Positions 1-62,910 are shown, counted from the first letter of the stretch. The stretch: 62,910 bases of DNA from Thermoplasmatota archaeon (GCA_041581335.1 JBFIDG010000001.1:1-62910), one strand, 5' to 3'. The notes: generated by a model not told the origin, from the letters alone. Numbers and translations: made by a program.

Positions 1-36
1 CGTACCGGGGGCTCCCGGCATTTGGGGCTATCGCCG

Positions 37-1314
37 TCAGACCAGCGGCGTGATCACCAGGTCCGCGCCGGCGTGGTACACGTGCCCCTGCCAGTAGCGG
101 CTGTCCCAGTGGCTGCCGTCGGCGGGTTCGATGTCCAGCACGTCCGGGTTGCCGGGGTCGCTGAAGTCCACGAGGATCGTGCCGCCTTGGTACCAGCCCA
201 TCACGAACGCTTCCTGGCCGGCGACCAGGTCACCGAAGTGGCTGCCGCAGTTGCCCTCGGCGGGGCTTGGCGGGACGCCGTCGCCGTTCCAGCCGCTGTC
301 GTTCTGGATGTAGGCCAGTTGCACGGGGTTGCGTTCGTCACTGATGTCGTAGATCCACGCCGCAGCGGTGGGGATCTGGTCTTCGCTGCCGACCAACGGA
401 AGGCCTGCGTCGAAGCAGTTGTTGGCACCGACGGGGACGCCGGGCAGGAAGGGGCCCACGTATTCGTCGTTGATGATGAGGATGTCTCCGCCATCGTTGA
501 CGAAGGCCTGGTGGTGGTACTTGATGCGGGGGTCGTCGATGGCCGCGAGCCACACCGGTTCGAGGGGGTCGGTGAGGTCCCAGATGAACGATTCACCGCC
601 GGCGCCGTAGTAGCGCCCGCCGCCACCGGCACAGTAGCCGCGTTGCAGGTCCGCGCGCACGGTGATGTCATGACAGCCGTCGGATTCGACGATGGTGTTG
701 CCGACCATGGCCGGGATGACGAAGCTGTGCGTGACGGGGGCTGCGGGGTTGGTGATGTCGAGGATGTCGATCTTGCCGCTGCCTTGGCCGACGGCCCCTT
801 GGGCACCCGGGACGCCGCTGGCGCCGCTGCTGTAGATGTAGGGGGTGCCCTGCAACGCGGCAAGGTTGTGGACGCCGGCCGAAGGCATGTCGGTGGTGCC
901 GACGAGCTGGGGGTCGCGGGGGTCGGTGACGTCGATGAGGTGCAGGCCGCGGCCGCTGCCGGCGAGGGCTGCGTAGGTGCGGTTCTGCCATTCGAGGACA
1001 TCCACGTCACGGGCACCGATGCCGGTGATGTTGCCCAGCAGGACGATGTTCTGCGGGTCGGCGACGTCGGCCAGCACGAGGTCTTGGCCGTTGGTCCAGT
1101 ACAGGATGTCGTTGTGGATCCAGATGCCCTGGCCGCCGCCAGCCATCTCGAAGCCGAAGGTCTCGCCGAAGCCGGTGAGCGTGCCGTTGAAGGGCGTGTT
1201 GCCCACGGGGCCGGTCGGTGCCGGGTCTTGCCCTGCCGCGGGAGGCGTCTGTTCGTCGGTGCATCCAGCAAGCACGGTCAGGGACAACAGCCCGATGACC
1301 ATCATGGCACGCAT
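37..1314 (-). CDS. Secreted lipoprotein with LVIVD-type beta-propeller repeats
   Basis: 425-aa ORF. N-terminal signal peptide ends in a lipobox-like LTVLAGC. Recurring strands LVLADVADP, LHLIDVTDP, IDILDITNP, ILVDFSDP resemble LVIVD-repeat surface proteins. Confidence 0.7.
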   Translation of the reverse strand: MRAMMVIGLLSLTVLAGCTDEQTPPAAGQDPAPTGPVGNTPFNGTLTGFGETFGFEMAGGGQGIWIHNDILYWTNGQDLVLADVADPQNIVLLGNITGIGARDVDVLEWQNRTYAALAGSGRGLHLIDVTDPRDPQLVGTTDMPSAGVHNLAALQGTPYIYSSGASGVPGAQGAVGQGSGKIDILDITNPAAPVTHSFVIPAMVGNTIVESDGCHDITVRADLQRGYCAGGGGRYYGAGGESFIWDLTDPLEPVWLAAIDDPRIKYHHQAFVNDGGDILIINDEYVGPFLPGVPVGANNCFDAGLPLVGSEDQIPTAAAWIYDISDERNPVQLAYIQNDSGWNGDGVPPSPAEGNCGSHFGDLVAGQEAFVMGWYQGGTILVDFSDPGNPDVLDIEPADGSHWDSRYWQGHVYHAGADLVITPLV

Positions 1315-1458
1315 GGCCGCCAGTCCGGGACACGCGTCTTAGGCCTTGGGGTGGACGTGCCTGGCCCCCTTGGCACGCCCGTAGGCCTAGCGCGTCCGCC
1401 CCGCCACCCTCAACCATGTCCCTATGCGGCTTTTGGTCTCGGGCCCCTTTTTTTCATC

Positions 1459-3048
1459 ATGCCGAGACTGGACGCCCTGCACGGGGCCCAGACCGAGAGC
1501 GAAGACCTGGCCGCCGCCGACCGGGTCTTGACCGTGGAGGCCTTGGCCGTGTTGGAGGAGGTCCACCGACGCTTCGAAGCACGGCGCCAGGAAGTGCTGG
1601 CGCTGCGGCCCGCCCGGCGTCGACGGTTGGCGGCCGGAGGTGGCTGGCCAGCAGAGACCCAGGCCATCCGGGACGGCGACTGGAAGGTCGCACCGATCCC
1701 GGCCGCCCTCCAGGACCGTCGCGTCGAGATCACAGGACCCGTCGACCGCAAGATGATGATCAACGCCCTCAACTCCGGCGCCAAGGTCTTCATGGCCGAC
1801 TTCGAAGACAGCCACAGCCCCGTCTGGGCCAACACCTTGGCGGGCCAGGTCAACATCATGGACGCCGTGCGCGGCACGCTTTCGCTGACCACGCCGGACA
1901 AGGAATACCGCGTCGGCCCCGACCCGGCGTTGCTACTGGTGCGCGTCCGCGGCTGGCACCTGGACGAGGCGGGCCTGGCCATCGATGGCAAGCCGATCTC
2001 CGCAAGCCTGTTCGATGCGACGCTCACCGTGTTCCACAACGCCAAGGAGCAGCTGGCCCGCGGGGTCGGGCCCTACCTGTACCTGCCGAAGCTGGAAGGC
2101 CGCGAGGAGGCCAGGCTGTGGGCGGACGTCCTAGGCCACATCGAGAAGGCCGTCGGGATCCCGGCCGGATCCATCAAGGTCACCGTGCTCATCGAGACCC
2201 TCCCCGCGGCGTTCGAGATGGAAGAGATCCTGCACGAGCTGCGGGACCACATCGTGGCCCTCAACGCCGGGCGCTGGGACTACATCTTCAGCGCCATCAA
2301 GGTCTTCGCCGAGGACCCGACGCGGGTCCTGCCCGACCGCTCCCAGGTCACGATGCACGCCCCCTTCATGCGAGCGTATGCCCAACGCCTTGTCGAGGTC
2401 TGTCACCGCCGTGGCGCCTTGGCGATGGGGGGCATGAGCGCGTTCATCCCGAACCGCCGCCGATCTGACGTCACGGAGGCCGCACTGGCCGCGGTGCGCG
2501 CCGATAAGGAGCGGGAAGTGGCAGACGGCTGCGACGGCACATGGGTGGCGCACCCGGACCTTGTCCCGGTCGCCATGGAGATCTTCGATGCCGCCTTGGG
2601 TGAGGCCCGCAATCAGGTCGGACGCCAGACCACGCCCCAGGTGACGCCTGAACAGTTCGTCGACCTGCACATCCCGGATGGCCACGTGACCCGGGCCGGT
2701 ATCGACACCAACATCGAGGTGACGCTGCGCTACCTGGCGGCATGGTTGTCCGGCGTCGGTGCCGTGGCGATCCACGACCTGATGGAGGACGCGGCGACCG
2801 CAGAGATCAGCCGTTGCCAATTGTGGCAATGGCGCTACCACGGGGTCACGACGACGGAGGGCGAACGCGTCGATGCATCGATGCTGAAAGCAGGCATCCG
2901 GCGACACGCACGCGCCCTGCGCGCCGAGTCTCCGCAGGCCCCGGTGACGGCCGCAGCCAGGCTCCTCGAACGGGCGGTCCTGGCCTGGCCGATCCCGGAC
3001 TTCCTCATCCTTTCCGCTTACAAGACGCTACAGGAGTCTACGACATGA
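1459..3048 (+). CDS. aceB: Malate synthase A, copy 1
   Basis: Malate synthase A blocks are present: [76 protein letters not shown] 1459 was chosen because the upstream part of ORF 22..3048 is antisense to the LVIVD gene. Confidence 0.9.
1686..1813 (+). repeat. 128-nt tract identical to 4979..5106 (inside aceB copy 1)
   Basis: A direct read of both copies shows identity from GGTCGCACCGATCCC to GAAGACAGCC. The flanking sequence is only about 75-85% identical. Confidence 0.9.
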
Positions 3049-4568
3049 ACATCGAAGCCAAGATCCAAGCCGAAGCCGACGCCCTGCAACGTGAATGGTC
3101 CCGGGACCTTCGGTGGCAAGGGGTGCGACGAGACTACTCCGCCGAGGAGGTAGTGCGGCTGCGCGGGAGCATCCAGTTCGATCACCCCTTGGCCCGCCAC
3201 GGCGCAGAACGCCTGTGGAATCTCCTCAACGGCGGCGGTGGAGACAACTACATCAACGCCCTGGGGGCGGTGTCCGGCAACCAGGCGATGCAGATGGTCC
3301 GTGCTGGATTGAAGGCGATCTACCTATCCGGCTGGCAGGTCGCGGCGGACGGCAATCTCTCGGAGACGATGTATCCAGACCAGAGCCTGTACCCTGTGAA
3401 TTCGGTGCCCGCCATGGTGCGGCGTATCAACAACTGCTTGCGCCGCGCGGACCAGATCGAGTGGGCTGAGGGGGACGTGAGCCGGGATTGGTTCGTCCCG
3501 ATTGTAGCCGACGCGGAGGCCGGTTTCGGCGGCCCGCTCAACGCCTTCGAACTGATGAAGGACATGATCGAGGCAGGGGCCGCCGCGGTGCATTTCGAGG
3601 ACCAGCTGGCCTCGGAGAAGAAGTGCGGCCACCTGGGGGGCAAGGTCCTGGTCCCCACGAGCCATGCCATCCGGCAACTCAAAGCGGCCCGCCTGGCGGC
3701 AGACGTCAAAGGTGTTCCGACGGTCCTTGTCGCCCGCACGGATGCCCGCGCGGCGACGCTGCTCACGAGCGATGTCGACCCCATCGACCACGCACACATC
3801 ACCGGCGAACGCACGCCGGAAGGCTACCTGCGGATCAAGGCGGGCCTGGACCATGCCATCGCACGGGCCCTGGCGTACGCGCCATACGCCGATGTGCTGT
3901 GGTGCGAGACAGGGACGCCTGATCTGGCCGAGGCGAAGCAGTTCGCCGCCGCGATCCACGCCAAGTTCCCCGGCAAGCTCCTGGCATACAATTGCAGTCC
4001 GAGCTTCAACTGGAAGCAACATCACAGCGACGCCAGCATCGCCGCGTTCCAGGACGAGCTGGGTAAGATGGGGTACCGTTTCCAGTTCATCACCCTGGCC
4101 GGGTTCCACGCGATCAACCACGCCATGTTCCAATTGGCCCAGGGCTACAAGCGCGAACAGATGACCGCGTACGTGCGCTTGCAGGAGGCGGAGTTCGCGG
4201 CCGAGAGCCAGGGCTATACGGCGACCAAGCACCAGCGGGAGGTCGGCACCGGCTACTTCGATGAGGTGTATCGGGCGATCAGTGGCGGCACGAGCAGCAC
4301 GCTGGCGATGGAGGGAAGCACGGAGGCCGAGCAGTTCGCCGCTCCCGCGCTGAAGACCAACGGCCATGTCGCGACAGAGGTATCGAACGGGGCCCGGCCT
4401 GCGCGACCAGGCGCCACGAACGGCAAGAAGGTGGGCAATGGCCATGCCAAGAACGGCCGCAACGGCCACGGGACGGACGGTCATCCTCGCGCCCCGGGCG
4501 AAGACGCGCAGAACGGGGTCCAGCCCGTCGGGTCCGCCGGCGCCGCACAGAAGCGCGACGGCCATTGA
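3045..4568 (+). CDS. aceA: Isocitrate lyase, copy 1, with an Asn/Gly/His-rich C-terminal tail
   Basis: ICL blocks [24 protein letters not shown], catalytic [10 protein letters not shown] and VARTDA are present. Its ATG overlaps the aceB stop (ATGA at 3045-3048). About 70 extra C-terminal residues are absent from copy 2. Confidence 0.9.
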
Positions 4569-4650
4569 CGCGGCCAGGACGGGCATATCCGTTTGTGCCA
4601 AGGAAGCGGCGCCAGGCCCGGCCCTGTCCAGGGGTCCGCCTCCTGTTGGC

Positions 4651-4713
4651 CACCCCTGCACTTCCGATGCAGCTCGAAAAGGTGAACATGTTCGTGTGCC
4701 ATTCGTAAATGTC
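4651..4713 (+). promoter_or_regulatory. Conserved intergenic module, copy A: ORB-like half-site plus GAACATGTTC palindrome element
   Basis: 4651 CACCCCTGCACTTCCGATGCAG; 4683 TGAACATGTTCGTGTGCCATTCGTAAATGTC. It lies 40-100 nt upstream of the aceB copy 2 start. Confidence 0.5.
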
Positions 4714-4715
4714 CG

Positions 4716-4731
4716 ATAGTTTCAAGATATG
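4716..4731 (+). promoter_or_regulatory. Possible TATA-like box for a leaderless aceB copy 2 transcript
   Basis: The A/T-rich string ATAGTTTCAAGATATG is centred about 25-30 nt before ATG 4752, in otherwise GC-rich DNA. Confidence 0.3.
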
Positions 4732-4751
4732 GTCTCCTGCTGTCGTCCTGA

Positions 4752-6347
4752 ATGGAGACCCTCGTGCCCCCCGGCCTCACGCTGGCCACCCCCATCTTGG
4801 ACGGCACCGACGTGCTGAGTCCCGAAGCCCTGGCCTTCGTCGCGGAGCTGTCACGCCGATTCGACGGACGCCGCCGTGGACTGCTCGACGCCAGGCAGGC
4901 ACGGCAGATCGCCTACGATGCCGGCGAGACGCCTGATTTCCTCGCGGACACCTCACACATCCGTGCCGACGACTGGACGGTCGCACCGATCCCGGCCGCC
5001 CTCCAGGACCGTCGCGTCGAGATCACAGGACCCGTCGACCGCAAGATGATGATCAACGCCCTCAACTCCGGCGCCAAGGTCTTCATGGCCGACTTCGAAG
5101 ACAGCCTCAGCCCGACCTGGGCCAACCTCGTGGCCGGCCACCAGAACGTCTACGACGCCACGCGTGGCCGCCTCACCTACGCCCATCCGACCAAGGGCAC
5201 CTACCGGGTCGAGGACGACCCCGCCCAGATGATCTTACGGCCACGCGGCTGGCACCTCGACGAAGCCCACGTGCACGTCGATGGCCACCCAGTCAGTGCG
5301 AGTCTCTTCGACTTCGGCATCTCGTTCTTCCACAACGCCGCCGCCTTGCACGACCAAGGACGCGGCCCCTTCTACTACCTCCCCAAGCTCGAACACCACG
5401 ACGAAGCAAGACTCTGGGACGACGTCTTCCGCCACGCCCAGGACGCCATCGGCCTACCCCCGGGGACCATCAAGGCCACCGTCCTCATCGAGACCCTCCC
5501 CGCCGCCTTCCAGATGGACGAGATCCTGTTCGCGCTCAAAGACCACATCGTCGGCCTGAACGCCGGCCGCTGGGACTACATCTTCAGTTGCATCAAGACC
5601 CTGCGCCGCCACCCCGACAAGACATTGCCCGACCGCGGCCAGGTCACCATGGGCGTGCCCCACATGCGCGCCTACACGCAGCTGCTGATCCAGACGTGCC
5701 ACCGTCGCGGCGCCTTCGCCATGGGTGGCATGAGCGCCTTCATCCCGGACCGGGCCGACCCCGTGCGCACCGAGAACGCCCTGGCCCAAGTCCGCGCGGA
5801 CAAGCAGCGGGAAGCCGCCGACGGCTGTGACGGCACATGGGTCGCCCACCCAGGCCTCGTGCAGGTGGCGATGGAGATCTTCGACGCCGCATTGGCCGGC
5901 GCACCCAACCAACTGCATCGCCCACCCACCACCATCAAGGTGACGGCGGCAGACCTCCTCGACTTCGCGGTCCCCGACGGCCGCACCACCCACGCAGGCG
6001 TCGCCCAGAACGTCGACGTCGGCCTGCGCTACCTCGTCGCGTGGCTCTCCGGCGACGGCGCCGCAGCCATCCACGGACTGATGGAGGATGCCGCCACCGC
6101 AGAGATCAGCCGCAGCCAGCTGTGGCAGTGGACCCAGCACAAGGTGCAGCTCGAAGACGGGCGGCCCGTCACCAAAGCCCTCGTCGCCGACCTGATCACC
6201 GCCACCGCTGCACGGCTGTCCCACGAGGCCCCCGAAGCGCCCGTCGAGACGGCAGCCCAGTTGCTCGCCGACGTCGCATTGGGCGACGCCTTCCCCCCGT
6301 TCCTGACCATCCCCGCCTACGCCACCCTCCAGGAGACCCCCGCATGA
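4752..6347 (+). CDS. aceB: Malate synthase A, copy 2
   Basis: 531-aa paralogue of 1459..3048 with the same conserved blocks. It shares a 128-nt identical tract with copy 1. Confidence 0.9.
4979..5106 (+). repeat. 128-nt tract identical to 1686..1813 (inside aceB copy 2)
   Basis: Same observation. The antisense ORFs 1387..1815 and 4953..5186 in the track share an identical 42-aa string, which confirms it. Confidence 0.9.
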
Positions 6348-7672
6348 ACATCGAAGCCGATATCCAAGCCCAAGCCGACCGACTGCAGCAGGAATGGGAG
6401 ACCCACCCCCGGTGGGCGCACGTGCAACGCGACCACTCCGCCGAAGAGGTCGTGCGCCTGCGCGGCAGTCTGCAGTTCGACTACCCGGTGGCCCGCCACG
6501 GGGCCCAGCGACTCTGGTCGCTCCTGAACGAGGACGAATACATCAACGCCCTCGGCGCCCTCACGGGGAACCAGGCGATGCAGATGGTCCGCGCCGGATT
6601 GAAGGCGATCTACCTATCCGGCTGGCAGGTCGCCGCCGATGCCAACCTGGCCGAACAGATGTACCCCGACCAGAGCCTGTACCCCGTCAACTCCGTGCCG
6701 GCCGTCATCCGACGCATCAACAACACGTTGCGTCGTGCGGACCAGATCGAATGGTCCGAGGGCAACGTGACCCGCGATTGGTTCGTCCCGATCGTCGCCG
6801 ACGCCGAAGCCGGTTTCGGCGGCCCCCTCAACGCGTTCGAGCTGATGAAGAGCATGATCGAAGCGGGCGCGGCCGGCGTGCACTGGGAAGACCAACTCGC
6901 GTCGGAGAAGAAATGTGGTCACCTGGGCGGCAAGGTACTGGTGCCGACCAGCCACCATATCCGCACACTCAAGGCGGCCCGCCTGGCGGCCGATGTCATG
7001 GGTGTCCCGTCATTGATCGTCGCCCGCACCGATGCCCGCGCCGCGACGCTGCTGACCAGCGACGTCGACCCCATCGACCACGCCCACATCACGGGGGAGC
7101 GCACGGCTGAAGGCTACCTGCGCGTGACGCCGGGACTCGAACACGCCATCGCCCGCGGACTCGCTTACGCACCCTATGCCGACCTGATCTGGTGTGAGAC
7201 CAGCACGCCCGACATGGAGGAGGCCCGCGCCTTCGCGGCAGCCATCCACGCCAAGTTCCCGGGCAAGATGCTGGCCTACAACTGCAGCCCCAGCTTCAAC
7301 TGGCGCCAGCACCTGGACGACGACCAGATCGCCCGCTTCCAGACGGAGCTCGGCAAGATGGGCTACAAGTTCCAGTTCATCACGCTCGCCGGGTTCCATG
7401 CCCTGAACGAGTCCATGTTCACGTTGGCCAAGGCGTACGCGAAGGAAGGCATGACCGCCTACGTGCGCTTGCAGGAATCGGAGTTCGCGGCGGAGGCCGA
7501 TGGCTACACCGCCACCAAACACCAACGCGAGGTCGGCACGGGGTACTTCGACGAGGTCTACCGGGCCATCAGTGGTGGCACCAGCAGCACGCTTGCGATG
7601 GAAGGCAGCACCGAGGCCGAACAGTTCAGTACCCCGATCGCGAAGGTCCCGGACCCGAAGAAGACCGGTTGA
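6344..7672 (+). CDS. aceA: Isocitrate lyase, copy 2
   Basis: 442-aa paralogue of 3045..4568 with [22 protein letters not shown] and VARTDA. It has the same ATGA start/stop overlap with the upstream aceB. Confidence 0.9.
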
Positions 7673-7675
7673 GCG

Positions 7676-8452
7676 CTACGCGCCCCGGACCACGTCACGG
7701 ACGCCTGCCTGACACGTCGGGTAGAGCACCATCTCCTGGATGTTGACGTGGGCCGGGCGCGCACAGGACCATGTGATGGCGTCGGCCACGTCCTCAGGGC
7801 GCAGCACGTCGGCGTCGGCGTAGACCTTGGCCGCACGGGCGGTGTCGCCGCGGAAACGCACCTGGCTGAACTCGGTCTCCACGAGTCCCGGCTCGATGTT
7901 GGTGACGCGCACCCCGGTGCCCTGCAGATCGTAGCGGAGGCCTTCGGTGATGGCCGACACGGCGGCCTTGGTGGCGCAATAGACGCCGCCGCCGGGGTAG
8001 GTCCAACGGCCGGCGACGCTGCCAAGGTTCACGATGTGACCTCGGCGCTCGATGAGGGCCGGCAAGGCGACGCGGGTGACCGCCAAGAGGCCCGTCACAT
8101 TGGTGTCGATCATCTCCTGCCAGTCCTCCACGCGAGCGTCCTGCATGGGGTCCGTGCCGCGGGCGAGCCCGGCGTTGTTGACCAGGACATCGACATCGAA
8201 GAGCCGCTTGTGCTGCTTGGCCATGGCCCTGATCTGGGCGACGTCACGGACATCCATGACGACGGGATGTACTGTGGTGCCATGGCTGTCGGCGAGGCGG
8301 TGGGCCAGGTCGTCAAGGCGTGCCTCGCGACGGCCGACGATCGTGACGTGGCTGGCTCCTTGAGCGCAGAACGCTTCGGCCGTGGCGGCGCCGATGCCAG
8401 CGGTGGCTCCCGTGATCAGTACGCGGCGACCCTTGAACGGCAGGACGTCCAT
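7676..8452 (-). CDS. Short-chain dehydrogenase/reductase (NADP-dependent, YdfG-like)
   Basis: Contains the TGATAGIGAA dinucleotide-binding motif, NNAG, and catalytic Y-x3-K (YCATK). Length is 258 aa. Confidence 0.8.
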   Translation of the reverse strand: MDVLPFKGRRVLITGATAGIGAATAEAFCAQGASHVTIVGRREARLDDLAHRLADSHGTTVHPVVMDVRDVAQIRAMAKQHKRLFDVDVLVNNAGLARGTDPMQDARVEDWQEMIDTNVTGLLAVTRVALPALIERRGHIVNLGSVAGRWTYPGGGVYCATKAAVSAITEGLRYDLQGTGVRVTNIEPGLVETEFSQVRFRGDTARAAKVYADADVLRPEDVADAITWSCARPAHVNIQEMVLYPTCQAGVRDVVRGA

Positions 8453-8477
8453 GCGCGGCCAGCACAGCCTGCGTTCA

Positions 8478-10184
8478 TCACGGTGCCGGCTGGCGCGCGT
8501 CGCCCCCCACGCTGGCGACGGGAGGCGGCGTGGCCGGCAGCTCCACCCAGAAGCAGGCCCCTTTGCCGGCGCCTTCGCTCATCGCGCCGATGGTGCCGCC
8601 CAAGGCCTGCGTCAAGGTCTTGCAGATGTACAACCCCAGCCCCGTGCCGGGGATGCGTGGGTCGTCGTGGACCTGTCCGAACGGCAGGAACAGATGTTTG
8701 AGTCCATCCGGCCCTAACCCGACGCCGGTGTCACGGACTTCGATCCGCACCTTGGCCTCGGCTGGCGCCACGGCCACGGTCACAGCGCCTCCACGCGGCG
8801 TGAACTTGAGAGCGTTGCTGACCAGGTTGGTCATGACCTGGGCAAGCCTGTCAGGATCCGCCCAGGCGACGGCAGGCCCCTCCATGTCGAGCGCCAACGA
8901 GACCTCGGCGGCCTGCGCGGACGCGGCGAAGGTCTCGACGAGGTCCGTGAGCTCTGGCACAAGGTCGACCTCCCGGGCCGAGACGCGGACGTCCCCCCGC
9001 TGTAGTCGAGCCACGTCCAACATGTCCTGCACCAAGCCCCCTAGGCGGTCAAGGTTGCGCTCAAGGAGCCCGAGGGCCCGAGGACGCCCCTGCCATTCGT
9101 CTCGCAGCACGGCGAACTGCAACTTGATCGGGGTCAGGGGGGTGTTCAGCTCGTGGGCGGCAGAATTGATGAAGCGCGTGCGGAACTCGTCGAGCTCCTT
9201 CAGGCGGTCGATCTCCATCTGCTGCTCGTGGGCCAGTGTGCGGGCCCGCTCGGCTTCGAACTGGACCGTGATGTCACGGGCGGCCACGACGCGGGCCGGC
9301 ATGCCCCGATACTCGATGGGGCGTGCCTGCACCATGACGCGCCGCTTCTCATCCCCCTGCCCGAGCCATAGTTCGTAGCTCTCATCCCGGGGGTTCGCCA
9401 GGCGGTCTTCCACAAGCTCGGCCGACGACGGGTCAACGAGGGTCCGCAGGTCGCTGCCCAGGAGCTCTTCGCGGCCCTTGCCTAAGAGCGCCGCGAAGGC
9501 CTCGTTGAATTCGAGGATGACGCCGTCCCGGTGGATGCAGATGCCTTCGAACGCGGCCTCCGTGAGGGCCCTGATGCGTTCCGCCTCTGCCACCATCATC
9601 TCCTGGTGCCGGACCTCCTGGGCGAGGTCCATGCGTTCCCGCACGGCCGCCTGCCATCGGTAGCCAAGGAGCATGCCAAGGACCCCGGTGACGGAGATGT
9701 AGGTGGCGCGTGCGGCGATGGTGGGCAGGTTCTCGGGCAGCACGTCGCCGGCCGCGACCAGCATGCTCGTGTCGGCGGCCATGTAGATCCCGGCCGCCAG
9801 AGCCACCATGCTGGGGCCGAAGCGGAAGACCACCGCGACGAGAGACAGTGCCCACAACCCGTAGAACGGGGAGAGGATGCCTCCAGTGGCGTAGAGCCAG
9901 AGCGCGATGAGCACGGAATCCGTCGCCAGCGTGTAGGCGCTGGTGCGCAGGATGTGGAACCGCTCATAGGGCCGGACCGTGACCACGAAGACCGCGTAGA
10001 ACGACGCGGCGGCGCAGATGATGAGCGCCAGCCGATGCTGTGGGTGGTCGTGCGGCATGACGCCCAGGTACAGCGCGACGTTGAACGCGATGATGGCGAA
10101 GCGGACCCAGGCGATGTCACGCTCGGCGGTGTACGCCTGCACGGACGTCGCGTCCCCAAGTCGTTCGTCATCCTCGGCCACCAT
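8478..10184 (-). CDS. Membrane sensor histidine kinase (multi-TM input, PAS-like, HisKA, HATPase_c)
   Basis: Has about 6 N-terminal TM segments, the H-box FINSAAHELNTPLT, and ATPase boxes NLVSNALKF, DTGVGL, GTGLGLYI. Start is ATG 10184 (MVAEDD) or the upstream alternative at 10259. No response regulator is adjacent. Confidence 0.8.
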   Translation of the reverse strand: MVAEDDERLGDATSVQAYTAERDIAWVRFAIIAFNVALYLGVMPHDHPQHRLALIICAAASFYAVFVVTVRPYERFHILRTSAYTLATDSVLIALWLYATGGILSPFYGLWALSLVAVVFRFGPSMVALAAGIYMAADTSMLVAAGDVLPENLPTIAARATYISVTGVLGMLLGYRWQAAVRERMDLAQEVRHQEMMVAEAERIRALTEAAFEGICIHRDGVILEFNEAFAALLGKGREELLGSDLRTLVDPSSAELVEDRLANPRDESYELWLGQGDEKRRVMVQARPIEYRGMPARVVAARDITVQFEAERARTLAHEQQMEIDRLKELDEFRTRFINSAAHELNTPLTPIKLQFAVLRDEWQGRPRALGLLERNLDRLGGLVQDMLDVARLQRGDVRVSAREVDLVPELTDLVETFAASAQAAEVSLALDMEGPAVAWADPDRLAQVMTNLVSNALKFTPRGGAVTVAVAPAEAKVRIEVRDTGVGLGPDGLKHLFLPFGQVHDDPRIPGTGLGLYICKTLTQALGGTIGAMSEGAGKGACFWVELPATPPPVASVGGDARQPAP

Positions 10185-10348
10185 GACCAGACCCGTAGAG
10201 AGCCTCCGGTTCCTTAAGCAGATGCCTGCGGCCTGGGGCCGGCGACCCTGCGCATTCAACCCTCTGCGTCCGACGACCCATTTTCCGCCGGCCCGTCAAC
10301 CGCCGCGACCCAAACCCCCATGTGGCTGCCCGTTCTAGGAGGACCTGG

Positions 10349-11296
10349 ATGGGTGTCAATCTCCGCGACCTCTTCGAGCAATACCCGGTCCCGGACGGCT
10401 GGTACGAGGGCAAGCGCATCGCCATCGACGGCCACAACACGGCGTTCCGCTACCTGACCACCATCCGCGGCAAGGATGGCGACGTGCTGCGGAGCAAGGA
10501 CACGGGCCGGGCGACGAGCCATATTCTGGGGTTCTTGGGGCTCATCCGACAGATGCGCGTGGCCGGCGCGGAGCCCATCGTCATCTGGGACGGCCCGGTG
10601 CACCCCCGCAAGTTGGCGACGGTGCAGGAACGCATCCGCAAGCGCGAGGAGAACCTGGCACGTGCCGAGGCCGCGAAGGAAGAGGGCGACATGCGCGAGT
10701 TCGCCCGCCTCATGCGGGGCAGCGTCTACTTCGAGCCCCAGATGATCGAGGATTGTACGCGCCTGCTGGAATCATTGGGCGTGGCGGTGGTCACGGCCGA
10801 TCATGACGGCGAACGCTACGCCAGCGCCTTGTGCCTGGAAGGCCACGCGGATGCCGTCGCCACGGAGGACTTCGATGCCCTCGTCGCTGGCGCGCCCCGC
10901 GTCCTGCGAAAGGCCGGCGGCCAGAATACGTTCCTCCACCGCCTGACGGACCTGGAGACCCATGGTCTCGAGACCTGGCAGCTGCGCCAGGTGGCCATTG
11001 TCTGCGGCACCGACTGGCACCCGGGCATCAAGGGCTTCGGCGCCAAGACGGCGGTCAAGGCACTGCAGGCCCATGACGACCTGCGCACGCTCTGGGACAG
11101 TGGGGCGACCCGCGCCCACAAGTTGGTGGCGCAGGGCGGCATGTCGTTGGAGACCTTCGACGACCTGGACGCTTTCATCGGCGACCTGCCCAAGCCGGAC
11201 GCTCCCAAGCGGACCAAGCCCTGCCCGGACATGGCCACCGCTACCGCCGACGAGATCGGCATCAACCACGACCGCGTCCTGGCCTGCTTCACGTAG
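10349..11296 (+). CDS. fen: Flap endonuclease 1 (FEN-1)
   Basis: N-terminus MGVNLRDL..IAIDGHN (XPG-N), acidic XPG-I block (DHDGERYA..TEDFDAL), and H3TH GTDWHPGIKGFGAKTA. The C-terminus DRVLACFT is only weakly PIP-box-like. Confidence 0.85.
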   Translation: MGVNLRDLFEQYPVPDGWYEGKRIAIDGHNTAFRYLTTIRGKDGDVLRSKDTGRATSHILGFLGLIRQMRVAGAEPIVIWDGPVHPRKLATVQERIRKREENLARAEAAKEEGDMREFARLMRGSVYFEPQMIEDCTRLLESLGVAVVTADHDGERYASALCLEGHADAVATEDFDALVAGAPRVLRKAGGQNTFLHRLTDLETHGLETWQLRQVAIVCGTDWHPGIKGFGAKTAVKALQAHDDLRTLWDSGATRAHKLVAQGGMSLETFDDLDAFIGDLPKPDAPKRTKPCPDMATATADEIGINHDRVLACFT

Positions 11297-11402
11297 TGCC
11301 GCGACGGCACGTCGGACGCCGCCCCGGCCGTTGGGGCATGGCCCGCGACCGTCGCCCCACCACTGCCGATGCGGACCCGGGCGTCCCGGCGCTCGCTCCA
11401 GG

Positions 11403-11697
11403 TGCATGCGCAACAAAGGGGTAGACCGACCTCTTACGACACCCCTTCATTTCCTGTGGAATACCGGACCTGTCCGGGGGGATCGATCATTCGCCGTCCA
11501 ATGGAAATGCTGCCAAGGCGGGTCGCAGAAGGTCTCCGGGAGGTGGATCATCCCAAACTGCTTCCCTAGTTGCATCCCATCCAGTCGTAAGGCCGACCGA
11601 ATCGGTGGCCAAAGCCACCAGACGAAGCATGCACGGACCCCTTTACAGCGCAATTGGTAACAAACCCTCTTTTCGACCCCTTTACTTCCGATGGAAC
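11403..11697. promoter_or_regulatory. Cluster I of ORB-like repeats (dyad TTCC-N3-GGAA plus G-string)
   Basis: Plus-strand sequences: 11403 TGCATGCGCAACAAAGGGGTA; 11441 ACCCCTTCATTTCCTGTGGAAT; 11497 TCCAATGGAAAT; 11636 GACCCCTTTAC; 11675 GACCCCTTTACTTCCGATGGAAC. Both orientations are present. Confidence 0.5.
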
Positions 11698-11698
11698 T

Positions 11699-13444
11699 GT
11701 GATCAGATGGTCCCGGCACGGCCCGGTTTCCTGGCACAACAGCCATGACGCCACCGATCTTGCCGCAGTCGTGCGTGCCATCGTCAATGCCCGCGTCCAC
11801 ACGATGGAGACCCCCAGCGCCGTGACAGACGGCATCGCCTGGGACCACGACACCATCGTCGCCCTGGGTCGCGGCGACGTCGAAGCCTGGGCGAAGCTCC
11901 ACGACGCCCCCCTGGAGGACCTGGGCGGCCGGGTGGTGATCCCCGGGTTCGTCGACGCCCACATGCACTTCCTGCACGTCGGCGTGAAGCGCACCCGACC
12001 AGACCTGCGGGGCGCCAAGAGCCGCGCCGAGGCGCTGGCCCGGGTCAAGACCTGGTTAGAGGCCCACCCCGGCGACGGCCCGGTCACCGCGGAAGGCTGG
12101 GACGAAGCCGATTGGGGCGACGACGAGCCCCCGACCCGCGCCGAACTGGACGCGATCACGGACCGCCCCATGGTGCTACGGCGGATCTGCGGCCACATCG
12201 CGGTGGCCAACAGCGCCGCGTTGCCCGGCATCAAGGCCCGCTGGCCAGACGACCGAGTGGATGAGACCACCGGGATCCTGCTGGAAGAGCCCAGCCTCTA
12301 CCTCAACGAGGCCATGCCGGCCGACGACGAGACACTGGACCGCGCCGTCGAGGCCGCCTGCCGCGTGGCCCACCAGGTCGGCGTCACGGCCCTTGGCGAT
12401 TACGAACAACTCCCGTTCCGCGCCGCCTTGCTCCGCGCCGCCCGTGACGGCCGGCTCACCGTCCGGGTCCAATGCAGCACCTACGCCCAGGCCCTGGACG
12501 CCATCCGACTGGAAGGCTTCCGCACCGGCCGCCCCCTGCGGGCTGCAGGGCCAGATGAGGTCGGTATCCCCATGGCAGGCAACCCCGACGAGGCGCCCGA
12601 TGCCCACGTCATCGAGGACCCGGTCTCCATGTTCCGCGACGGTGGCCTCAAAGTGTTCCTGGACGGCAGCCTGGGCGGCCACACCGCCCTGATGCTGGAG
12701 CCATACTGCGACAAACATACGCACGGGCGCGCCAATTGGACCGACGCGGAGCTGGATGCCGCGTTCTCCAAGGCGGCCGCCGCAGATATCCAGATCCACG
12801 CCCACGTCATCGGGGATGGCGCTGTCGAGCAGGGTCTGCAGGCGTTCGAACGCCTGGTGGCCGACCACCCTGAGCACAGCCACATCCACCCGTGGGCCCC
12901 GCACCTACCGGGCGCTCCCCAGGCAAAGCGCCGACCCTTGGCCCATCGCTTCGAGCACTACGAGATCGTCCACGACGAACAGGTCGCCCGCACCGCGAAG
13001 CTCGGCATCTGGGCCAGCAGCCAACCCAACTTCGTCGGTGCCTGGAGCGCCAAGGGCGGCATGTACGAGGGACGCATCGGCGACCGCTTCGTCTTGAACA
13101 ACCGCTTCCAGACCTTCACGAAGGCCGGACTGCGCATCGCCTTCGGGAGCGACGGTATGCCGTTCGGGCCCCTGTACGGGATCCGTTCGGCGACCCAGCA
13201 CCCGGTGGAAGCCGAACGCATGAGCGCCGCCGAGGCGGTCTGGCACTACACCCATGAAGCGGCGGTCTCGATGGGCTTGCCCGTCGGACGTCTGACGCCG
13301 GGGCGCCCAGCCGATCTGCTGATCCTGAACGTCACGGAACTGATCGATCCAGAGACCTGGATCTTCGACGAGGTCGTCGGCGCCGGTGAGACCCACCACC
13401 GCGGCGACCGACCCATCATCAGCGATGATGACGTCGTCCTGTGA
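11699..13444 (+). CDS. Metal-dependent amidohydrolase (YtcJ-like, Amidohydro_3)
   Basis: Contains the PGFVDAHMHF HxH metal site, IHAHVIGDGA and AFGSDG blocks. The start is uncertain. The ORF opens at 11654, but its first 15 codons overlap an ORB-like repeat, so GTG 11699 or a later GTG is preferred. Confidence 0.7.
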   Translation: MIRWSRHGPVSWHNSHDATDLAAVVRAIVNARVHTMETPSAVTDGIAWDHDTIVALGRGDVEAWAKLHDAPLEDLGGRVVIPGFVDAHMHFLHVGVKRTRPDLRGAKSRAEALARVKTWLEAHPGDGPVTAEGWDEADWGDDEPPTRAELDAITDRPMVLRRICGHIAVANSAALPGIKARWPDDRVDETTGILLEEPSLYLNEAMPADDETLDRAVEAACRVAHQVGVTALGDYEQLPFRAALLRAARDGRLTVRVQCSTYAQALDAIRLEGFRTGRPLRAAGPDEVGIPMAGNPDEAPDAHVIEDPVSMFRDGGLKVFLDGSLGGHTALMLEPYCDKHTHGRANWTDAELDAAFSKAAAADIQIHAHVIGDGAVEQGLQAFERLVADHPEHSHIHPWAPHLPGAPQAKRRPLAHRFEHYEIVHDEQVARTAKLGIWASSQPNFVGAWSAKGGMYEGRIGDRFVLNNRFQTFTKAGLRIAFGSDGMPFGPLYGIRSATQHPVEAERMSAAEAVWHYTHEAAVSMGLPVGRLTPGRPADLLILNVTELIDPETWIFDEVVGAGETHHRGDRPIISDDDVVL

Positions 13445-13780
13445 CGGATCGCTGGACACGCCCGCGCGGCCAGGCGCCGGCCATCGGCGGCCGTGGATAC
13501 GACCCGTGCCAGAGCCATCGATCCAGCGGAGGCCCTGGACGGCCAACGCTGGCTCGGCCCAGACCGACACCCGATGACAAGGGCGGGGCTACCCAGACAT
13601 TGGCCCGAGCCACCCAAGGAAGCGTCAGGACCTTGGTGACCACTGCATCCTGTGGAAAGTGGGCAGCCATTGGAACCGGACCAAAACAGGCCCTAAACAC
13701 CCCTTGAAGACCTCCCCGCAGACCCCCTCCGAGGAGAGACCCCCTCATTTCGCGTGGAAGCCCCGCAACACCTAGGGCCC

Positions 13781-13920
13781 TCCAAAAAAGCGCTTCATCT
13801 GTGAGCAAAATCACCGGTAAACCCTTTTCTTACCAACCCCATCAACACGCAGAGGCTATTCTTCTTCCTCCTCTATCTCTCCTTCTTCCTCCTCTACACT
13901 TTTTTCGACGTTCTACACGC
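13781..13920. other. Low-GC (~46% by hand count) strand-asymmetric polypyrimidine tract; candidate duplex-unwinding element or promoter region
   Basis: I counted 65 G+C in 140 nt, in a window that is otherwise visibly GC-rich. The plus strand is almost purine-free across 13861-13905. Confidence 0.45.
13861..13896 (+). repeat. Two perfect 15-nt direct repeats CTTCTTCCTCCTCTA separated by 6 nt
   Basis: Read directly: copies at 13861-13875 and 13882-13896, with spacer TCTCTC, followed by a T6 run. Confidence 0.9.
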
Positions 13921-14209
13921 AGCCATGGGGTTGGGGGTATGGCGCTTCTGCCAACCACAATCAGGTGGCACCGGGGCCAGACACGATCTGGAGCCGTGCG
14001 GGATGGCGGTGCTCCATAGGCATCGAGGGGCCGCGGATCGGGGATTCATCGGCAAGGCGCGAAGAAATCAATGGAGGGGTCAAGGATCGTCAGCACGTCA
14101 GCCATCAGCGGGCCGGGCTTGCGGCGCCGTGCCGGTCCCAGGTCTCCCAGAGGAGCGGGTAATCCGATTCGGCACGGTTTTGCTTGGGTCGGGACCTTGC
14201 CGGCTAGCC

Positions 14210-15775
14210 ATGGCTATCCAGCGCGCCGCGCCGCTGCCGATCCCGACCGAAGAAGCCGCCCGTCTGCGGGGCAGCCTCGCTAAGGAGTACGGTGCGGAAG
14301 TCTGGGAAGGGCCAGAGCGCCGCGTGCTCTTGATCCGCGTCCCGCGGGCGGAGCCTGATCCGGTCAACGACGTGGAAGCGGCGGTCGAGCATCTTCAGCC
14401 GGCGGACGTGGAGGATCTGACGCATTGCCTGCTGATGGGAGACCAACGGGTCGCCCAGGTCTACGTCCGGCCCCTGCAGGACCTGATGCGGGAACGTCTC
14501 GCCTTCGATGCCCGGCAGGCCGACCACTGGCGCCAGGAGCTCCCTGGGCAGCTCAGCCACAGCCTCTTCCAGGCAGCCGATGATCCCCGTCGCCGCTGGC
14601 GCCTTGCCATCCGTCTGCCCGTGGCGTCTGTGGCCGAGGTGGAGGAAGAGCACTTCGACGACCTGGTGGAAGGCATCGGGCCGTTGCTGGACACACCGCG
14701 CTTCAAGCAACTGGTCGCCGTCTATTTCATCGCAGCCAATGACCACCTCAGGCTCCAGGCCAATGTGTTCCTCAAAGAGATGAAGGACAAGTGGGTCAGC
14801 GAGGAGCGCCTCCGGCGCAAGGCCGAAGAAGAACGCAAGGCGGAGGAGACCACTCGTTCCCGGGCAGCGGCCGAACGCCGCCGCCAGGAAGAGGAGCGCA
14901 TCGCGCTGCTGCGCGAAGTGGACCGCAAGATGGCGCGCTACCAGGCCGAGAAGGCCGTCGGAGGTCCGTTGCCCGCGACCGACCCTACGACGCCTGGCCG
15001 GGCCGGTGCTGGACCGATCCGCGACCTCCTGGCCGAGAGCGAGACCACGCTGACCGCGCGAGACTCCGACCGGGCGCGCCATCCCCGTGGACCCTGGACC
15101 GTCACGGAGGTCGAGCAGCCAGAGATCCCGCACAACAGCGCGGAGGCCCTGCTGGCCCGCGCGGCCGCAGAGAGCGCGGACGTCGCCAAGGCGCTGTTCC
15201 GCGATGCACCGCCCAGGGACGCCACCAAGTACGACACCGACGCGGTCGTGGCCGAGTTGGTGGACAAGCCCAAGGGCCTGGCCGACCGCCTTGATGCGTT
15301 GCGCGCCCGTGTGGACAATGCCCTGGAGCAGGCGCCGACGCGCAGCACGAGCCGCGATGTGCCCACACGCACCTCGGCACCTCGGCGTGCCCACGTGCCC
15401 ACGCGCCGGACCGAGCGTGTCCGCGAGCCCTTGGGCGGCCGCGAGAACGACGTCGGCCGCGGCGACCCCAAGACCCGTCTACGCCGGCGCCTGGAGGCGT
15501 CCGGATACGATGTGTTGGATGCGCCGACGATCCCTGGTCACCATGTCGATCTGGCCGCCGAGCGGCCGGATGGGGATCCGCAGCGCGTCGTCGCGCGCGT
15601 CGTGGCGAAGCTCGATGTGTCGACGGCCAAGCAGCTACTCAAGACGGCCCGCGAGTTGGACGTGGACCTGGTGCTCTGCGTGGCCGAGCATCAGGATGCC
15701 GAGGCACGCCGGATCCTCGTTGCGACGAAGGTCAAGTTGGCAAGCCCTGGAGACATCGCCGCGTACCGTTTCTGA
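14210..15775 (+). CDS. Orphan protein: unknown N-terminal domain, Arg/Glu-rich coiled coil, disordered linker, C-terminal Mrr-like (PD-(D/E)xK) nuclease-fold domain
   Basis: GC3-rich frame from ATG 14210 (MAIQRAAPLP). The upstream part of ORF 13925..15775 looks non-coding. The C-terminus GYDVLDAPTIPGHHVDLAAE..RVVARVVAKLD..DLVLCVAE resembles a restriction-endonuclease (Mrr_cat-type) core. Confidence 0.55.
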   Translation: MAIQRAAPLPIPTEEAARLRGSLAKEYGAEVWEGPERRVLLIRVPRAEPDPVNDVEAAVEHLQPADVEDLTHCLLMGDQRVAQVYVRPLQDLMRERLAFDARQADHWRQELPGQLSHSLFQAADDPRRRWRLAIRLPVASVAEVEEEHFDDLVEGIGPLLDTPRFKQLVAVYFIAANDHLRLQANVFLKEMKDKWVSEERLRRKAEEERKAEETTRSRAAAERRRQEEERIALLREVDRKMARYQAEKAVGGPLPATDPTTPGRAGAGPIRDLLAESETTLTARDSDRARHPRGPWTVTEVEQPEIPHNSAEALLARAAAESADVAKALFRDAPPRDATKYDTDAVVAELVDKPKGLADRLDALRARVDNALEQAPTRSTSRDVPTRTSAPRRAHVPTRRTERVREPLGGRENDVGRGDPKTRLRRRLEASGYDVLDAPTIPGHHVDLAAERPDGDPQRVVARVVAKLDVSTAKQLLKTARELDVDLVLCVAEHQDAEARRILVATKVKLASPGDIAAYRF

Positions 15776-15911
15776 AGGTGCGGTGTCCGCCAGGCACGGT
15801 GACGGACCGGGGCCACCTGCAGGCCGACCCGCCAAGGAGGCATGCATGGAAAGTGACCCCGGCCCGCCGCGGGCTCGGGGAAGAAGAAAGGGCTGAGGGG
15901 GAGGAACGGTC

Positions 15912-17780
15912 TTATTTCCAGGCGACGGCCTTCGAGACGACGGTCTGGCCGGCGTCGTCGGTGGCACGGAAGGTCACCATGGCGCCCGGAGCGACGTAGA
16001 AGCTCTTGGCGTACGTGTCCCAGTTCGTGGCGGGGAGCGTCGTGTAGCTACCGGAGCCGACGCGGGCCTCGACCTTGGCGATCTTGCTCTTGGAGTCCAC
16101 GGCGGTCTCGACCCAGTAGGCGTTGCCGACGGCCTTCGGGGTGAAGGTCGCGGTGAAGCTGGGGGCCGGAGCCGGGGCGGTGCCCCAGGCGATGGTCTTG
16201 GAGACGACGGTCTGGCCGCTGCCGTCGGTGGCGCGGAAGGTGACCGTGGAGCCCGAGGGGACCGGGATGCTCTTGGCGTAGGTGCCCCAGCTCGTGGCAG
16301 GGAGCGTCGTGTAGGCACCGTCGTTGACGCGCACTTCGACCTTGCTGACCTTGCTGCTGGATTCGACCGCAGTCTCGACCCACCATTGGTTGCCGACGGC
16401 CTTCGGCGTGAAGGTCGCGGTGAAGCTGGGCTTGGGGGCAGGTTGCGGGGCGGGCTGCGGGGCAGGGGCACTGCCGCCGAGCCAGCTCATCGAGTCGCTG
16501 GTGACCGTGGCGCCGGTGCTGCTGGTGGCCTTGAAGACCATCGAACCAGGGGTGGCGTGGAAGCTCTTGGCGTGGGTGCCCCAGCTCGTGGCCGGGAGCG
16601 TGACCATCGGGCCACCATTGTGGCTGGCCTCGACCTTCGTGATCTTTTCGCTGCCCTGGACCTTGACTTCGACCCACCATTCGTTGACGTTGCTGGGAAC
16701 GCTGAACGAGGCGGTGAAGGCAGCCGGGGCCGGCTTGGGCTCAGGCGCAGGGGCGGGGGCGGGGGTCGGAGCAGCGTTGCTGCGCTCAGCCTTCACACCA
16801 GCCACCCACACATGACCAGCAGCCTTCAAATCACTCGTACCAGACCAAGACAGACCCCAATGACGCTCAGCCTCACCGTAGTAATTGGCCAGATTCATGT
16901 TCGGACTGTCATTCCAGCTACGGTACACGATCGCCATCACACCAGCCGACTTCAACTCACCAAGATTGTCAAAGAACTGCTGCAGTTCGTTGCTCTGCTT
17001 GCTAAGGTAAGCGGGTTCGGGGTAGCTGCTGAGAGCCAGATCTTGGATGAAGATCGGCTTACCAAACAAAGACTGAAGGTACTGCGCGTTGCTGAGGGTG
17101 GTCTCGTACAGGTCATCGTAGTGAGCACTCGAGTCCTTGGTGGAGCCGCGCATGCCTTGGATACCGATGTAATCACTGGCAGCCGCAGTGCGGTCGAAGT
17201 TACCCCAGTAGTTCTTGCCCCACGAGCCGAGGCTCATGACGATCTTGGCGTTGGGGTAGCCTTCGTGGATCTTGTCGGCCATGTCGGCCATGTAGCCATC
17301 AAAGGGCTCGTACGATTGGATGCCGCCTTTGTTGAATTCGGATTCCATGAAGATGACGACTTCTTCGCCGCCCATCTTGGCGTTGAGGTGTTGGATGAGT
17401 TGGTCGGCGAGGGTGTTCCAGCCGGCTTTGTTCTTGTGGCTGTTGTGGAGGCTGCTCCAGCAGCCGTTTTCGACGCAGTCGGGGGTGATGTCGTCGCCCC
17501 AGTAGTAGAAGTGGATGGCGGGGGTGACGCCGGCGTTTTTCATGGTGGTGAGGCTGTTGTCGGGTCCGCCCCAGCCGCTGTTGAGGGTCCAGGGGCCGAT
17601 CCAGAAGGTGCCGTAGTCGGGGGCGACGCCGTTTTGGGTCTGGACGTTGATGGCGCCGGCTTCCATACCGAAGCCGATGGGGGTGTCGGTGGTGGCTGCT
17701 CCTGCGCCGGGGGCGATGAGGACGGCGAGTCCGGCGGTCAGGATGGCAAGGGTCGTGAGGATGGTTTTCAGGCGGGTCAT
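15912..17780 (-). CDS. Secreted glycoside-hydrolase-like enzyme (TIM-barrel type) with three C-terminal carbohydrate-binding-like repeats
   Basis: Has a signal peptide MTRLKTILTTLAILTAGLAVLIAPGAGA. The catalytic-like region contains FMESEFNK (an NE/E acid-base-like motif). Three ~85-aa repeats (..WWVE..V.KVE....G....LPATSWGT.AKS..) are joined by Pro/Ala linkers. The family assignment is not certain. Confidence 0.6.
   Translation of the reverse strand: MTRLKTILTTLAILTAGLAVLIAPGAGAATTDTPIGFGMEAGAINVQTQNGVAPDYGTFWIGPWTLNSGWGGPDNSLTTMKNAGVTPAIHFYYWGDDITPDCVENGCWSSLHNSHKNKAGWNTLADQLIQHLNAKMGGEEVVIFMESEFNKGGIQSYEPFDGYMADMADKIHEGYPNAKIVMSLGSWGKNYWGNFDRTAAASDYIGIQGMRGSTKDSSAHYDDLYETTLSNAQYLQSLFGKPIFIQDLALSSYPEPAYLSKQSNELQQFFDNLGELKSAGVMAIVYRSWNDSPNMNLANYYGEAERHWGLSWSGTSDLKAAGHVWVAGVKAERSNAAPTPAPAPAPEPKPAPAAFTASFSVPSNVNEWWVEVKVQGSEKITKVEASHNGGPMVTLPATSWGTHAKSFHATPGSMVFKATSSTGATVTSDSMSWLGGSAPAPQPAPQPAPKPSFTATFTPKAVGNQWWVETAVESSSKVSKVEVRVNDGAYTTLPATSWGTYAKSIPVPSGSTVTFRATDGSGQTVVSKTIAWGTAPAPAPSFTATFTPKAVGNAYWVETAVDSKSKIAKVEARVGSGSYTTLPATNWDTYAKSFYVAPGAMVTFRATDDAGQTVVSKAVAWK
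15915..16735 (-). repeat. Three tandem ~260-270-nt coding repeats (binding-module repeats of the hydrolase)
   Basis: The last two units (about 15915-16170 and 16190-16445) are clearly similar at the nucleotide level. The third (about 16478-16730) is more diverged. Confidence 0.8.
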
Positions 17781-18097
17781 TGGCGTACCAATCACGCACC
17801 GAGTCCAGGCGGGCCGAGGCCCCGTTCCATGCCCAGTGCGTAAGTGGCCATCTTCTCCTGAATCACTTAAGGCGAGCCGATTTTCTTATTATGGAGAACC
17901 GGTTTTCGGAAGGTTATACTTGAATATGACTGAAAGCCAAGTGGGCCCTGAAGGGCCAGGGACCTGCTGTTTCCGGGGTCTATGGACAAAGGGCCAGTGC
18001 CCCGTAGGGCCCCCAAGGTGAAGGCGGACCCGACGGGCCGGACACCCATGACCGTCCCGGCGTGCTGAAATGCCCGACCGCCCGTGCAAAACCATCC

Positions 18098-18763
18098 ATG
18101 CCTTTGTCGACCGCGTGCTCATCCCTGGACGCCCTGCTTGACGGGGGCCTGGAAGAGGACGCCATCACCCTCGTCTTCGGTGAGGGTGGAAGCGGCAAGA
18201 CGAACCTGGCGCTGCAATGCTCGCGGCAGGTCGTCCTGGCGGGCAAGAAGGTCGCGTACGTGGACACGGAAGGGGTCAGCCCCCGTCGCATGGAACAGGT
18301 GTTCAGTGCCGCCGGCGACCCCGCCGAGATGATGGACTCGATGCTGTTCTTCTCGCCCTTCGACATCATCCAACAGGAACGGATGGTCGAGAAGACCGCC
18401 CTGTTGAAGGGGCTTGGGCTGATCGTGGTCGACTCGATCAACATGCACTATCGTCTGCACATCGACGACCAGGACAAGGAGAAGGAGGCCGGTCGCAGCC
18501 TGTACAAGCAACTGCACCACCTCACCAACTTCGCCCGCCAGGCCGATGTCCCCGTCCTCGTCACGGGGCAGGTCTACGGCGGTGAGGACACCACACAACC
18601 GTTCGCACGGCGCGTCATGGAGCACCTGGTCAAAGCGCTCGTCAGGTTCGAGAAACGCCCCGACGGCACCCGCCGTGCCACGGTCCTCAAACACCGCAGC
18701 ATCGAAGATGGTCGGCAGGCGCGCTTCCGCATCGGAGCGCACGGCCTCGAAGCCGTGTCGTAG
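18098..18763 (+). CDS. radB: DNA repair and recombination protein RadB
   Basis: MPLSTACSSLDALLDGGLEEDAITLVFGEGGSGKTNL (Walker A) and Walker B LIVVDS. It is about 220 aa with no N-terminal HhH domain, so RadB rather than RadA. An alternative upstream GTG lies at 18062. Confidence 0.85.
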   Translation: MPLSTACSSLDALLDGGLEEDAITLVFGEGGSGKTNLALQCSRQVVLAGKKVAYVDTEGVSPRRMEQVFSAAGDPAEMMDSMLFFSPFDIIQQERMVEKTALLKGLGLIVVDSINMHYRLHIDDQDKEKEAGRSLYKQLHHLTNFARQADVPVLVTGQVYGGEDTTQPFARRVMEHLVKALVRFEKRPDGTRRATVLKHRSIEDGRQARFRIGAHGLEAVS

Positions 18764-18909
18764 CATGGTCTTCTGGCACGACAGAGCGCCGGCCGCACTC
18801 GGTCGGCTGAAAGGTCCTGTCGCCAAGCCCTCTCGGGGGTTCCCCCCGGGGTCGCGTAGGGGCGATGCCCGAAACCTTAAGGTGTGGGAGGCCCCCACCC
18901 TCTTTTGCT

Positions 18910-19773
18910 ATGCACAACGGGACGCTGGCCCTTGCAGCCCTTGGACTCCTCTTGGTCGCCCTACCGGCGTCGGCGCAGCCGGACCCCGGTCTCCCCGGTC
19001 TCGACGAGATCCCCCTGATCGGTGACGAGCTCATCGACGTGGAAGGTGCCCAGCAGCAGCTGTCCGACCTGGTCGGCGGCGAAGAGCCCGCGCAGCCCGA
19101 CGAGCCCGCGCCGCCTGCCAAGAGCAAGGAGCCAGGCTTCGCCGACCGTGTGGCCCAGGCCATCGGCGACGACGCCGTCTCGTTCTCCCTGGCCGGTGTC
19201 GCCACGGCGGTCCTCACCGCTGGCGGCTTCGCCCTTGTCACCCGCTACATCTCCCCCAAAGAGGCACTCAAGAACCCGCAGCGTGCCATGCTGTATGGTT
19301 TCGTCCGCGCCACCCCGGGGGTCCACCTCAAGCAGCTCTCCGAGGAGTTCGGTATGAAGACCTCCAGCATCCTCTGGCACATCCGCAAGCTGGAGTCCGC
19401 CGAGCTCGTCAAGTCGGAACGCGTCAACGGCTTCCGCGTGTTCTACCCCGTCGAAGGCGGCGTAGAGATCCGCAAGGTCAGCCGCGCGCTGGCCACGCTG
19501 CAGAACGACAACGCCCTGCACATCTACCAATACATCGAACGCCACCCGGGCACCCCCGCCGCCGCCATGGCGGAGCGCCTGAGCCTCCACGGTGGCACCG
19601 CGCGCTGGCACCTGCGCAAGCTGCGCGACCATGGACTGCTCGACGAACTCGTCCAGTCTGATGGCTCGCGCTTCTACCCCACACCACTGGGGAACCGTGC
19701 TCTGGAGGCCCGTGAGGGCCGTCCCGTGGACGCTCCGGCACGCCCTGTCGGAACGCCCGCACTCTCCGAATGA
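18910..19773 (+). CDS. Membrane-anchored transcription regulator: signal peptide, acidic/Pro-rich ectodomain, one TM, two ArsR-like winged-helix domains
   Basis: MHNGTLALAALGLLLVALPASA signal, TM VSFSLAGVATAVLTAGGFALV, then two wHTH units (..HLKQLSEEFGMKTSSILWHIRKLESAELV.. and ..AAAMAERLSLHGGTARWHLRKLRDHGLL..). Confidence 0.65.
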   Translation: MHNGTLALAALGLLLVALPASAQPDPGLPGLDEIPLIGDELIDVEGAQQQLSDLVGGEEPAQPDEPAPPAKSKEPGFADRVAQAIGDDAVSFSLAGVATAVLTAGGFALVTRYISPKEALKNPQRAMLYGFVRATPGVHLKQLSEEFGMKTSSILWHIRKLESAELVKSERVNGFRVFYPVEGGVEIRKVSRALATLQNDNALHIYQYIERHPGTPAAAMAERLSLHGGTARWHLRKLRDHGLLDELVQSDGSRFYPTPLGNRALEAREGRPVDAPARPVGTPALSE

Positions 19774-20561
19774 AACACATCCTACTCGTCGTCGCCGTGC
19801 TGTGCGTCCCGGTCGCCGTAGCGCAGCTCGAACTGCCCGAGAACCCCTTGGACCCCGTCCGACCGGACCCCGTCGGGCCAGGGCTGGAGCCAGGCCAAGA
19901 GGACCCTGCCCCTGAGGCGGGCCTCCCCGGCGTCGAAGAGGGCGGCAGCGGCATCGACTGGGGCAGCGGCCTCGTCTGGGGCATCGGCGGTGCCGGCGTC
20001 GGTATCGTGGCCCTCGCGGGCCTCGCGTACTACCTAGGCGTCGGCGGCCTACGGCACATCGACAAGCACAACGTCTTGGAACACCCGATGCGCCAGTCCC
20101 TGCTCGACGTCGTCGAGACCAGCCCTGGCGTCCACCTGCGAGACCTGGCACAACGCCACGAGACCGCCGTGACAAACACCCAGTGGCACCTGCGGAAGCT
20201 CGAGATGGCCGGTCTGGTCAAGACGCAGAAGGTGCAGGGCCGCAGGCTCTACTACCCGACCCGCGGCGGCGCGCAGGCCAAGGAACAGGCGATCCAGAAC
20301 GCTGCCATGCAGAACCCCAACGCGCAGCGCATCCTGACGTACCTGGAATCCCATCCCGGCACCAACCAACGCAGCCTGGCCGAGGCGCTCGACATGAACC
20401 CCGGCACGGTGCGCTGGCACCTGCGCAAGATGGAGTCTGCCAACATGGTGCGCTGCGTCCAGGACGGGACCCAGAGCTGCTACTTCCCCGTCGTCCAAGA
20501 CGCCATCGGCTCCTGGAACAACTCAAGCAGCGAAGGCGTCGCCGTCGAAGAACGGACCTGA
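19770..20561 (+). CDS. Paralogous membrane-anchored double winged-helix regulator
   Basis: Same architecture: MKHILLVVAVLCVPVAVA signal, Pro/acidic segment, a Gly-rich TM, then two wHTH units (..HLRDLAQRHETAVTNTQWHLRKLEMAGLV.. and ..QRSLAEALDMNPGTVRWHLRKMESANMV..). Its start overlaps the upstream stop (ATGA). Confidence 0.65.
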   Translation: MKHILLVVAVLCVPVAVAQLELPENPLDPVRPDPVGPGLEPGQEDPAPEAGLPGVEEGGSGIDWGSGLVWGIGGAGVGIVALAGLAYYLGVGGLRHIDKHNVLEHPMRQSLLDVVETSPGVHLRDLAQRHETAVTNTQWHLRKLEMAGLVKTQKVQGRRLYYPTRGGAQAKEQAIQNAAMQNPNAQRILTYLESHPGTNQRSLAEALDMNPGTVRWHLRKMESANMVRCVQDGTQSCYFPVVQDAIGSWNNSSSEGVAVEERT

Positions 20562-20621
20562 GCAGCACTGTTCGATGTTCGTCCCATAAGGGTGGTCGTC
20601 CACGCCGACACAAGCATACCC

Positions 20622-21017
20622 ATGGAGGCGTACCACATCGTCCAGGAAGGCGAGGCCTGGGTCTGGCGGCTCTACAATGGCGACACCCCGGTCGCCCAGG
20701 GCATCCTGTATGCGGCACTCGACAACGTCGAGCGTGACCTGAAGGTCGTCTGCGAAGGCGACGCGCCCCCGTCGGTGTTCGCCGTGGCCCCTGACAAGTG
20801 GGCGTGGGCTTTCCAGCGCGAAGGCCAACGCCTTGGCACGACTCTGCGGGCGTTCCCGACCCGCGATGAGGCGTTCGATGCCTGCATCCGGGCCCTGGCC
20901 ATAGGGCGCCGCGCCGCGCGGGCCCCGTGGCGCTGGCCGGACGTGCCGGCGGGTGGGGTGGCGGAGCCAGGCTCCCTGGTCCCTAGAGGCCCTTCATCAT
21001 CTCGCGCAAGCCGTTGA
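20622..21017 (+). CDS. Small protein with two YegP/DUF1508-like repeats (tentative)
   Basis: The pair MEAYHIVQEGEAWVWRLYNGDTPVAQG..Y and FAVAPDKWAWAFQREGQRLG..F.TRDEA resembles tandem YegP repeats. The 3' end overlaps the convergent gene by about 35 nt. Confidence 0.4.
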   Translation: MEAYHIVQEGEAWVWRLYNGDTPVAQGILYAALDNVERDLKVVCEGDAPPSVFAVAPDKWAWAFQREGQRLGTTLRAFPTRDEAFDACIRALAIGRRAARAPWRWPDVPAGGVAEPGSLVPRGPSSSRASR

Positions 21018-21834
21018 GGATGATCTGCGTGTGCACGATGTCCTCCCGGTTGTACTCGATGAGGTCCTTCTTGATCGTCGCACTGCGGTTGGTGCGGAAC
21101 GACCTGTACAAGCGGAGGGCGTGGTAGCCGTCCTTGACCTTCAATTGCGGCTTCTTGTAGCCGAAGAACTGCGCGACCTTCTCGGACTTGAACTTGGAGA
21201 CCGGCAAGTAGACCCGCTGGGACTCCGGGTTGCCGGTGTAGACGACCTCTTGCTGAAGGTCGAACCAGTTGACCTTGTTGACCCACTTGGGGTCGATGCC
21301 GTATTTCTCACTGGCGCGGCGTAGCTGCACGGTGTCGCTGCTGGCGCCACCCCAGGTCACCATGGTGGCGCCGGTCTCGCATAGGGCCTTGAAGTCCCGC
21401 AGGAGCTTCTCTTGCCCGGCGCGGGTGTGGTCGAACCAGCTCGTGGTCTTGTTGGTCTCGTGGTCCAACATGCCGTACAGGAAGATCTCCGACTTGGGCC
21501 CGTCGAACTCCAGGTCCATGTGGATGATGGGCTCTTGCAGGTCGTAGATGCGTGGGTCGGCGGCGTAGACGATGGCCTCGCCTTTGGCGTGCGCTTCAGC
21601 AAAACCTTGCAGAAGTGGCAGCTGCCCCAGGAACCCCTCGTCGCCTTCGAACTTGCCGCTGGCACGAAGCGCCTCGATATCGGCCTTCCACAACTTCTCC
21701 ACGGTGTCGACGCCGGCGGCCCGCAGCCGTTCGGCTCGCCCTTCCTTGACCATGGGTAAGTCGGTGAGTTCGGTTCCCAACGGTCGGCCAACGATGCTTG
21801 ACGATAAACCCCCTGCCTTTGTCGGAGGGGGCAT
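20983..21834 (-). CDS. RNase H-fold 3'-5' exonuclease-like protein (YprB/PolB-exo-like) with N-terminal helix-hairpin-helix
   Basis: HhH-like LTDLPMVKEGRAERLRAAGVDTVEKL, plus acidic motifs IHMDLEFDG, VTWGGASSD and EYNREDIVHT. Start is ATG 21834 (MPPPTK) or 21753. The upstream part of the ORF is unlikely to be coding. Confidence 0.55.
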   Translation of the reverse strand: MPPPTKAGGLSSSIVGRPLGTELTDLPMVKEGRAERLRAAGVDTVEKLWKADIEALRASGKFEGDEGFLGQLPLLQGFAEAHAKGEAIVYAADPRIYDLQEPIIHMDLEFDGPKSEIFLYGMLDHETNKTTSWFDHTRAGQEKLLRDFKALCETGATMVTWGGASSDTVQLRRASEKYGIDPKWVNKVNWFDLQQEVVYTGNPESQRVYLPVSKFKSEKVAQFFGYKKPQLKVKDGYHALRLYRSFRTNRSATIKKDLIEYNREDIVHTQIILNGLREMMKGL

Positions 21835-21922
21835 TGCTGCGGCGAGGGGCCGCTGCGCAGGCACCCGCATCCTTGTGTGTGGCGACCAACATCGCCAAGT
21901 GGCGTGACGTCGATGCCCCGGT

Positions 21923-22327
21923 ATGCGTTGGCTTGCCGTGGGCCTGATCGTCACTCTGGTCGGCTGCGCCGGGCCGCCGAGTGCGGCGGGGCCATGCGCA
22001 GCGTACCACACGCCGGGGGATGCGTTGGTGGTCCAGTTCCAGGGGCCCTCCGAGGAGAGCTACGAAGAGTGGGCCATCCCACCATGGTCAGCGTACGACG
22101 TCGAGGTGGTCCGTCACGCCCGCAACGGCGATGCCGTCTGGACGGTGGACCCCGCCATTGTCGATGGCTGCATGAGTGCCCCGTTGGATGGGCCGGGGGA
22201 ATACCGGCTGACCGCGAGGGCACCCGTCGCGGAGGACGACTATTGCTGGTTCTCCGCTTGGAAGGAGTTCTCGTACGATGGCGGCCTCGTGGAGATCGAC
22301 GTCTCCGTGGGCGCCGTGTGTGCGTAG
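21923..22327 (+). CDS. Small secreted lipoprotein, unknown function
   Basis: MRWLAVGLIVTLVGCAG has a lipobox. 134 aa in a GC3-rich frame. Confidence 0.5.
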   Translation: MRWLAVGLIVTLVGCAGPPSAAGPCAAYHTPGDALVVQFQGPSEESYEEWAIPPWSAYDVEVVRHARNGDAVWTVDPAIVDGCMSAPLDGPGEYRLTARAPVAEDDYCWFSAWKEFSYDGGLVEIDVSVGAVCA

Positions 22328-22378
22328 GCGGCCGCTCCGCTGAAGGTCCGCTTCGTGGTCGGACCAGTGCGTGTCGCT

Positions 22379-22657
22379 TCAGTCCATGACGCCAGCGTAT
22401 TCGAGGGCGAACAAGCCGCCCTGGAACGCGCTGGTGGCGCCGTTGAAGCCGAAGCCCATGGCGTCGTTGGTGAGGCCTGCGGCGGTCTTGCCCATCTCGC
22501 TTGCCAGGGCTTCCCAGTCGTCGCCGTCGTGCTCGGCCCACTTCATGATGATCTTCATCGCGATGTTGAATCCCTCGCGCTCTGCGCCCTCGAAGTCCTC
22601 CTGCATGGAGTCCTTGAGTTTGCGGACGAAGTCCAGCATCGACATCTCTTCGGTCAT
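22379..22657 (-). CDS. Small acidic hypothetical protein
   Basis: 92-aa ORF with protein-like composition and no recognisable domain. Confidence 0.4.
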   Translation of the reverse strand: MTEEMSMLDFVRKLKDSMQEDFEGAEREGFNIAMKIIMKWAEHDGDDWEALASEMGKTAAGLTNDAMGFGFNGATSAFQGGLFALEYAGVMD

Positions 22658-22738
22658 GTCTTCGCGAGCGGCGTGCTCCGATTAGACCATTTTGTAGGCG
22701 GGGCGCCGGCACGTGGTGCCTGACGCGGTGCGGGAGGA

Positions 22739-23290
22739 CTACGCCAGGGCTCGCTTGGCCGCGAACACGTTGTCGATGAATTCATCCATCCTTGCACTCG
22801 AGATGCGTTTCTTGAACACCACCTTCAGCCCGCCAAGTGGGCTGTCGATGACGACCGCACGGCGACGAGCGAAGAAGAGAAGAACGAACGCGCCCACGAG
22901 AATGGGAAGGGTCAGGATGCCAAGGATGACCATGCCCATGTCCCAGACCTTTCCATGCATGATCCCAGGCACCTTCGCCAGGTCTGCATGGTAGGTTCCG
23001 GAACTGCCCGTCAGCCAATTCGAGTAATGGACAACGAGGCGTTCGCGCGTCAAGGCAATCGAGTTCTTGTCAAAGACGCCGGAGCTTAGGCTGTCGATGA
23101 TGCCTCCCTGCCCCGTGTGCTTCTCTGCCTTCGCGACCGCCTGGACCTGCACGGCAAGCGGGGTGGAGGAGACCTTGACGTTGCCCTGAGACGAGCCGTA
23201 CCCGCATGCTGGGCACGATGGGGGCGTTCCCGGCGTCACGGATACTTCAGTAGAACATTTGGGGCAAGATTTGACAGCCACGGCACGCAA
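22739..23290 (-). CDS. Zinc-ribbon membrane protein with a PH-like (bPH-type) segment
   Basis: N-terminal CPKC..CPAC zinc ribbon, one TM (MVILGILTLPILVGAFVLLFF), and flanking segments resembling bacterial PH-like domains. Confidence 0.45.
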   Translation of the reverse strand: MRAVAVKSCPKCSTEVSVTPGTPPSCPACGYGSSQGNVKVSSTPLAVQVQAVAKAEKHTGQGGIIDSLSSGVFDKNSIALTRERLVVHYSNWLTGSSGTYHADLAKVPGIMHGKVWDMGMVILGILTLPILVGAFVLLFFARRRAVVIDSPLGGLKVVFKKRISSARMDEFIDNVFAAKRALA

Positions 23291-23368
23291 TTGCGCTGAC
23301 GTGCTTTCAATGTTGGCACTGCCTTGTCCACGTATTCGGGGTGCCTGCCGGGCGGGGTGGCCTGCAGT

Positions 23369-24541
23369 TCAAGCGGTGACGTAGCCCACTGCGTCGGGCA
23401 CGGGGGGCGCTTCGGCGAAGTCGCCTTCGCGGCGCTCGATCTTCTGGCCGCCGAGCTCGACGAGCTCGTTGTCTTCCCACTTCGGGTTGAGGCGGGGGCG
23501 GGGCTTGCAGGTCGCCAGCAGGTAGTTGGCGACGATGGGCCAGGCCATGATGACGTCGCTGTACAGCGTCGCCTTGGTGGCCTTGGCGTGGACCTTGCCC
23601 CAGGCCTGGGCTTCCTCGAGGGTGCTGCCGGACAGGCCGTTCCACTCGGGGCGGTCCATGGTGATGTTGACGGCGTATTCGTGGCCTTCGCGGTCCGTGT
23701 ACTCGGTGGTCTCGCAGACCACTTCGCAGTCGTTGACGAAGTTCTTGGGGACGCCGCCACCGAGGTAGATGACGCAGCTCTTCTTGCTGTTGCCTTTGAG
23801 CTGGGTGATCTCCCAGTTGTCCGCGACGGGGTCGTGGATGAAGGTCTTCTTGGTGCCGGCGCGGGTGTGGCGCCAGTGGTTGATGCACAGGCCGATGCCC
23901 ATGGAGCAGTCGGTCAGGGCGGGGATCCACAGGGGGACCTGGAATTCGTTGACCTTCGCGAGCACGCCTTTGTTGACGGCCTTCAGGTCGTTGTAGGCGC
24001 GGCCCTCGTTGATGGTCTGGCCGACGAAATCGGTGAACTGGCGGCTGGTCTTGACGCCGGCGATGTCCTTGTCGTCGGCGAGGTAACTGATGTAGCCGTC
24101 GCAGGCGCGCAGGAAGTCCTCGTCGATGTAGGAGTCGTAGAGGCGGTCGATCATGTGGTCGCGGAGCAACAGGTTGTCGACGCTGGGGCGGCCTTGGCCG
24201 ACGGGGCCGCCGAGGCTCAGGTACAGGTCGTCGTCGATGCAGCCGCCGGTGCTGACCCAGGCGTCGATGAAGCCGGCTTCCATCATCTTGACGAAGAGGT
24301 CGCGCATGCCGGTTGAGATGAGGGTGCCTGCGGTGGCGAGGATGACCGTCGGGCGGTCGGGGTCCTCAAGGGCGCGGCGCAGGATGTCGCAGACTTGGCC
24401 GAGTTGGCGGCCCTGCGCGGAGGTCTGGGCCATCATCTCGATGAGCTTCACGACGTCGCCGGTGGGTTGCACCTGGTTGACGGGGGTCGCAAAGAAGTCG
24501 CTCTTCTTCCATTCGTATTCGGGGTCGATGCGGGATTCCAT
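23369..24541 (-). CDS. dys: Deoxyhypusine synthase
   Basis: DHS blocks: TVILATAGTLISTGMR, AWVSTGGCIDDDL, and LGGGVPKNF with the active-site Lys context EEAQAWGKV. It has a ~45-aa C-terminal extension. Confidence 0.8.
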   Translation of the reverse strand: MESRIDPEYEWKKSDFFATPVNQVQPTGDVVKLIEMMAQTSAQGRQLGQVCDILRRALEDPDRPTVILATAGTLISTGMRDLFVKMMEAGFIDAWVSTGGCIDDDLYLSLGGPVGQGRPSVDNLLLRDHMIDRLYDSYIDEDFLRACDGYISYLADDKDIAGVKTSRQFTDFVGQTINEGRAYNDLKAVNKGVLAKVNEFQVPLWIPALTDCSMGIGLCINHWRHTRAGTKKTFIHDPVADNWEITQLKGNSKKSCVIYLGGGVPKNFVNDCEVVCETTEYTDREGHEYAVNITMDRPEWNGLSGSTLEEAQAWGKVHAKATKATLYSDVIMAWPIVANYLLATCKPRPRLNPKWEDNELVELGGQKIERREGDFAEAPPVPDAVGYVTA

Positions 24542-24870
24542 GGTAGGTCACCTCCTAATATGCCTCAGCAGAGCAGAGCGCTCCGCTGTGGGGGTCGCGC
24601 CAGGAGGGACGCCCACGACCGCAATGACCCGCATCGGCCGGTAGGGTGAATCGAGGGCGTCTTGTAGATGAAACCGGCGCAGCTACGCAGAATCGGGTAT
24701 GGGCGTGCTGCAGGTCCTCAGGGGTGCGGGCGCCGGGCATCTCCAGGGGGCGGCGTGGTGGCGGCACGGCTCCGGCTGGCCGGGGGGCGTGTCGATGGCG
24801 CCGGGCGGCCGCGTTCAGATTCGACGGCGGCGATGAAAAGCACAATAGGGGGGCCATCATCTCTACGGAC

Positions 24871-25506
24871 TTGGTGCCAAACCCCCCACCGCCGTCCCGG
24901 TTGCCAAGGCAAGACCACCGACGACCCCCACCGCCATTCATCAACCTCTCAGGCGACTACCGTTTCCTGCGCGGAGGCTACTGGGCCCTCGTCGACGCTG
25001 AGCTGAACGGCTACGAAAGCCGCCCCAGCCCCATGCAGGCCGCCACTGCGCAGAATTGCGCCGCGGCGATCCTCGTCGCGGAACGGGCCGGCATCCCGTG
25101 CGCCAAGTGGAAGGTCGCCCGCAAGCCCGAGGACGTCAGGCCTCCGGCCCTGCTCGTCCCCAACGCCGGCCACACGGACACCTACTATCACTGCGAGTCG
25201 CCGCGCTCCGCCGCCAGCCAATGGCGCAGCGCCACCCAGAACGGCACCCGCGTCGCCCTGGTCGTCGACAAGGTCGGCCCGCTGAAGTCCATGAACCAGG
25301 TCGTCGGCACCACGACGAGCGAGCACTACAACCTCGCCTGGCGGGTCTGGCAGGCCTTCGGCGTGCCGCTTGCCACAATCTGGTACCTTGACTCCGACGA
25401 TGGCCCACTGTTCGTGAGCCTCGACCCCTTGCTTCTCCATGATCTTACGGAACGGGAACTGCGCATGTTCGAGGAGGTGAGCACACGGCCGATGTCGCCA
25501 TTGTGA
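24871..25506 (+). CDS. Degenerate ATP-grasp-like protein (paralogue of the downstream ligase lacking key catalytic residues)
   Basis: Aligns by eye with the next ORF: DYRFLRGG vs DASFLRLD, AAAILVAERAGIPCAKW vs VQGILERHGVPTPDT, and TIWYLDSDDGPLFVSLDP vs YGVDLKQLTNGAVVIEVNDNP. The ATP-binding Lys block is replaced (PALLVPNAGH vs PIVVKAPSGA). The start is uncertain: TTG 24871, TTG 24901 or ATG 25033. Confidence 0.45.
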   Translation: MVPNPPPPSRLPRQDHRRPPPPFINLSGDYRFLRGGYWALVDAELNGYESRPSPMQAATAQNCAAAILVAERAGIPCAKWKVARKPEDVRPPALLVPNAGHTDTYYHCESPRSAASQWRSATQNGTRVALVVDKVGPLKSMNQVVGTTTSEHYNLAWRVWQAFGVPLATIWYLDSDDGPLFVSLDPLLLHDLTERELRMFEEVSTRPMSPL

Positions 25507-26378
25507 CGGACGCGATGAGTCGCGGCCGTGGCGTCGAGCACAAGGCCATGCAGGCCTACATGCGGCAAGCGCCAGATCACGGCCACACGGCCAAGATCCT
25601 TGATGTCTCAGAATTCCACGAACTGCAGAACTTCGACGCGTCGTTCCTGCGGCTCGACACCAATGTGCTCGGGCTCAGCTTCGCTGCCAGTCGCTACGCC
25701 TGGGAGCTCGGGCACCGCGTCGTCGATGATCCTCGCAGCATCCTCACGTGCATGAACAAGGCCCACGTGCAGGGCATCCTGGAACGCCACGGCGTCCCGA
25801 CCCCCGACACCGTGCTGCTCACCCGCGCCGGCTACGATTCCCTGGACGCCGCCGCGCTGTTCGAAGAACTCGGCAGCCCCATCGTCGTCAAAGCCCCCAG
25901 CGGCGCCTTCAGCAGCGCCGTCGAGAAGGCCCGCGACGAGAAGGAACTGCGCGCCGTGCTGCGCAAGTTCGCCGCCCGCAGTGACGTCGTCCTGCTGCAA
26001 CGCTACACGCCGAGCCTGTTCGACTGGCGCGTCGGCCTGCTGTGCGGCGAACCGCTCTACGCGGCCCGCTACCACATCCCGAAGGGCGCCTGGCGCATCC
26101 ACGACAAGCCAGAAGGCAGTCAGAAGAAGGAATGGGCCAAGGTCGAACGCGTCGAGCTCGAAGACGTCCCTGCCGAGATCATGGATGCCGCCACCCGCGC
26201 CGCAGGCGCCATCGGCCGCAGCCTGTACGGCGTGGACCTGAAGCAGCTCACCAACGGCGCCGTCGTCATCGAGGTCAACGACAACCCCAACATGGACTTC
26301 GGGCAAGAGATCCCGGTCGACTCCCCCATGTATGGCGAGATCATCAACAAGATCGCCACAGAGGGCCCGCGTGCCTAA
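25503..26378 (+). CDS. RimK-like ATP-grasp carboxylate-amine ligase
   Basis: ATP-grasp layout with GSPIVVKAPSGAFSSAV, VLLQRYTP..DWRV and YGVDLK...VVIEVNDNPNMD (Mg/ATP site). The GTG start overlaps the upstream stop. Confidence 0.7.
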   Translation: MTDAMSRGRGVEHKAMQAYMRQAPDHGHTAKILDVSEFHELQNFDASFLRLDTNVLGLSFAASRYAWELGHRVVDDPRSILTCMNKAHVQGILERHGVPTPDTVLLTRAGYDSLDAAALFEELGSPIVVKAPSGAFSSAVEKARDEKELRAVLRKFAARSDVVLLQRYTPSLFDWRVGLLCGEPLYAARYHIPKGAWRIHDKPEGSQKKEWAKVERVELEDVPAEIMDAATRAAGAIGRSLYGVDLKQLTNGAVVIEVNDNPNMDFGQEIPVDSPMYGEIINKIATEGPRA

Positions 26379-26805
26379 GCTGCGCCGTGCGACCCTCGAA
26401 GATCTACCTGGCATCCTAGCGCTTGAAGAGGCAGCTTTCCAGCCGTGGCGCCGGAGCAGTGCGGGCAGCCTGCGCCGCGCCATCACCAGCCCCCACCAGA
26501 CCACCTGGGTGTTGGACGACGGAGGCATCGTCGGCAGCCTCATCCTGTGGCACCGTCGCCTGTCCTTGCGGGTCTATGGCGTCGCGATCGACCCGAGCAT
26601 GCAAGGCAAGGGCCTGGGCACGGTCTTGATGGACCACGCCATCGGACTGGCCCGGAAGAAGCACCAGACTGTGCTTCTGGAAGCGGACGTCAGCGACACA
26701 CGCCTCGTCGCCTGGTACGAACAGCAAGGCTTCGTGAAACAGGTCCGGCGCAAGGACTTCTACGCCGAAGGCAAGGACGCCTGGCGCATGGTGCTCAAGA
26801 CGTAA
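26371..26805 (+). CDS. GNAT family N-acetyltransferase
   Basis: Acetyl-CoA motif A: YGVAIDPSMQGKGLGTVLMDHAI. GTG 26371 overlaps the ligase stop by 8 nt. An alternative upstream start lies at 26332. Confidence 0.75.
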   Translation: MPKLRRATLEDLPGILALEEAAFQPWRRSSAGSLRRAITSPHQTTWVLDDGGIVGSLILWHRRLSLRVYGVAIDPSMQGKGLGTVLMDHAIGLARKKHQTVLLEADVSDTRLVAWYEQQGFVKQVRRKDFYAEGKDAWRMVLKT

Positions 26806-27541
26806 GGATCCGCACCAACAGCCCGCCGGCCATCAGCACGAACAGCGGCTTGATCCACTTGTCCCCGTGCTTGATGCTGGTCCGGCTGCCGACGAAGGCG
26901 CCGACCATGGTGCCGAGCATCATGCCGGCCCCGATGCGCCAGTCGATGACGTCCTCGAACGCGAACAACGCAAGGGCCCCCAGGTTCGACCCGAAGTTGA
27001 AGAGCCGACCATGGGCGGCGGCATCGACGAAGCGCATCCCCAGCAGGCTCACAAGCGCAAAGAGCAGCAGACTGCCGGTGCCGGGCCCGAGCAGGCCGTC
27101 GTAGAACGCGATGATGCCCACCGCGCCCGCTGCGGCCAGGGCGGTCCACAGGTCGGGCAGGCTGTACTTGTCGTCCATCCCGAAGCGGGGGCGCAGCAAG
27201 ACGTAGGCGACCATCGAGATGATGACGATGGCGATGAGACGGAGGATCAAGTCCTCGGGCAGTCGCAACACGGTCCAGGCGCCGGCCATGCTCGTGACGA
27301 CCGCGATAGGGAACAACCACAGCAGCTCGCGTCGGACGAGCCCATGCTTGGCGTACTGCCAGGTCGCCATGCCGCTGGCTCCCGTCCCGGCGACCTTGTT
27401 GGTGGCGATGGCTGCATGCGGGGGTAGGCCTGCGGCGATGATGGCGGGCAACGTGATGACTCCGCCGCCGCCGACCATGCTGTCGATGAAGCCTGCGACC
27501 ACGGCCGCGGGGATGAGCCACCAGAGGGGGTCCACAAGCAT
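26795..27541 (-). CDS. TSUP (TauE/SafE, DUF81) family membrane permease
   Basis: Polytopic 248-aa protein with GFIDSMVGGGGVITLP and ATNKVAG motifs, and an internal repeat typical of TSUP. Confidence 0.75.
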   Translation of the reverse strand: MLVDPLWWLIPAAVVAGFIDSMVGGGGVITLPAIIAAGLPPHAAIATNKVAGTGASGMATWQYAKHGLVRRELLWLFPIAVVTSMAGAWTVLRLPEDLILRLIAIVIISMVAYVLLRPRFGMDDKYSLPDLWTALAAAGAVGIIAFYDGLLGPGTGSLLLFALVSLLGMRFVDAAAHGRLFNFGSNLGALALFAFEDVIDWRIGAGMMLGTMVGAFVGSRTSIKHGDKWIKPLFVLMAGGLLVRILTS

Positions 27542-27565
27542 GCCAGGGGTTGGGGCTTCAAGGCT

Positions 27566-29851
27566 TCAATCGGTCGGGACCGCTTCGGGGATGCCTTGGG
27601 TCATGAGCCGTGCCCGTTGCAGCTGCAGGGGGGTGCCAAGCAGGATGAGGCGGTCTCCCGGTCGTAGGGGGAGCTCGTGCCGATAGGGGACGGGGTGGGA
27701 TTGGTTGCCGCTCCACAGGCCGACGACGAGGGTGCCGGTCTCTTCACGGATGCGCAGCTCCCCGAGCTTCTTCCCCACCCACGAAGACTCCGCGTGCAGC
27801 TCTTGCTCCTCCACGACCGCCGATTGGGTCTGGGCCGTCATGCGGATCGCGTCGCCATGTGCGACGACGAGGGCTTCGCCCCGGGCAAGTTGGTGCATGT
27901 CCCCCAGCATGACGAGGGTGTCTCCGGGACGGATGACGGTGTCTGGGCCGGGGTTGACGGTCTCCTTGCGCCCGCGCTGCAGCACGGCCACCGTCGCACC
28001 AGACATGGCCGAGATGCGGCATTCCCGCAGGCTACGGTTGGCGACAGGCGACCCGGGTGGCACGATGACCGCGGCGAACTTGACGCCCCACGGATACCGG
28101 TCCATGAGGCTGTCCAGGAGCTGGGCATGCGCGGGGTCGTGGCCCAGCACGCGGCCCAGGGTGGCCTCCAGGGCCTGATGGAAGCGGTTGAGCTGTCGCC
28201 AAGCGACGGCGGCGATGATGATAGCGATCGCGGCACCGGCTGCCAGGAACGGCGTGGTCTGCGGGAAGCGCAGGCTCAGCAGCAACAGCACCAGCACGAA
28301 ACCGATGGTCACGACGGCATCGACGAGGCGCTCGCGCACCTTGCCAGCGCCTTCACGCTCGCCTTCCTGCAAGCCGACGAGGCCCCAGACCAAGCGTCGA
28401 TACGACATGAACGCCGCGCGGACCATGGGAAGCGATAGGCCGGCGGCCAGGCCGAACCATATGGCGGTCGGAGGTACGGGCAGGCCCGTGAAGGTCGGGG
28501 TGACCATGGGCGCCAGCCAGGCGGCAAACAGGAACCATCCCGTGATGAGAAGAAGATTGACGGCAAGGAACCTGGCGTGTCCTTGCCACTCGCGTACGGC
28601 GCCACGGGCCTTGTTGCGCCCCCGCATGCCTTGGCCAAGCCAGACGGCGGGGCGGCGGATGGCCTTCGGGAGCTGCCAGAACTTGCGCTCCATGGCCGGG
28701 ATGCCCCGGGTCAGCAGCGCAGATGTGGGCAGCAAGACGACCATGGTACCGACCGCGACGGCACGCATCGCCGGGTGGGCGACGCCGTTGCTCTCGGCGA
28801 CAGCCACCAGGATCAGGCTGAACTCACCGATCGTCGCCAGCGCCACGGCGCTGCGCATGCCTCCGGTGAGGTTGAGCCCCCCGGCGATGCCGGCAGGCAG
28901 GTGGACGAGGGTCTTGCCGAATGCGAAGAGCGCCGCGACGGCCAGAACAAGAGGCCAGACGTGTAGGATGCCCAGGGCGTCGACGGCCAAGCCGCTGGCA
29001 AGGAAGAACACCGCTGCGGCAAGATCCCGCACGCCGGCCAATGTGTTGCGCACCACGTAACGGCTGCCGGCTTCTGCGGCCGCGACACCGGCGAGCAGGG
29101 CGCCCAGTTCAGGCGACCCGGCGAGGTACCCGAGGTAGCCTGCCAAGACGACCAGCCCGGTCGCCCACAGGGCAAGCACCTCGGGGACGTGGCGGCGTGC
29201 CACTTCGTCGAGGATGCGGGGGATGACGAACAACGCCCCCGCAGCGAGAAGGACGAGGAAGAACAGCAGCTTGCCGATGGCCGCCAAGGGGCCGAGCCAG
29301 CCACCGCCATCGCCGCCCAGGACAATGATCAACGCGATCAGCCCCGCGGCCGCCACGTCTTCGGAGACCAGCACTCCAAGCACCCTTTCGCGGGTCTTGC
29401 GGTCCACGCCGGGCAGGGACGTGAGGCGTTCGCCGAACAAGGTGCTGGAGATGGACATCGCCATCCCCATGGCCAGGGACTGGCTGAAACTCCAGCCCGC
29501 CAGGCGGACGGCGGCCGCGACGGCCAGACCCGGGAGCGCGATGTCGAACGGGATGCTCCACGCCGTCGCTCGGAGTGCCCGGCGCAGACGCTTCAGATCC
29601 AGCTCTAAGCCGATGAAGAAAAGCAGCGCCAAGACGCCCAGTTCGGCCAGGTTCTCGATCTCGTGGAGGGACAAGATCTCCGGGAAGGCGAACCCTGCGA
29701 TGAGGCCGGCCGCTAGGTAGCCCAGGGCGGGGGGGAGGCCCAATCGGACGGCCGCCATGCCTGCGGCTGCCATCAAAAGCAGCGCGAGCGCGACGGTCGC
29801 GAGGGGGGCCATCAACGGGCATAGTGTTGCCTGGGCTATCAGGGTGACCAT
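27566..29851 (-). CDS. CPA2-type cation:proton antiporter with extra TM region and two C-terminal RCK_C/TrkA-C domains
   Basis: Has about 12 TM Na/H-exchanger-like segments, additional TMs, then two soluble repeats (..LRECRISAMSGATVAVLQRG..IRPGDTLVMLG.. and ..LGELRIREETGTLVVGLW..LRPGDRLILLG..). Confidence 0.75.
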   Translation of the reverse strand: MVTLIAQATLCPLMAPLATVALALLLMAAAGMAAVRLGLPPALGYLAAGLIAGFAFPEILSLHEIENLAELGVLALLFFIGLELDLKRLRRALRATAWSIPFDIALPGLAVAAAVRLAGWSFSQSLAMGMAMSISSTLFGERLTSLPGVDRKTRERVLGVLVSEDVAAAGLIALIIVLGGDGGGWLGPLAAIGKLLFFLVLLAAGALFVIPRILDEVARRHVPEVLALWATGLVVLAGYLGYLAGSPELGALLAGVAAAEAGSRYVVRNTLAGVRDLAAAVFFLASGLAVDALGILHVWPLVLAVAALFAFGKTLVHLPAGIAGGLNLTGGMRSAVALATIGEFSLILVAVAESNGVAHPAMRAVAVGTMVVLLPTSALLTRGIPAMERKFWQLPKAIRRPAVWLGQGMRGRNKARGAVREWQGHARFLAVNLLLITGWFLFAAWLAPMVTPTFTGLPVPPTAIWFGLAAGLSLPMVRAAFMSYRRLVWGLVGLQEGEREGAGKVRERLVDAVVTIGFVLVLLLLSLRFPQTTPFLAAGAAIAIIIAAVAWRQLNRFHQALEATLGRVLGHDPAHAQLLDSLMDRYPWGVKFAAVIVPPGSPVANRSLRECRISAMSGATVAVLQRGRKETVNPGPDTVIRPGDTLVMLGDMHQLARGEALVVAHGDAIRMTAQTQSAVVEEQELHAESSWVGKKLGELRIREETGTLVVGLWSGNQSHPVPYRHELPLRPGDRLILLGTPLQLQRARLMTQGIPEAVPTD

Positions 29852-29890
29852 TGATGCGAGGGTTCAGGTTGTCCAACACATGGCGGCGGT

Positions 29891-31147
29891 GTGGCCCCGC
29901 TGCCGAAGTGGCATCGTGCATACACGCTGTTCCGCGTCGCCGATGGGGCCACCGCTGCGCTCATCCCGTTGATGGCCGTGACGGCGTACGGGCTCCCCGC
30001 ATGGGGCGCCGCCATGGTGGTCGTCGCCATGAACCTTGCAGGCGTCCCGGCCAGCTACATGTGGGGGACGCTCATGGAAAGCGGGCGTGGTCGGCGGCGG
30101 CTTGCCACGACAGGTTTCGCCGTCGCGGGCACCGCCCTCGTGGGGCTGGCATTCCTGCCGCCCTGGCCGTTGTACTTGCTCGGCGCGGCGGCCTTCACCG
30201 CCTTCGGAGGGGCCACGGCCTCGGCGGCAGGCCGCTTGATCTTGGAAGGTCAGGGCCGGTCCGATTGGGGCGCCATGACCTCCAGACTCAACCTCGTCAT
30301 GTCCAGCGCCTACATGGTCGGGCTGATGGCCGTCATCATCTGGTCGTTCGCCGGCACCTTGGCCCCCCTCGGGGTCTTCCTCGGCGCGGCCGTGCTGTGC
30401 GTGGCCGCGGCCCTCGTGGCCTGGAAGACGATCCGACCCTTCGTGCCGGTCCACGTGTCCGATTGGGACCCCAAACCGCAGGAACAGATGCGTCTCGAAC
30501 GCCCGGTGTGGTTGCCGCAACGGCTGCGCGTCCGCCTACGCTGGCCCAGGACGGCCGGGCCGCACCGCAAACTGGCGCTCGGGGTCGCCATCACGTTCCT
30601 CGGCACGACCGCCTTCAACAGCTCCTTCTCCGGCGTCCTTGCCGCCGACCTGCACCTGTCCGTCGCGCTCGTATTGCTCGCACAGGTCCCCTCGCATCTG
30701 ACCATCCCCATCGGTTTCCGGATGACGCTGCCGATGCTGCGCAGCCACGGCGAACAACGGGTCGCCCGCATCGGCCTCGTCACTCGCCTGCTCACAGTCC
30801 CCGCGATGGCCGTGACGATCTTGTGGTGGCACCCGAACCTCTACTGGTTCCTGCTATCGCTGGGCGCCGTCATGGGCTTGACCTTCGCCATGGTGCAGGC
30901 CACCGTGCCTTGCATCCTCGCCGCGGCGCACCCTCGGTCGACGGGCCGCGGCCTCGGGGCATATCATGGCGCCGTGGCGCTCGGGGTGCTGACCGGCTCG
31001 GGCGTCGTGGCCATCGTCCTGCGCGTCGCGCCATTGGCCTGGTCGTACGCTTTGTCGGTCGCAGGGATGGCCATCGGCACCGGTATCATCCTGTCGGCGC
31101 TGGGCACCGCGGACCGGCTCGCGCTACCTTCGGGGACCAGTTCGTAG
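29891..31147 (+). CDS. MFS-type transporter
   Basis: 418-aa protein with about 12 TM segments and an Arg-rich loop (SGRGRRRL) after TM2. GTG start. Confidence 0.6.
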   Translation: MAPLPKWHRAYTLFRVADGATAALIPLMAVTAYGLPAWGAAMVVVAMNLAGVPASYMWGTLMESGRGRRRLATTGFAVAGTALVGLAFLPPWPLYLLGAAAFTAFGGATASAAGRLILEGQGRSDWGAMTSRLNLVMSSAYMVGLMAVIIWSFAGTLAPLGVFLGAAVLCVAAALVAWKTIRPFVPVHVSDWDPKPQEQMRLERPVWLPQRLRVRLRWPRTAGPHRKLALGVAITFLGTTAFNSSFSGVLAADLHLSVALVLLAQVPSHLTIPIGFRMTLPMLRSHGEQRVARIGLVTRLLTVPAMAVTILWWHPNLYWFLLSLGAVMGLTFAMVQATVPCILAAAHPRSTGRGLGAYHGAVALGVLTGSGVVAIVLRVAPLAWSYALSVAGMAIGTGIILSALGTADRLALPSGTSS

Positions 31148-31158
31148 CCGTCGCAGCA

Positions 31159-31800
31159 TCACGATTCGGGTTGTTCGACGATCACGACGACCATGCCTTC
31201 GTGGCAGCGCACACGGGCGCCATCCTGCATGATCTGATTGCTCAGGCCGCGGCCGGTCAGGTGGCCCAGCTTCGTCTCCACGGCCTCCCACTTCGTGCCG
31301 GCGATGCTGACGATCGCGTCGCCGTCCACGGGCAGGATGTTGAGCATAGAATGGGTGCGGCCGGCGAGGTTCAGTTCTCCGCCGGGGCTGAGGAAGCGGA
31401 TGGACTCACCCTTGCCGATCATGACCGCGTCGATGCCGCGCTCATGGCACGAGCGCAGCAGTTTCAGGTTGCCAAGGAACATCGACATGCGTCCACCGTG
31501 GCCGCCGAGGATCATGATGCGCGTGGCGCCCATCTGCAAAGCGCGCTCCAAAGCGAGTTCGCCATCGGTCTCGTCCTTCTGGATCGGGTGGCGTTCGATC
31601 GGGATGTCCAACGCGTCGGCCCACTTGAAGTCGTCCGGCGAGAGTGAATCGAGGTCGCCGACGATGACATCCGGCGGGCGTTCCGCTTTGAGCAGCCCGT
31701 GGGCGCCGCCATCGGACGCGACCACCTTGGCGCAAGCATCGAGGAGCTTCAGATCATGGGGGGTCGGAGGGTCGCCCCCCAGCACAAGGCCGATGCGCAC
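31159..31800 (-). CDS. Thiamine diphosphokinase
   Basis: TPK blocks: VVASDGGA, VIVGDLDS, P.QKDETDGELAL, ILGGHGGR. The C-terminus is thiamine-binding-like. Confidence 0.7.
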   Translation of the reverse strand: MRIGLVLGGDPPTPHDLKLLDACAKVVASDGGAHGLLKAERPPDVIVGDLDSLSPDDFKWADALDIPIERHPIQKDETDGELALERALQMGATRIMILGGHGGRMSMFLGNLKLLRSCHERGIDAVMIGKGESIRFLSPGGELNLAGRTHSMLNILPVDGDAIVSIAGTKWEAVETKLGHLTGRGLSNQIMQDGARVRCHEGMVVVIVEQPES

Positions 31801-32061
31801 AATCCCAGATGCCGGACACGGACGCTTAAGGCAAGCTGGGCAACGCTGATGAAGGAGATGCTTTCGCGGCGGCGTCCGCAGCGGCGCTCATACCCCCGTC
31901 GAGGACATGGTCTGGGGGGTGCCTCCATGGGCAGCGCTCGCGCGCGGCACCCGCCGCCTCGGCCCAGGTGTCGCGAGGTCCAGGGTGCGTGGCGCCAAGG
32001 GGGTGGGGCCGACGATGCGGGCGGCACTGCTTATCAGGGTCTCGGGGGTCGCCGGCTTGTT

Positions 32062-34008
32062 ATGAAGCTCCTGCTTCTCCACTCCGACTTCATCGAATAC
32101 GAGGCCACCAAGAAGGCACTCAAGACGGCGCCGGAGCTGAGCGACGACGAAAAGACCGGCCGTCTCGAAGACGCATTGGCCGTCTTCATCACGGTCGAAT
32201 CGATCGACGAAGAAGACCTCCCGGCCGCGGTCCGCAAGGCCGCCAAGGAGATCCGCGACGTCGCCAAGCAGATCAACGTCGACAAGGTGATGCTGTACCC
32301 GTACGCACACCTGAGCCACGACCTGGCCAAGCCGAGCGTCGGCGCCAAGGCGTTGCCGTTGCTGCAGGAGGAGATCGCCGGCGACTTCGCCGAGGTCAAG
32401 CGCAGCCCCTTCGGCTGGTACAAGGGCTTCAACATCAAGGTCAAGGGCCACCCGTTGGCCGAGCTGAGTCGCCACGTGACGCCGGGAGGTGAGGAAGAAG
32501 CCGCCGAGGGTGATGCCAAGGACGGCGACGCCAACGAGTCAGAGGCACTGAAGGCCGAGAAGGGCCTGAAGTCCGCCTGGTACATCCTCAGCCCGGACGG
32601 CGAGTTGACGGCGGCCGACGAGTTCAATTTCAAGGGCCACGCGGAGCTGAAGCAGTTCTACGAGTACGAGGCCAAGGGCAGCCGCAGCGGCGGCAAGGAG
32701 CCGGCCCACATCCAGCTCATGCAGAACATGGAGTTGGTGGACTACGAGCCCGGCTCGGACACCGGCAACATGCGCTGGTTCCCCAAGGGCCAACTCATCA
32801 AGCGCCTGCTGGAGGCCAAGATCAACCGCGTCTCCCAGGAGTCCGGCGCCATGCAGATCGAGACGCCGATCATGTACGACGTCAACCACCCGGCGCTCAA
32901 CAAGTACCTGCAGAAGTTCCCTGCCCGGCAGTACCGGGTCAAGTCCGACGACAAGGAACTGTTCCTGCGCTTCGCCGCCTGCTTCGGCATGTATCTGACC
33001 ATGGGCCGCAGTGTCCTGAGCTACCGCCACCTGCCGGCACGCATCTACGAACTCACGCACTACTCGTTCAGGCGTGAACAGAGCGGCGAGACGTCCGGCA
33101 TCAAGCGCCTGCGCTGCTTCACCATGCCCGACATGCACACGCTCGTCGCGGACATCCACCAGGCCCGTGAGGAGTTCGGTCGCCAGTTCATGACCAGCAA
33201 GCGCTGGATGGACGGCCTCGAAGTGCCCTTCCAGACCGCCATCCGTTTCGTACGCGGCTTCTACGAGGAGAACAAGGAGTTCGCGGCAGGACTCGCGCAG
33301 ATGGTCGGCGGCCCCGTCTTGATCGAGATGTGGGAAGACCAGAGCTTCTACTTCGTCACCAAGTTCGAGTTCAACGTGAACGACACCAGCGGCAAGGCGT
33401 TCGCCTTGTCCACTGTGCAGATCGACACGCAGAACCCGCAGCACTTCGGCATCACCTACGCCGGTGAAGACGGCAAGGAGCACACCCCGCTCCTGCTGCA
33501 CACCAGCGTCAGTGGCGCCATCGACCGCAACGTCGCCGCCATCCTCGAATCCGAGGCCATGAAGCGCGACCGCGGCGAGAAGCCCGCCCTGCCGTTCTGG
33601 CTCAGTCCGACGCAGGTGCGTTTCCTGCCCGTCAGTGACGAGTTCACCGACGCCGCGCTGGAACTCGCCGCTGCCGTGAATGAGATGGGCGGCCGCGCCG
33701 ACGTCGATGACGCTTCCGCAGGCATCGGCAAGAAGATCCGCAATGCCGAGAAGGAGTGGGTCCCGATCATCGCCGTCGTCGGCGAACAAGAGGTCGCGAG
33801 CAACGTCTACAACCTGCGCCTGCGCAAGGGGGACTACCTGGAACGCGCCGGCATCACGCTGGACACCGACGATGGTCAGAGCCTCGGCAGTTACAGCTGC
33901 CCGTGGTCGACCATCATCCAGCTCGTCGAAGCCAACATCGGCGACGAACCCCGCGCCCCGTTGCCGCTTCCTGTGCGCCTGACCGAACGCCCGATCTTCC
34001 GCGGGTGA
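32062..34008 (+). CDS. thrS: Threonine--tRNA ligase, archaeal type with N-terminal editing domain
   Basis: MKLLLLHSDFIEYEA is the archaeal ThrRS editing-domain N-terminus. Class II core motifs are present (FLRFAACFG, RLRCFTMPDMH, QIDTQNP) plus a C-terminal anticodon-binding domain. The upstream part of ORF 31699.. is not protein-like. Confidence 0.9.
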   Translation: MKLLLLHSDFIEYEATKKALKTAPELSDDEKTGRLEDALAVFITVESIDEEDLPAAVRKAAKEIRDVAKQINVDKVMLYPYAHLSHDLAKPSVGAKALPLLQEEIAGDFAEVKRSPFGWYKGFNIKVKGHPLAELSRHVTPGGEEEAAEGDAKDGDANESEALKAEKGLKSAWYILSPDGELTAADEFNFKGHAELKQFYEYEAKGSRSGGKEPAHIQLMQNMELVDYEPGSDTGNMRWFPKGQLIKRLLEAKINRVSQESGAMQIETPIMYDVNHPALNKYLQKFPARQYRVKSDDKELFLRFAACFGMYLTMGRSVLSYRHLPARIYELTHYSFRREQSGETSGIKRLRCFTMPDMHTLVADIHQAREEFGRQFMTSKRWMDGLEVPFQTAIRFVRGFYEENKEFAAGLAQMVGGPVLIEMWEDQSFYFVTKFEFNVNDTSGKAFALSTVQIDTQNPQHFGITYAGEDGKEHTPLLLHTSVSGAIDRNVAAILESEAMKRDRGEKPALPFWLSPTQVRFLPVSDEFTDAALELAAAVNEMGGRADVDDASAGIGKKIRNAEKEWVPIIAVVGEQEVASNVYNLRLRKGDYLERAGITLDTDDGQSLGSYSCPWSTIIQLVEANIGDEPRAPLPLPVRLTERPIFRG

Positions 34009-34014
34009 ACGAGT

Positions 34015-35076
34015 TTGGCGTGGGCCACCAGGTTATGGTTGCCCGTCGTCGTGCTTGCAGCATTGCTGGTATTCCCGACGTGGTTCACGGTCGCGTGGTC
34101 CGACGCCAGTCCTGCGGGTGAGCCGGACCTCATCGTACACGGGCAGGTCGTAGCCGAAAGGGCGGAAGGGGATCCTGGCCGCAACCCTGCCGCCCGCATC
34201 GTCTCGTTCCGCGTCGATGCAGTGATGCTGGGTGAAGCCGAGCTGAAGCGCATCATCGAGATCCGCACCGAGCCGGCGCTGCCCGGGGACAGCCGTCTAC
34301 AGCCAGGCAACACGCTCGACATCGCGGTGCGCACGTACCAAGGTGCCGAGGCGGATGGTGGGGGGCCTGCGCAGCAGTACCAGGTCGAGGACGTCCGCCA
34401 GGGCTGCTGCTGGGCGTCCGGTGCCGACCACATGACGGCCTTATGGCCGGCGTGGGTCGTCGCGGTGGCCTGGAGCATCATCTCCTCCATGTGGCTCTGG
34501 ACGCGGTCATGGTACGCTTGGGCCTCCGTTGCCTTCGTGCTGGGGGCCGTGGTCGGCGCCATCGCCCTCGGTGCCGGCGGTGACCGGCTGGCGTCCATGG
34601 CGTCTGATGGTGAAGGGAACTTCACGTTCACGCCGATGGCGTGGGCCCTGATCGGGGCAGCCGTGGCCAGCGCACTGACGGTGGCGATCGCGTCGTGGTG
34701 GCGCCCCTTGGGGACGCCTGCCGCGCTCGGCGTGACCGTGGGATCCTGGCTGGTCGGCTGGCAGCACCAAGGGGCCGTGATGGAGGATCCGTGGTTCGCC
34801 TTCGCCCCCGTCGTCGCGGCCGCTTTGTGGTTCCCCTGGCGGGGTGTCTTGTGGCGGCGCGCGTTGTCGCTTGTCTGGGTCGCGGCGCTGGTTTCTGCAG
34901 GCATCGCCTCCTACGGTTGGGGGAGCTTCGACCCCAAGGGCGTCTGGGTCGCATCGATGTTCCTGGTCGTCCCGTTGCTGCTGTTCGCCGGCGACGTGAT
35001 TGTGGCCTGGCGCCCCGAGCGACCCAAGGGGATGCCTCAGGACGCCCCCGTGCAAGCCCCCGCAGGCGAGCCATAA
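34015..35076 (+). CDS. Trp-rich polytopic membrane protein, unknown function
   Basis: 353-aa ORF with an N-terminal TM or signal, a ~120-aa soluble segment, then several Trp-rich TM helices. Confidence 0.5.
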   Translation: MAWATRLWLPVVVLAALLVFPTWFTVAWSDASPAGEPDLIVHGQVVAERAEGDPGRNPAARIVSFRVDAVMLGEAELKRIIEIRTEPALPGDSRLQPGNTLDIAVRTYQGAEADGGGPAQQYQVEDVRQGCCWASGADHMTALWPAWVVAVAWSIISSMWLWTRSWYAWASVAFVLGAVVGAIALGAGGDRLASMASDGEGNFTFTPMAWALIGAAVASALTVAIASWWRPLGTPAALGVTVGSWLVGWQHQGAVMEDPWFAFAPVVAAALWFPWRGVLWRRALSLVWVAALVSAGIASYGWGSFDPKGVWVASMFLVVPLLLFAGDVIVAWRPERPKGMPQDAPVQAPAGEP

Positions 35077-35139
35077 GGTTGGACCCGTAGTTCAACCCCG
35101 GAACGGAAGGGGTATCCTCGTCGGCGCGTCGTACCGTGC

Positions 35140-35556
35140 ATGGCTGAAGCCTTCTCTGCGCGTGTCCAATCGACCTTCGAACCGTTCGTCCCCAAATTCC
35201 ACTGGGTGCTGCGCCTTGCCCTCGCCTCGATCTTCATCTACCACGGGATGGAGAAGCTGCGCGGCGGCACGCCCCCTGCCGAGATGCTCGACATGATGTT
35301 CTTCGGCAGCGCCGGCCTGTTCTGGCTCGTCGCCGTCGGTGAGGTCGTCGCAGGTGTCGCGATCCTCGCTGGCGGCTTCAAGTTCAACAACGCTGACCTG
35401 GTGACGCGCTTTGCGGGCGCCACCATCTTCGTCATCATGGCCGGCGCCGCACTGACCGTCCACCTGCCCACCTGGCACTTCATGCAAGGTGGCGCCGAGT
35501 TCCAGGTGCTGACCGCGGCCCTCGGTCTGTGGTTCGTCGTCCGCGGCAACGCGTAG
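35140..35556 (+). CDS. DoxX family membrane protein
   Basis: 138 aa with 4 TM segments. The LRLALASIFIYHGMEKL motif is typical of DoxX. Confidence 0.7.
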   Translation: MAEAFSARVQSTFEPFVPKFHWVLRLALASIFIYHGMEKLRGGTPPAEMLDMMFFGSAGLFWLVAVGEVVAGVAILAGGFKFNNADLVTRFAGATIFVIMAGAALTVHLPTWHFMQGGAEFQVLTAALGLWFVVRGNA

Positions 35557-35594
35557 GCCGAGGCCATACCACCGCCTCGGCCCCACCTGTTTTT
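35556..35594 (+). terminator. Hairpin plus T5 run after doxX (terminator-like), with an alternative pairing partner downstream
   Basis: A 9-bp stem pairs GGCCGAGGC (35556-35564) with GCCTCGGCC (35574-35582), followed by TTTTT (35590-35594). A second GGCCGAGGC at 35595-35603 could pair with the same 3' arm. Confidence 0.4.
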
Positions 35595-35617
35595 GGCCGA
35601 GGCGGGGTTCTGGCGTC

Positions 35618-36901
35618 GTGGAAGCCGTCGACCTGACCCCGGGGCCCGCCCCGCAACTGCCCATGGAGGCCTTCGCCAAGCGGCGCGAGCGCGTCGCCGC
35701 TGCCATGGAAGACGGCGATGTCCTCGTGGTGGCGACGAACCCCGAGACGGTCTACTCCAACGACGTCCACCACCCCTTCCGGCCACACAGCGACTTCTGG
35801 TACCTGACAGGGTTCAACGAACCCGGCGCGATCTTGACCCTGGGCAGCGACGGCCGTACCGATCTATGGATGCGGCCCCGCGAACCGGCTGCAGAGGTCT
35901 GGAACGGTCGCCGGCTTGGCCTAGAACGGGCCGAGCTGTTGGGCATCGAGAACGCCCACGACGTCAAGGACACCGATGGCCTACACCATCGCCTGAACGG
36001 AGCCCACGTCCTGTCGCGCACCGAACACCACCCCGAGGCCCGCGAGGCGCTGCTCAAGTACACCAAAGAAGACGCCACGCAGCTCTTGGCTGGCTTCCGC
36101 ATGATCAAGGACTCCGACGAGGTCGCGTTGTTGCAGAAGGCCGCCGACATCGGCATGGACGCCATGCGCGCGGCGCTCCCGCTTGCCAAGCCGGGCCGCC
36201 GTGAATATGAGGTGGAGGCCGAACTGGTGCGGCACTACCGCATGGCCGGGAGCACCGGACCCGGGTACCCGCCCATCGTCGGAACCGGGGCCAACGCCGC
36301 CATCCTGCATTACGTCGAGAACCGGGCCACCATCGGTGCCGATCACCTAGTGCTCGTGGACGCCGGCTGCGAATGGGGCTACTACAATTCCGACATCACC
36401 CGCACCGTGCCGGCGGCGGGCACCTTCGACAGACTGCAAGGAGAGTTGTATGAGATCGTATGGAACGCGCAGCAGGCAGCCATCGCCAAGGTCGTCCCGG
36501 GCGGCCTGTTCAAGGACCCCCATGACGCCGCCGTGGAGACCCTGGTCGACGGCCTGGTCGACCTCGGGTTCCTGCAGGGCGACAAGGACGCCCTCATCCA
36601 GGACCAGAAGCACCGCCCGTTCTACATGCACGGGACCAGCCATTTCCTCGGCCTCGACGTGCACGACGCCGGGGCCTACCGGGATAGCGAAGGCAACAGC
36701 CTGAAGCTGCAAGAAGGCATGTGCTTGACCGTCGAACCGGGGCTCTACTTCAACCCGGATTTCGCCAAGTGCCCGCCGCAGGCCGTCGGCATCGGCATCC
36801 GTATCGAGAACGACGTCGTCGTCACCCGCGACGGGCACCGCGACCTGAACGCCGGCCTCGCCACATCGCCCGATGACGTGCTTTCGTTGTTGTCGGCTTA
36901 A
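35618..36901 (+). CDS. Xaa-Pro aminopeptidase (M24B, PepP-like)
   Basis: AMP_N block HPFRPHSDFWYLTGFNEP. M24 metal ligands appear in context (VLVDAGCEWGYYNSDITRT, HGTSHFLGLDVHD, LTVEPG, IRIEND). Start is GTG 35618 or ATG 35663. Confidence 0.85.
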   Translation: MEAVDLTPGPAPQLPMEAFAKRRERVAAAMEDGDVLVVATNPETVYSNDVHHPFRPHSDFWYLTGFNEPGAILTLGSDGRTDLWMRPREPAAEVWNGRRLGLERAELLGIENAHDVKDTDGLHHRLNGAHVLSRTEHHPEAREALLKYTKEDATQLLAGFRMIKDSDEVALLQKAADIGMDAMRAALPLAKPGRREYEVEAELVRHYRMAGSTGPGYPPIVGTGANAAILHYVENRATIGADHLVLVDAGCEWGYYNSDITRTVPAAGTFDRLQGELYEIVWNAQQAAIAKVVPGGLFKDPHDAAVETLVDGLVDLGFLQGDKDALIQDQKHRPFYMHGTSHFLGLDVHDAGAYRDSEGNSLKLQEGMCLTVEPGLYFNPDFAKCPPQAVGIGIRIENDVVVTRDGHRDLNAGLATSPDDVLSLLSA

Positions 36902-36941
36902 GGCGGCAAGGCTTTTTGTCCCGCAGCGCCACCTCATCCTG

Positions 36942-38423
36942 ATGATGCGTTGGATGACGTTGGTCGCCGTTGTGCTCCTGATCCCGGCCGCAGCAGGCCA
37001 GATCAATGGGCCGCACGAGTTCGAAGCCGACTACGGCTTCGCCGACCCCAGCACCGCCAAGTTCACGACGATCCTGTCTGGGCAGCTCGAGGCCAAGACC
37101 TCCGGATCCACCGGGCCGTACGGGTTCTTCGACGCGGTCGGCCTGCGCATCGACGGCCTTGAGCGCGTCTGCCGCGGTATCACGAGCAATGACTGCTGGA
37201 CCGGCGACCTGAGCCTGGTCGTCGAGGACGGCGGCAGTGCCGGCATCCAGTTCCTGACCCGCCCCTCCGCGACGTACACCGCCGATCACGCGCTCGGCCT
37301 CTTCCTGGATGCCCGCGGCGATGACCTGAACTCCCTTCCGCTCAACCAGAGCCTACTTGCGCCGGCGGTCAACGGCCGCATGGAGTTCAACGATATCCCC
37401 TTCATCCCGTCCACCGGCGCGTTCGGGATCAACGCCCCGTCGGCGACGATCTCCCCGACCGCCTCGGAGACCGCCTTCGTACTGCTCGACGGCACGACCC
37501 CCGTCACGCGCTGGGAGGGCAAGAGCGACATCTTCCGCCTATACGGCCCGCCAGAGATCCCTGCGTTCACGTCAGACTTCGTCATCCTGCCGTTCAAGGA
37601 AGGCAGTGTCGCCCGGGTCACCCCTGCAGATGCGGAGGCCGCGAAGGAAGGCCTGGACTTCCAACGCATCCAGACGGTCTTCCAGAAACTCAACGACGCC
37701 TCGGCCAGCGGAGGTCAGGGTGACGCGGACGACGTCGGGGACAGCGCGCTTGAAGACGCGCTCGCGGAGGTCCTCGACGGGGCCCTGATCCGCTTCCCTT
37801 CGTCCGAGGATGCGGAGGCCGCGGCCGACGAGTTCGCGCTCGTCCTGTTCAAATCCATGGAAGTGACCAACCTGCGCGGCAACCTCGCATGGACGGGCCA
37901 GGCCTCGTTCGAGATGGCCGGCACCGAGGTCGTCGGGGCCCAGCCACTGTACGGGGTCTGGCTGTTCAAACTCCCCTGGTGGGGCTGGGGCCTATGGCTC
38001 GTGGCCATCGGCCTGGTCGTCGCACGCGTCGTGGTCAAGCCAGAGAAGCACCACCCCCGCTGGGACCAGTACCGGTGGATCGGTTGGGTCGCAGGCGTCG
38101 CCATGTTCCTGCTCGTCTTCGTCCTCTGGGACATCGAGATGCGGGCTGTCTGGGGCACCAGCGTCCTGACGACGAAGACCGCCGGCACGGCGTTCTGGAT
38201 CACCCTCGGCATCCAACTCGGCACGATGGCCCTCGTCATGGGTGCCGTGTCGTGGCCGCTATCGATCATCATCAAGAACACGCTCCTGCTGAGCAAGCAA
38301 GGCAACTTCATGGGCCTCGGTAAGCCCCTGAGCCTGTTGTTCGCCTACCTGCTGGGTGCGTTGCTGATGCTGGCGTACATCCAGTTGCTCATCACGTCGG
38401 TGATCAACAATCTCCCAGCTTGA
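36942..38423 (+). CDS. Secreted and membrane-anchored hypothetical protein
   Basis: Signal peptide MMRWMTLVAVVLLIPAAAG, a ~330-aa extracellular region, then 4-5 C-terminal TM helices. Confidence 0.5.
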   Translation: MMRWMTLVAVVLLIPAAAGQINGPHEFEADYGFADPSTAKFTTILSGQLEAKTSGSTGPYGFFDAVGLRIDGLERVCRGITSNDCWTGDLSLVVEDGGSAGIQFLTRPSATYTADHALGLFLDARGDDLNSLPLNQSLLAPAVNGRMEFNDIPFIPSTGAFGINAPSATISPTASETAFVLLDGTTPVTRWEGKSDIFRLYGPPEIPAFTSDFVILPFKEGSVARVTPADAEAAKEGLDFQRIQTVFQKLNDASASGGQGDADDVGDSALEDALAEVLDGALIRFPSSEDAEAAADEFALVLFKSMEVTNLRGNLAWTGQASFEMAGTEVVGAQPLYGVWLFKLPWWGWGLWLVAIGLVVARVVVKPEKHHPRWDQYRWIGWVAGVAMFLLVFVLWDIEMRAVWGTSVLTTKTAGTAFWITLGIQLGTMALVMGAVSWPLSIIIKNTLLLSKQGNFMGLGKPLSLLFAYLLGALLMLAYIQLLITSVINNLPA

Positions 38424-38502
38424 CCCGCGACTCCACCCGGCCCTCGATGCCGTCCTGGTCGCCGATGGTTGGACCGGGCTGAGTCCAGCCCAAGAGGCCA
38501 GC

Positions 38503-41265
38503 ATGGACGTGCTTCTGGCCCGGCGACATGCGCTGCTCTTGGCCCCTACGGGCTATGGCAAGACGGAGGCGGCATTGCTGCCGGTCTTGCATCACCTGCT
38601 CACTGAACGCGACCGTCTCGATGCCGCGGGCAGGCCGTGGCCGCCGGGGTTCAAGGCTCTGTACGTCACGCCTTTGCGGGCGCTCAACCGCGACCTGATG
38701 CGCCGGCTAGAGCACTGGGCCGAAGCGCTCGGTATCACGGTGGGCGTGCGCCACGGCGACACCAGCCAGGCCGAGCGGTCCAGGCAATCACGCAAGCCGC
38801 CTGACATCCTCATCACGACGCCTGAGACGGTGCAATTGTTGCTGTACGGCGACACCCTGCGTCGGCACCTGGGCATGGTCCGCTTCGTCATCATCGACGA
38901 AGTCCATGACCTGGCCGTCTCGGAGCGCGGCGCCCAGCTCATGGTGGCCTTGGAGCGCCTGGAAGAGGTCGTTGCGCAGCCAGCTTCCCTGCGCGAGGTC
39001 AAGGCCAAGGAGCGCCGTTGTCCGACCAAGCCCGCGGGGGCATCGTCGTTCCAACGCATCGGGCTCAGTGCGACCGTCGCCGACCCGGAGGCCGTGTCCG
39101 CCTTCATGGGGGGTCGCCGCGAGGTCGACGTCCTCGTCGCGGTCGGCGACAAGCAGAGCCGCCTGAGCGTGCTGTCCCCCGCCGACGCCCCGGACCTGTG
39201 CGCCGAACTCTCCCTACCCCCCGCGCCCGCCGCACAGCTCGCGGCCGTGCGACGACTGGTGCAAGAGCACGAGAGGGTCCTGGTGTTCCTCAACACCCGC
39301 GACAGCGCCGAGCTGCTCACGAGCCGCAGCGCCCTGCTCGACGACGAACCCTTGCTCGGGCTGCACCACGGCAGCCTATCTGCCGACCATCGCATCGACG
39401 TGGAGAGCCGTTTCCGCGATGGTCGCCTCAAAGGACTGGTCGCCACCAGCAGCCTGGAACTCGGCATCGATGTAGGCGCCATCGACCACGTGGTGCAGGT
39501 GCAATCGCCCCGCAGCGTCGCGCGCCTGGTGCAGCGCCTGGGCCGCGCCGGCCACCGCATCGGCGCCATCAGCGAAGGCACCTTGGTCTCATCTGGGCCC
39601 GAGGACCACTTGGAATGCGTCGCTGTCGCCCGCATGGCCGAGAAGGGCCAGCTGGAGCCACTGCGGGTCCGCGACAGCCCCTTGGTCGTCCTGGCGAACC
39701 AACTGGTGGCGATGAGCAACGAATACGCAGACCTGGACCCGGAATGGTGCCGCCAGGTCGTCGGTCGCGCCGGGCCGTTCTTGGAGCTCGACGAAGGCAT
39801 GTTCCAAGCATGCTGGGACACGCTCATCGACGTCAAGACCGTCTTCGAATCGGACGACGCGCCGGGCAGATACGGGCGCAGTGGCCGCGCCCGCAAGCAC
39901 TTCTTGGAACACGTCTCCTTGATCCCCGACGAGAAGACGTACCGCATCATCGACGAAGCCACGAAGCGCAGCATCGGCACCGTCGACGACGCCTTCGTCG
40001 CCGCCGCCCTGCGCCCAGGCGACCCCCTTGTCATGGCCGGTCGCAGCTGGCGCGTGCTGGAGGTGGAGGCAGACTCCCGTCGCGTCCGCGTCGCCCCCAG
40101 CAAGGACCTCGGGGCCATCCCGCAATGGAGCGGACAACAACTGCCGGTCTCCGCCATGCTGGCGCAGGAGGTCGCCCGGCTGCGCGGCGTCATCGCCCAA
40201 GGCACCGAGACCGAGGAGATGGGGCCCGCCGCGGCGCCGGTGCGTGACCACCTCGCGCAGGGCCTGACGGTGCCCACACATGAGACCGTCACGCTGGACG
40301 TCGGGCGCGGCACCATCGTGGCCTGCGTCGCCCTCGGGACGCGAGGCAACGAGGCCCTCGGGCGCATCACCGCAGCACTGCTGTCGCAACGGGCGGGCAG
40401 CGCCGTCGGCATGGAATCCGATGCCTATCGGATCCATCTGCGTGTCCCGGCAAGCGTCCGGGTCGAGCACATCCAGGAGATCTGGGAGAGCCTCGACCCA
40501 GCCACCCTGGACCTCCTGCTTGCCATGGTCCTGCGTGACCAAGGGGTCGTCCGACACCACCTCGTCCACGTCGCCAAGCACTTCGGTGCCGTCCCCGCGG
40601 AGTTGGATCCGAACCGCTTCACCCGCGCCCGCATGGATGCACTCTGGGACCGCATCGCGTTGCAGGAAGAGACGTTGAGCCGGCTCGTGCACGAGCGCTT
40701 CGACCTGGAAGCGGTGCGTGCTTTCTTGGCCAAGTTGCAGGCCGATGAGGTGCAGGTCATCCCGCAAGGCATGGGCCCGCTCAGCCGCCTGGCAGGCGAC
40801 GAGATGCGCATGCACCTGGCACCACGCCGGGACGACAAGCTGCTGGCCGAGGTCCGCAAGCGCATCGAGGAGAGCGACATCATGATGGTCTGCACGTCGT
40901 GCCGCAGCCGGCTCGACATGACGGTCGCCGACGTGCCCCCGAAGGTCCACTGCCGCCGCTGCGGCCTGCGCGGCGTCGCGTGCCTGCGCCCCTGGCATGA
41001 AGACCGGCTCTACATCCTCGGCGGGGATGGCACTGCGCTCAACGACGAGGACCGGAAGGAACGCAAGCGTTGGATCCGCAACGGTCAGCTCATGGCGGAT
41101 TTCGGCCCCGTCGCAGCGCGCTGCCTCGTCGCCCGTGGTGTGGGGCCGGAGACCGCGACACGGATCCTCCAGAAGGTCTCCGACATCGGATCCCCCACGT
41201 ACTGGCGTGAGATCCTCAACGCCGAACTGGAGTTCGCGCGCACCAATTCCTTCTGGAACCGTTGA
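38503..41265 (+). CDS. Lhr-like superfamily 2 DNA/RNA helicase (DEXH box) with C-terminal winged-helix, domain-4 and zinc-ribbon region
   Basis: Motif I APTGYGKTEAA, motif II IIDEVHDL, motif III SAT, motif VI RLGRAGHR. The long C-terminal region has CTSC..CRRC cysteines. The N-terminus is short, with no Q-motif segment before motif I. Confidence 0.8.
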   Translation: MDVLLARRHALLLAPTGYGKTEAALLPVLHHLLTERDRLDAAGRPWPPGFKALYVTPLRALNRDLMRRLEHWAEALGITVGVRHGDTSQAERSRQSRKPPDILITTPETVQLLLYGDTLRRHLGMVRFVIIDEVHDLAVSERGAQLMVALERLEEVVAQPASLREVKAKERRCPTKPAGASSFQRIGLSATVADPEAVSAFMGGRREVDVLVAVGDKQSRLSVLSPADAPDLCAELSLPPAPAAQLAAVRRLVQEHERVLVFLNTRDSAELLTSRSALLDDEPLLGLHHGSLSADHRIDVESRFRDGRLKGLVATSSLELGIDVGAIDHVVQVQSPRSVARLVQRLGRAGHRIGAISEGTLVSSGPEDHLECVAVARMAEKGQLEPLRVRDSPLVVLANQLVAMSNEYADLDPEWCRQVVGRAGPFLELDEGMFQACWDTLIDVKTVFESDDAPGRYGRSGRARKHFLEHVSLIPDEKTYRIIDEATKRSIGTVDDAFVAAALRPGDPLVMAGRSWRVLEVEADSRRVRVAPSKDLGAIPQWSGQQLPVSAMLAQEVARLRGVIAQGTETEEMGPAAAPVRDHLAQGLTVPTHETVTLDVGRGTIVACVALGTRGNEALGRITAALLSQRAGSAVGMESDAYRIHLRVPASVRVEHIQEIWESLDPATLDLLLAMVLRDQGVVRHHLVHVAKHFGAVPAELDPNRFTRARMDALWDRIALQEETLSRLVHERFDLEAVRAFLAKLQADEVQVIPQGMGPLSRLAGDEMRMHLAPRRDDKLLAEVRKRIEESDIMMVCTSCRSRLDMTVADVPPKVHCRRCGLRGVACLRPWHEDRLYILGGDGTALNDEDRKERKRWIRNGQLMADFGPVAARCLVARGVGPETATRILQKVSDIGSPTYWREILNAELEFARTNSFWNR

Positions 41266-42512
41266 CCACAACCTTGATGCCGGTCCCAGGCTGGTCGCAG
41301 ACGGTGGCGAACGCATTGTTCACCGCGCCCGGCGCGGCTCTGGCTAATTTCCTTCACACGGCGGGCGCGCTCGCTTACGTCGGCGGCATCATCGCCTGGG
41401 TCGCCTGGAGCCGCGGCTTGCGCCGCGGCCACAACAACGCCAACACCCTCGCCCTCGGCGCCAGCCTGACCTACGTCGGCGTCGTCGCCAACCTGTTCGG
41501 TGGCTTCGTCCGCACGTACATGCCCGGCCACGGTTCGCTCACCGAGGTCTTCACCGATCCCTGGGTCGCCATGATGGCGATCAAGCACGTCGCCCTGTTC
41601 GCTGGCATCGCGGCGGCCGTCTACTTGTTCGAGATCGTCTCGCCACGCATGCGGGATGCGTGGCGGGCGGGCACACTCGAAGAGGCGCCCCGCCCGGGCC
41701 GTATCGCAGCAGCGTTGGTCCTGAGCAGCATCCTCATCGCCGCCATCCTGGGCGGCGTCACCGCGGCGCTCCCAGGTGCCGCGACCACGCCGACCGACGA
41801 GATGGAAGGCTCGGGGGGCATGGGGGAGCTTCCCTCCGTGTTCGAGACCCAGACGTTCTTCGGCGCCGGCTCCGGTGCCACTGGCTCCCCTGCCACCACC
41901 GGCGACTTCGCCGTGGCGCCCGGCGCCAAGAAAGCCGAGGCGTACCTCTACACGTCCGCGATCCCGCTGCTTGGCAGCCCCTCGGTCTACGAGCTGCGCT
42001 TGATCAGTCCGTCGGGCCAGACGACCACGGCGGCCACCGATCCCACGGCCCATGACCCGACGAGCGCCGAGATCAACAGCGACGTCGCCATCACCATCAA
42101 TGATCCCGAGGTCGGCCGCTGGACCTACGAAGTGCGCGTCACGGCAGGCGCGGCGGCCAACTGGGAACTCACCATCACGGTCACAGGCCCGAAGGGCATG
42201 GAACTCATGGACGTCATCAGCTTCACCGGCGGCTTCTACGAGATCAACACCGTCATGAAGACGGGGGCCGACATGAACTGGGATTGGAGCGTCGATGGTG
42301 GCCAGTCAGACTTCAATGTCCACCAGCACGTGGGCGGCCAGACAGTCTACCCCGTACAGGGGACGTACGGCGCCAACAACGGCACGTACATCGCGGAGGA
42401 AGACGGTGGCGTGAGCATCATGTGGGAGAACGCTGGCAGTTCGCCCATCACCTTGACGTTCCGCGTCTGGGGCAACTTCACGCTGCATTCGATCTTTGAC
42501 GAAACGCGCTGA
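41262..42512 (+). CDS. Membrane protein (4 TM) with C-terminal extracellular beta-rich domain, unknown function
   Basis: TTG 41262 overlaps the helicase stop. An alternative ATG lies at 41277. N-terminal TM helices are followed by a Thr/Gly-rich beta-type domain. Confidence 0.5.
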   Translation: MTTTLMPVPGWSQTVANALFTAPGAALANFLHTAGALAYVGGIIAWVAWSRGLRRGHNNANTLALGASLTYVGVVANLFGGFVRTYMPGHGSLTEVFTDPWVAMMAIKHVALFAGIAAAVYLFEIVSPRMRDAWRAGTLEEAPRPGRIAAALVLSSILIAAILGGVTAALPGAATTPTDEMEGSGGMGELPSVFETQTFFGAGSGATGSPATTGDFAVAPGAKKAEAYLYTSAIPLLGSPSVYELRLISPSGQTTTAATDPTAHDPTSAEINSDVAITINDPEVGRWTYEVRVTAGAAANWELTITVTGPKGMELMDVISFTGGFYEINTVMKTGADMNWDWSVDGGQSDFNVHQHVGGQTVYPVQGTYGANNGTYIAEEDGGVSIMWENAGSSPITLTFRVWGNFTLHSIFDETR

Positions 42513-43107
42513 GCACCTGCTCCAAGGACTCAGGCCTACCTAGATCGACGTCCGCATGGGCGGCGACGTCTGGCTCGGCGTACACCGCGATGCCTTGGCC
42601 CACGGCCTTCCAGACCGGGACGTCATTGCTGCCGTTGCCGACGTGCACCACGTCTGCGAGGTCGATGCCCCACTCGGCGCAGTGCTGCTTGAGATTGTCC
42701 AGCTTGTCGAAGCGGGCCTCGATGCTGACCGGGTGGCCTTCCTTGATCTTCACGGGTGAACAGATGGCGTCGATCAGGCCCCAGCGGCCCAGGAAATCGG
42801 TCAGGATGCTCGGCTGGTCCGTCAGCAGACAGACCTTGGCGCCGGTCGCTTTCATGGCACGGACGCCTTCGGAGATGCCCGGCAGCCAGGCGGCTTTCCG
42901 GAGCGCCCGGTGACAGTCGGCGAGACTGAGGTCTTTGATCCAGTCCCACTGCTGCCAGAAACATTGCTCCAGCGAGATCTCGCCGGCGAAGTACGCGGCG
43001 TCGCTGGCTGCGACCTCGGCCGCCTTGCCGCTTTCCCGCAACACCGCCGCGAAGACCGTGTCGTCTGGGAGCAATGTACCGTCTAGGTCGAGTGTGATGA
43101 GTTTCAT
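42478..43107 (-). CDS. HAD-superfamily hydrolase (subfamily IB, phosphoserine-phosphatase-like)
   Basis: Motif I LDLDGTL, motif II CLLTD, motif III/IV K..N....GNGSNDVP. Its start overlaps the trm5 stop by 4 nt. Confidence 0.7.
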   Translation of the reverse strand: MKLITLDLDGTLLPDDTVFAAVLRESGKAAEVAASDAAYFAGEISLEQCFWQQWDWIKDLSLADCHRALRKAAWLPGISEGVRAMKATGAKVCLLTDQPSILTDFLGRWGLIDAICSPVKIKEGHPVSIEARFDKLDNLKQHCAEWGIDLADVVHVGNGSNDVPVWKAVGQGIAVYAEPDVAAHADVDLGRPESLEQVLSAFRQRSNAA

Positions 43108-44090
43108 GCGACCTCGATGTCGAATGCGAAATGGGCTTCGTCCGTCGAATAGTCCCGGACGTGGCGGACGTTAAGGATATGGGCGCTGCGGCCCAGGCCG
43201 GCGATCTGGTCGACGAGTTCGGCTTGGCGCGCCGTGAGGGCATCCTTGCGCATGATCTCATGGTAGTGCACCATGCCGCCTGCGACCACGAGCGAGACCC
43301 CCACGTCGACGAAATGCTTGGCCCCGTGCGGGAGGTTCATGACGACGCGGTCTGCCGGCACGAGTCCCTTGGCGACCTCGCGGGCGTCACCCGTATGGAC
43401 CTCGATGTCGACGTTGTTGAGGGCAGCGTTCTCGGCCGCCAGGCGGGTGGCGTCTGGGTTCAGGTCCACGGTGACGACCTTGTGGCCGGCCTTGGCGAGT
43501 TGGATACCGAGCGGCGCGACGCCCCCGAAGAGATCGATGACGGTCTCCCCTGGTCGGCAAACGGCCGTGATGCGGGCGCGTTCATCTGCGAGTCGTGGGG
43601 AGAAGTACGCCTTGGCCGGGTCGATGCGCAGACGGACGCCGTTCTCGGCGACGGTCGTGGAGGAGTCGGATGCGCCGGCGATGCATTCCAGGTCCCTGGT
43701 GCGGAATTCTCCGGTGACGCCTTGGTCGTGGAAGACGGCGCGGGCGCCGTGGAAGCTCAGCAGTGCGCCGCCCAAGGTGCGGCGGTCGGCCCACAGGACC
43801 GTGGGGATCTTGATGATCACGATGTCCCCGAGCACATCGTGGGCTCGCGGGGCCTCGGCGCGCAGACCGTCAGGAAGAAGGTCCGTGTAGTCGCGGGGCC
43901 GTACGACGCGAGGCTCGAACTCGGCCTCTTCGGCGACCAGGTCGTCGATGGCGGCCGTGACCGGGAACACGACGCGCCCCTCGCGGGTCAGGACCTTCAG
44001 GTCGTTGCGGAGCACGTCCGCGGCCAGCAGACGTCGGCGCGTCGCTTCGGCGTCCTGGCTGCGGACCGAGATGCCGAGTGCGCGGGCCAT
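43104..44090 (-). CDS. trm5: tRNA (guanine37-N1)-methyltransferase Trm5-type
   Basis: Trm5/Met_10 blocks: DVLGDIVIIK, FSPRLADER, the SAM site VIDLFGGVAPLGIQLA, and NLP. ATG 44090 was chosen because the remaining 5' part of ORF 43104..45299 is antisense to dph5. Confidence 0.8.
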   Translation of the reverse strand: MARALGISVRSQDAEATRRRLLAADVLRNDLKVLTREGRVVFPVTAAIDDLVAEEAEFEPRVVRPRDYTDLLPDGLRAEAPRAHDVLGDIVIIKIPTVLWADRRTLGGALLSFHGARAVFHDQGVTGEFRTRDLECIAGASDSSTTVAENGVRLRIDPAKAYFSPRLADERARITAVCRPGETVIDLFGGVAPLGIQLAKAGHKVVTVDLNPDATRLAAENAALNNVDIEVHTGDAREVAKGLVPADRVVMNLPHGAKHFVDVGVSLVVAGGMVHYHEIMRKDALTARQAELVDQIAGLGRSAHILNVRHVRDYSTDEAHFAFDIEVA

Positions 44091-44165
44091 GGTGGGTGCG
44101 AACGGTGCCTGCGATAAGAGCCCCGTGGCCCCGAACCCTTCAAACCCACGCGGCCTCCCGGCATT

Positions 44166-44990
44166 GTGGCACTCCACCTGGTCGGCCTCGGCCTGCACGA
44201 CGTGACAGACATCACCGTCAAGGGCCTGCGGCGCGTCCAAGCCGCCGACAAGGTCTACGCGGAGTTCTACACCGCCATCCTTGGCGGCAGCAGCCACGAC
44301 GAGATGGTGGCGTTCCTGGAGACGCCCGTCCAGATCCTCGACCGCGAAGGCGTCGAACGCGGGGGCAAGACCCTGGTCGAAGAGGCCGCCACCCAAGAGA
44401 TCGTCCTGCTCACCGCCGGCGACCCGCTCGCCGCCACGACCCACACCGATCTGATGGTCCGTGCCCGCGCTGCCGGAGTGGCGGTGCACGTCGTCCACGC
44501 CCCCAGCATCTACTCCGCCGCCCCGGGGTTGCTCGGACTGCAGCACTACAAGTTCGGCCGTACGACGACGCTGGTGCGCCCGGAAGCCAACTGGCTGCCT
44601 GAGAGCATGTTCGACGCTGTGCAGGAGAACCACGACGCCGGACTCCACACGCTCGTCCTGCTGGACATCAAGGCCCACGAACCCCGCCCCGAAGGTCGCG
44701 GTGACGACTGGCCCGCCCAGGGCTACTACATGACCGCCGACGAAGGTCTGCGTCTGCTCCTGCAGCTGGCCGAGAAACGGGGCGCCACGTGGTTCGGCGC
44801 CGATGCACAGGTCGGCATCGTCGCCCGCGCCGGCAGCGAACGGCCAGGCATCGTCACGGGCCCCGCCGGCACCCTGGTCCAGAAAGACTTCGGCGCGCCC
44901 CTGCACTGCATCATCATCCCAGGCAAGATGCAGGTCGTCGAAGAAGAGGCGTGGTCCATCCACAGCGTTGAAAGCCCCGCCTCCGACTGA
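44166..44990 (+). CDS. dph5: Diphthine synthase
   Basis: LHLVGLGLHDVTDITVKGL, AEFYT, LLTAGDPLAATTH and LQHYKFG are typical Dph5 (tetrapyrrole-methylase fold) blocks. GTG start. Confidence 0.85.
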   Translation: MALHLVGLGLHDVTDITVKGLRRVQAADKVYAEFYTAILGGSSHDEMVAFLETPVQILDREGVERGGKTLVEEAATQEIVLLTAGDPLAATTHTDLMVRARAAGVAVHVVHAPSIYSAAPGLLGLQHYKFGRTTTLVRPEANWLPESMFDAVQENHDAGLHTLVLLDIKAHEPRPEGRGDDWPAQGYYMTADEGLRLLLQLAEKRGATWFGADAQVGIVARAGSERPGIVTGPAGTLVQKDFGAPLHCIIIPGKMQVVEEEAWSIHSVESPASD

Positions 44991-44996
44991 CCCCGC

Positions 44997-45365
44997 GTGC
45001 GTCCACGCATCTGGGTCATCCTCGCAGCCGTCGTCCTCGCCCTCGGCTTCGGCTTCACGGGTCGCGCGACCGAGACCAGCGCCCTCGACAGCTTGTCGGG
45101 CCTTGCCTGGCTCGTCGCCATCATCGCAGCCATCTCGCTGCTGCCGTTCTGGTCGAAGGTCCTGCCCAAGATCGAGCCCATGCCCGGTCTGTTCAAGCGC
45201 CCCGCCGAGGGCGAACGCTGGTGTGTGCAGTGCGGCTCGCCCACGGTCAAGCTCGCCGCATGCCACGTTTGCGGCGCAGAACCCAAGTTGCCCAAGCAAA
45301 AGGCCCCCAAGAAGCCCAAGGAAGCGAGCAAAGTGGGCAAGAAGGCGGCCAAAGGCGACACCTAG
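44997..45365 (+). CDS. Small membrane protein with zinc ribbon and Lys-rich tail
   Basis: Two TM helices, then CVQCG..CHVCG, then the tail KLPKQKAPKKPKEASKVGKKAAKG. Confidence 0.45.
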   Translation: MRPRIWVILAAVVLALGFGFTGRATETSALDSLSGLAWLVAIIAAISLLPFWSKVLPKIEPMPGLFKRPAEGERWCVQCGSPTVKLAACHVCGAEPKLPKQKAPKKPKEASKVGKKAAKGDT

Positions 45366-45451
45366 GCGCCCGCAACGGCCGCTATGGGGCGAACCAAACG
45401 CAGCGTCTATGTAGCCCGTGTCTGATTGCTGGGCAGGGATGCAAGGCGCTC

Positions 45452-46435
45452 ATGGAGTTCCTCCAGCGTGATGACCGCAAGGTCCACCTTCTGACCCGAG
45501 GCAATGTGGATGGCATCGTCTCGGCGGCCCTTTTCCTCGCCCAGAACCCGGCCACCAAGGTCAGCTTCGTTCCTTCGGGAGACATGGCTGTCGATGTGCT
45601 GCGCAAGGACATCTCGTCCGAACGCTTCTACCTCGTCGACCTGGGGCTGACGCCCCGCTTCATCAAGACGCTCAACGACAAGGCGAAGACGCAACAACAC
45701 GTCGTCTACCTTGACCACCACCAACAATCAGAGGTGCTCTGGGATGAGCTCGACCCACGCACGGAGGGCGTCATCCACCAAGGCATCAGTGCCGCCGGCA
45801 TCGCCTACGAATACCTGGGCCTCAACGGGGCCCACAAACACTTGGTCGCACTGGCCGACCATGTCGAGTACTGCCCGAGCCGACTCCTGGAAGACACGGC
45901 GCGCGTCGTCGGCCTGCCCCGCATCGAAGAGGAGGCCCGCATGCTGGACCACGCGTGGCGCTTCAAGGTCGAAGACGACCGCTTCCGCCTCACCGCCGCC
46001 CGCCACCTCTCCAAAGGCATCTGGCCCAGCGAGGTCTCCGAGATCAAGGGCCGCTACTTGCAGATGCAGATCGAACAACGCTGGGAGCGCGCCCTGGATC
46101 GGGTCCGCGACCGCGTCGAGATCAAACACAACGTGGCGCTCTTGAAGTTCGGGCGTCACAAGCCCAGCCTGTTCGGCTTTGGGAGTCGGGCCCTCAGTCA
46201 GGTCGCCCGCGACGCCGGTGCCCACGTGGCCTTGATGGTCAACCGGCGCCCAGAGCAGACGGCGCTCAGCATGCGCCGCACAGGCGACGACGATTCACTG
46301 AACCTCGGCGAATTCGTCGCCGAGTTCACGGCGCACCACGGTATCGTGGGAGGGGGCCATCCCCATTCAGCCGGAGCGAAGATCCCGACCAACAAGGTCG
46401 GACAATTCATCAAGGAAGTGATGTGTCTTGCATGA
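45452..46435 (+). CDS. DHH/DHHA1-family phosphoesterase
   Basis: Contains NVDGIVSAA, LVDLG, YLDHHQ (DHH motif) and C-terminal GGGHPHSAGA (DHHA1). The upstream part of ORF 45221.. overlaps the previous gene in another frame. Confidence 0.7.
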   Translation: MEFLQRDDRKVHLLTRGNVDGIVSAALFLAQNPATKVSFVPSGDMAVDVLRKDISSERFYLVDLGLTPRFIKTLNDKAKTQQHVVYLDHHQQSEVLWDELDPRTEGVIHQGISAAGIAYEYLGLNGAHKHLVALADHVEYCPSRLLEDTARVVGLPRIEEEARMLDHAWRFKVEDDRFRLTAARHLSKGIWPSEVSEIKGRYLQMQIEQRWERALDRVRDRVEIKHNVALLKFGRHKPSLFGFGSRALSQVARDAGAHVALMVNRRPEQTALSMRRTGDDDSLNLGEFVAEFTAHHGIVGGGHPHSAGAKIPTNKVGQFIKEVMCLA

Positions 46436-46493
46436 ACCCGAAGAAGACTGGCTGATCGTCGAACACCTGTACATCGGAGCCGCCGCGGCCTGA

Positions 46494-46703
46494 TCAGATC
46501 GGCTGCGCCGCACGTTCGCGGGGCCATAGCGCGAGCACGATGACGATGCCCAGCGGCCCGCCGAACAGCAGGATCGCCGTCAACAGGCCCCATGGTTCAT
46601 GTCGTCCCATCGCAGCGGCATGCCTGACGATGGTCGCGACCAATGCGGCGACGAGGATGATGTAGAGCGCACCCAGCAGAAGCAGCAAGGCTGCCGTGGT
46701 CAT
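46494..46703 (-). CDS. Small 2-TM membrane protein (PLD_nuc_N-like motif)
   Basis: 69 aa. The motif LLFGGPLGIVIVLALWPRER is shared with the next ORF. Confidence 0.45.
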   Translation of the reverse strand: MTTAALLLLLGALYIILVAALVATIVRHAAAMGRHEPWGLLTAILLFGGPLGIVIVLALWPRERAAQPI

Positions 46704-46739
46704 GCGGGGTCAGTCGGTGAGGGCTAGAACAGGCTTTGC

Positions 46740-47027
46740 TCAGGCCGGCACGGACGTGGCTTGGCGGGGCCGTCCGGCATACCACCAGGCCAAGAGGATG
46801 CCCAATGGGCCAGCGATGATGGCGAAGGCGACGATCAGCAGGCGTTCGCCGCCGGGGATGCCGTTTTGCCTGGCCCGGTCCAAGAGGCGGTCCAGGATCC
46901 AGAACGCGAAGCCCACGTATAGGGTGAGGACGACGAAGGTCGCGACGAGCTCTCCAGCCACGACGCCTGAGATGCTTCTGTGGGCAAGAACGTTGCTACG
47001 CGCCCGACGGGGCGGGCGTCTGCGCAT
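46740..47027 (-). CDS. Small 2-TM membrane protein, paralogue of 46494..46703
   Basis: 95 aa. AIIAGPLGILLAWWYAGRPR parallels the motif in the neighbouring ORF. Confidence 0.45.
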   Translation of the reverse strand: MRRRPPRRARSNVLAHRSISGVVAGELVATFVVLTLYVGFAFWILDRLLDRARQNGIPGGERLLIVAFAIIAGPLGILLAWWYAGRPRQATSVPA

Positions 47028-47385
47028 GACGCCACTTGAGCAGCCAAAGCGCCGCCAGCACCATGTTCAGCACCGGCACCGGTGCCGTCACGAGCAGCAT
47101 CCACCAGCGGCTGCGGCCAAGCCGCTTGGCATCGATGCTGACGATGAGGCTCGTCGCCACGACGGGCATGTACAGGTATCGGAACAGCATCTTCGGCAGC
47201 CACGCCCGGTCCTCCGGTCGTACGGACCACGCGAAGACGACGAACATCGCCGCCACGCAGATGGCGAGGATGACAAAAAGTCCCAGCACCAAGCGGTGGC
47301 CAGGGATGGATTGAGGGGGGGAAGCGTCCAGTGCAGCCGCAGCCGCGCTGGGAGAAGTCGCGGCTACCTCGTTGGAGGTAGACAT
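46996..47385 (-). CDS. Small membrane protein, unknown function
   Basis: 129 aa with 3 predicted TM helices. It begins 4 nt after the rpl11 stop. Confidence 0.4.
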   Translation of the reverse strand: MSTSNEVAATSPSAAAAALDASPPQSIPGHRLVLGLFVILAICVAAMFVVFAWSVRPEDRAWLPKMLFRYLYMPVVATSLIVSIDAKRLGRSRWWMLLVTAPVPVLNMVLAALWLLKWRHAQTPAPSGA

Positions 47386-47389
47386 GCGC

Positions 47390-47860
47390 TTAGAACTTGG
47401 AGTCCCAGTCGCCGGCGATGATCTTCTTGGAGACGACGCGGGCGTCCTCTCCTTCGATCGTGATGCCCATGCTGACGCAGGTGCCGACGATCTCGTTGGC
47501 CTTCGTCTTGATGGACGCGCCTTGCAGGTCGTCGAACTTCATCTGGACCAGTTCCTTGACCTGCTCGATGGTCAGGTTGCCGACCATCGTGGTCTTGGCG
47601 TTGCCGCTGCCCGACTTGAGGCCGGCCTTGGTCTTGATGAGTTGGCTGGCCGGCGGGGTGCCGACCTTGATCTCGAACTTCTTCTTGTCGTCGATGATGA
47701 CCTTGACGGGGACCTTCATGCCGGCGTAGGCGGCGGTCTTCTCGTTGATGGCCGCGATGACCTCACCGATGTTGACGCCGGCGGGGCCGAGCGCGGGTCC
47801 AAGGGGCGGGCCGGCCGAGGCCTTGCCGCCGTCGACGACTGCTTCAATAGTTTGTGCCAT
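47390..47860 (-). CDS. rpl11: 50S ribosomal protein L11 (uL11)
   Basis: MAQTIEAVVDGGKASAGPPLGPALGPAGVNIGEV.. is the canonical uL11 N-terminal domain. 156 aa from ATG 47860. Confidence 0.9.
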   Translation of the reverse strand: MAQTIEAVVDGGKASAGPPLGPALGPAGVNIGEVIAAINEKTAAYAGMKVPVKVIIDDKKKFEIKVGTPPASQLIKTKAGLKSGSGNAKTTMVGNLTIEQVKELVQMKFDDLQGASIKTKANEIVGTCVSMGITIEGEDARVVSKKIIAGDWDSKF

Positions 47861-48040
47861 GTGGTTGTCTCCTACCCGTCTTGTTCCGGCCGAGGCCGGG
47901 ACTCCCGTGTTAGACGCAGGGCGGAAGGTCGCGAAGCGAGCTTTCGGCCACACGCCAGGGATGGAGGGCAGGTCTGCCGACTCGGAGGTTGTATATCAAG
48001 CGTGGCCCAGCTTTGTTTCCCGTGGAACCCGTCGGCTGGA

Positions 48041-48598
48041 TCAGCTCGGGACGACGCCGGCGCGGATCTTGCTGGCCAGCATGCGGCCGTGGGGGGTCAG
48101 GTCCAGCGCCTTGGTGCGGCCGTGCGGCGTGACCACGATGTAGTTGGCCAGGTACGCGTTGGCCGGCTCGCCGTCCCGCAGGAGGCGGCCAAGGGTCGGG
48201 GCGCTGAGCCCGATGGCGCCGACCAGGTCGGCGGCCAGCACGGAGCGGCCGGACATGCCGCGCTTGGCGACCTCTTGGATGACGCGGTGGGCGCTCTTGA
48301 CGACGCGCAGGTCCAGCTCCTCGGGCTTCTCCCAACCGTTGGCCGTGGCGTCTTCGCGGCGCTCCTCTTCGGGTTGGGCCGCTGTCCGATGGATGGGCCG
48401 CGACAGGGTCTGCAGCTCCTCTTCCTCTGCGTTCTCGATGAGTTCGCGCAACGCGAGCAGCGCCATGCGGCGGGCAGCCTTCGGGGGCACGTCGACGTCA
48501 CCGAAGTCAAGTTCCACATCCACGCGGGCGTGGAGGCCCTTGAGGGGCCAGGCGTTCTCGCCCAGGACTTGCTTACGGTTGAGTTCAAAGACCCGCAT
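48041..48598 (-). CDS. Hypothetical protein with C-terminal winged-helix-like domain
   Basis: 185 aa with an acidic middle region. The C-terminus VLAADLVGAIGLSAPTLGRLLRDGEPANAYLANYIVVTPHG is HTH-like. Confidence 0.4.
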   Translation of the reverse strand: MRVFELNRKQVLGENAWPLKGLHARVDVELDFGDVDVPPKAARRMALLALRELIENAEEEELQTLSRPIHRTAAQPEEERREDATANGWEKPEELDLRVVKSAHRVIQEVAKRGMSGRSVLAADLVGAIGLSAPTLGRLLRDGEPANAYLANYIVVTPHGRTKALDLTPHGRMLASKIRAGVVPS

Positions 48599-48745
48599 GA
48601 GCGAGCTTTCAAGATGGCGTTCTCAAATGAACGTTGTGGCGGTTGGTGTGGCTGTTCTTCCCCGGGATTGGGCAGATGTGGCGTCTGGGCCACTCCTATA
48701 CGCTGCCTGAACCTTTATCCACGACCCCTCTGTCGCGCGAATCGG

Positions 48746-49369
48746 ATGGCGGCCCAAAACGTCACACCCACCCGCAGCGAGCTGATCAACGTCAAGCGAC
48801 GCATCCAGCTCAGCAAGAGTGGCTACAACCTCTTGAAGAAGAAGCGGGATGGCTTGATGTTCGAGATCTTCGAGATCATCGATCGTGTGAAGACCCTCCG
48901 CAACGAGCTCGTCGCGGAATACAAGAAGGCCCAGGAGGCCATCAATTTCGCGTCTGCTGTCGAGGGCGGTCTCACCGTCCGCAGCATCGCCAACACCGTC
49001 AGCCAATCGCCGACGGTGACCCTGCGCGAGCACAACATCATGGGCGTCCGCGTCCCGAAGATCGAGTCTGACCAGGTGCGTCGAGGTCTCACCGAGCGCG
49101 GCTACGGTCTGGTCGGCACGTCGCCTGCCATCGACGAGGCGGTCACCGCCTACGAGGCCTTGGTCGAGAAGATCATCGCCGCGGCCGAACTGGAGACCAG
49201 CATCAAGCGCCTGCTGGACGAGGTCGAGAAGACCAAGCGCCGTGTCAACGCCCTTGAGTTCAAGGTGCTGCCTGACCTGGAAGAGGTCAAGAAATTCATC
49301 GCCTTCCGCTTGGAAGAGATGGAGCGCGAGAGCCTCTTCACGATGAAGAGGATCAAGGCCAAGGATTAG
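48746..49369 (+). CDS. atpD: A-type (V-type) ATP synthase subunit D
   Basis: MAAQNVTPTRSELINVKRRIQLSKSGYNLLKKKRDGL.. is the canonical subunit D coiled coil. No other ATPase subunit genes are adjacent. Confidence 0.85.
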   Translation: MAAQNVTPTRSELINVKRRIQLSKSGYNLLKKKRDGLMFEIFEIIDRVKTLRNELVAEYKKAQEAINFASAVEGGLTVRSIANTVSQSPTVTLREHNIMGVRVPKIESDQVRRGLTERGYGLVGTSPAIDEAVTAYEALVEKIIAAAELETSIKRLLDEVEKTKRRVNALEFKVLPDLEEVKKFIAFRLEEMERESLFTMKRIKAKD

Positions 49370-49370
49370 C

Positions 49371-49562
49371 GTGGCCAAGACGGGCACCGTGACGGTCGCC
49401 GGGAAATCCCTGGCGTGTCACCATTGCGGCCATGCCACGTTCGAAGTGCGGCCGTATTACCTGACCTCCATGCTCTTCGTGGGTGGCGCCGTCGCCGCGA
49501 TGTGCACGGCGTGCCACTTCGTCCACACGTTCCGCCAGCGTGCCGACGTCCAGGTCGGCTGA
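49371..49562 (+). CDS. Small zinc-ribbon-like protein
   Basis: 63 aa in a GC3-rich frame, with CHHCG..CTACH cysteine/histidine pairs around a hydrophobic segment. The GTG start is 1 nt after the atpD stop. Confidence 0.4.
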   Translation: MAKTGTVTVAGKSLACHHCGHATFEVRPYYLTSMLFVGGAVAAMCTACHFVHTFRQRADVQVG

Positions 49563-49669
49563 GCCCCAAGCATTTCTATTGCTGAAAGCAAAATGATGTT
49601 GGAGGGTCGGGCGTGGCTTCGCCCACCCCTGCGAGCGGGCTATCCGCCACGCCTCGTTCGTACCGTGGC

Positions 49670-50095
49670 ATGCAGATGGAAGCCCTCCTCGACGATGCCG
49701 CCCGCACGGCGCAACGCGCCTTCCGCGAAGAGCTGTGCCGCGTCTGGCGCAAGCAGAATGCAGGCATCGGCGTCCCCGTGCCGGTCTCGTTGGTCGGCCC
49801 GCGCGGCGAGTCGGCGGCCATCGTCATCATGGGGGCGGCGCTGCACCAGGACTTCCGCGCCTCTCATAGCCACCTGGTCACGGATGATCTGGCCCGTGAC
49901 GCGCTGCGGCTCAGCCTGGCGCTCGAACTGCACGGCATCGACGCGGACTTCCCCCTCGACCTGCCGCCTGAGATCGGGGCCGGCCTCACCGCTGGCAGTT
50001 GGTGGGCCCGGCACTGGCCCCTCGTGCCCATGCGCCACCCACCCTTCGTGGTCGGGGGCGTCCTGGTCCAGGTCCTGACCCTGGCCTGGCCCTAG
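49670..50095 (+). CDS. Hypothetical protein
   Basis: The frame has consistently G/C third positions from ATG 49670 (MQMEALLDDAAR). No recognisable domain. Confidence 0.4.
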   Translation: MQMEALLDDAARTAQRAFREELCRVWRKQNAGIGVPVPVSLVGPRGESAAIVIMGAALHQDFRASHSHLVTDDLARDALRLSLALELHGIDADFPLDLPPEIGAGLTAGSWWARHWPLVPMRHPPFVVGGVLVQVLTLAWP

Positions 50096-50321
50096 GCCGC
50101 GGCCGCAGGCATGCCGCAGTGCCGTTTCTTCTTCGGCAAGGGCAGCACTTGTTGGATCGTCACCCAGTCGGCATAGGCATCCATGCTAGGAAAAACGGTG
50201 CGTGGCGGATAACCTTCGCGACCTGCATCGGACCATTCCCGGGCCACTTGGCCCCATGCCGGTCACACTGTTCCGCCCGTTCTAGCCGACCCCCATGCTG
50301 GGTGGGGGGCCAGTTGCTCCC

Positions 50322-51011
50322 ATGGACCGGCGTCGTGCCATCATGGGCTACTGGAGCGGACTCCTCGCGCTCAGCCTGATGACCGCCTTCGGCCTCGTCC
50401 TTGTCGCGCTGCACGTCATGGCCGCGCAATGGGGGGACGTGCCGTACTACCTGAGCCACTTCAGGCTCTTGCCCTTCGCGTGGCTGTGGCTGGCGGGGCT
50501 CGGGATCTTCGCAGCCGGGGCCGTGGCGCTCAGCCTCGCCATGCAAGCGGCGTTGCCGCCGGGGGGCTGGAGCAAGGCCACATTGGCGTGCGTCTGGAGC
50601 GTCGGGCCCTTGGTGGCCATCGTCGCCATCTTCCCCGCAGCCGCCCCAGGAGCCGTCACGACCTGGGAGGGCCGCGTCCATGAGGTCGCCGCCATCGCCA
50701 TGTTCTGTGCCGTCGGCTTCGCGATGTTGACCTTGTTCCCGGCGCTGCGCTGGGGCTGGCAGGGCCTCGCCTGGGGCAGCCTCCTCGTCGGGTTGACGTT
50801 CTTCGCCATCACCCCTTGGATGGTCAAGGGCTTCATCGAAGGCACTCCGGACGTCGCGATCAGCGAGCGCATCGTGGTCGGACTTCAGGGGGTCTGGTTG
50901 TTCACGCTGGCGGTGTGGAGCCGCTCGGAGACGGCGCCTTTTGTGCTCGCCAATGCGCCACGCACTCTCCCAGCACAGCCCACGCCGTCAACAGGTCAGG
51001 CCACAGACTGA
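50322..51011 (+). CDS. Polytopic membrane protein (DUF998-like)
   Basis: About 6 TM helices. Start ambiguous (50295, 50322 or 50343). The 3' tail overlaps the nep1 tail. Confidence 0.45.
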   Translation: MDRRRAIMGYWSGLLALSLMTAFGLVLVALHVMAAQWGDVPYYLSHFRLLPFAWLWLAGLGIFAAGAVALSLAMQAALPPGGWSKATLACVWSVGPLVAIVAIFPAAAPGAVTTWEGRVHEVAAIAMFCAVGFAMLTLFPALRWGWQGLAWGSLLVGLTFFAITPWMVKGFIEGTPDVAISERIVVGLQGVWLFTLAVWSRSETAPFVLANAPRTLPAQPTPSTGQATD

Positions 51012-51621
51012 CACTCTCGGGGGCGGCCGCCTGCCACGCTTCGGTGAAGGTGCCGTGGGCGAACCCGCCGACGATCAGTGTCAGGTCCTGTTCCGCCTGC
51101 GCGGGGACGTCTTCCAGGGCGATGGCGGGGCCGGCCGGGTCAAGGCGCAGGACCTTGCCGGTGGCGAACTTCTTCAGGACCGCTTCCGGCGTCTGGACCC
51201 CTTCAGACCAAACGAGCGGGTCTTTGTCCTGGCTCTTGCCCTCGGCGAGCACGCGGGCGATGACGCCCTGGAAGCGTGCTTCGCCCCGAGGCAGGCGGGT
51301 CTCGGGCTTGATGCGGATCCACTGCCCATCGCGGGTGTGGATCCCGACCTCGAGGCCACCCAGCTTGTTCAGCGGGGACTCCAGGAGCGTGAGGAGGCAG
51401 TACTGTAGGATGTCGGCGCGGCCACGGCGCTCGCCTTCAGGGAGCTGGTGAAGGGCGGCACGGTGGGCATTGGCATCCAAGAGGAGGCGCGTGGGCTGCT
51501 TGCCGAGCAACTTGGCCTGGTTGCGGACGGAGGGGTGGCCGGCGATGTCGCTGGGCACCAGTTCGACCTCTGCATCGGCAAGAATGACGCGGAGCACAAG
51601 CCGGCGACACGTCGCTCCCAT
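50902..51621 (-). CDS. nep1: Ribosomal RNA small subunit pseudouridine methyltransferase Nep1
   Basis: Nep1/EMG1 blocks: LVLRVILADAEVELVP, RGRADILQYCLLTLLESPLNK, HTRDGQWIRIKPETRLPR, FQGV, IVGGFAHG. Confidence 0.8.
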   Translation of the reverse strand: MGATCRRLVLRVILADAEVELVPSDIAGHPSVRNQAKLLGKQPTRLLLDANAHRAALHQLPEGERRGRADILQYCLLTLLESPLNKLGGLEVGIHTRDGQWIRIKPETRLPRGEARFQGVIARVLAEGKSQDKDPLVWSEGVQTPEAVLKKFATGKVLRLDPAGPAIALEDVPAQAEQDLTLIVGGFAHGTFTEAWQAAAPESVSLWPDLLTAWAVLGECVAHWRAQKAPSPSGSTPPA

Positions 51622-51698
51622 TTGAATCAGGACACCTGTGAGGGCGCATCCGGGGGCACACAAGGCTTATCGGCCGGTCCGGGCAGGCACGCTTGCGG

Positions 51699-51869
51699 AT
51701 GGCGTTCAGCAAGTTCGACCCACACAAGCCCGAGGAAGATGAGGGCCACGGCATGTCGAGCGATGGCGCGCACCGCCGCGCGATGGTCCTGAAGTATGGC
51801 TGGTGGATCAGCATGGTATACACCGCCGTCGGCTTCGGCTTCATCGCCTATTGGCTCCTTACCGGCTGA
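51699..51869 (+). CDS. Unlisted 56-aa ORF with C-terminal TM helix
   Basis: MAFSKFDPHKPEEDEGHGMSSDGAHRRAMVLKYGWWISMVYTAVGFGFIAYWLLTG. The frame is GC3-rich. It falls below the 60-aa cutoff of the supplied track. Confidence 0.35.
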   Translation: MAFSKFDPHKPEEDEGHGMSSDGAHRRAMVLKYGWWISMVYTAVGFGFIAYWLLTG

Positions 51870-51906
51870 GCAAGACCTTTTGGCCTGCCGGGGCCAAGAG
51901 CAGGGC

Positions 51907-52395
51907 ATGGTCAAGCCCGACCCCGTGCGCCCTGGGCAGGAATCTGTGTGGGGCTACCCCCGGCCGCCGGCCTGCGAAGCCGTCACGCACCGCCTGCGCG
52001 TCATGGCGGGCGACCAGGTGCTCGCGGAGACGACCCGCGGCCATCGCGTGTTGGAGACCAGCCACCCGCCGGTCTACTACATCCCGCCCGAGGACGTCCG
52101 CATGGAGTGGCTGCGGCCCAACGGCCGCGAGACGCATTGTGAATGGAAAGGCCGGGCCGTGTCCTATGACCTGGTCGAGCCGGTCGCGGTGCCGGGTCTG
52201 GCCTGGGCATATCCCGTGCCCTCCTCCGGCTTCGAGGCCATCGCGGGGCATCTGGCCTTCTACGCCGGCCGCGCGGGGCCATGCTTCGTGGACGATGAGC
52301 AAGTGGCCCCGCAGCCGGGAGACTTCTATGGCGGCTGGATCACCGACAAGATCAAGGGGCCCTTCAAGGGCATCCCAGGCTCGTGGGGCTGGTGA
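51907..52395 (+). CDS. DUF427 domain protein
   Basis: ESVWGYPRPP.., HPPVYYIPPEDV, CEWKG.A.Y and FY are typical DUF427 strings. Confidence 0.65.
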   Translation: MVKPDPVRPGQESVWGYPRPPACEAVTHRLRVMAGDQVLAETTRGHRVLETSHPPVYYIPPEDVRMEWLRPNGRETHCEWKGRAVSYDLVEPVAVPGLAWAYPVPSSGFEAIAGHLAFYAGRAGPCFVDDEQVAPQPGDFYGGWITDKIKGPFKGIPGSWGW

Positions 52396-52920
52396 TCAGC
52401 GCGCGTACTTGCCCATGACGGCCCCGTGGCCGGTGACCTTGCCTTTCAATGCGGCCGCGAAGGCCGCCCGGTCGCTTCCGGCCGGCAGCCCGAGGGGGGC
52501 GCTCAAAGCGTAGACATGGATGTAGTACCGGTGGCCGCCGATAGGTGGACATGGGCCGCCGTAGCCGATTCGCCCCCAGGAGTTCTTGCCGCTGATGCCG
52601 GGCTCGCTGTCGGCGGCGATGTCGCCGGCCGGCTCATCCCACCACAGCCAATGGATCCAGGGGCCATCGGGCGCATCCGGGTCGTCCATGAGGAGTGCCA
52701 GATGGGTGGTCCGGGCGGGTAGGTCGGGAAACTCCAGTGGAGGGTTGACGTCATCGCCGTCACACGTGAAGCGGTGGGGGATGGGTCGCCCCTCTTGCCA
52801 TGGCGCGATGACGGTGAACGGGGGGGCGTCGACGGGGATGCCCGTCTGGACCTCTTCTTTGCTCCCCCAGAGGGCGCTGGTCGTGGACAGCATGGCCAGG
52901 CTCGGGCCGAGGCGGGACAT
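52396..52920 (-). CDS. PEBP (YbhB/YbcL, Raf-kinase-inhibitor-like) family protein
   Basis: Contains FTCDGDDVNPPLEF, MDDPDAP, W.HW and PPIGGHRYYIHVYAL. Confidence 0.8.
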   Translation of the reverse strand: MSRLGPSLAMLSTTSALWGSKEEVQTGIPVDAPPFTVIAPWQEGRPIPHRFTCDGDDVNPPLEFPDLPARTTHLALLMDDPDAPDGPWIHWLWWDEPAGDIAADSEPGISGKNSWGRIGYGGPCPPIGGHRYYIHVYALSAPLGLPAGSDRAAFAAALKGKVTGHGAVMGKYAR

Positions 52921-52961
52921 GGGACGTCATGGGTGGGGCCAAGACAAGAACCTGCCCTGCG

Positions 52962-53681
52962 TCAACGGCGGCCGGCGACGACGTAGGCCCGGTTGACCTG
53001 CTTGCCGCCGGGCGCGCCCACGCGGTGAGGGGCGTCGTGCATGGCGGACACGAACTCTTGGAAGGTGGTCTCGTCCCCGAAGTCGATGGTGAACTGGACC
53101 TCGGTGGTCGTGATGTCTTGCAGGCCGGCGGCGGCGAAGCGCGCCTCCCAGTCGGCGGCGGTGTCCTCTGTCGGCATCTCCATGCCGCCTTCGACGTCGA
53201 AGAGGGCCGTGTCCGGCGACCATTCGGCGATGGCGAGCGTGCCGCCCGGTGCAAGGGTCTTGGCCGCGGCGGCCAGCCAGGTGGGGGCGGCGTGGTGCGC
53301 GCCGAAACGGCTGACGATGGCGTCCCATGCCCCAGCAGGCGGATTCGACATGTCGCCTTCGACGTAGCGGGCGCCGGGCGCCACGATGGCCCGGTTCAGC
53401 ATGTGCCGGTTCAGGTCGAGGCCTGTAGCGTCGGCGCCACGCCCGGCGGCGGCGGTCGTGGTGTGCCCCAGGCCGCAGGCCAGGTCGAGCACGCGCGTGC
53501 CGGGGCCCACGAGCGCCGCGTCCAGCAAAGCTTCCGAGACGGTGCTTGTGCCGGTCTCGAGGACGGGCGCCCACTGGGCCCAGAAGGTGGCGCCTTCTTC
53601 GGTCGCGAACGGGTCGTCGGATGCAGCGTCGCCGTGCGGCCCATGGTGGTGGCCACGAGGGTCGTGGCCGTCGGCGCTCAT
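52962..53681 (-). CDS. Class I SAM-dependent methyltransferase with His-rich N-terminus
   Basis: SAM motif I VLDLACGLGH. N-terminus is MSADGHDPRGHHHGPHG. The ATG overlaps the purP stop (ATGA). Confidence 0.7.
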   Translation of the reverse strand: MSADGHDPRGHHHGPHGDAASDDPFATEEGATFWAQWAPVLETGTSTVSEALLDAALVGPGTRVLDLACGLGHTTTAAAGRGADATGLDLNRHMLNRAIVAPGARYVEGDMSNPPAGAWDAIVSRFGAHHAAPTWLAAAAKTLAPGGTLAIAEWSPDTALFDVEGGMEMPTEDTAADWEARFAAAGLQDITTTEVQFTIDFGDETTFQEFVSAMHDAPHRVGAPGGKQVNRAYVVAGRR

Positions 53682-54781
53682 GTCAGGATCGTCGGGAGGC
53701 GGCCTTCGCGGGCCCCCTTCTGGATCTCTTGGCAGATGCGCACGCCGGTCGACAGGCCGGGGCCGATCATCTCGGAGTATGCGCTGCCGGCGATGAACGG
53801 GTTGGTGCCGGCGACGATGCGGGCACTGATCTCGAACACCTTGAACTCCAGGTCTGGGGTGACGATGGTCTCGAGGCAGAACGGGCCCCACAGGCCGCCG
53901 AAGCGCTTGTAGGATTCTTGGATGACGCCTTCGCCCATCTGGAACACCTTGGGGAGCAGGGATTCGCGGATGACCATCGGGATGTTGCCGGTGACGACGA
54001 ACTGCGGGTCGATGCCGGCGTCCTGTAGCTCCTTGATGGAGCCGATGCGGTTCAGCTCGTCGATGTTGGACTCGTCGCGGCGGTCGATGCTCAGCATCTG
54101 CAGCGTGCCGTGGGGCGTGTGGGCCTCTGCGTGTCCCTCGCCTGGGGCGTCCTTGTTGATGATGAAGCCGTCGTCGTCGAGACGGCTGTGGAAGTAGTGC
54201 AGGTAGTAGCGCGTGCCCATGACGAACTCTTGGATCGTGTGGGGTTCGCCTTCCTGGATCTGGCGCTTGTATTCGTGGTAGTTCTTCGCGATGAAGAAGC
54301 CCTTGCCGCCCTTGGCGCCATGGTACTTCACGATGACCGGCTCGACGATGTCGCGGGGGTCTTCGATCTCGCGGGGCATGGTGATGCCGCCTGCCTCGAG
54401 CCAGGCGCGCTCCTTGTCGCGGTCGGACTCGAAGTCCAGCACCTCCCGGTTGCCGTACACGGGGACCTTGATGCTGGTGAAGTCCTTGGCACCCATGTAT
54501 TCGATGAGGCTGCCGTGCGGGATGATGATGACGTTGTCCTTGCGGAGCTCTTCGGCCATGCCGATCAGGTCGTGGTACGACTTGAGGCGGAGGATCTTGT
54601 CCGGTTTGGCGCCCGGGTACGCATCATAGTAGCGAAGGTCACGGTCGCCCGCGATGATCGCCATCGTCCGGAAGCCCAACTTCTTGGCTCCGTGGAAGAT
54701 CTGCAAGGAGCTGTGGCTCGCCGCAGTGGCGATGCACAGATCATTCGTGTCGTAGCCAGCGAGCCAGTCTTCGACGCCCAT
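53678..54781 (-). CDS. purP: 5-formaminoimidazole-4-carboxamide ribonucleotide (FAICAR) synthetase PurP
   Basis: Archaeal PurP blocks: IATAASHSSLQI, IIPHGS, VKYHGAKGGKGFF, IQEFV.G, FEISARIVAGTN. Confidence 0.85.
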   Translation of the reverse strand: MGVEDWLAGYDTNDLCIATAASHSSLQIFHGAKKLGFRTMAIIAGDRDLRYYDAYPGAKPDKILRLKSYHDLIGMAEELRKDNVIIIPHGSLIEYMGAKDFTSIKVPVYGNREVLDFESDRDKERAWLEAGGITMPREIEDPRDIVEPVIVKYHGAKGGKGFFIAKNYHEYKRQIQEGEPHTIQEFVMGTRYYLHYFHSRLDDDGFIINKDAPGEGHAEAHTPHGTLQMLSIDRRDESNIDELNRIGSIKELQDAGIDPQFVVTGNIPMVIRESLLPKVFQMGEGVIQESYKRFGGLWGPFCLETIVTPDLEFKVFEISARIVAGTNPFIAGSAYSEMIGPGLSTGVRICQEIQKGAREGRLPTILT

Positions 54782-54987
54782 GGCGCGGCGAGTCGACGGT
54801 CGTATTTCAGGGGTGCGGGCGCAGACGGGCCCACGCCGCCGCCGCAGCGACCACCCCAACCTCCAAAGGAAACAAGGGTGTGTTATCAGGTTTTCATCTT
54901 GCATCGGTATCGTGGTGGCTTTCAACGCCATGCCGGATCGCGCGGCTCCACAGCGGGGGGTTCCAGACCCGCCGCGATGCGCATCCC

Positions 54988-55572
54988 ATGACCGGCACCC
55001 TTCCCCAGGCCACCCTACAGCGCATCCTGCTGCGCCAGCCGACGCGAGGCCAGGTCTATGCCGCCATCAAGATCGGTCCTGGGAGCCACGTACGGGCCTT
55101 GTCGCGCAGCCTGGGGCTCGCCCTAGGCACGGTGGAGCACCATGTGCGTCAGCTGGAGAAACATGGGCTGGTCTTCGCGCACCAGGCGGGGCGTCGCCGC
55201 ACCCTGTACGCCTCCGACGACATCGACGCCCGGGATGCTGCCGTCCTCCATGCTGTCGGCAAGCCACTGTGGGCGGACATCCTTCGGTGCCTGCTGGAGC
55301 AGCCTGAAGTGGGGGTCTCCACCCTTGCAGGCAAGCTCGGGATCCCGCCATCGAGCCTGTCCCACCACCTCGGGCGCCTACGGGCGCAGGGCTTCCTGGA
55401 ACAGCACAAGGTCGGCCGCGAGAGCATTTACCTGCTCACCGACCCGGTCCGCTTGCAACGCCACTTGCCGCCGCGCCCCTTTATCGGCCTTGTCCAGCGG
55501 GCCCAGGCCCACACCCGACGAAGATCGACCGACCATGCGCCGGCGATCGACCACATTGCCCCCATCCTTTGA
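54988..55572 (+). CDS. Soluble double winged-helix (ArsR-like) transcription regulator
   Basis: Two wHTH units: ..HVRALSRSLGLALGTVEHHVRQLEKHGLV.. and ..VSTLAGKLGIPPSSLSHHLGRLRAQGFL... It is similar to the cytoplasmic part of 18910..20561 but lacks the signal and TM. Confidence 0.65.
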   Translation: MTGTLPQATLQRILLRQPTRGQVYAAIKIGPGSHVRALSRSLGLALGTVEHHVRQLEKHGLVFAHQAGRRRTLYASDDIDARDAAVLHAVGKPLWADILRCLLEQPEVGVSTLAGKLGIPPSSLSHHLGRLRAQGFLEQHKVGRESIYLLTDPVRLQRHLPPRPFIGLVQRAQAHTRRRSTDHAPAIDHIAPIL

Positions 55573-55724
55573 CCGCGTCCCGGGTCCGACCGGCCGTCGC
55601 CCAGTGGGGGTCTGGCTGACACTTGCGGCAGACGGTCGGCCATGCGTGGGGCGATGTCGGAGAACGGTTGTCAGGGGCAGCTGATTCGGTACCTTTCGCG
55701 GCCTGAGCCGCAAGAGGAAACCAC

Positions 55725-56552
55725 ATGACAGTTGGAAAATGGGATGCAGAAGCCTGGCACCGGCAAAGCCGCCGTGAGACTCCCGCCCCTGGCAAGAAGA
55801 AGCCGTGGGTGTATGTCGCCGCGGCGGCGTTCGTCCTGACAGCCGCCGGCGTCAGCGCGAACGTCGCCTTCGACGGACAGGAGATGATCGGCGTATGCCA
55901 CTCGACGGGGGGCGGCTACGTCTTCCTCCCCGTCGCCAAGGAAGGGTTCGAACACGGCCACCACCGCCACCATGCGGCGGACTACTTCGTGAGCGCCGGT
56001 AAGGCCGGTTGCGACACGGCCGCGCCGACCCCTGGCAATAACACGGTCGTGCCCTCGGTGCCTGAAGAGGCGGTCAACGAGACCGTCGAGCAGGCGCCGA
56101 ACAACGTCACCGAGGAGATCGACGCCACGAACGAGACGGTCGCCGAAAACAACGAGACCCTCGAAGAGGCCGCGCCAGCGCCCCTGGGTGACGTCGCCGT
56201 GATCCAGACCGCCGACCAAGACGACAAGAAGGTCCACCTGACGCTCCTGGTCCGCAACGTCGGCGAAGGCAACGCTTCCGACGTATCGCTCGCCGACGAC
56301 CTGCCCGATCTCCGCCGCGCCTGGAGCCTGTCCGGGGCCGACGCCAAGAGCTGCGTCCTCGACGGCGCCGCCCTGCGCTGCTGGTTCGGCACTCTGGCGC
56401 CCGGCGAAACCCGCGAGGTGACGTTGTCGGCCTACACCGACCGGATGCCGTGCGGCGACGGCATGACCAATACGGCCCGCGCCTCGTCCGTCGACGACGC
56501 CGAGGCCCGCAACAACGCCAGCAGCGCGAGCATCTTGGCGCGCTACTGCTGA
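55725..56552 (+). CDS. Membrane-anchored surface protein with sequon-rich linker and DUF11/CARDB-like beta-sandwich
   Basis: N-terminal TM, a CH.tGGG....H..HH..D motif, five N-x-T sequons within about 45 aa, then VHLTLLVRNVGEGNASDVSLAD..PGETREVTL. Confidence 0.6.
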   Translation: MTVGKWDAEAWHRQSRRETPAPGKKKPWVYVAAAAFVLTAAGVSANVAFDGQEMIGVCHSTGGGYVFLPVAKEGFEHGHHRHHAADYFVSAGKAGCDTAAPTPGNNTVVPSVPEEAVNETVEQAPNNVTEEIDATNETVAENNETLEEAAPAPLGDVAVIQTADQDDKKVHLTLLVRNVGEGNASDVSLADDLPDLRRAWSLSGADAKSCVLDGAALRCWFGTLAPGETREVTLSAYTDRMPCGDGMTNTARASSVDDAEARNNASSASILARYC

Positions 56553-56645
56553 CCCGGCCATTGGGCTGGCCCGCTGCCGCCTTCTCCTCTTTCTCCGCGT
56601 TATCCTCCGCCTCAGGTCATGTGGGGGAAGTCGCTTCCATGCGCC

Positions 56646-56930
56646 ATGCCCACATACATCCGGCTCATCAAGGTCCATGACGCGCAGAAGATGCTTGACG
56701 ATCCTGCCTGGGGCCCGCAACAGGCTGCCAAGGTCATCGCCGAGTTCGGCGCGAAGATCACCAACGTCTGGGCGACCCTGGGGCCGTATGATTTCGTCGG
56801 CCTCGTCGAGGCCCCGGATGATGCGTCCATGATGGCGGCCGCCGCCAAGGTGGGGGCCAGTCTGGGCATCGAGGCGATCACGATGCCCGCCGTCGAGAGC
56901 GGCGACTTCCTGCAACGGGTCCGAGCCTGA
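56646..56930 (+). CDS. GYD domain protein
   Basis: MPTYIRLIK..., LGPYDFVGLVEAPDD and MAAAAKVGASLG fit the GYD family. Confidence 0.65.
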   Translation: MPTYIRLIKVHDAQKMLDDPAWGPQQAAKVIAEFGAKITNVWATLGPYDFVGLVEAPDDASMMAAAAKVGASLGIEAITMPAVESGDFLQRVRA

Positions 56931-56979
56931 GCCTGCTGGCGCCCACAGCCCGTTAAAGCGGGACCTCGGTGGCGCCCAC

Positions 56980-57528
56980 GTGGACAAGGCCGCCCTGCGC
57001 ACCGAACTCCGCGGCCGCCTCGCCGCGATGAAGACGCTCGTGCGTGCCCAAGAGGAGGATCTGGTGAACGCGGCCATCGTCAGCGACGAAGATTGGCGCG
57101 AAGCGCAGACGGTCCTCGTCTTCAAGGCGGTCCGAACCGAGCTGTCGGTCGTGTCGGCCACGAACGCGGCCTTCCGGGCAGGCAAACGGGTCTGCTTTCC
57201 CCGCGTCGCCCCGGGCGATGTCTTGACGCTGCACGAGGTCTCCGACTGGTCGCAGTTGACGCCCGGCGCGTATGGCATCCCGGAACCATCGGCCGATGCG
57301 CCTCTCGTGACGCCCATGGTCGTCGACGTGGCGCTGGTCCCGGGTCTTGGCTTCACTGCCACCGGCGCTCGCTTGGGCCAAGGTGGGGGGTTCTACGACA
57401 AACTGCTACCGATGCTCGGCGGCGTGTCGTGGGGGGTCGGCTTCTCGCAGCAACTGCTGGACGTCTTGCCTGCCGAGCCGCATGATCGGCCCGTGGATCG
57501 GGTCATCACGCCGTTGACGCTTCAGTAG
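56980..57528 (+). CDS. 5-formyltetrahydrofolate cyclo-ligase
   Basis: Contains GAYGIPEP, VPGLGFTATGARLGQGGGFYD and EPHDRPVD. GTG start. Confidence 0.8.
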   Translation: MDKAALRTELRGRLAAMKTLVRAQEEDLVNAAIVSDEDWREAQTVLVFKAVRTELSVVSATNAAFRAGKRVCFPRVAPGDVLTLHEVSDWSQLTPGAYGIPEPSADAPLVTPMVVDVALVPGLGFTATGARLGQGGGFYDKLLPMLGGVSWGVGFSQQLLDVLPAEPHDRPVDRVITPLTLQ

Positions 57529-58049
57529 ACGATGTTGATGACGACGTGATAGTCGGCGAGGGCGCGGGGCACTTCGGCGCTTAGCGTGTAGTCTCCGACG
57601 GGCAGGCTGGCTTCATCGATGAGGACGCGGGGTCCTGCGGAGACGATGCCGCCGTTCACGTTGACCGCGATGCCGCCGTTGCTGCAGGTCCCGGCGCTCC
57701 TCTTGAGGGGGCCGTCGAGTTTGATGCAGCCTGGGTTTTGCACGACGCTGACGTCGCCGCCGTCGTGGCCTTCGATGGTGAACCGGATGGTCGTGACGTT
57801 GGCGCCGGGGTGCACGGAGAAGCTCCACGAAAGATCGATGCCCTCCGTGACGGGGTCGCGTTCGTCGATGGTGACGTTCTCCTTGGGGCCGGTCGGGCCG
57901 GCGCTGCAGTCGCGGGTGACGCCGTTCTGGGTCACAGAGCAGCTGCTGGTCGTGGTCTTCGTCACCGTCGGGCCCTCGTCGTAGCTGACCTGGACGGCGC
58001 AGCCGGACAGGGTGATCATGGCGATGGAGAGGATGGTGATCAGGCGCAT
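57522..58049 (-). CDS. Secreted lipoprotein, unknown function
   Basis: MRLITILSIAMITLSGCA has a lipobox. The 175-aa protein is Thr/Ser-rich and beta-type. Confidence 0.5.
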   Translation of the reverse strand: MRLITILSIAMITLSGCAVQVSYDEGPTVTKTTTSSCSVTQNGVTRDCSAGPTGPKENVTIDERDPVTEGIDLSWSFSVHPGANVTTIRFTIEGHDGGDVSVVQNPGCIKLDGPLKRSAGTCSNGGIAVNVNGGIVSAGPRVLIDEASLPVGDYTLSAEVPRALADYHVVINIVY

Positions 58050-58088
58050 GGGTGACGACTTACGACCCGACTATATCCGTATTCTGGG

Positions 58089-58173
58089 CACCCCTTCGTT
58101 GCGATCCCTGGGCGGGCCTGGACAGCCTCAACAGGAGGGGCATGAACATGTTCGTATGCCATTTGAACTGTCA
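58089..58173 (+). promoter_or_regulatory. Conserved intergenic module, copy B
   Basis: 58089 CACCCCTTCGTTGCGATCC; 58143 TGAACATGTTCGTATGCCATTTGAACTGTC. The second element matches copy A at about 27 of 31 positions with one indel. Confidence 0.5.
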
Positions 58174-58269
58174 ACCATCGACGATGGCGGCTGTCTGCAA
58201 CTTCACCGAACGCCGACATCTGGCAAAAGCAACTTATCTAGGTGCTAAATCTCAAGCGACCTGGTCACG

Positions 58270-58407
58270 ATGCAGCCCCATCCTCTACACGTGCTTCTGC
58301 ACCAACAGGTCGGCCTCGACTCCTTCGCCATCGACGGCGACGAGACCCTCGTCATCGACCCATGGACGGATCGCCCACTGCGTGCCCGTTCCCCCGCCGC
58401 GCCATAA
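58270..58407 (+). pseudogene. 45-codon ORF resembling the N-terminus of an MBL-fold hydrolase (possible gene remnant)
   Basis: MQPHPLHVLLHQQVGLDSFAIDGDETLVIDPWTDRP.. resembles the start of the intact MBL hydrolase at 61487 (MATLTWLGHAGFLIESEGRSLAIDAWLDGP). GC3-rich. Not in the supplied track. Confidence 0.3.
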
Positions 58408-58485
58408 GGCACGCCCGAAGCCCCTTGCTTAAGGCGGACCTGCGCGTCCGTAGGCTACGCACGGCGTCGCCGGGCGACCGAATCC

Positions 58486-60171
58486 ATGTGTGGCATCGCA
58501 GGCATCCTTGGTCGTGACGACCCCGCACTCGTCCGGCAGATGGCCGACCTCCTCGTCCACCGCGGACCCGACGGCGAAGGGGTCTGGAGCGACGACAACG
58601 TCACCCTCGGCCACCGCCGCTTGAGCATCGTCGACCTGGAAGGCGGCGCCCAACCCATGGAGAGCCACGACGGGCGCTACTGCATCGTGTACAACGGCGA
58701 AGTCTACAACCACGCCGCCGTCCGCGCCAAACTGGCCGCACAGGGCGCCACGTTCCGCACAGACCACTCCGACACCGAGACCATCCTCGAAGGCTACCGT
58801 CGCTGGGGCCCCGACGTCGTGACCCACCTCGAAGGCATGTTCGCCTTCGCCCTCTGGGACACACAAGAACGCAGCCTCTTCATCGCCCGGGATCCGTTCG
58901 GCATCAAGCCGTTCTACTACGCCTGCGCCGACGGCGAGATGGTCTTCGCCAGCGAACAGAAAGCCCTGTTCGCCCACCCTGCTATCGACGCGGTCCCGAA
59001 CCTCGACCGGTTGCGCGAACGGGCCACCTTGGAATTCCTCACCGGTCAAGCCACCCTGTTTGCCGGAATCCACCAGCTTCCGCCCGGCACATGGGCGCTG
59101 TTGCGACCAGACGAACCGGACTTCTGCCGCGTCCTGTGGCAACCTTACTACCACGTCCCCGTCGAACGCTACGCGACGGTCGAAGAAGCGGCCCACGTCA
59201 TCAAGGACCGCTTCGTCGCCTCCGTGCAAGAGCAGCTCATGGCGGACGTGCCTCTTGGCGTCATCCTGAGCGGCGGGTTCGACTCCGCCGTCGTCGCCAC
59301 CGCGCACCAGAAGTTCCTCTCAGACACCCCCATCCACACCTACACGATCGCCGAGTCCGAAGAGGTGGCCGACTTCCAGGCCGCCCGCCGGCTCGCCGAC
59401 CATCTGGGCACCGACCACCACGAGGCCTTCTTCGAGTTCGAAGACGTGCTGCGGGACCTACCCCGCTACACGTACCACAACGAGAACATCAACTACACCG
59501 AGTTCTTCTTCCTGCCACTGTTCGAACGCATGGCCAAGGACGTCAAGGTCGGCCTATGCGGCCAAGGCAGCGACGAACTATGGGGTGGCTATGATCGTTA
59601 CAAGGACCCGCTGGCTTTGGCCAAGGAACGCATCACGCGCATCCGCCGTGCAGCCCCCGCTCACGAAGACGAACTCGCCACATTGGTCAATCTGACCCAC
59701 ATGAGCGGTCAGAGCCTGGCCGAATGGGACCAGCAAGGCCAACTCAACAACTTCCAACTCCGCCTCGTCGACCGCAACTCCATGGCCAGCAGCCTCGAGG
59801 TGCGCGTGCCGTTCCTGAGCCGCCCCCTGCACGCCGCCAGCCGCGCCGTGCCATGGGGCTGGAAGATGGGTGGCCCCACTGGCGGCGACCACGCCGGCAT
59901 GGAGAAATGGATCCTGCGCAAGGCCCTGGAAGAGCTCGGCATGCCCGATGACCTGACCTGGCGCAAGAAGGTCCCCGCTGGCCGCGCCACGGGCCCCCGC
60001 GTCATGGACCAGTTCGAATCACACTGCGCCAAGCTGGTCGACCCCAAGGCCATGGCAGCGCACCCCCTCGGCGGCGCCTTCCAACGGCCCGCCGAATTCT
60101 TGGTCTACCGCCTTTGGGACGAGATCTTTGTCCAAGGCCACCGGACCCCTACATTGGAGGAACTCTGTTGA
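58486..60171 (+). CDS. Asparagine synthase (glutamine-hydrolysing) family amidotransferase
   Basis: N-terminal nucleophile MCGIAG (Ntn GATase II), PP-loop VILSGGFDSAVVA, and an AsnB-type C-terminal domain. Confidence 0.85.
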   Translation: MCGIAGILGRDDPALVRQMADLLVHRGPDGEGVWSDDNVTLGHRRLSIVDLEGGAQPMESHDGRYCIVYNGEVYNHAAVRAKLAAQGATFRTDHSDTETILEGYRRWGPDVVTHLEGMFAFALWDTQERSLFIARDPFGIKPFYYACADGEMVFASEQKALFAHPAIDAVPNLDRLRERATLEFLTGQATLFAGIHQLPPGTWALLRPDEPDFCRVLWQPYYHVPVERYATVEEAAHVIKDRFVASVQEQLMADVPLGVILSGGFDSAVVATAHQKFLSDTPIHTYTIAESEEVADFQAARRLADHLGTDHHEAFFEFEDVLRDLPRYTYHNENINYTEFFFLPLFERMAKDVKVGLCGQGSDELWGGYDRYKDPLALAKERITRIRRAAPAHEDELATLVNLTHMSGQSLAEWDQQGQLNNFQLRLVDRNSMASSLEVRVPFLSRPLHAASRAVPWGWKMGGPTGGDHAGMEKWILRKALEELGMPDDLTWRKKVPAGRATGPRVMDQFESHCAKLVDPKAMAAHPLGGAFQRPAEFLVYRLWDEIFVQGHRTPTLEELC

Positions 60172-61451
60172 ACCAAACCCAAGGCGCCCTTGAGGGCCTC
60201 GACCGCATCCTCGTCGACGCCACCGACCGCATCGAAGACCTGCTCGCCTATCACCGCAACCAGGTCCTCTGTCCGGTCTACACGAGCGTCGACATCCGAC
60301 GCAACCGCCACAAGGCCGCCGTCGTCGACGCCAACGCTTTCCCCGCCGGTTTCAACAACCTCAGCAAGCGCAGCTACACGCAGGCCACGGAGGCGGTGGG
60401 GAGCTACATGGGCAAGGTCTACCCAGGCGCGGAGGAACTGTTGCTGTTGGCGGAGAACCACACCCGCAACAAGTGGTACTTCCAGAACCTCCTGACACTA
60501 CGGGATCTGTTCAGCAGCGCCGGCTACCACGTCACCGTCGGCACCATGGCGGAGGAACTCTTCCCGCAGTCCACCGTCGAGACCGCGCTCGGGGACAAGC
60601 TCGAAGTGCACGGCGTCATCCGCGAGGGCGACGCGCTGATCGCCGATGGTACTGTGCACGACGTGGTCATCCTCAACAACGACCTGTCTGGGGGCACCCC
60701 CGATATCCTCGACGGGCTCAGTCAACCCATCACGCCGCCGCCGGCGATGGGCTGGCACCGCCGCCGCAAGTCGGAGCACTTCCGCATCGTCTGCGAACTG
60801 AGTCGCCAACTGGGCGACTACGTGGGCTTCGACCCGTGGCTGATCAGCGCCGAGTTCGACCGCGCCGACGGCGTGGATTTCAAGGACCGCGACACCCTGG
60901 ATGCCGTCGCCACCAAGATCGATGCGGTGCTCGACAAGGTCCGCGCGAAGTACGATGAATACGGTGTCGACCGCGAGCCCCACGTCTTCGTGAAGGCCGA
61001 CGCCGGCACCTATGGTATGGGGGTCATGGACACCACCAGTGGCGATGATTTCCTACGCCTCAACAGCAAGGGCCGCGAGAAGATGGCCAAAGGAAAAGAG
61101 GGGGTCAAGACGACCTCACTCATCATCCAGGAAGGCGTGCACACAGGCATCCGCAGCAGTGGCGCCGTCGCCGAGCCCGTCATGTACATGGTCTGCGGCA
61201 GCGTCGTGGGCGGCTTCAACCGCATCCACAAGGACAAGTCCGACACCCAGAGCCTCAACTCGCCTGGCAGCACCTTCGAGCCCATGGCGTTCAGCACCCA
61301 GATGCAGAGCGCGGCAGGGCCCGACGAGGTCGTCATGGACGACGTCAGCCGCCACGTCTACCAGGTGCTCGGCGAGATCGCCAGCATCGCCACCGGCTAC
61401 GAACACAAGCTCGCGGCGACCCCTGGCGCGGCGTTACCCACGTATCCGTAG
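60168..61451 (+). CDS. GshA-type (Acidithiobacillus ferrooxidans family) ATP-grasp glutamate--cysteine-ligase-like enzyme
   Basis: YTSVDIRRNRHKAAVVDANAFPAGFNNL and VFVKADAGTYGMGV match my recollection of the rare GshA family (Pfam GshA / TIGR gshA_ferroox). TTG 60168 overlaps the asnB-like stop. An upstream ATG at 60114 is an alternative. Confidence 0.55.
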   Translation: MNQTQGALEGLDRILVDATDRIEDLLAYHRNQVLCPVYTSVDIRRNRHKAAVVDANAFPAGFNNLSKRSYTQATEAVGSYMGKVYPGAEELLLLAENHTRNKWYFQNLLTLRDLFSSAGYHVTVGTMAEELFPQSTVETALGDKLEVHGVIREGDALIADGTVHDVVILNNDLSGGTPDILDGLSQPITPPPAMGWHRRRKSEHFRIVCELSRQLGDYVGFDPWLISAEFDRADGVDFKDRDTLDAVATKIDAVLDKVRAKYDEYGVDREPHVFVKADAGTYGMGVMDTTSGDDFLRLNSKGREKMAKGKEGVKTTSLIIQEGVHTGIRSSGAVAEPVMYMVCGSVVGGFNRIHKDKSDTQSLNSPGSTFEPMAFSTQMQSAAGPDEVVMDDVSRHVYQVLGEIASIATGYEHKLAATPGAALPTYP

Positions 61452-61486
61452 CAGCCCTTTTTGTCGCAGGGGCTCTATCAAGGTCC

Positions 61487-62191
61487 ATGGCGACGTTGAC
61501 CTGGCTTGGACACGCAGGGTTCCTGATCGAATCGGAGGGCCGATCCTTGGCCATCGATGCATGGCTCGACGGCCCGACCTTCCCGGGCACCGACCTGAGC
61601 GACGTCGACGTCGTCGCGGTGACCCATGGCCACTTCGACCACGCCCAGAACGCGCCCGCCATCTGCAACGCCAATGGCGCCACGTTGGTCTGCATGCATG
61701 AGATCAAGTTCTGGGCCCTGCAACACGGCGTCCCCGAAGACAAGGTCGTCTCGATGAACATCGGCGGCACCGTCGAAGCAGGCGGCTTCAAGCTCACCAT
61801 GGTCCCGGCCATCCATAGCGGCGGGTGCCCCGGAGACGACGGACAGATCGTCTCAGGTGGTGCGGCGGCCGGCTTCGTCATCACCTGCCCCGACGGCGAC
61901 GTCATCTACCATGCGGGAGACACCGCCGCCTTCGGCGACATGGCCCTCCTGGCCGAGATGTTCCCCTTCAAGCTGGCGCTGTTGCCCGTCGGCGGCCACT
62001 TCACCATGGACCCGGCCGGCGCGGCGAAGGCCATCGAACTCCTGGGGGCCAAGCATGTGGTCCCGATGCACTTCGGCACGTTCCCGATCCTGGCCGGCAC
62101 CCCTGCCGAGCTCGAGGGCCTCGTGGGCCATGACGTGCACGTCCATGCGCTGCGCCCAGGCGATCTGTTCGATATGGCCAGCCTGGCTTAG
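61487..62191 (+). CDS. MBL-fold metal-dependent hydrolase (UPF0173 family)
   Basis: MATLTWLGHAGFLIE, VTHGHFDH, and the C-terminal H/D ligands VPMHFGTF. Confidence 0.8.
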   Translation: MATLTWLGHAGFLIESEGRSLAIDAWLDGPTFPGTDLSDVDVVAVTHGHFDHAQNAPAICNANGATLVCMHEIKFWALQHGVPEDKVVSMNIGGTVEAGGFKLTMVPAIHSGGCPGDDGQIVSGGAAAGFVITCPDGDVIYHAGDTAAFGDMALLAEMFPFKLALLPVGGHFTMDPAGAAKAIELLGAKHVVPMHFGTFPILAGTPAELEGLVGHDVHVHALRPGDLFDMASLA

Positions 62192-62910
62192 AGCACGCCG
62201 ACGAAGGCGACCTGATCGACCATCAGGGCGATGAGCAGGAAGCCCAGGTACTGGATGGTCCAAAGGAAGAACGTCCGGTACGCCTTGGGGCTCGGGTGGA
62301 TCTCCAGTTTGGCGGCCCGGAAGACCAGCAGGAAGCCGAGCACCAGGCCGGCGATCATGTAGATGAAGCCCGCATCGGCGAAGGGGTACACCAACGAGAT
62401 ACTGGCGATGACCGTCAGGACCGAGTAGATGAGGATCTGGCGGCGGGTGCCGTGCTCACCGATGACGTTGGGCATCATCGGGTAGTCGGCCGCAGCGTAG
62501 TCGTGCTTGTACAACAAGGCCAGGGCCCAGAAGTGGGCCGGAGTCCAGAGGAAGACGAGCGAAGCGATGATGATGGCGGGCCATGCCAGGCCGCCGGTCA
62601 CGGCAGACCAGCCGATGACGGCCGGGAAGCTGCCGGCGAGGCCGCCGATGACGATGTTCTGGGGCGTCGTCGGCTTGAGCCAGACCGTGTAGACGATAAC
62701 GTAGTATGCGATGGCGCCGGCGGTGAGCAGTGCCGCGAGCCATGCGCCGATCAGCAGCAGGCTGCCGATGGACAGCAGCGACATGGTCGTGGCGTAGGCG
62801 ATGGCGCTGCTGGGGGCCATGCGGCCGGAGGCGAGCGGGCGCTTGGCGGTGCGGCCCATGCGGCGGTCGCGGTCGATCTCGATGACGTTGTTGAAGGCGC
62901 CACTGGCGGC
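62188..62910 (-). CDS. ctaB: Protoheme IX farnesyltransferase (heme O synthase), 5' end beyond the window
   Basis: UbiA-type motifs NNVIEIDRDRRMGRTAKRPL and WTPAHFWALAL. The reading frame stays open to the window edge. Confidence 0.85.
   Translation of the reverse strand, partial: AASGAFNNVIEIDRDRRMGRTAKRPLASGRMAPSSAIAYATTMSLLSIGSLLLIGAWLAALLTAGAIAYYVIVYTVWLKPTTPQNIVIGGLAGSFPAVIGWSAVTGGLAWPAIIIASLVFLWTPAHFWALALLYKHDYAAADYPMMPNVIGEHGTRRQILIYSVLTVIASISLVYPFADAGFIYMIAGLVLGFLLVFRAAKLEIHPSPKAYRTFFLWTIQYLGFLLIALMVDQVAFVGVL

Follow-up and report, generated by a model that had tools for sequence, protein, structure and literature searches.

In an uncultured Thermoplasmatota archaeon, the gene for an AsnB-type glutamine-dependent amidotransferase and the gene for a GshA-type ATP-grasp glutamate-cysteine ligase form a pair with overlapping stop and start codons. 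The pairing is real and old, and it extends to the abundant Marine Group II archaea. It was analysed here in a 62,910-nucleotide stretch of DNA (the window), together with the rest of the same genome and with related genomes. The reading that we favour, and to which we give an even chance, is that asnB and gshA form a translationally coupled bicistron in which GshA would produce gamma-glutamylcysteine (gamma-Glu-Cys) as the terminal thiol and as the sulfur donor for ergothioneine, AsnB would work independently of GshA and likely in asparagine synthesis, and the metallo-beta-lactamase-fold (MBL) hydrolase encoded downstream would be unrelated to both. The features of the locus are collected in Table 1.

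Table 1. Features of the asnB–gshA locus and its flanks (positions in the window)
Feature	Position	Strand	Remarks
asnB-like glutamine-dependent amidotransferase, 561 aa	58486..60171	+	First gene of the conserved pair; TIGR01536, PF00733, GATase_7, GATase_6
gshA, PF08886-family ATP-grasp glutamate-cysteine ligase (predicted activity), 427 aa	60168..61451	+	PF08886, TIGR02049
UPF0173 metallo-beta-lactamase-fold hydrolase, 234 aa	61487..62191	+	PRK00685, Lactamase_B_2, Lactamase_B_3
45-codon ORF in the upstream gap	58270..58407	+	Conserved in L003 and L004
Palindrome-containing element TGAACATGTTCGTATGCCATT, core GAACATGTTC	58142..58163	.	Invariant in the window, L003 and L004
ctaB (heme O synthase), context only	62188..62910	-	NF003349, 264 bits (cut-off 246)
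Putative lipoprotein gene, 175 aa, divergent, context only	57522..58049	-	ORF call; conserved in L003 and L004; no match in family profile searches

The two enzymes and their junction

All sequence-level statements of the first-pass annotation are confirmed. The TGA stop of asnB overlaps the in-frame TTG start of gshA by 4 nt (cTGTTGAac, with the TTG at 60168), and gene callers assign the same 427-aa GshA product (P0001) to a 93%-identical relative. The AsnB-like ORF, which starts MCGIAG, carries Cys2 and the SGGFDS PP-loop, a UPF0173 MBL gene begins 35 nt past the gshA stop (PRK00685/UPF0173, 219 bits, cut-off 144, with matches to Lactamase_B_2 and Lactamase_B_3), and the upstream gap of 436 nt (58050–58485) contains a palindrome that is kept in two relatives.

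The assignment of the second ORF to the GshA-type ATP-grasp family is upheld both by profile searches (PF08886, 441 bits, cut-off 25; TIGR02049, 405.9 bits, cut-off 293.9) and by its predicted fold. The protein matches PDB id 3K1T with an E-value of 1e-91 in a sequence search, and its AlphaFold model (pLDDT of 91) matches the same entry with a TM-score of 0.88 (E-value of 2e-40). The next-best structural matches of the model are glutathione synthetase, glutathionylspermidine synthetase and D-Ala-D-Ala ligase (Ddl), all of them ATP-grasp enzymes, so the ATP-grasp call is right. The gene is present in a single copy in the genome. Its family had been thought rare, but it is not very rare: clustering of PF08886 at 50% identity gives 1134 clusters, and at 90% identity at least 7990, with a large archaeal clade among them.

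Bacterial members of the family (3K1T from Methylobacillus flagellatus; the 'Acidithiobacillus ferrooxidans-type') are encoded in gshA–gshB operons. They share 38–45% identity and the fold (TM-score as above) with the archaeal ligase, and 45 columns are invariant among 33 archaeal and bacterial sequences. In both settings a small-thiol pathway starts with the ligase (putatively so in the archaeon), and the ligase gene overlaps or abuts a partner gene, but the archaeal partner is an upstream AsnB-family amidotransferase, whereas the bacterial one is a downstream glutathione synthetase. The archaeal clade is identical at 64 of the 122 columns that are invariant in bacteria, most of the polar ones included. 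Relative to the bacterial members, it displays the fixed substitutions P52V, T55A, L57A, V315T and R403E; the fixed differences lie close to VDxNxFPxGFNN, and three arginines that are invariant in bacteria (R300, R394 and R403) are lost. Homology and the co-occurrence with an egtBDC gene cluster (see below) suggest that the enzyme ligates glutamate and cysteine.

Judged by its score, AsnB appears to be an ordinary TIGR01536 member (417 bits, cut-off 267), and profile searches also match it to PF00733, GATase_7 and GATase_6. The genome encodes no other full AsnB homologue. Similar to E. coli asparagine synthetase B (AS-B, PDB id: 1CT9), it has a two-domain architecture in which all the glutaminase residues (C1, R49, L50, I52, V53, N74, G75, E76 and D98), the SGGxD motif of the PP-loop, G347, D351, E352, Y357 and K449 (AS-B numbering) and the ATP contacts are retained. 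Unlike AS-B, it has a shorter C-terminal region and altered aspartyl contacts. Of the residues that touch the beta-aspartyl-AMP intermediate in AS-B (PMC4659947), G347, E352, Y357 and K449 are kept, and S346C, E348Q, K376R, D384Q and R387L are changed, in an alignment that is gapped around D384/R387. These five positions are substituted clade-wide, and the TTIR loop is exchanged for a clade-invariant HNENINYTEFF.

The pair resembles the NAGGN osmolyte operon (AsnO, Ngg GNAT/ATP-grasp, peptidase), in which the gene of an AsnB-family amidotransferase also lies beside that of an ATP-grasp dipeptide-forming ligase. The substrate that AsnO amidates on the way to NAGGN is a dipeptide. As a claim of membership, this analogy does not hold, since AsnB scores 282 bits on TIGR03104 (AsnO) against a cut-off of 570 and has no Ngg beside it; the ligase of the window is GshA and not Ngg (TIGR03103), and there is no peptidase.

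Conservation of the pair and the role of AsnB

In a 401-genome sample of Thermoplasmatota, 82 genomes carry GshA, and none of these 82 lacks AsnB. The AsnB gene lies directly upstream of gshA on the same strand in 81 of them; in the single exception (G007) the two genes are present and unlinked. The pair is found in Poseidoniaceae and other Thermoplasmata, and a start/stop overlap of 4 nt or 1 nt occurs at 34 of the 40 distinct junctions, those of Marine Group II included. A meaningful coupling of AsnB and GshA, as the first-pass annotation had proposed, is thus supported by adjacency and by mostly overlapping codons; the linkage is kept throughout the GshA-bearing genomes of the sample with that one exception, while the bacterial genes are partnered by gshB instead. 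The overlap suggests that the two archaeal genes are co-transcribed and would be co-expressed.

Within Marine Group II, a monophyletic clade comprising 14 genomes has lost gshA and kept the orthologous AsnB. In this clade, 82 of the 83 sites that are invariant in paired AsnBs are unchanged at a strict threshold, as are 102 of 103 conserved sites at a relaxed one, and a search for a substitute ligase in these genomes found none. The retention of an essentially unchanged AsnB argues that the enzyme does not depend on the product of GshA. AsnRS is encoded by all relatives, GatB is absent from all relatives examined, the window's genome included, and the latter has no AsnA-like paralogue. AsnB, predicted to be a catalytically competent glutamine-dependent amidotransferase, would therefore most likely serve asparagine synthesis, as the only candidate in a genome with AsnRS and without GatCAB or an AsnA-like enzyme. 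Speaking against this, AsnRS is encoded in many relatives in which no asparagine synthase can be recognised, which indicates that asparagine synthesis is dispensable in the group.

Thiol and ergothioneine context of the ligase

A PF02955 search of the window's genome found no gshB of this type. The proteins that it matched are two RimK homologues (PRK10446, 451 and 293 bits) and one LysX; on TIGR01380, whose cut-off is 299 bits, they reach just 22–58 bits. No GCS2-type ligase (EgtA family) was found in this genome either. In at least seven loci from several lineages, the gene immediately upstream of asnB is glutaredoxin/GST_N-like. On another contig, an egtB–egtD–egtC cluster (C3:1117–4227, with overlapping egtB and egtD genes at C3:1916–4227) encodes EgtB (376.5 bits, cut-off 360), EgtD (379.1 bits, cut-off 290.9) and, directly after EgtD, an EgtC-like protein that starts MCRH and has TIGR03442 as its sole match, at 189.5 bits and thus below the cut-off of 218.65. 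This set of findings makes a gamma-glutamylcysteine-type thiol in an aerobic archaeon, which the first-pass annotation had offered as an alternative, the best fit to the data.

Where EgtC is present, gamma-Glu-Cys is the implied sulfur donor, and a gamma-Glu-Cys ligase is then needed (PMC7278568). Because egtA is absent from the window's genome and the egtBDC cluster is present, GshA is the likely supplier of gamma-Glu-Cys for ergothioneine. As in the mycobacterial-type pathway (EgtA–EgtE), the genome has EgtB, EgtD and, clustered with these two, an EgtC-like amidohydrolase, but it lacks EgtA (GCS2 family), whose role the PF08886 ligase beside asnB would fill. It also differs from that pathway in that the asnB–gshA pair occurs in Marine Group II genomes without EgtD. 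Among 41 relatives of the same order, 19 have both EgtD and GshA, three GshA only, two EgtD only and 17 neither; phylum-wide, 69 Marine Group II genomes carry GshA without EgtD and 31 genomes carry EgtD without GshA, and there are other families with EgtD and without PF08886. Ergothioneine is therefore not the general reason for the module.

GshA probably makes both the small thiol of the cell and the ergothioneine precursor. As an ATP-grasp glutamate-cysteine ligase it would produce gamma-Glu-Cys, which, where glutathione synthetase is lacking, would stay unconverted to glutathione and so may also act as the terminal thiol, open to use by glutaredoxin-like proteins and as the sulfur-donor substrate of EgtB, EgtD and EgtC. 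The haloarchaeal system (GshA HVO_1668, no GshB) is similar in that an aerobic archaeon has a glutamate-cysteine ligase but lacks glutathione synthetase, with gamma-Glu-Cys as the likely terminal thiol (PMC7278568), but the ligase there is of the GCS2 type, unlike the ATP-grasp PF08886 enzyme found here. The archaeal GshA survey of the 2020 review used IPR006334 and IPR006336 only and thus does not cover the PF08886-type family.

Alternative readings and the flanks of the pair

The first-pass annotation had suggested a pathway that builds a compound and then amidates it. The families and the coupling behind this suggestion stand; a pathway dedicated to that purpose is weakened by the unchanged AsnB of the gshA-less clade. 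In two such steps, GshA would make gamma-Glu-Cys and the AsnB-type enzyme would adenylate one carboxylate and add glutamine-derived ammonia, which would yield an amidated gamma-glutamyl thiol, either gamma-Glu-Cys-amide or isoGln-Cys, analogous to glutathione or glutathione amide but without glycine. Several features of the genes speak for it: the pairing is conserved together with the overlap, AsnB occupies the partner position held by gshB in bacteria, GshA never occurs without AsnB, and grx–asnB–gshA triads put asnB between two thiol genes. The AsnB sequence can be read both ways. Replacements affect the aspartate contacts of AS-B and spare the ATP and glutaminase residues, but the score is that of an ordinary TIGR01536 member and, in this gapped alignment, D384 and R387 are missing from unrelated AsnB paralogues of the phylum too, so these two substitutions are not clade-specific. 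The dipeptide amidation by AsnO is one precedent for such chemistry. Glutathione amide, which exists in Chromatiaceae (PMC7278568, PMC8877833), is another. Given the gshA-less clade, which keeps AsnB and has no substitute ligase, AsnB would need to be bifunctional, with asparagine synthesis and thiol amidation as its two activities, and we regard the two-step pathway as possible but unlikely. Some bacterial AsnB homologues are reportedly bifunctional.

Rather doubtful, too, is the wider proposal that in Thermoplasmatota, the globally abundant Marine Group II included, the coupled and possibly complexed AsnB and GshA make a glycine-free amidated gamma-Glu-Cys that replaces glutathione, with a bifunctional AsnB also making asparagine. 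A shared amidated product of the two enzymes is thus possible and not favoured. The favoured reading, in which GshA supplies gamma-Glu-Cys and AsnB acts independently, leaves unaccounted for why the overlap is kept across lineages of ~35% identity despite changing flanking synteny. The clade-wide changes in the aspartyl contacts and the TTIR loop, the retention of AsnB in every GshA-bearing genome of the sample and the below-cut-off score of the EgtC-like protein also weigh against it.

The two enzymes might also act in the reverse order, with the GshA-like ligase joining glutamate to the AsnB product or another non-cysteine amine in a non-thiol gamma-glutamyl amide, e.g. an osmolyte. This order would explain why GshA needs AsnB while AsnB needs no GshA (GshA presence is nested inside AsnB presence), and the fixed archaeal differences around VDxNxFPxGFNN and the three lost arginines are consistent with it. 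However, most of the polar invariant residues are common to the gshB-linked bacterial enzymes, several lineages have glutaredoxin-like genes in this operon as well, an egtBDC cluster in need of gamma-Glu-Cys occurs alongside GshA, and no such gamma-glutamyl amide is known, which makes this order improbable.

A single pathway of all three genes, in which the product would be a substrate of the MBL enzyme, would agree with the common strand and the 35-nt gap, but it is already contradicted by the comparative data and very improbable, since an MBL gene behind gshA is limited to the window and L003/L023. In L004, which belongs to the same genus, and in all other relatives, gshA abuts ctaB with no MBL gene in between; within the same family, most relatives have ctaB and gshA in convergent orientation. 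The MBL hydrolase, earlier taken for a member of the module, is a lineage-specific passenger that is confined to part of the window's genus and lies outside the conserved module. Its gene would be a recent genus-level insertion downstream of the pair.

The supposed remnant of another MBL gene upstream of asnB is instead a small conserved ORF of 45 codons. Compared with L004, its nucleotide changes fall preferentially on third codon positions (8/6/17) and include nine synonymous codon changes. Its similarity to the MBL N-terminus is not significant (best BLASTP E-value of 1.5), nor is that to the glutaredoxin-like proteins (E-value of about 1), and a Pfam search of the ORF gave no match. The upstream region had also been read as a hint of rearrangement or acquisition, of which the acquisition part is not borne out. 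The perfect palindrome GAACATGTTC at 58144 has six exact occurrences in the genome; on its own, the 10-mer shows no enrichment in the window (three found against 1.24 expected). The longer element TGAACATGTTCGTATGCCATT has a near-identical second copy at 4682–4703, upstream of malate synthase, and is possibly an operator or promoter module.

The asnB–gshA pair and its upstream region

The window is the first contig of a 2.2-Mb genome (269 contigs, 91% complete), and its closest public relatives are Thermoplasmatota MAGs. ORF calls and profile searches recovered the three genes that the first-pass annotation had described as an operon: an asnB-like amidotransferase gene (TIGR01536, 417 bits; cut-off 267), a gshA gene for a glutamate–cysteine ligase (PF08886, 441 bits; TIGR02049, 406 bits; cut-off 294) and, 35 nt downstream, a gene for a metallo-beta-lactamase-fold (MBL) hydrolase (PRK00685, 219 bits; cut-off 144). 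The overlap of the asnB TGA stop by an in-frame TTG was seen at 60168 (...CTGTTGAAC...), and gene callers assign the same length of 427 residues to the GshA of a 93%-identical relative. The gshA product matches the structural-genomics entry 3K1T with an E-value of 1e-91. Its AlphaFold model, built on a 33-sequence alignment (pLDDT 91, pTM 0.91), matches 3K1T with a TM-score of 0.88, followed by glutathione synthetase, glutathionylspermidine synthetase, YgiC/YjfC and D-Ala-D-Ala ligase, so the ATP-grasp label given to this protein is correct. The family had been called rare; it is larger than that, comprising 1134 clusters at 50% identity and at least 7990 at 90%.

The 436-nt gap upstream of asnB contains a conserved palindrome, as had been noted. 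It is part of a 22-nt element that includes the perfect 10-nt palindrome GAACATGTTC, is invariant in two of the nearest related loci (L003 and L004), has a near-identical copy elsewhere in the window and may be a transcription-factor binding site. The palindrome was found by alignment; a repeat finder (seed 6, length 10) detected no inverted repeats in the gap, and by itself the 10-mer shows no enrichment in the window. The malate synthase gene downstream of the second copy is flanked by two isocitrate lyase paralogues, the three forming a glyoxylate-cycle cluster (2742-7672). The gap also carries a 45-codon ORF that differs from its L004 counterpart preferentially at third codon positions (8/6/17), a bias suggesting that it is a real small gene. 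The remnant of another MBL gene proposed for this region was not borne out (BLASTP of the 45-residue product against the intact MBL protein, E 1.5), and a glutaredoxin-like gene remnant was rejected on HMM and BLASTP E-values of ~0.5-1. The ORF looks like a small genus-specific gene and not like a gene remnant.

Features of the window, of its genome and of related loci
Feature	Location	Strand	Remarks
22-nt element TGAACATGTTCGTRTGCCATT	58142-58163		asnB upstream gap
Copy of the element	4682-4703		upstream of malate synthase
45-codon ORF	58270-58407		conserved in L003 and L004; no Pfam match
asnB-like ORF	58486-60171	+	561 aa; starts MCGIAG; PP-loop SGGFDS; Asn_synthase, GATase_7 and GATase_6 matches
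gshA ORF	60168-61451	+	TTG start; 427 aa
MBL ORF	61487-62191		UPF0173
ctaB			heme O synthase; right of MBL ORF, convergent
egtB-egtD-egtC	C3:1117-4227	-	another contig of the same genome; overlapping genes; no egtA
Glutaredoxin-like gene	L009:4140-4343		upstream of asnB
Glutaredoxin-like gene	L013:1901-2128		upstream of asnB
Glutaredoxin-like gene	L014:4090-4317		upstream of asnB
Glutaredoxin-like gene	L015:3952-4167		upstream of asnB
Glutaredoxin-like gene	L040:4082-4327		upstream of asnB
Glutaredoxin-like gene	L054:4764-5000		upstream of asnB
Glutaredoxin-like gene	L055:4771-5001		upstream of asnB
gshA-less loci	L056-L059, L063, L065-L073		Marine Group II
gshA-less genomes	G107, G117, G189, G233, G268, G311, G323, G326, G353, G355, G393, G396, G402, G410		Marine Group II

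Conservation and loss of the pair in Thermoplasmatota

Every relative locus of sufficient length has an AsnB orthologue immediately upstream of GshA, down to the order level, where GshA identity is 36-39%. More distant Thermoplasmata contigs also have the pair, as does one contig from Poseidoniaceae (Marine Group II). Of 401 genomes drawn evenly from the phylum, 82 contain PF08886, and 81 of these 82 have an Asn_synthase-family gene on the same strand within 1.5 kb upstream, so the linkage suspected in the first-pass annotation is conserved within this sample. In the one exception, genome G007, the two genes are both present but sit on separate contigs, where their flanks are uninformative. 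A 4-nt NTGA overlap is allowed in 29 of 40 distinct junctions and a 1-nt overlap in five more. What surrounds the pair varies by lineage: Marine Group II has MeaB and a membrane protein there, other Thermoplasmata have Dph6-like and glutaredoxin-like genes, and the window has MTHFS and a lipoprotein gene. General synteny alone therefore does not account for the two genes staying together. The MBL gene, proposed as the third operon member, has no such conserved linkage: the window, L003 and L023 are the only loci where it comes after gshA, and in all others, including the same-genus L004, gshA abuts ctaB or other genes. Literature searches returned no papers on PF08886 and no description of the pair in Thermoplasmatota. 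Dph6-like ORFs occur upstream of asnB in L006, L007, L009, L014, L015 and L017. In L040, L054 and L055, a cluster of other enzymes that form or cleave amides recurs upstream of the glutaredoxin-like gene, asnB and gshA, namely a divergent NAD synthase, a CN_hydrolase and a Dph6-like diphthine-ammonia ligase homologue (PF01902).

The most informative relatives are 14 genomes of Marine Group II in the sample, 1.4-1.6 Mb in size and from four genera, which group as one clade in a tree of AsnB and count as a single loss event. In this clade, gshA is cleanly deleted from a locus that otherwise keeps its synteny, AsnB included. Replacement by a GCS2 ligase was rejected, as 20 genomes, ten of them gshA-less, contain no PF04107 match. 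The AsnBs of the clade keep 82 of the 83 sites that are invariant in all 33 paired AsnBs, and 102 of 103 sites at a 90% threshold; control clades show 0 or 1 change. With F342W as the only substitution in either set, a functional shift of AsnB after the loss was rejected. The AsnB function is thus predicted to be the same with or without GshA and not to be dedicated to the GshA product.

GshA as a probable source of gamma-Glu-Cys

The archaeal clade and bacterial GshA members have 45 invariant columns in common. Of 122 columns with at least 95% conservation in bacteria, 64 are identical in the archaeal clade, among them most of the polar ones; these similarities fit the same reaction. The gene order is different: bacterial PF08886 genes are followed by gshB, whereas the archaeal clade has AsnB upstream instead. 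A PF02955 profile search found no bacterial-type glutathione synthetase in the genome of the window (its four matches are two RimK homologues, one LysX and a weak one of 27.9 bits within a ~900-aa ORF), and a GCS2-type ligase is likewise absent from this genome. A small gene (69-81 aa) with a GST_N_3 or Glutaredoxin match immediately precedes asnB in at least seven loci, which come from three lineages; it creates a grx-asnB-gshA triad that is absent from the genus of the window. These proteins carry a CPYC, CHEC or CFES motif with acidic residues around the active site (AECHEC, AECFES), and their position suggests a thiol-related role of the operon. A 2020 review of archaeal thiols covered only the two classical GshA families, IPR006334 and IPR006336 (PMC7278568), and so left out the PF08886 proteins. 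The asnB–gshA genes are candidates for the redox buffer of Marine Group II and its relatives, and bear on the question of which thiols uncultured planktonic and sediment Thermoplasmatota use.

One use of such a thiol is suggested by the egt cluster, in which EgtB (376.5 bits; cut-off 360) and EgtD (379.1 bits; cut-off 290.9) are accompanied by an EgtC-like protein that starts MCRH and scores below its cut-off (189.5 against 218.65 bits). In the mycobacterial pathway, EgtB takes gamma-Glu-Cys and EgtC then cleaves off the glutamate; as of the review, ergothioneine was undetected in archaea (PMC7278568). GshA is the sole gamma-Glu-Cys ligase candidate in the genome, where its product likely feeds ergothioneine synthesis; an archaeal ergothioneine pathway could plausibly draw its gamma-Glu-Cys from this enzyme. 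Of the 41 nearest genomes, 19 have both EgtD and GshA, three GshA only, two EgtD only and 17 neither. Phylum-wide this link breaks, as EgtD is missing from every one of the 69 Marine Group II genomes that carry the pair, and 31 genomes with EgtD lack PF08886; ergothioneine supply is therefore not the general reason for the module. AsnB as a substitute for EgtC was rejected, as the egt cluster has its own EgtC-like gene.

AsnB function and its possible tie to GshA

The conserved overlap and the fact that none of the 82 genomes has GshA without AsnB argue for some functional tie. We give about an even chance to a pair of co-expressed genes with independent chemistries, in which GshA would supply gamma-Glu-Cys as a terminal thiol and ergothioneine precursor, and AsnB would act autonomously as an amidotransferase, probably an asparagine synthase. 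If co-expression is all that links them, the result is an ordinary annotation refinement; the stop/start overlap could also point to a new thiol or an enzyme complex. Amidation of gamma-Glu-Cys by a bifunctional AsnB is the more tentative alternative and, on balance, unlikely. The first-pass annotation had envisaged a build-then-amidate pathway, and the gshA-less clade counts against a dedicated pathway of this kind. A ligase that takes an AsnB product is improbable.

Aligned to E. coli AS-B (L064; residue list from PMC4659947), AsnB retains all listed glutaminase residues, the PP-loop, G347, D351, E352, Y357 and K449, and should hydrolyse glutamine and adenylate a carboxylate. Compared to AS-B, the aspartyl-contact positions are changed throughout the clade (S346C, E348Q, K376R, D384Q, R387L), and an invariant HNENINYTEFF stands in place of the TTIR loop. 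These changes are suggestive but not decisive, because D384 and R387 also differ in other AsnB paralogues of the phylum and the alignment is gapped there. AsnB is the only homologue of its kind in the genome, which encodes AsnRS but neither a GatB that reaches the cut-off nor an AsnA-like AsnRS paralogue. A tRNA-dependent route to asparagine, which would make AsnB dispensable, was rejected, as none of the 41 genomes has GatB above the cut-off. Asparagine synthesis would thus be the simplest assignment. Counting against it, several relatives have AsnRS and no recognisable asparagine synthase, so this function is dispensable in the group. Some relatives (G007, G013, G017, G018, G021, G025-G028, G034 and G039) do have archaeal AsnA-like asparagine synthetases, AsnRS paralogues truncated so that the anticodon-binding domain is missing.
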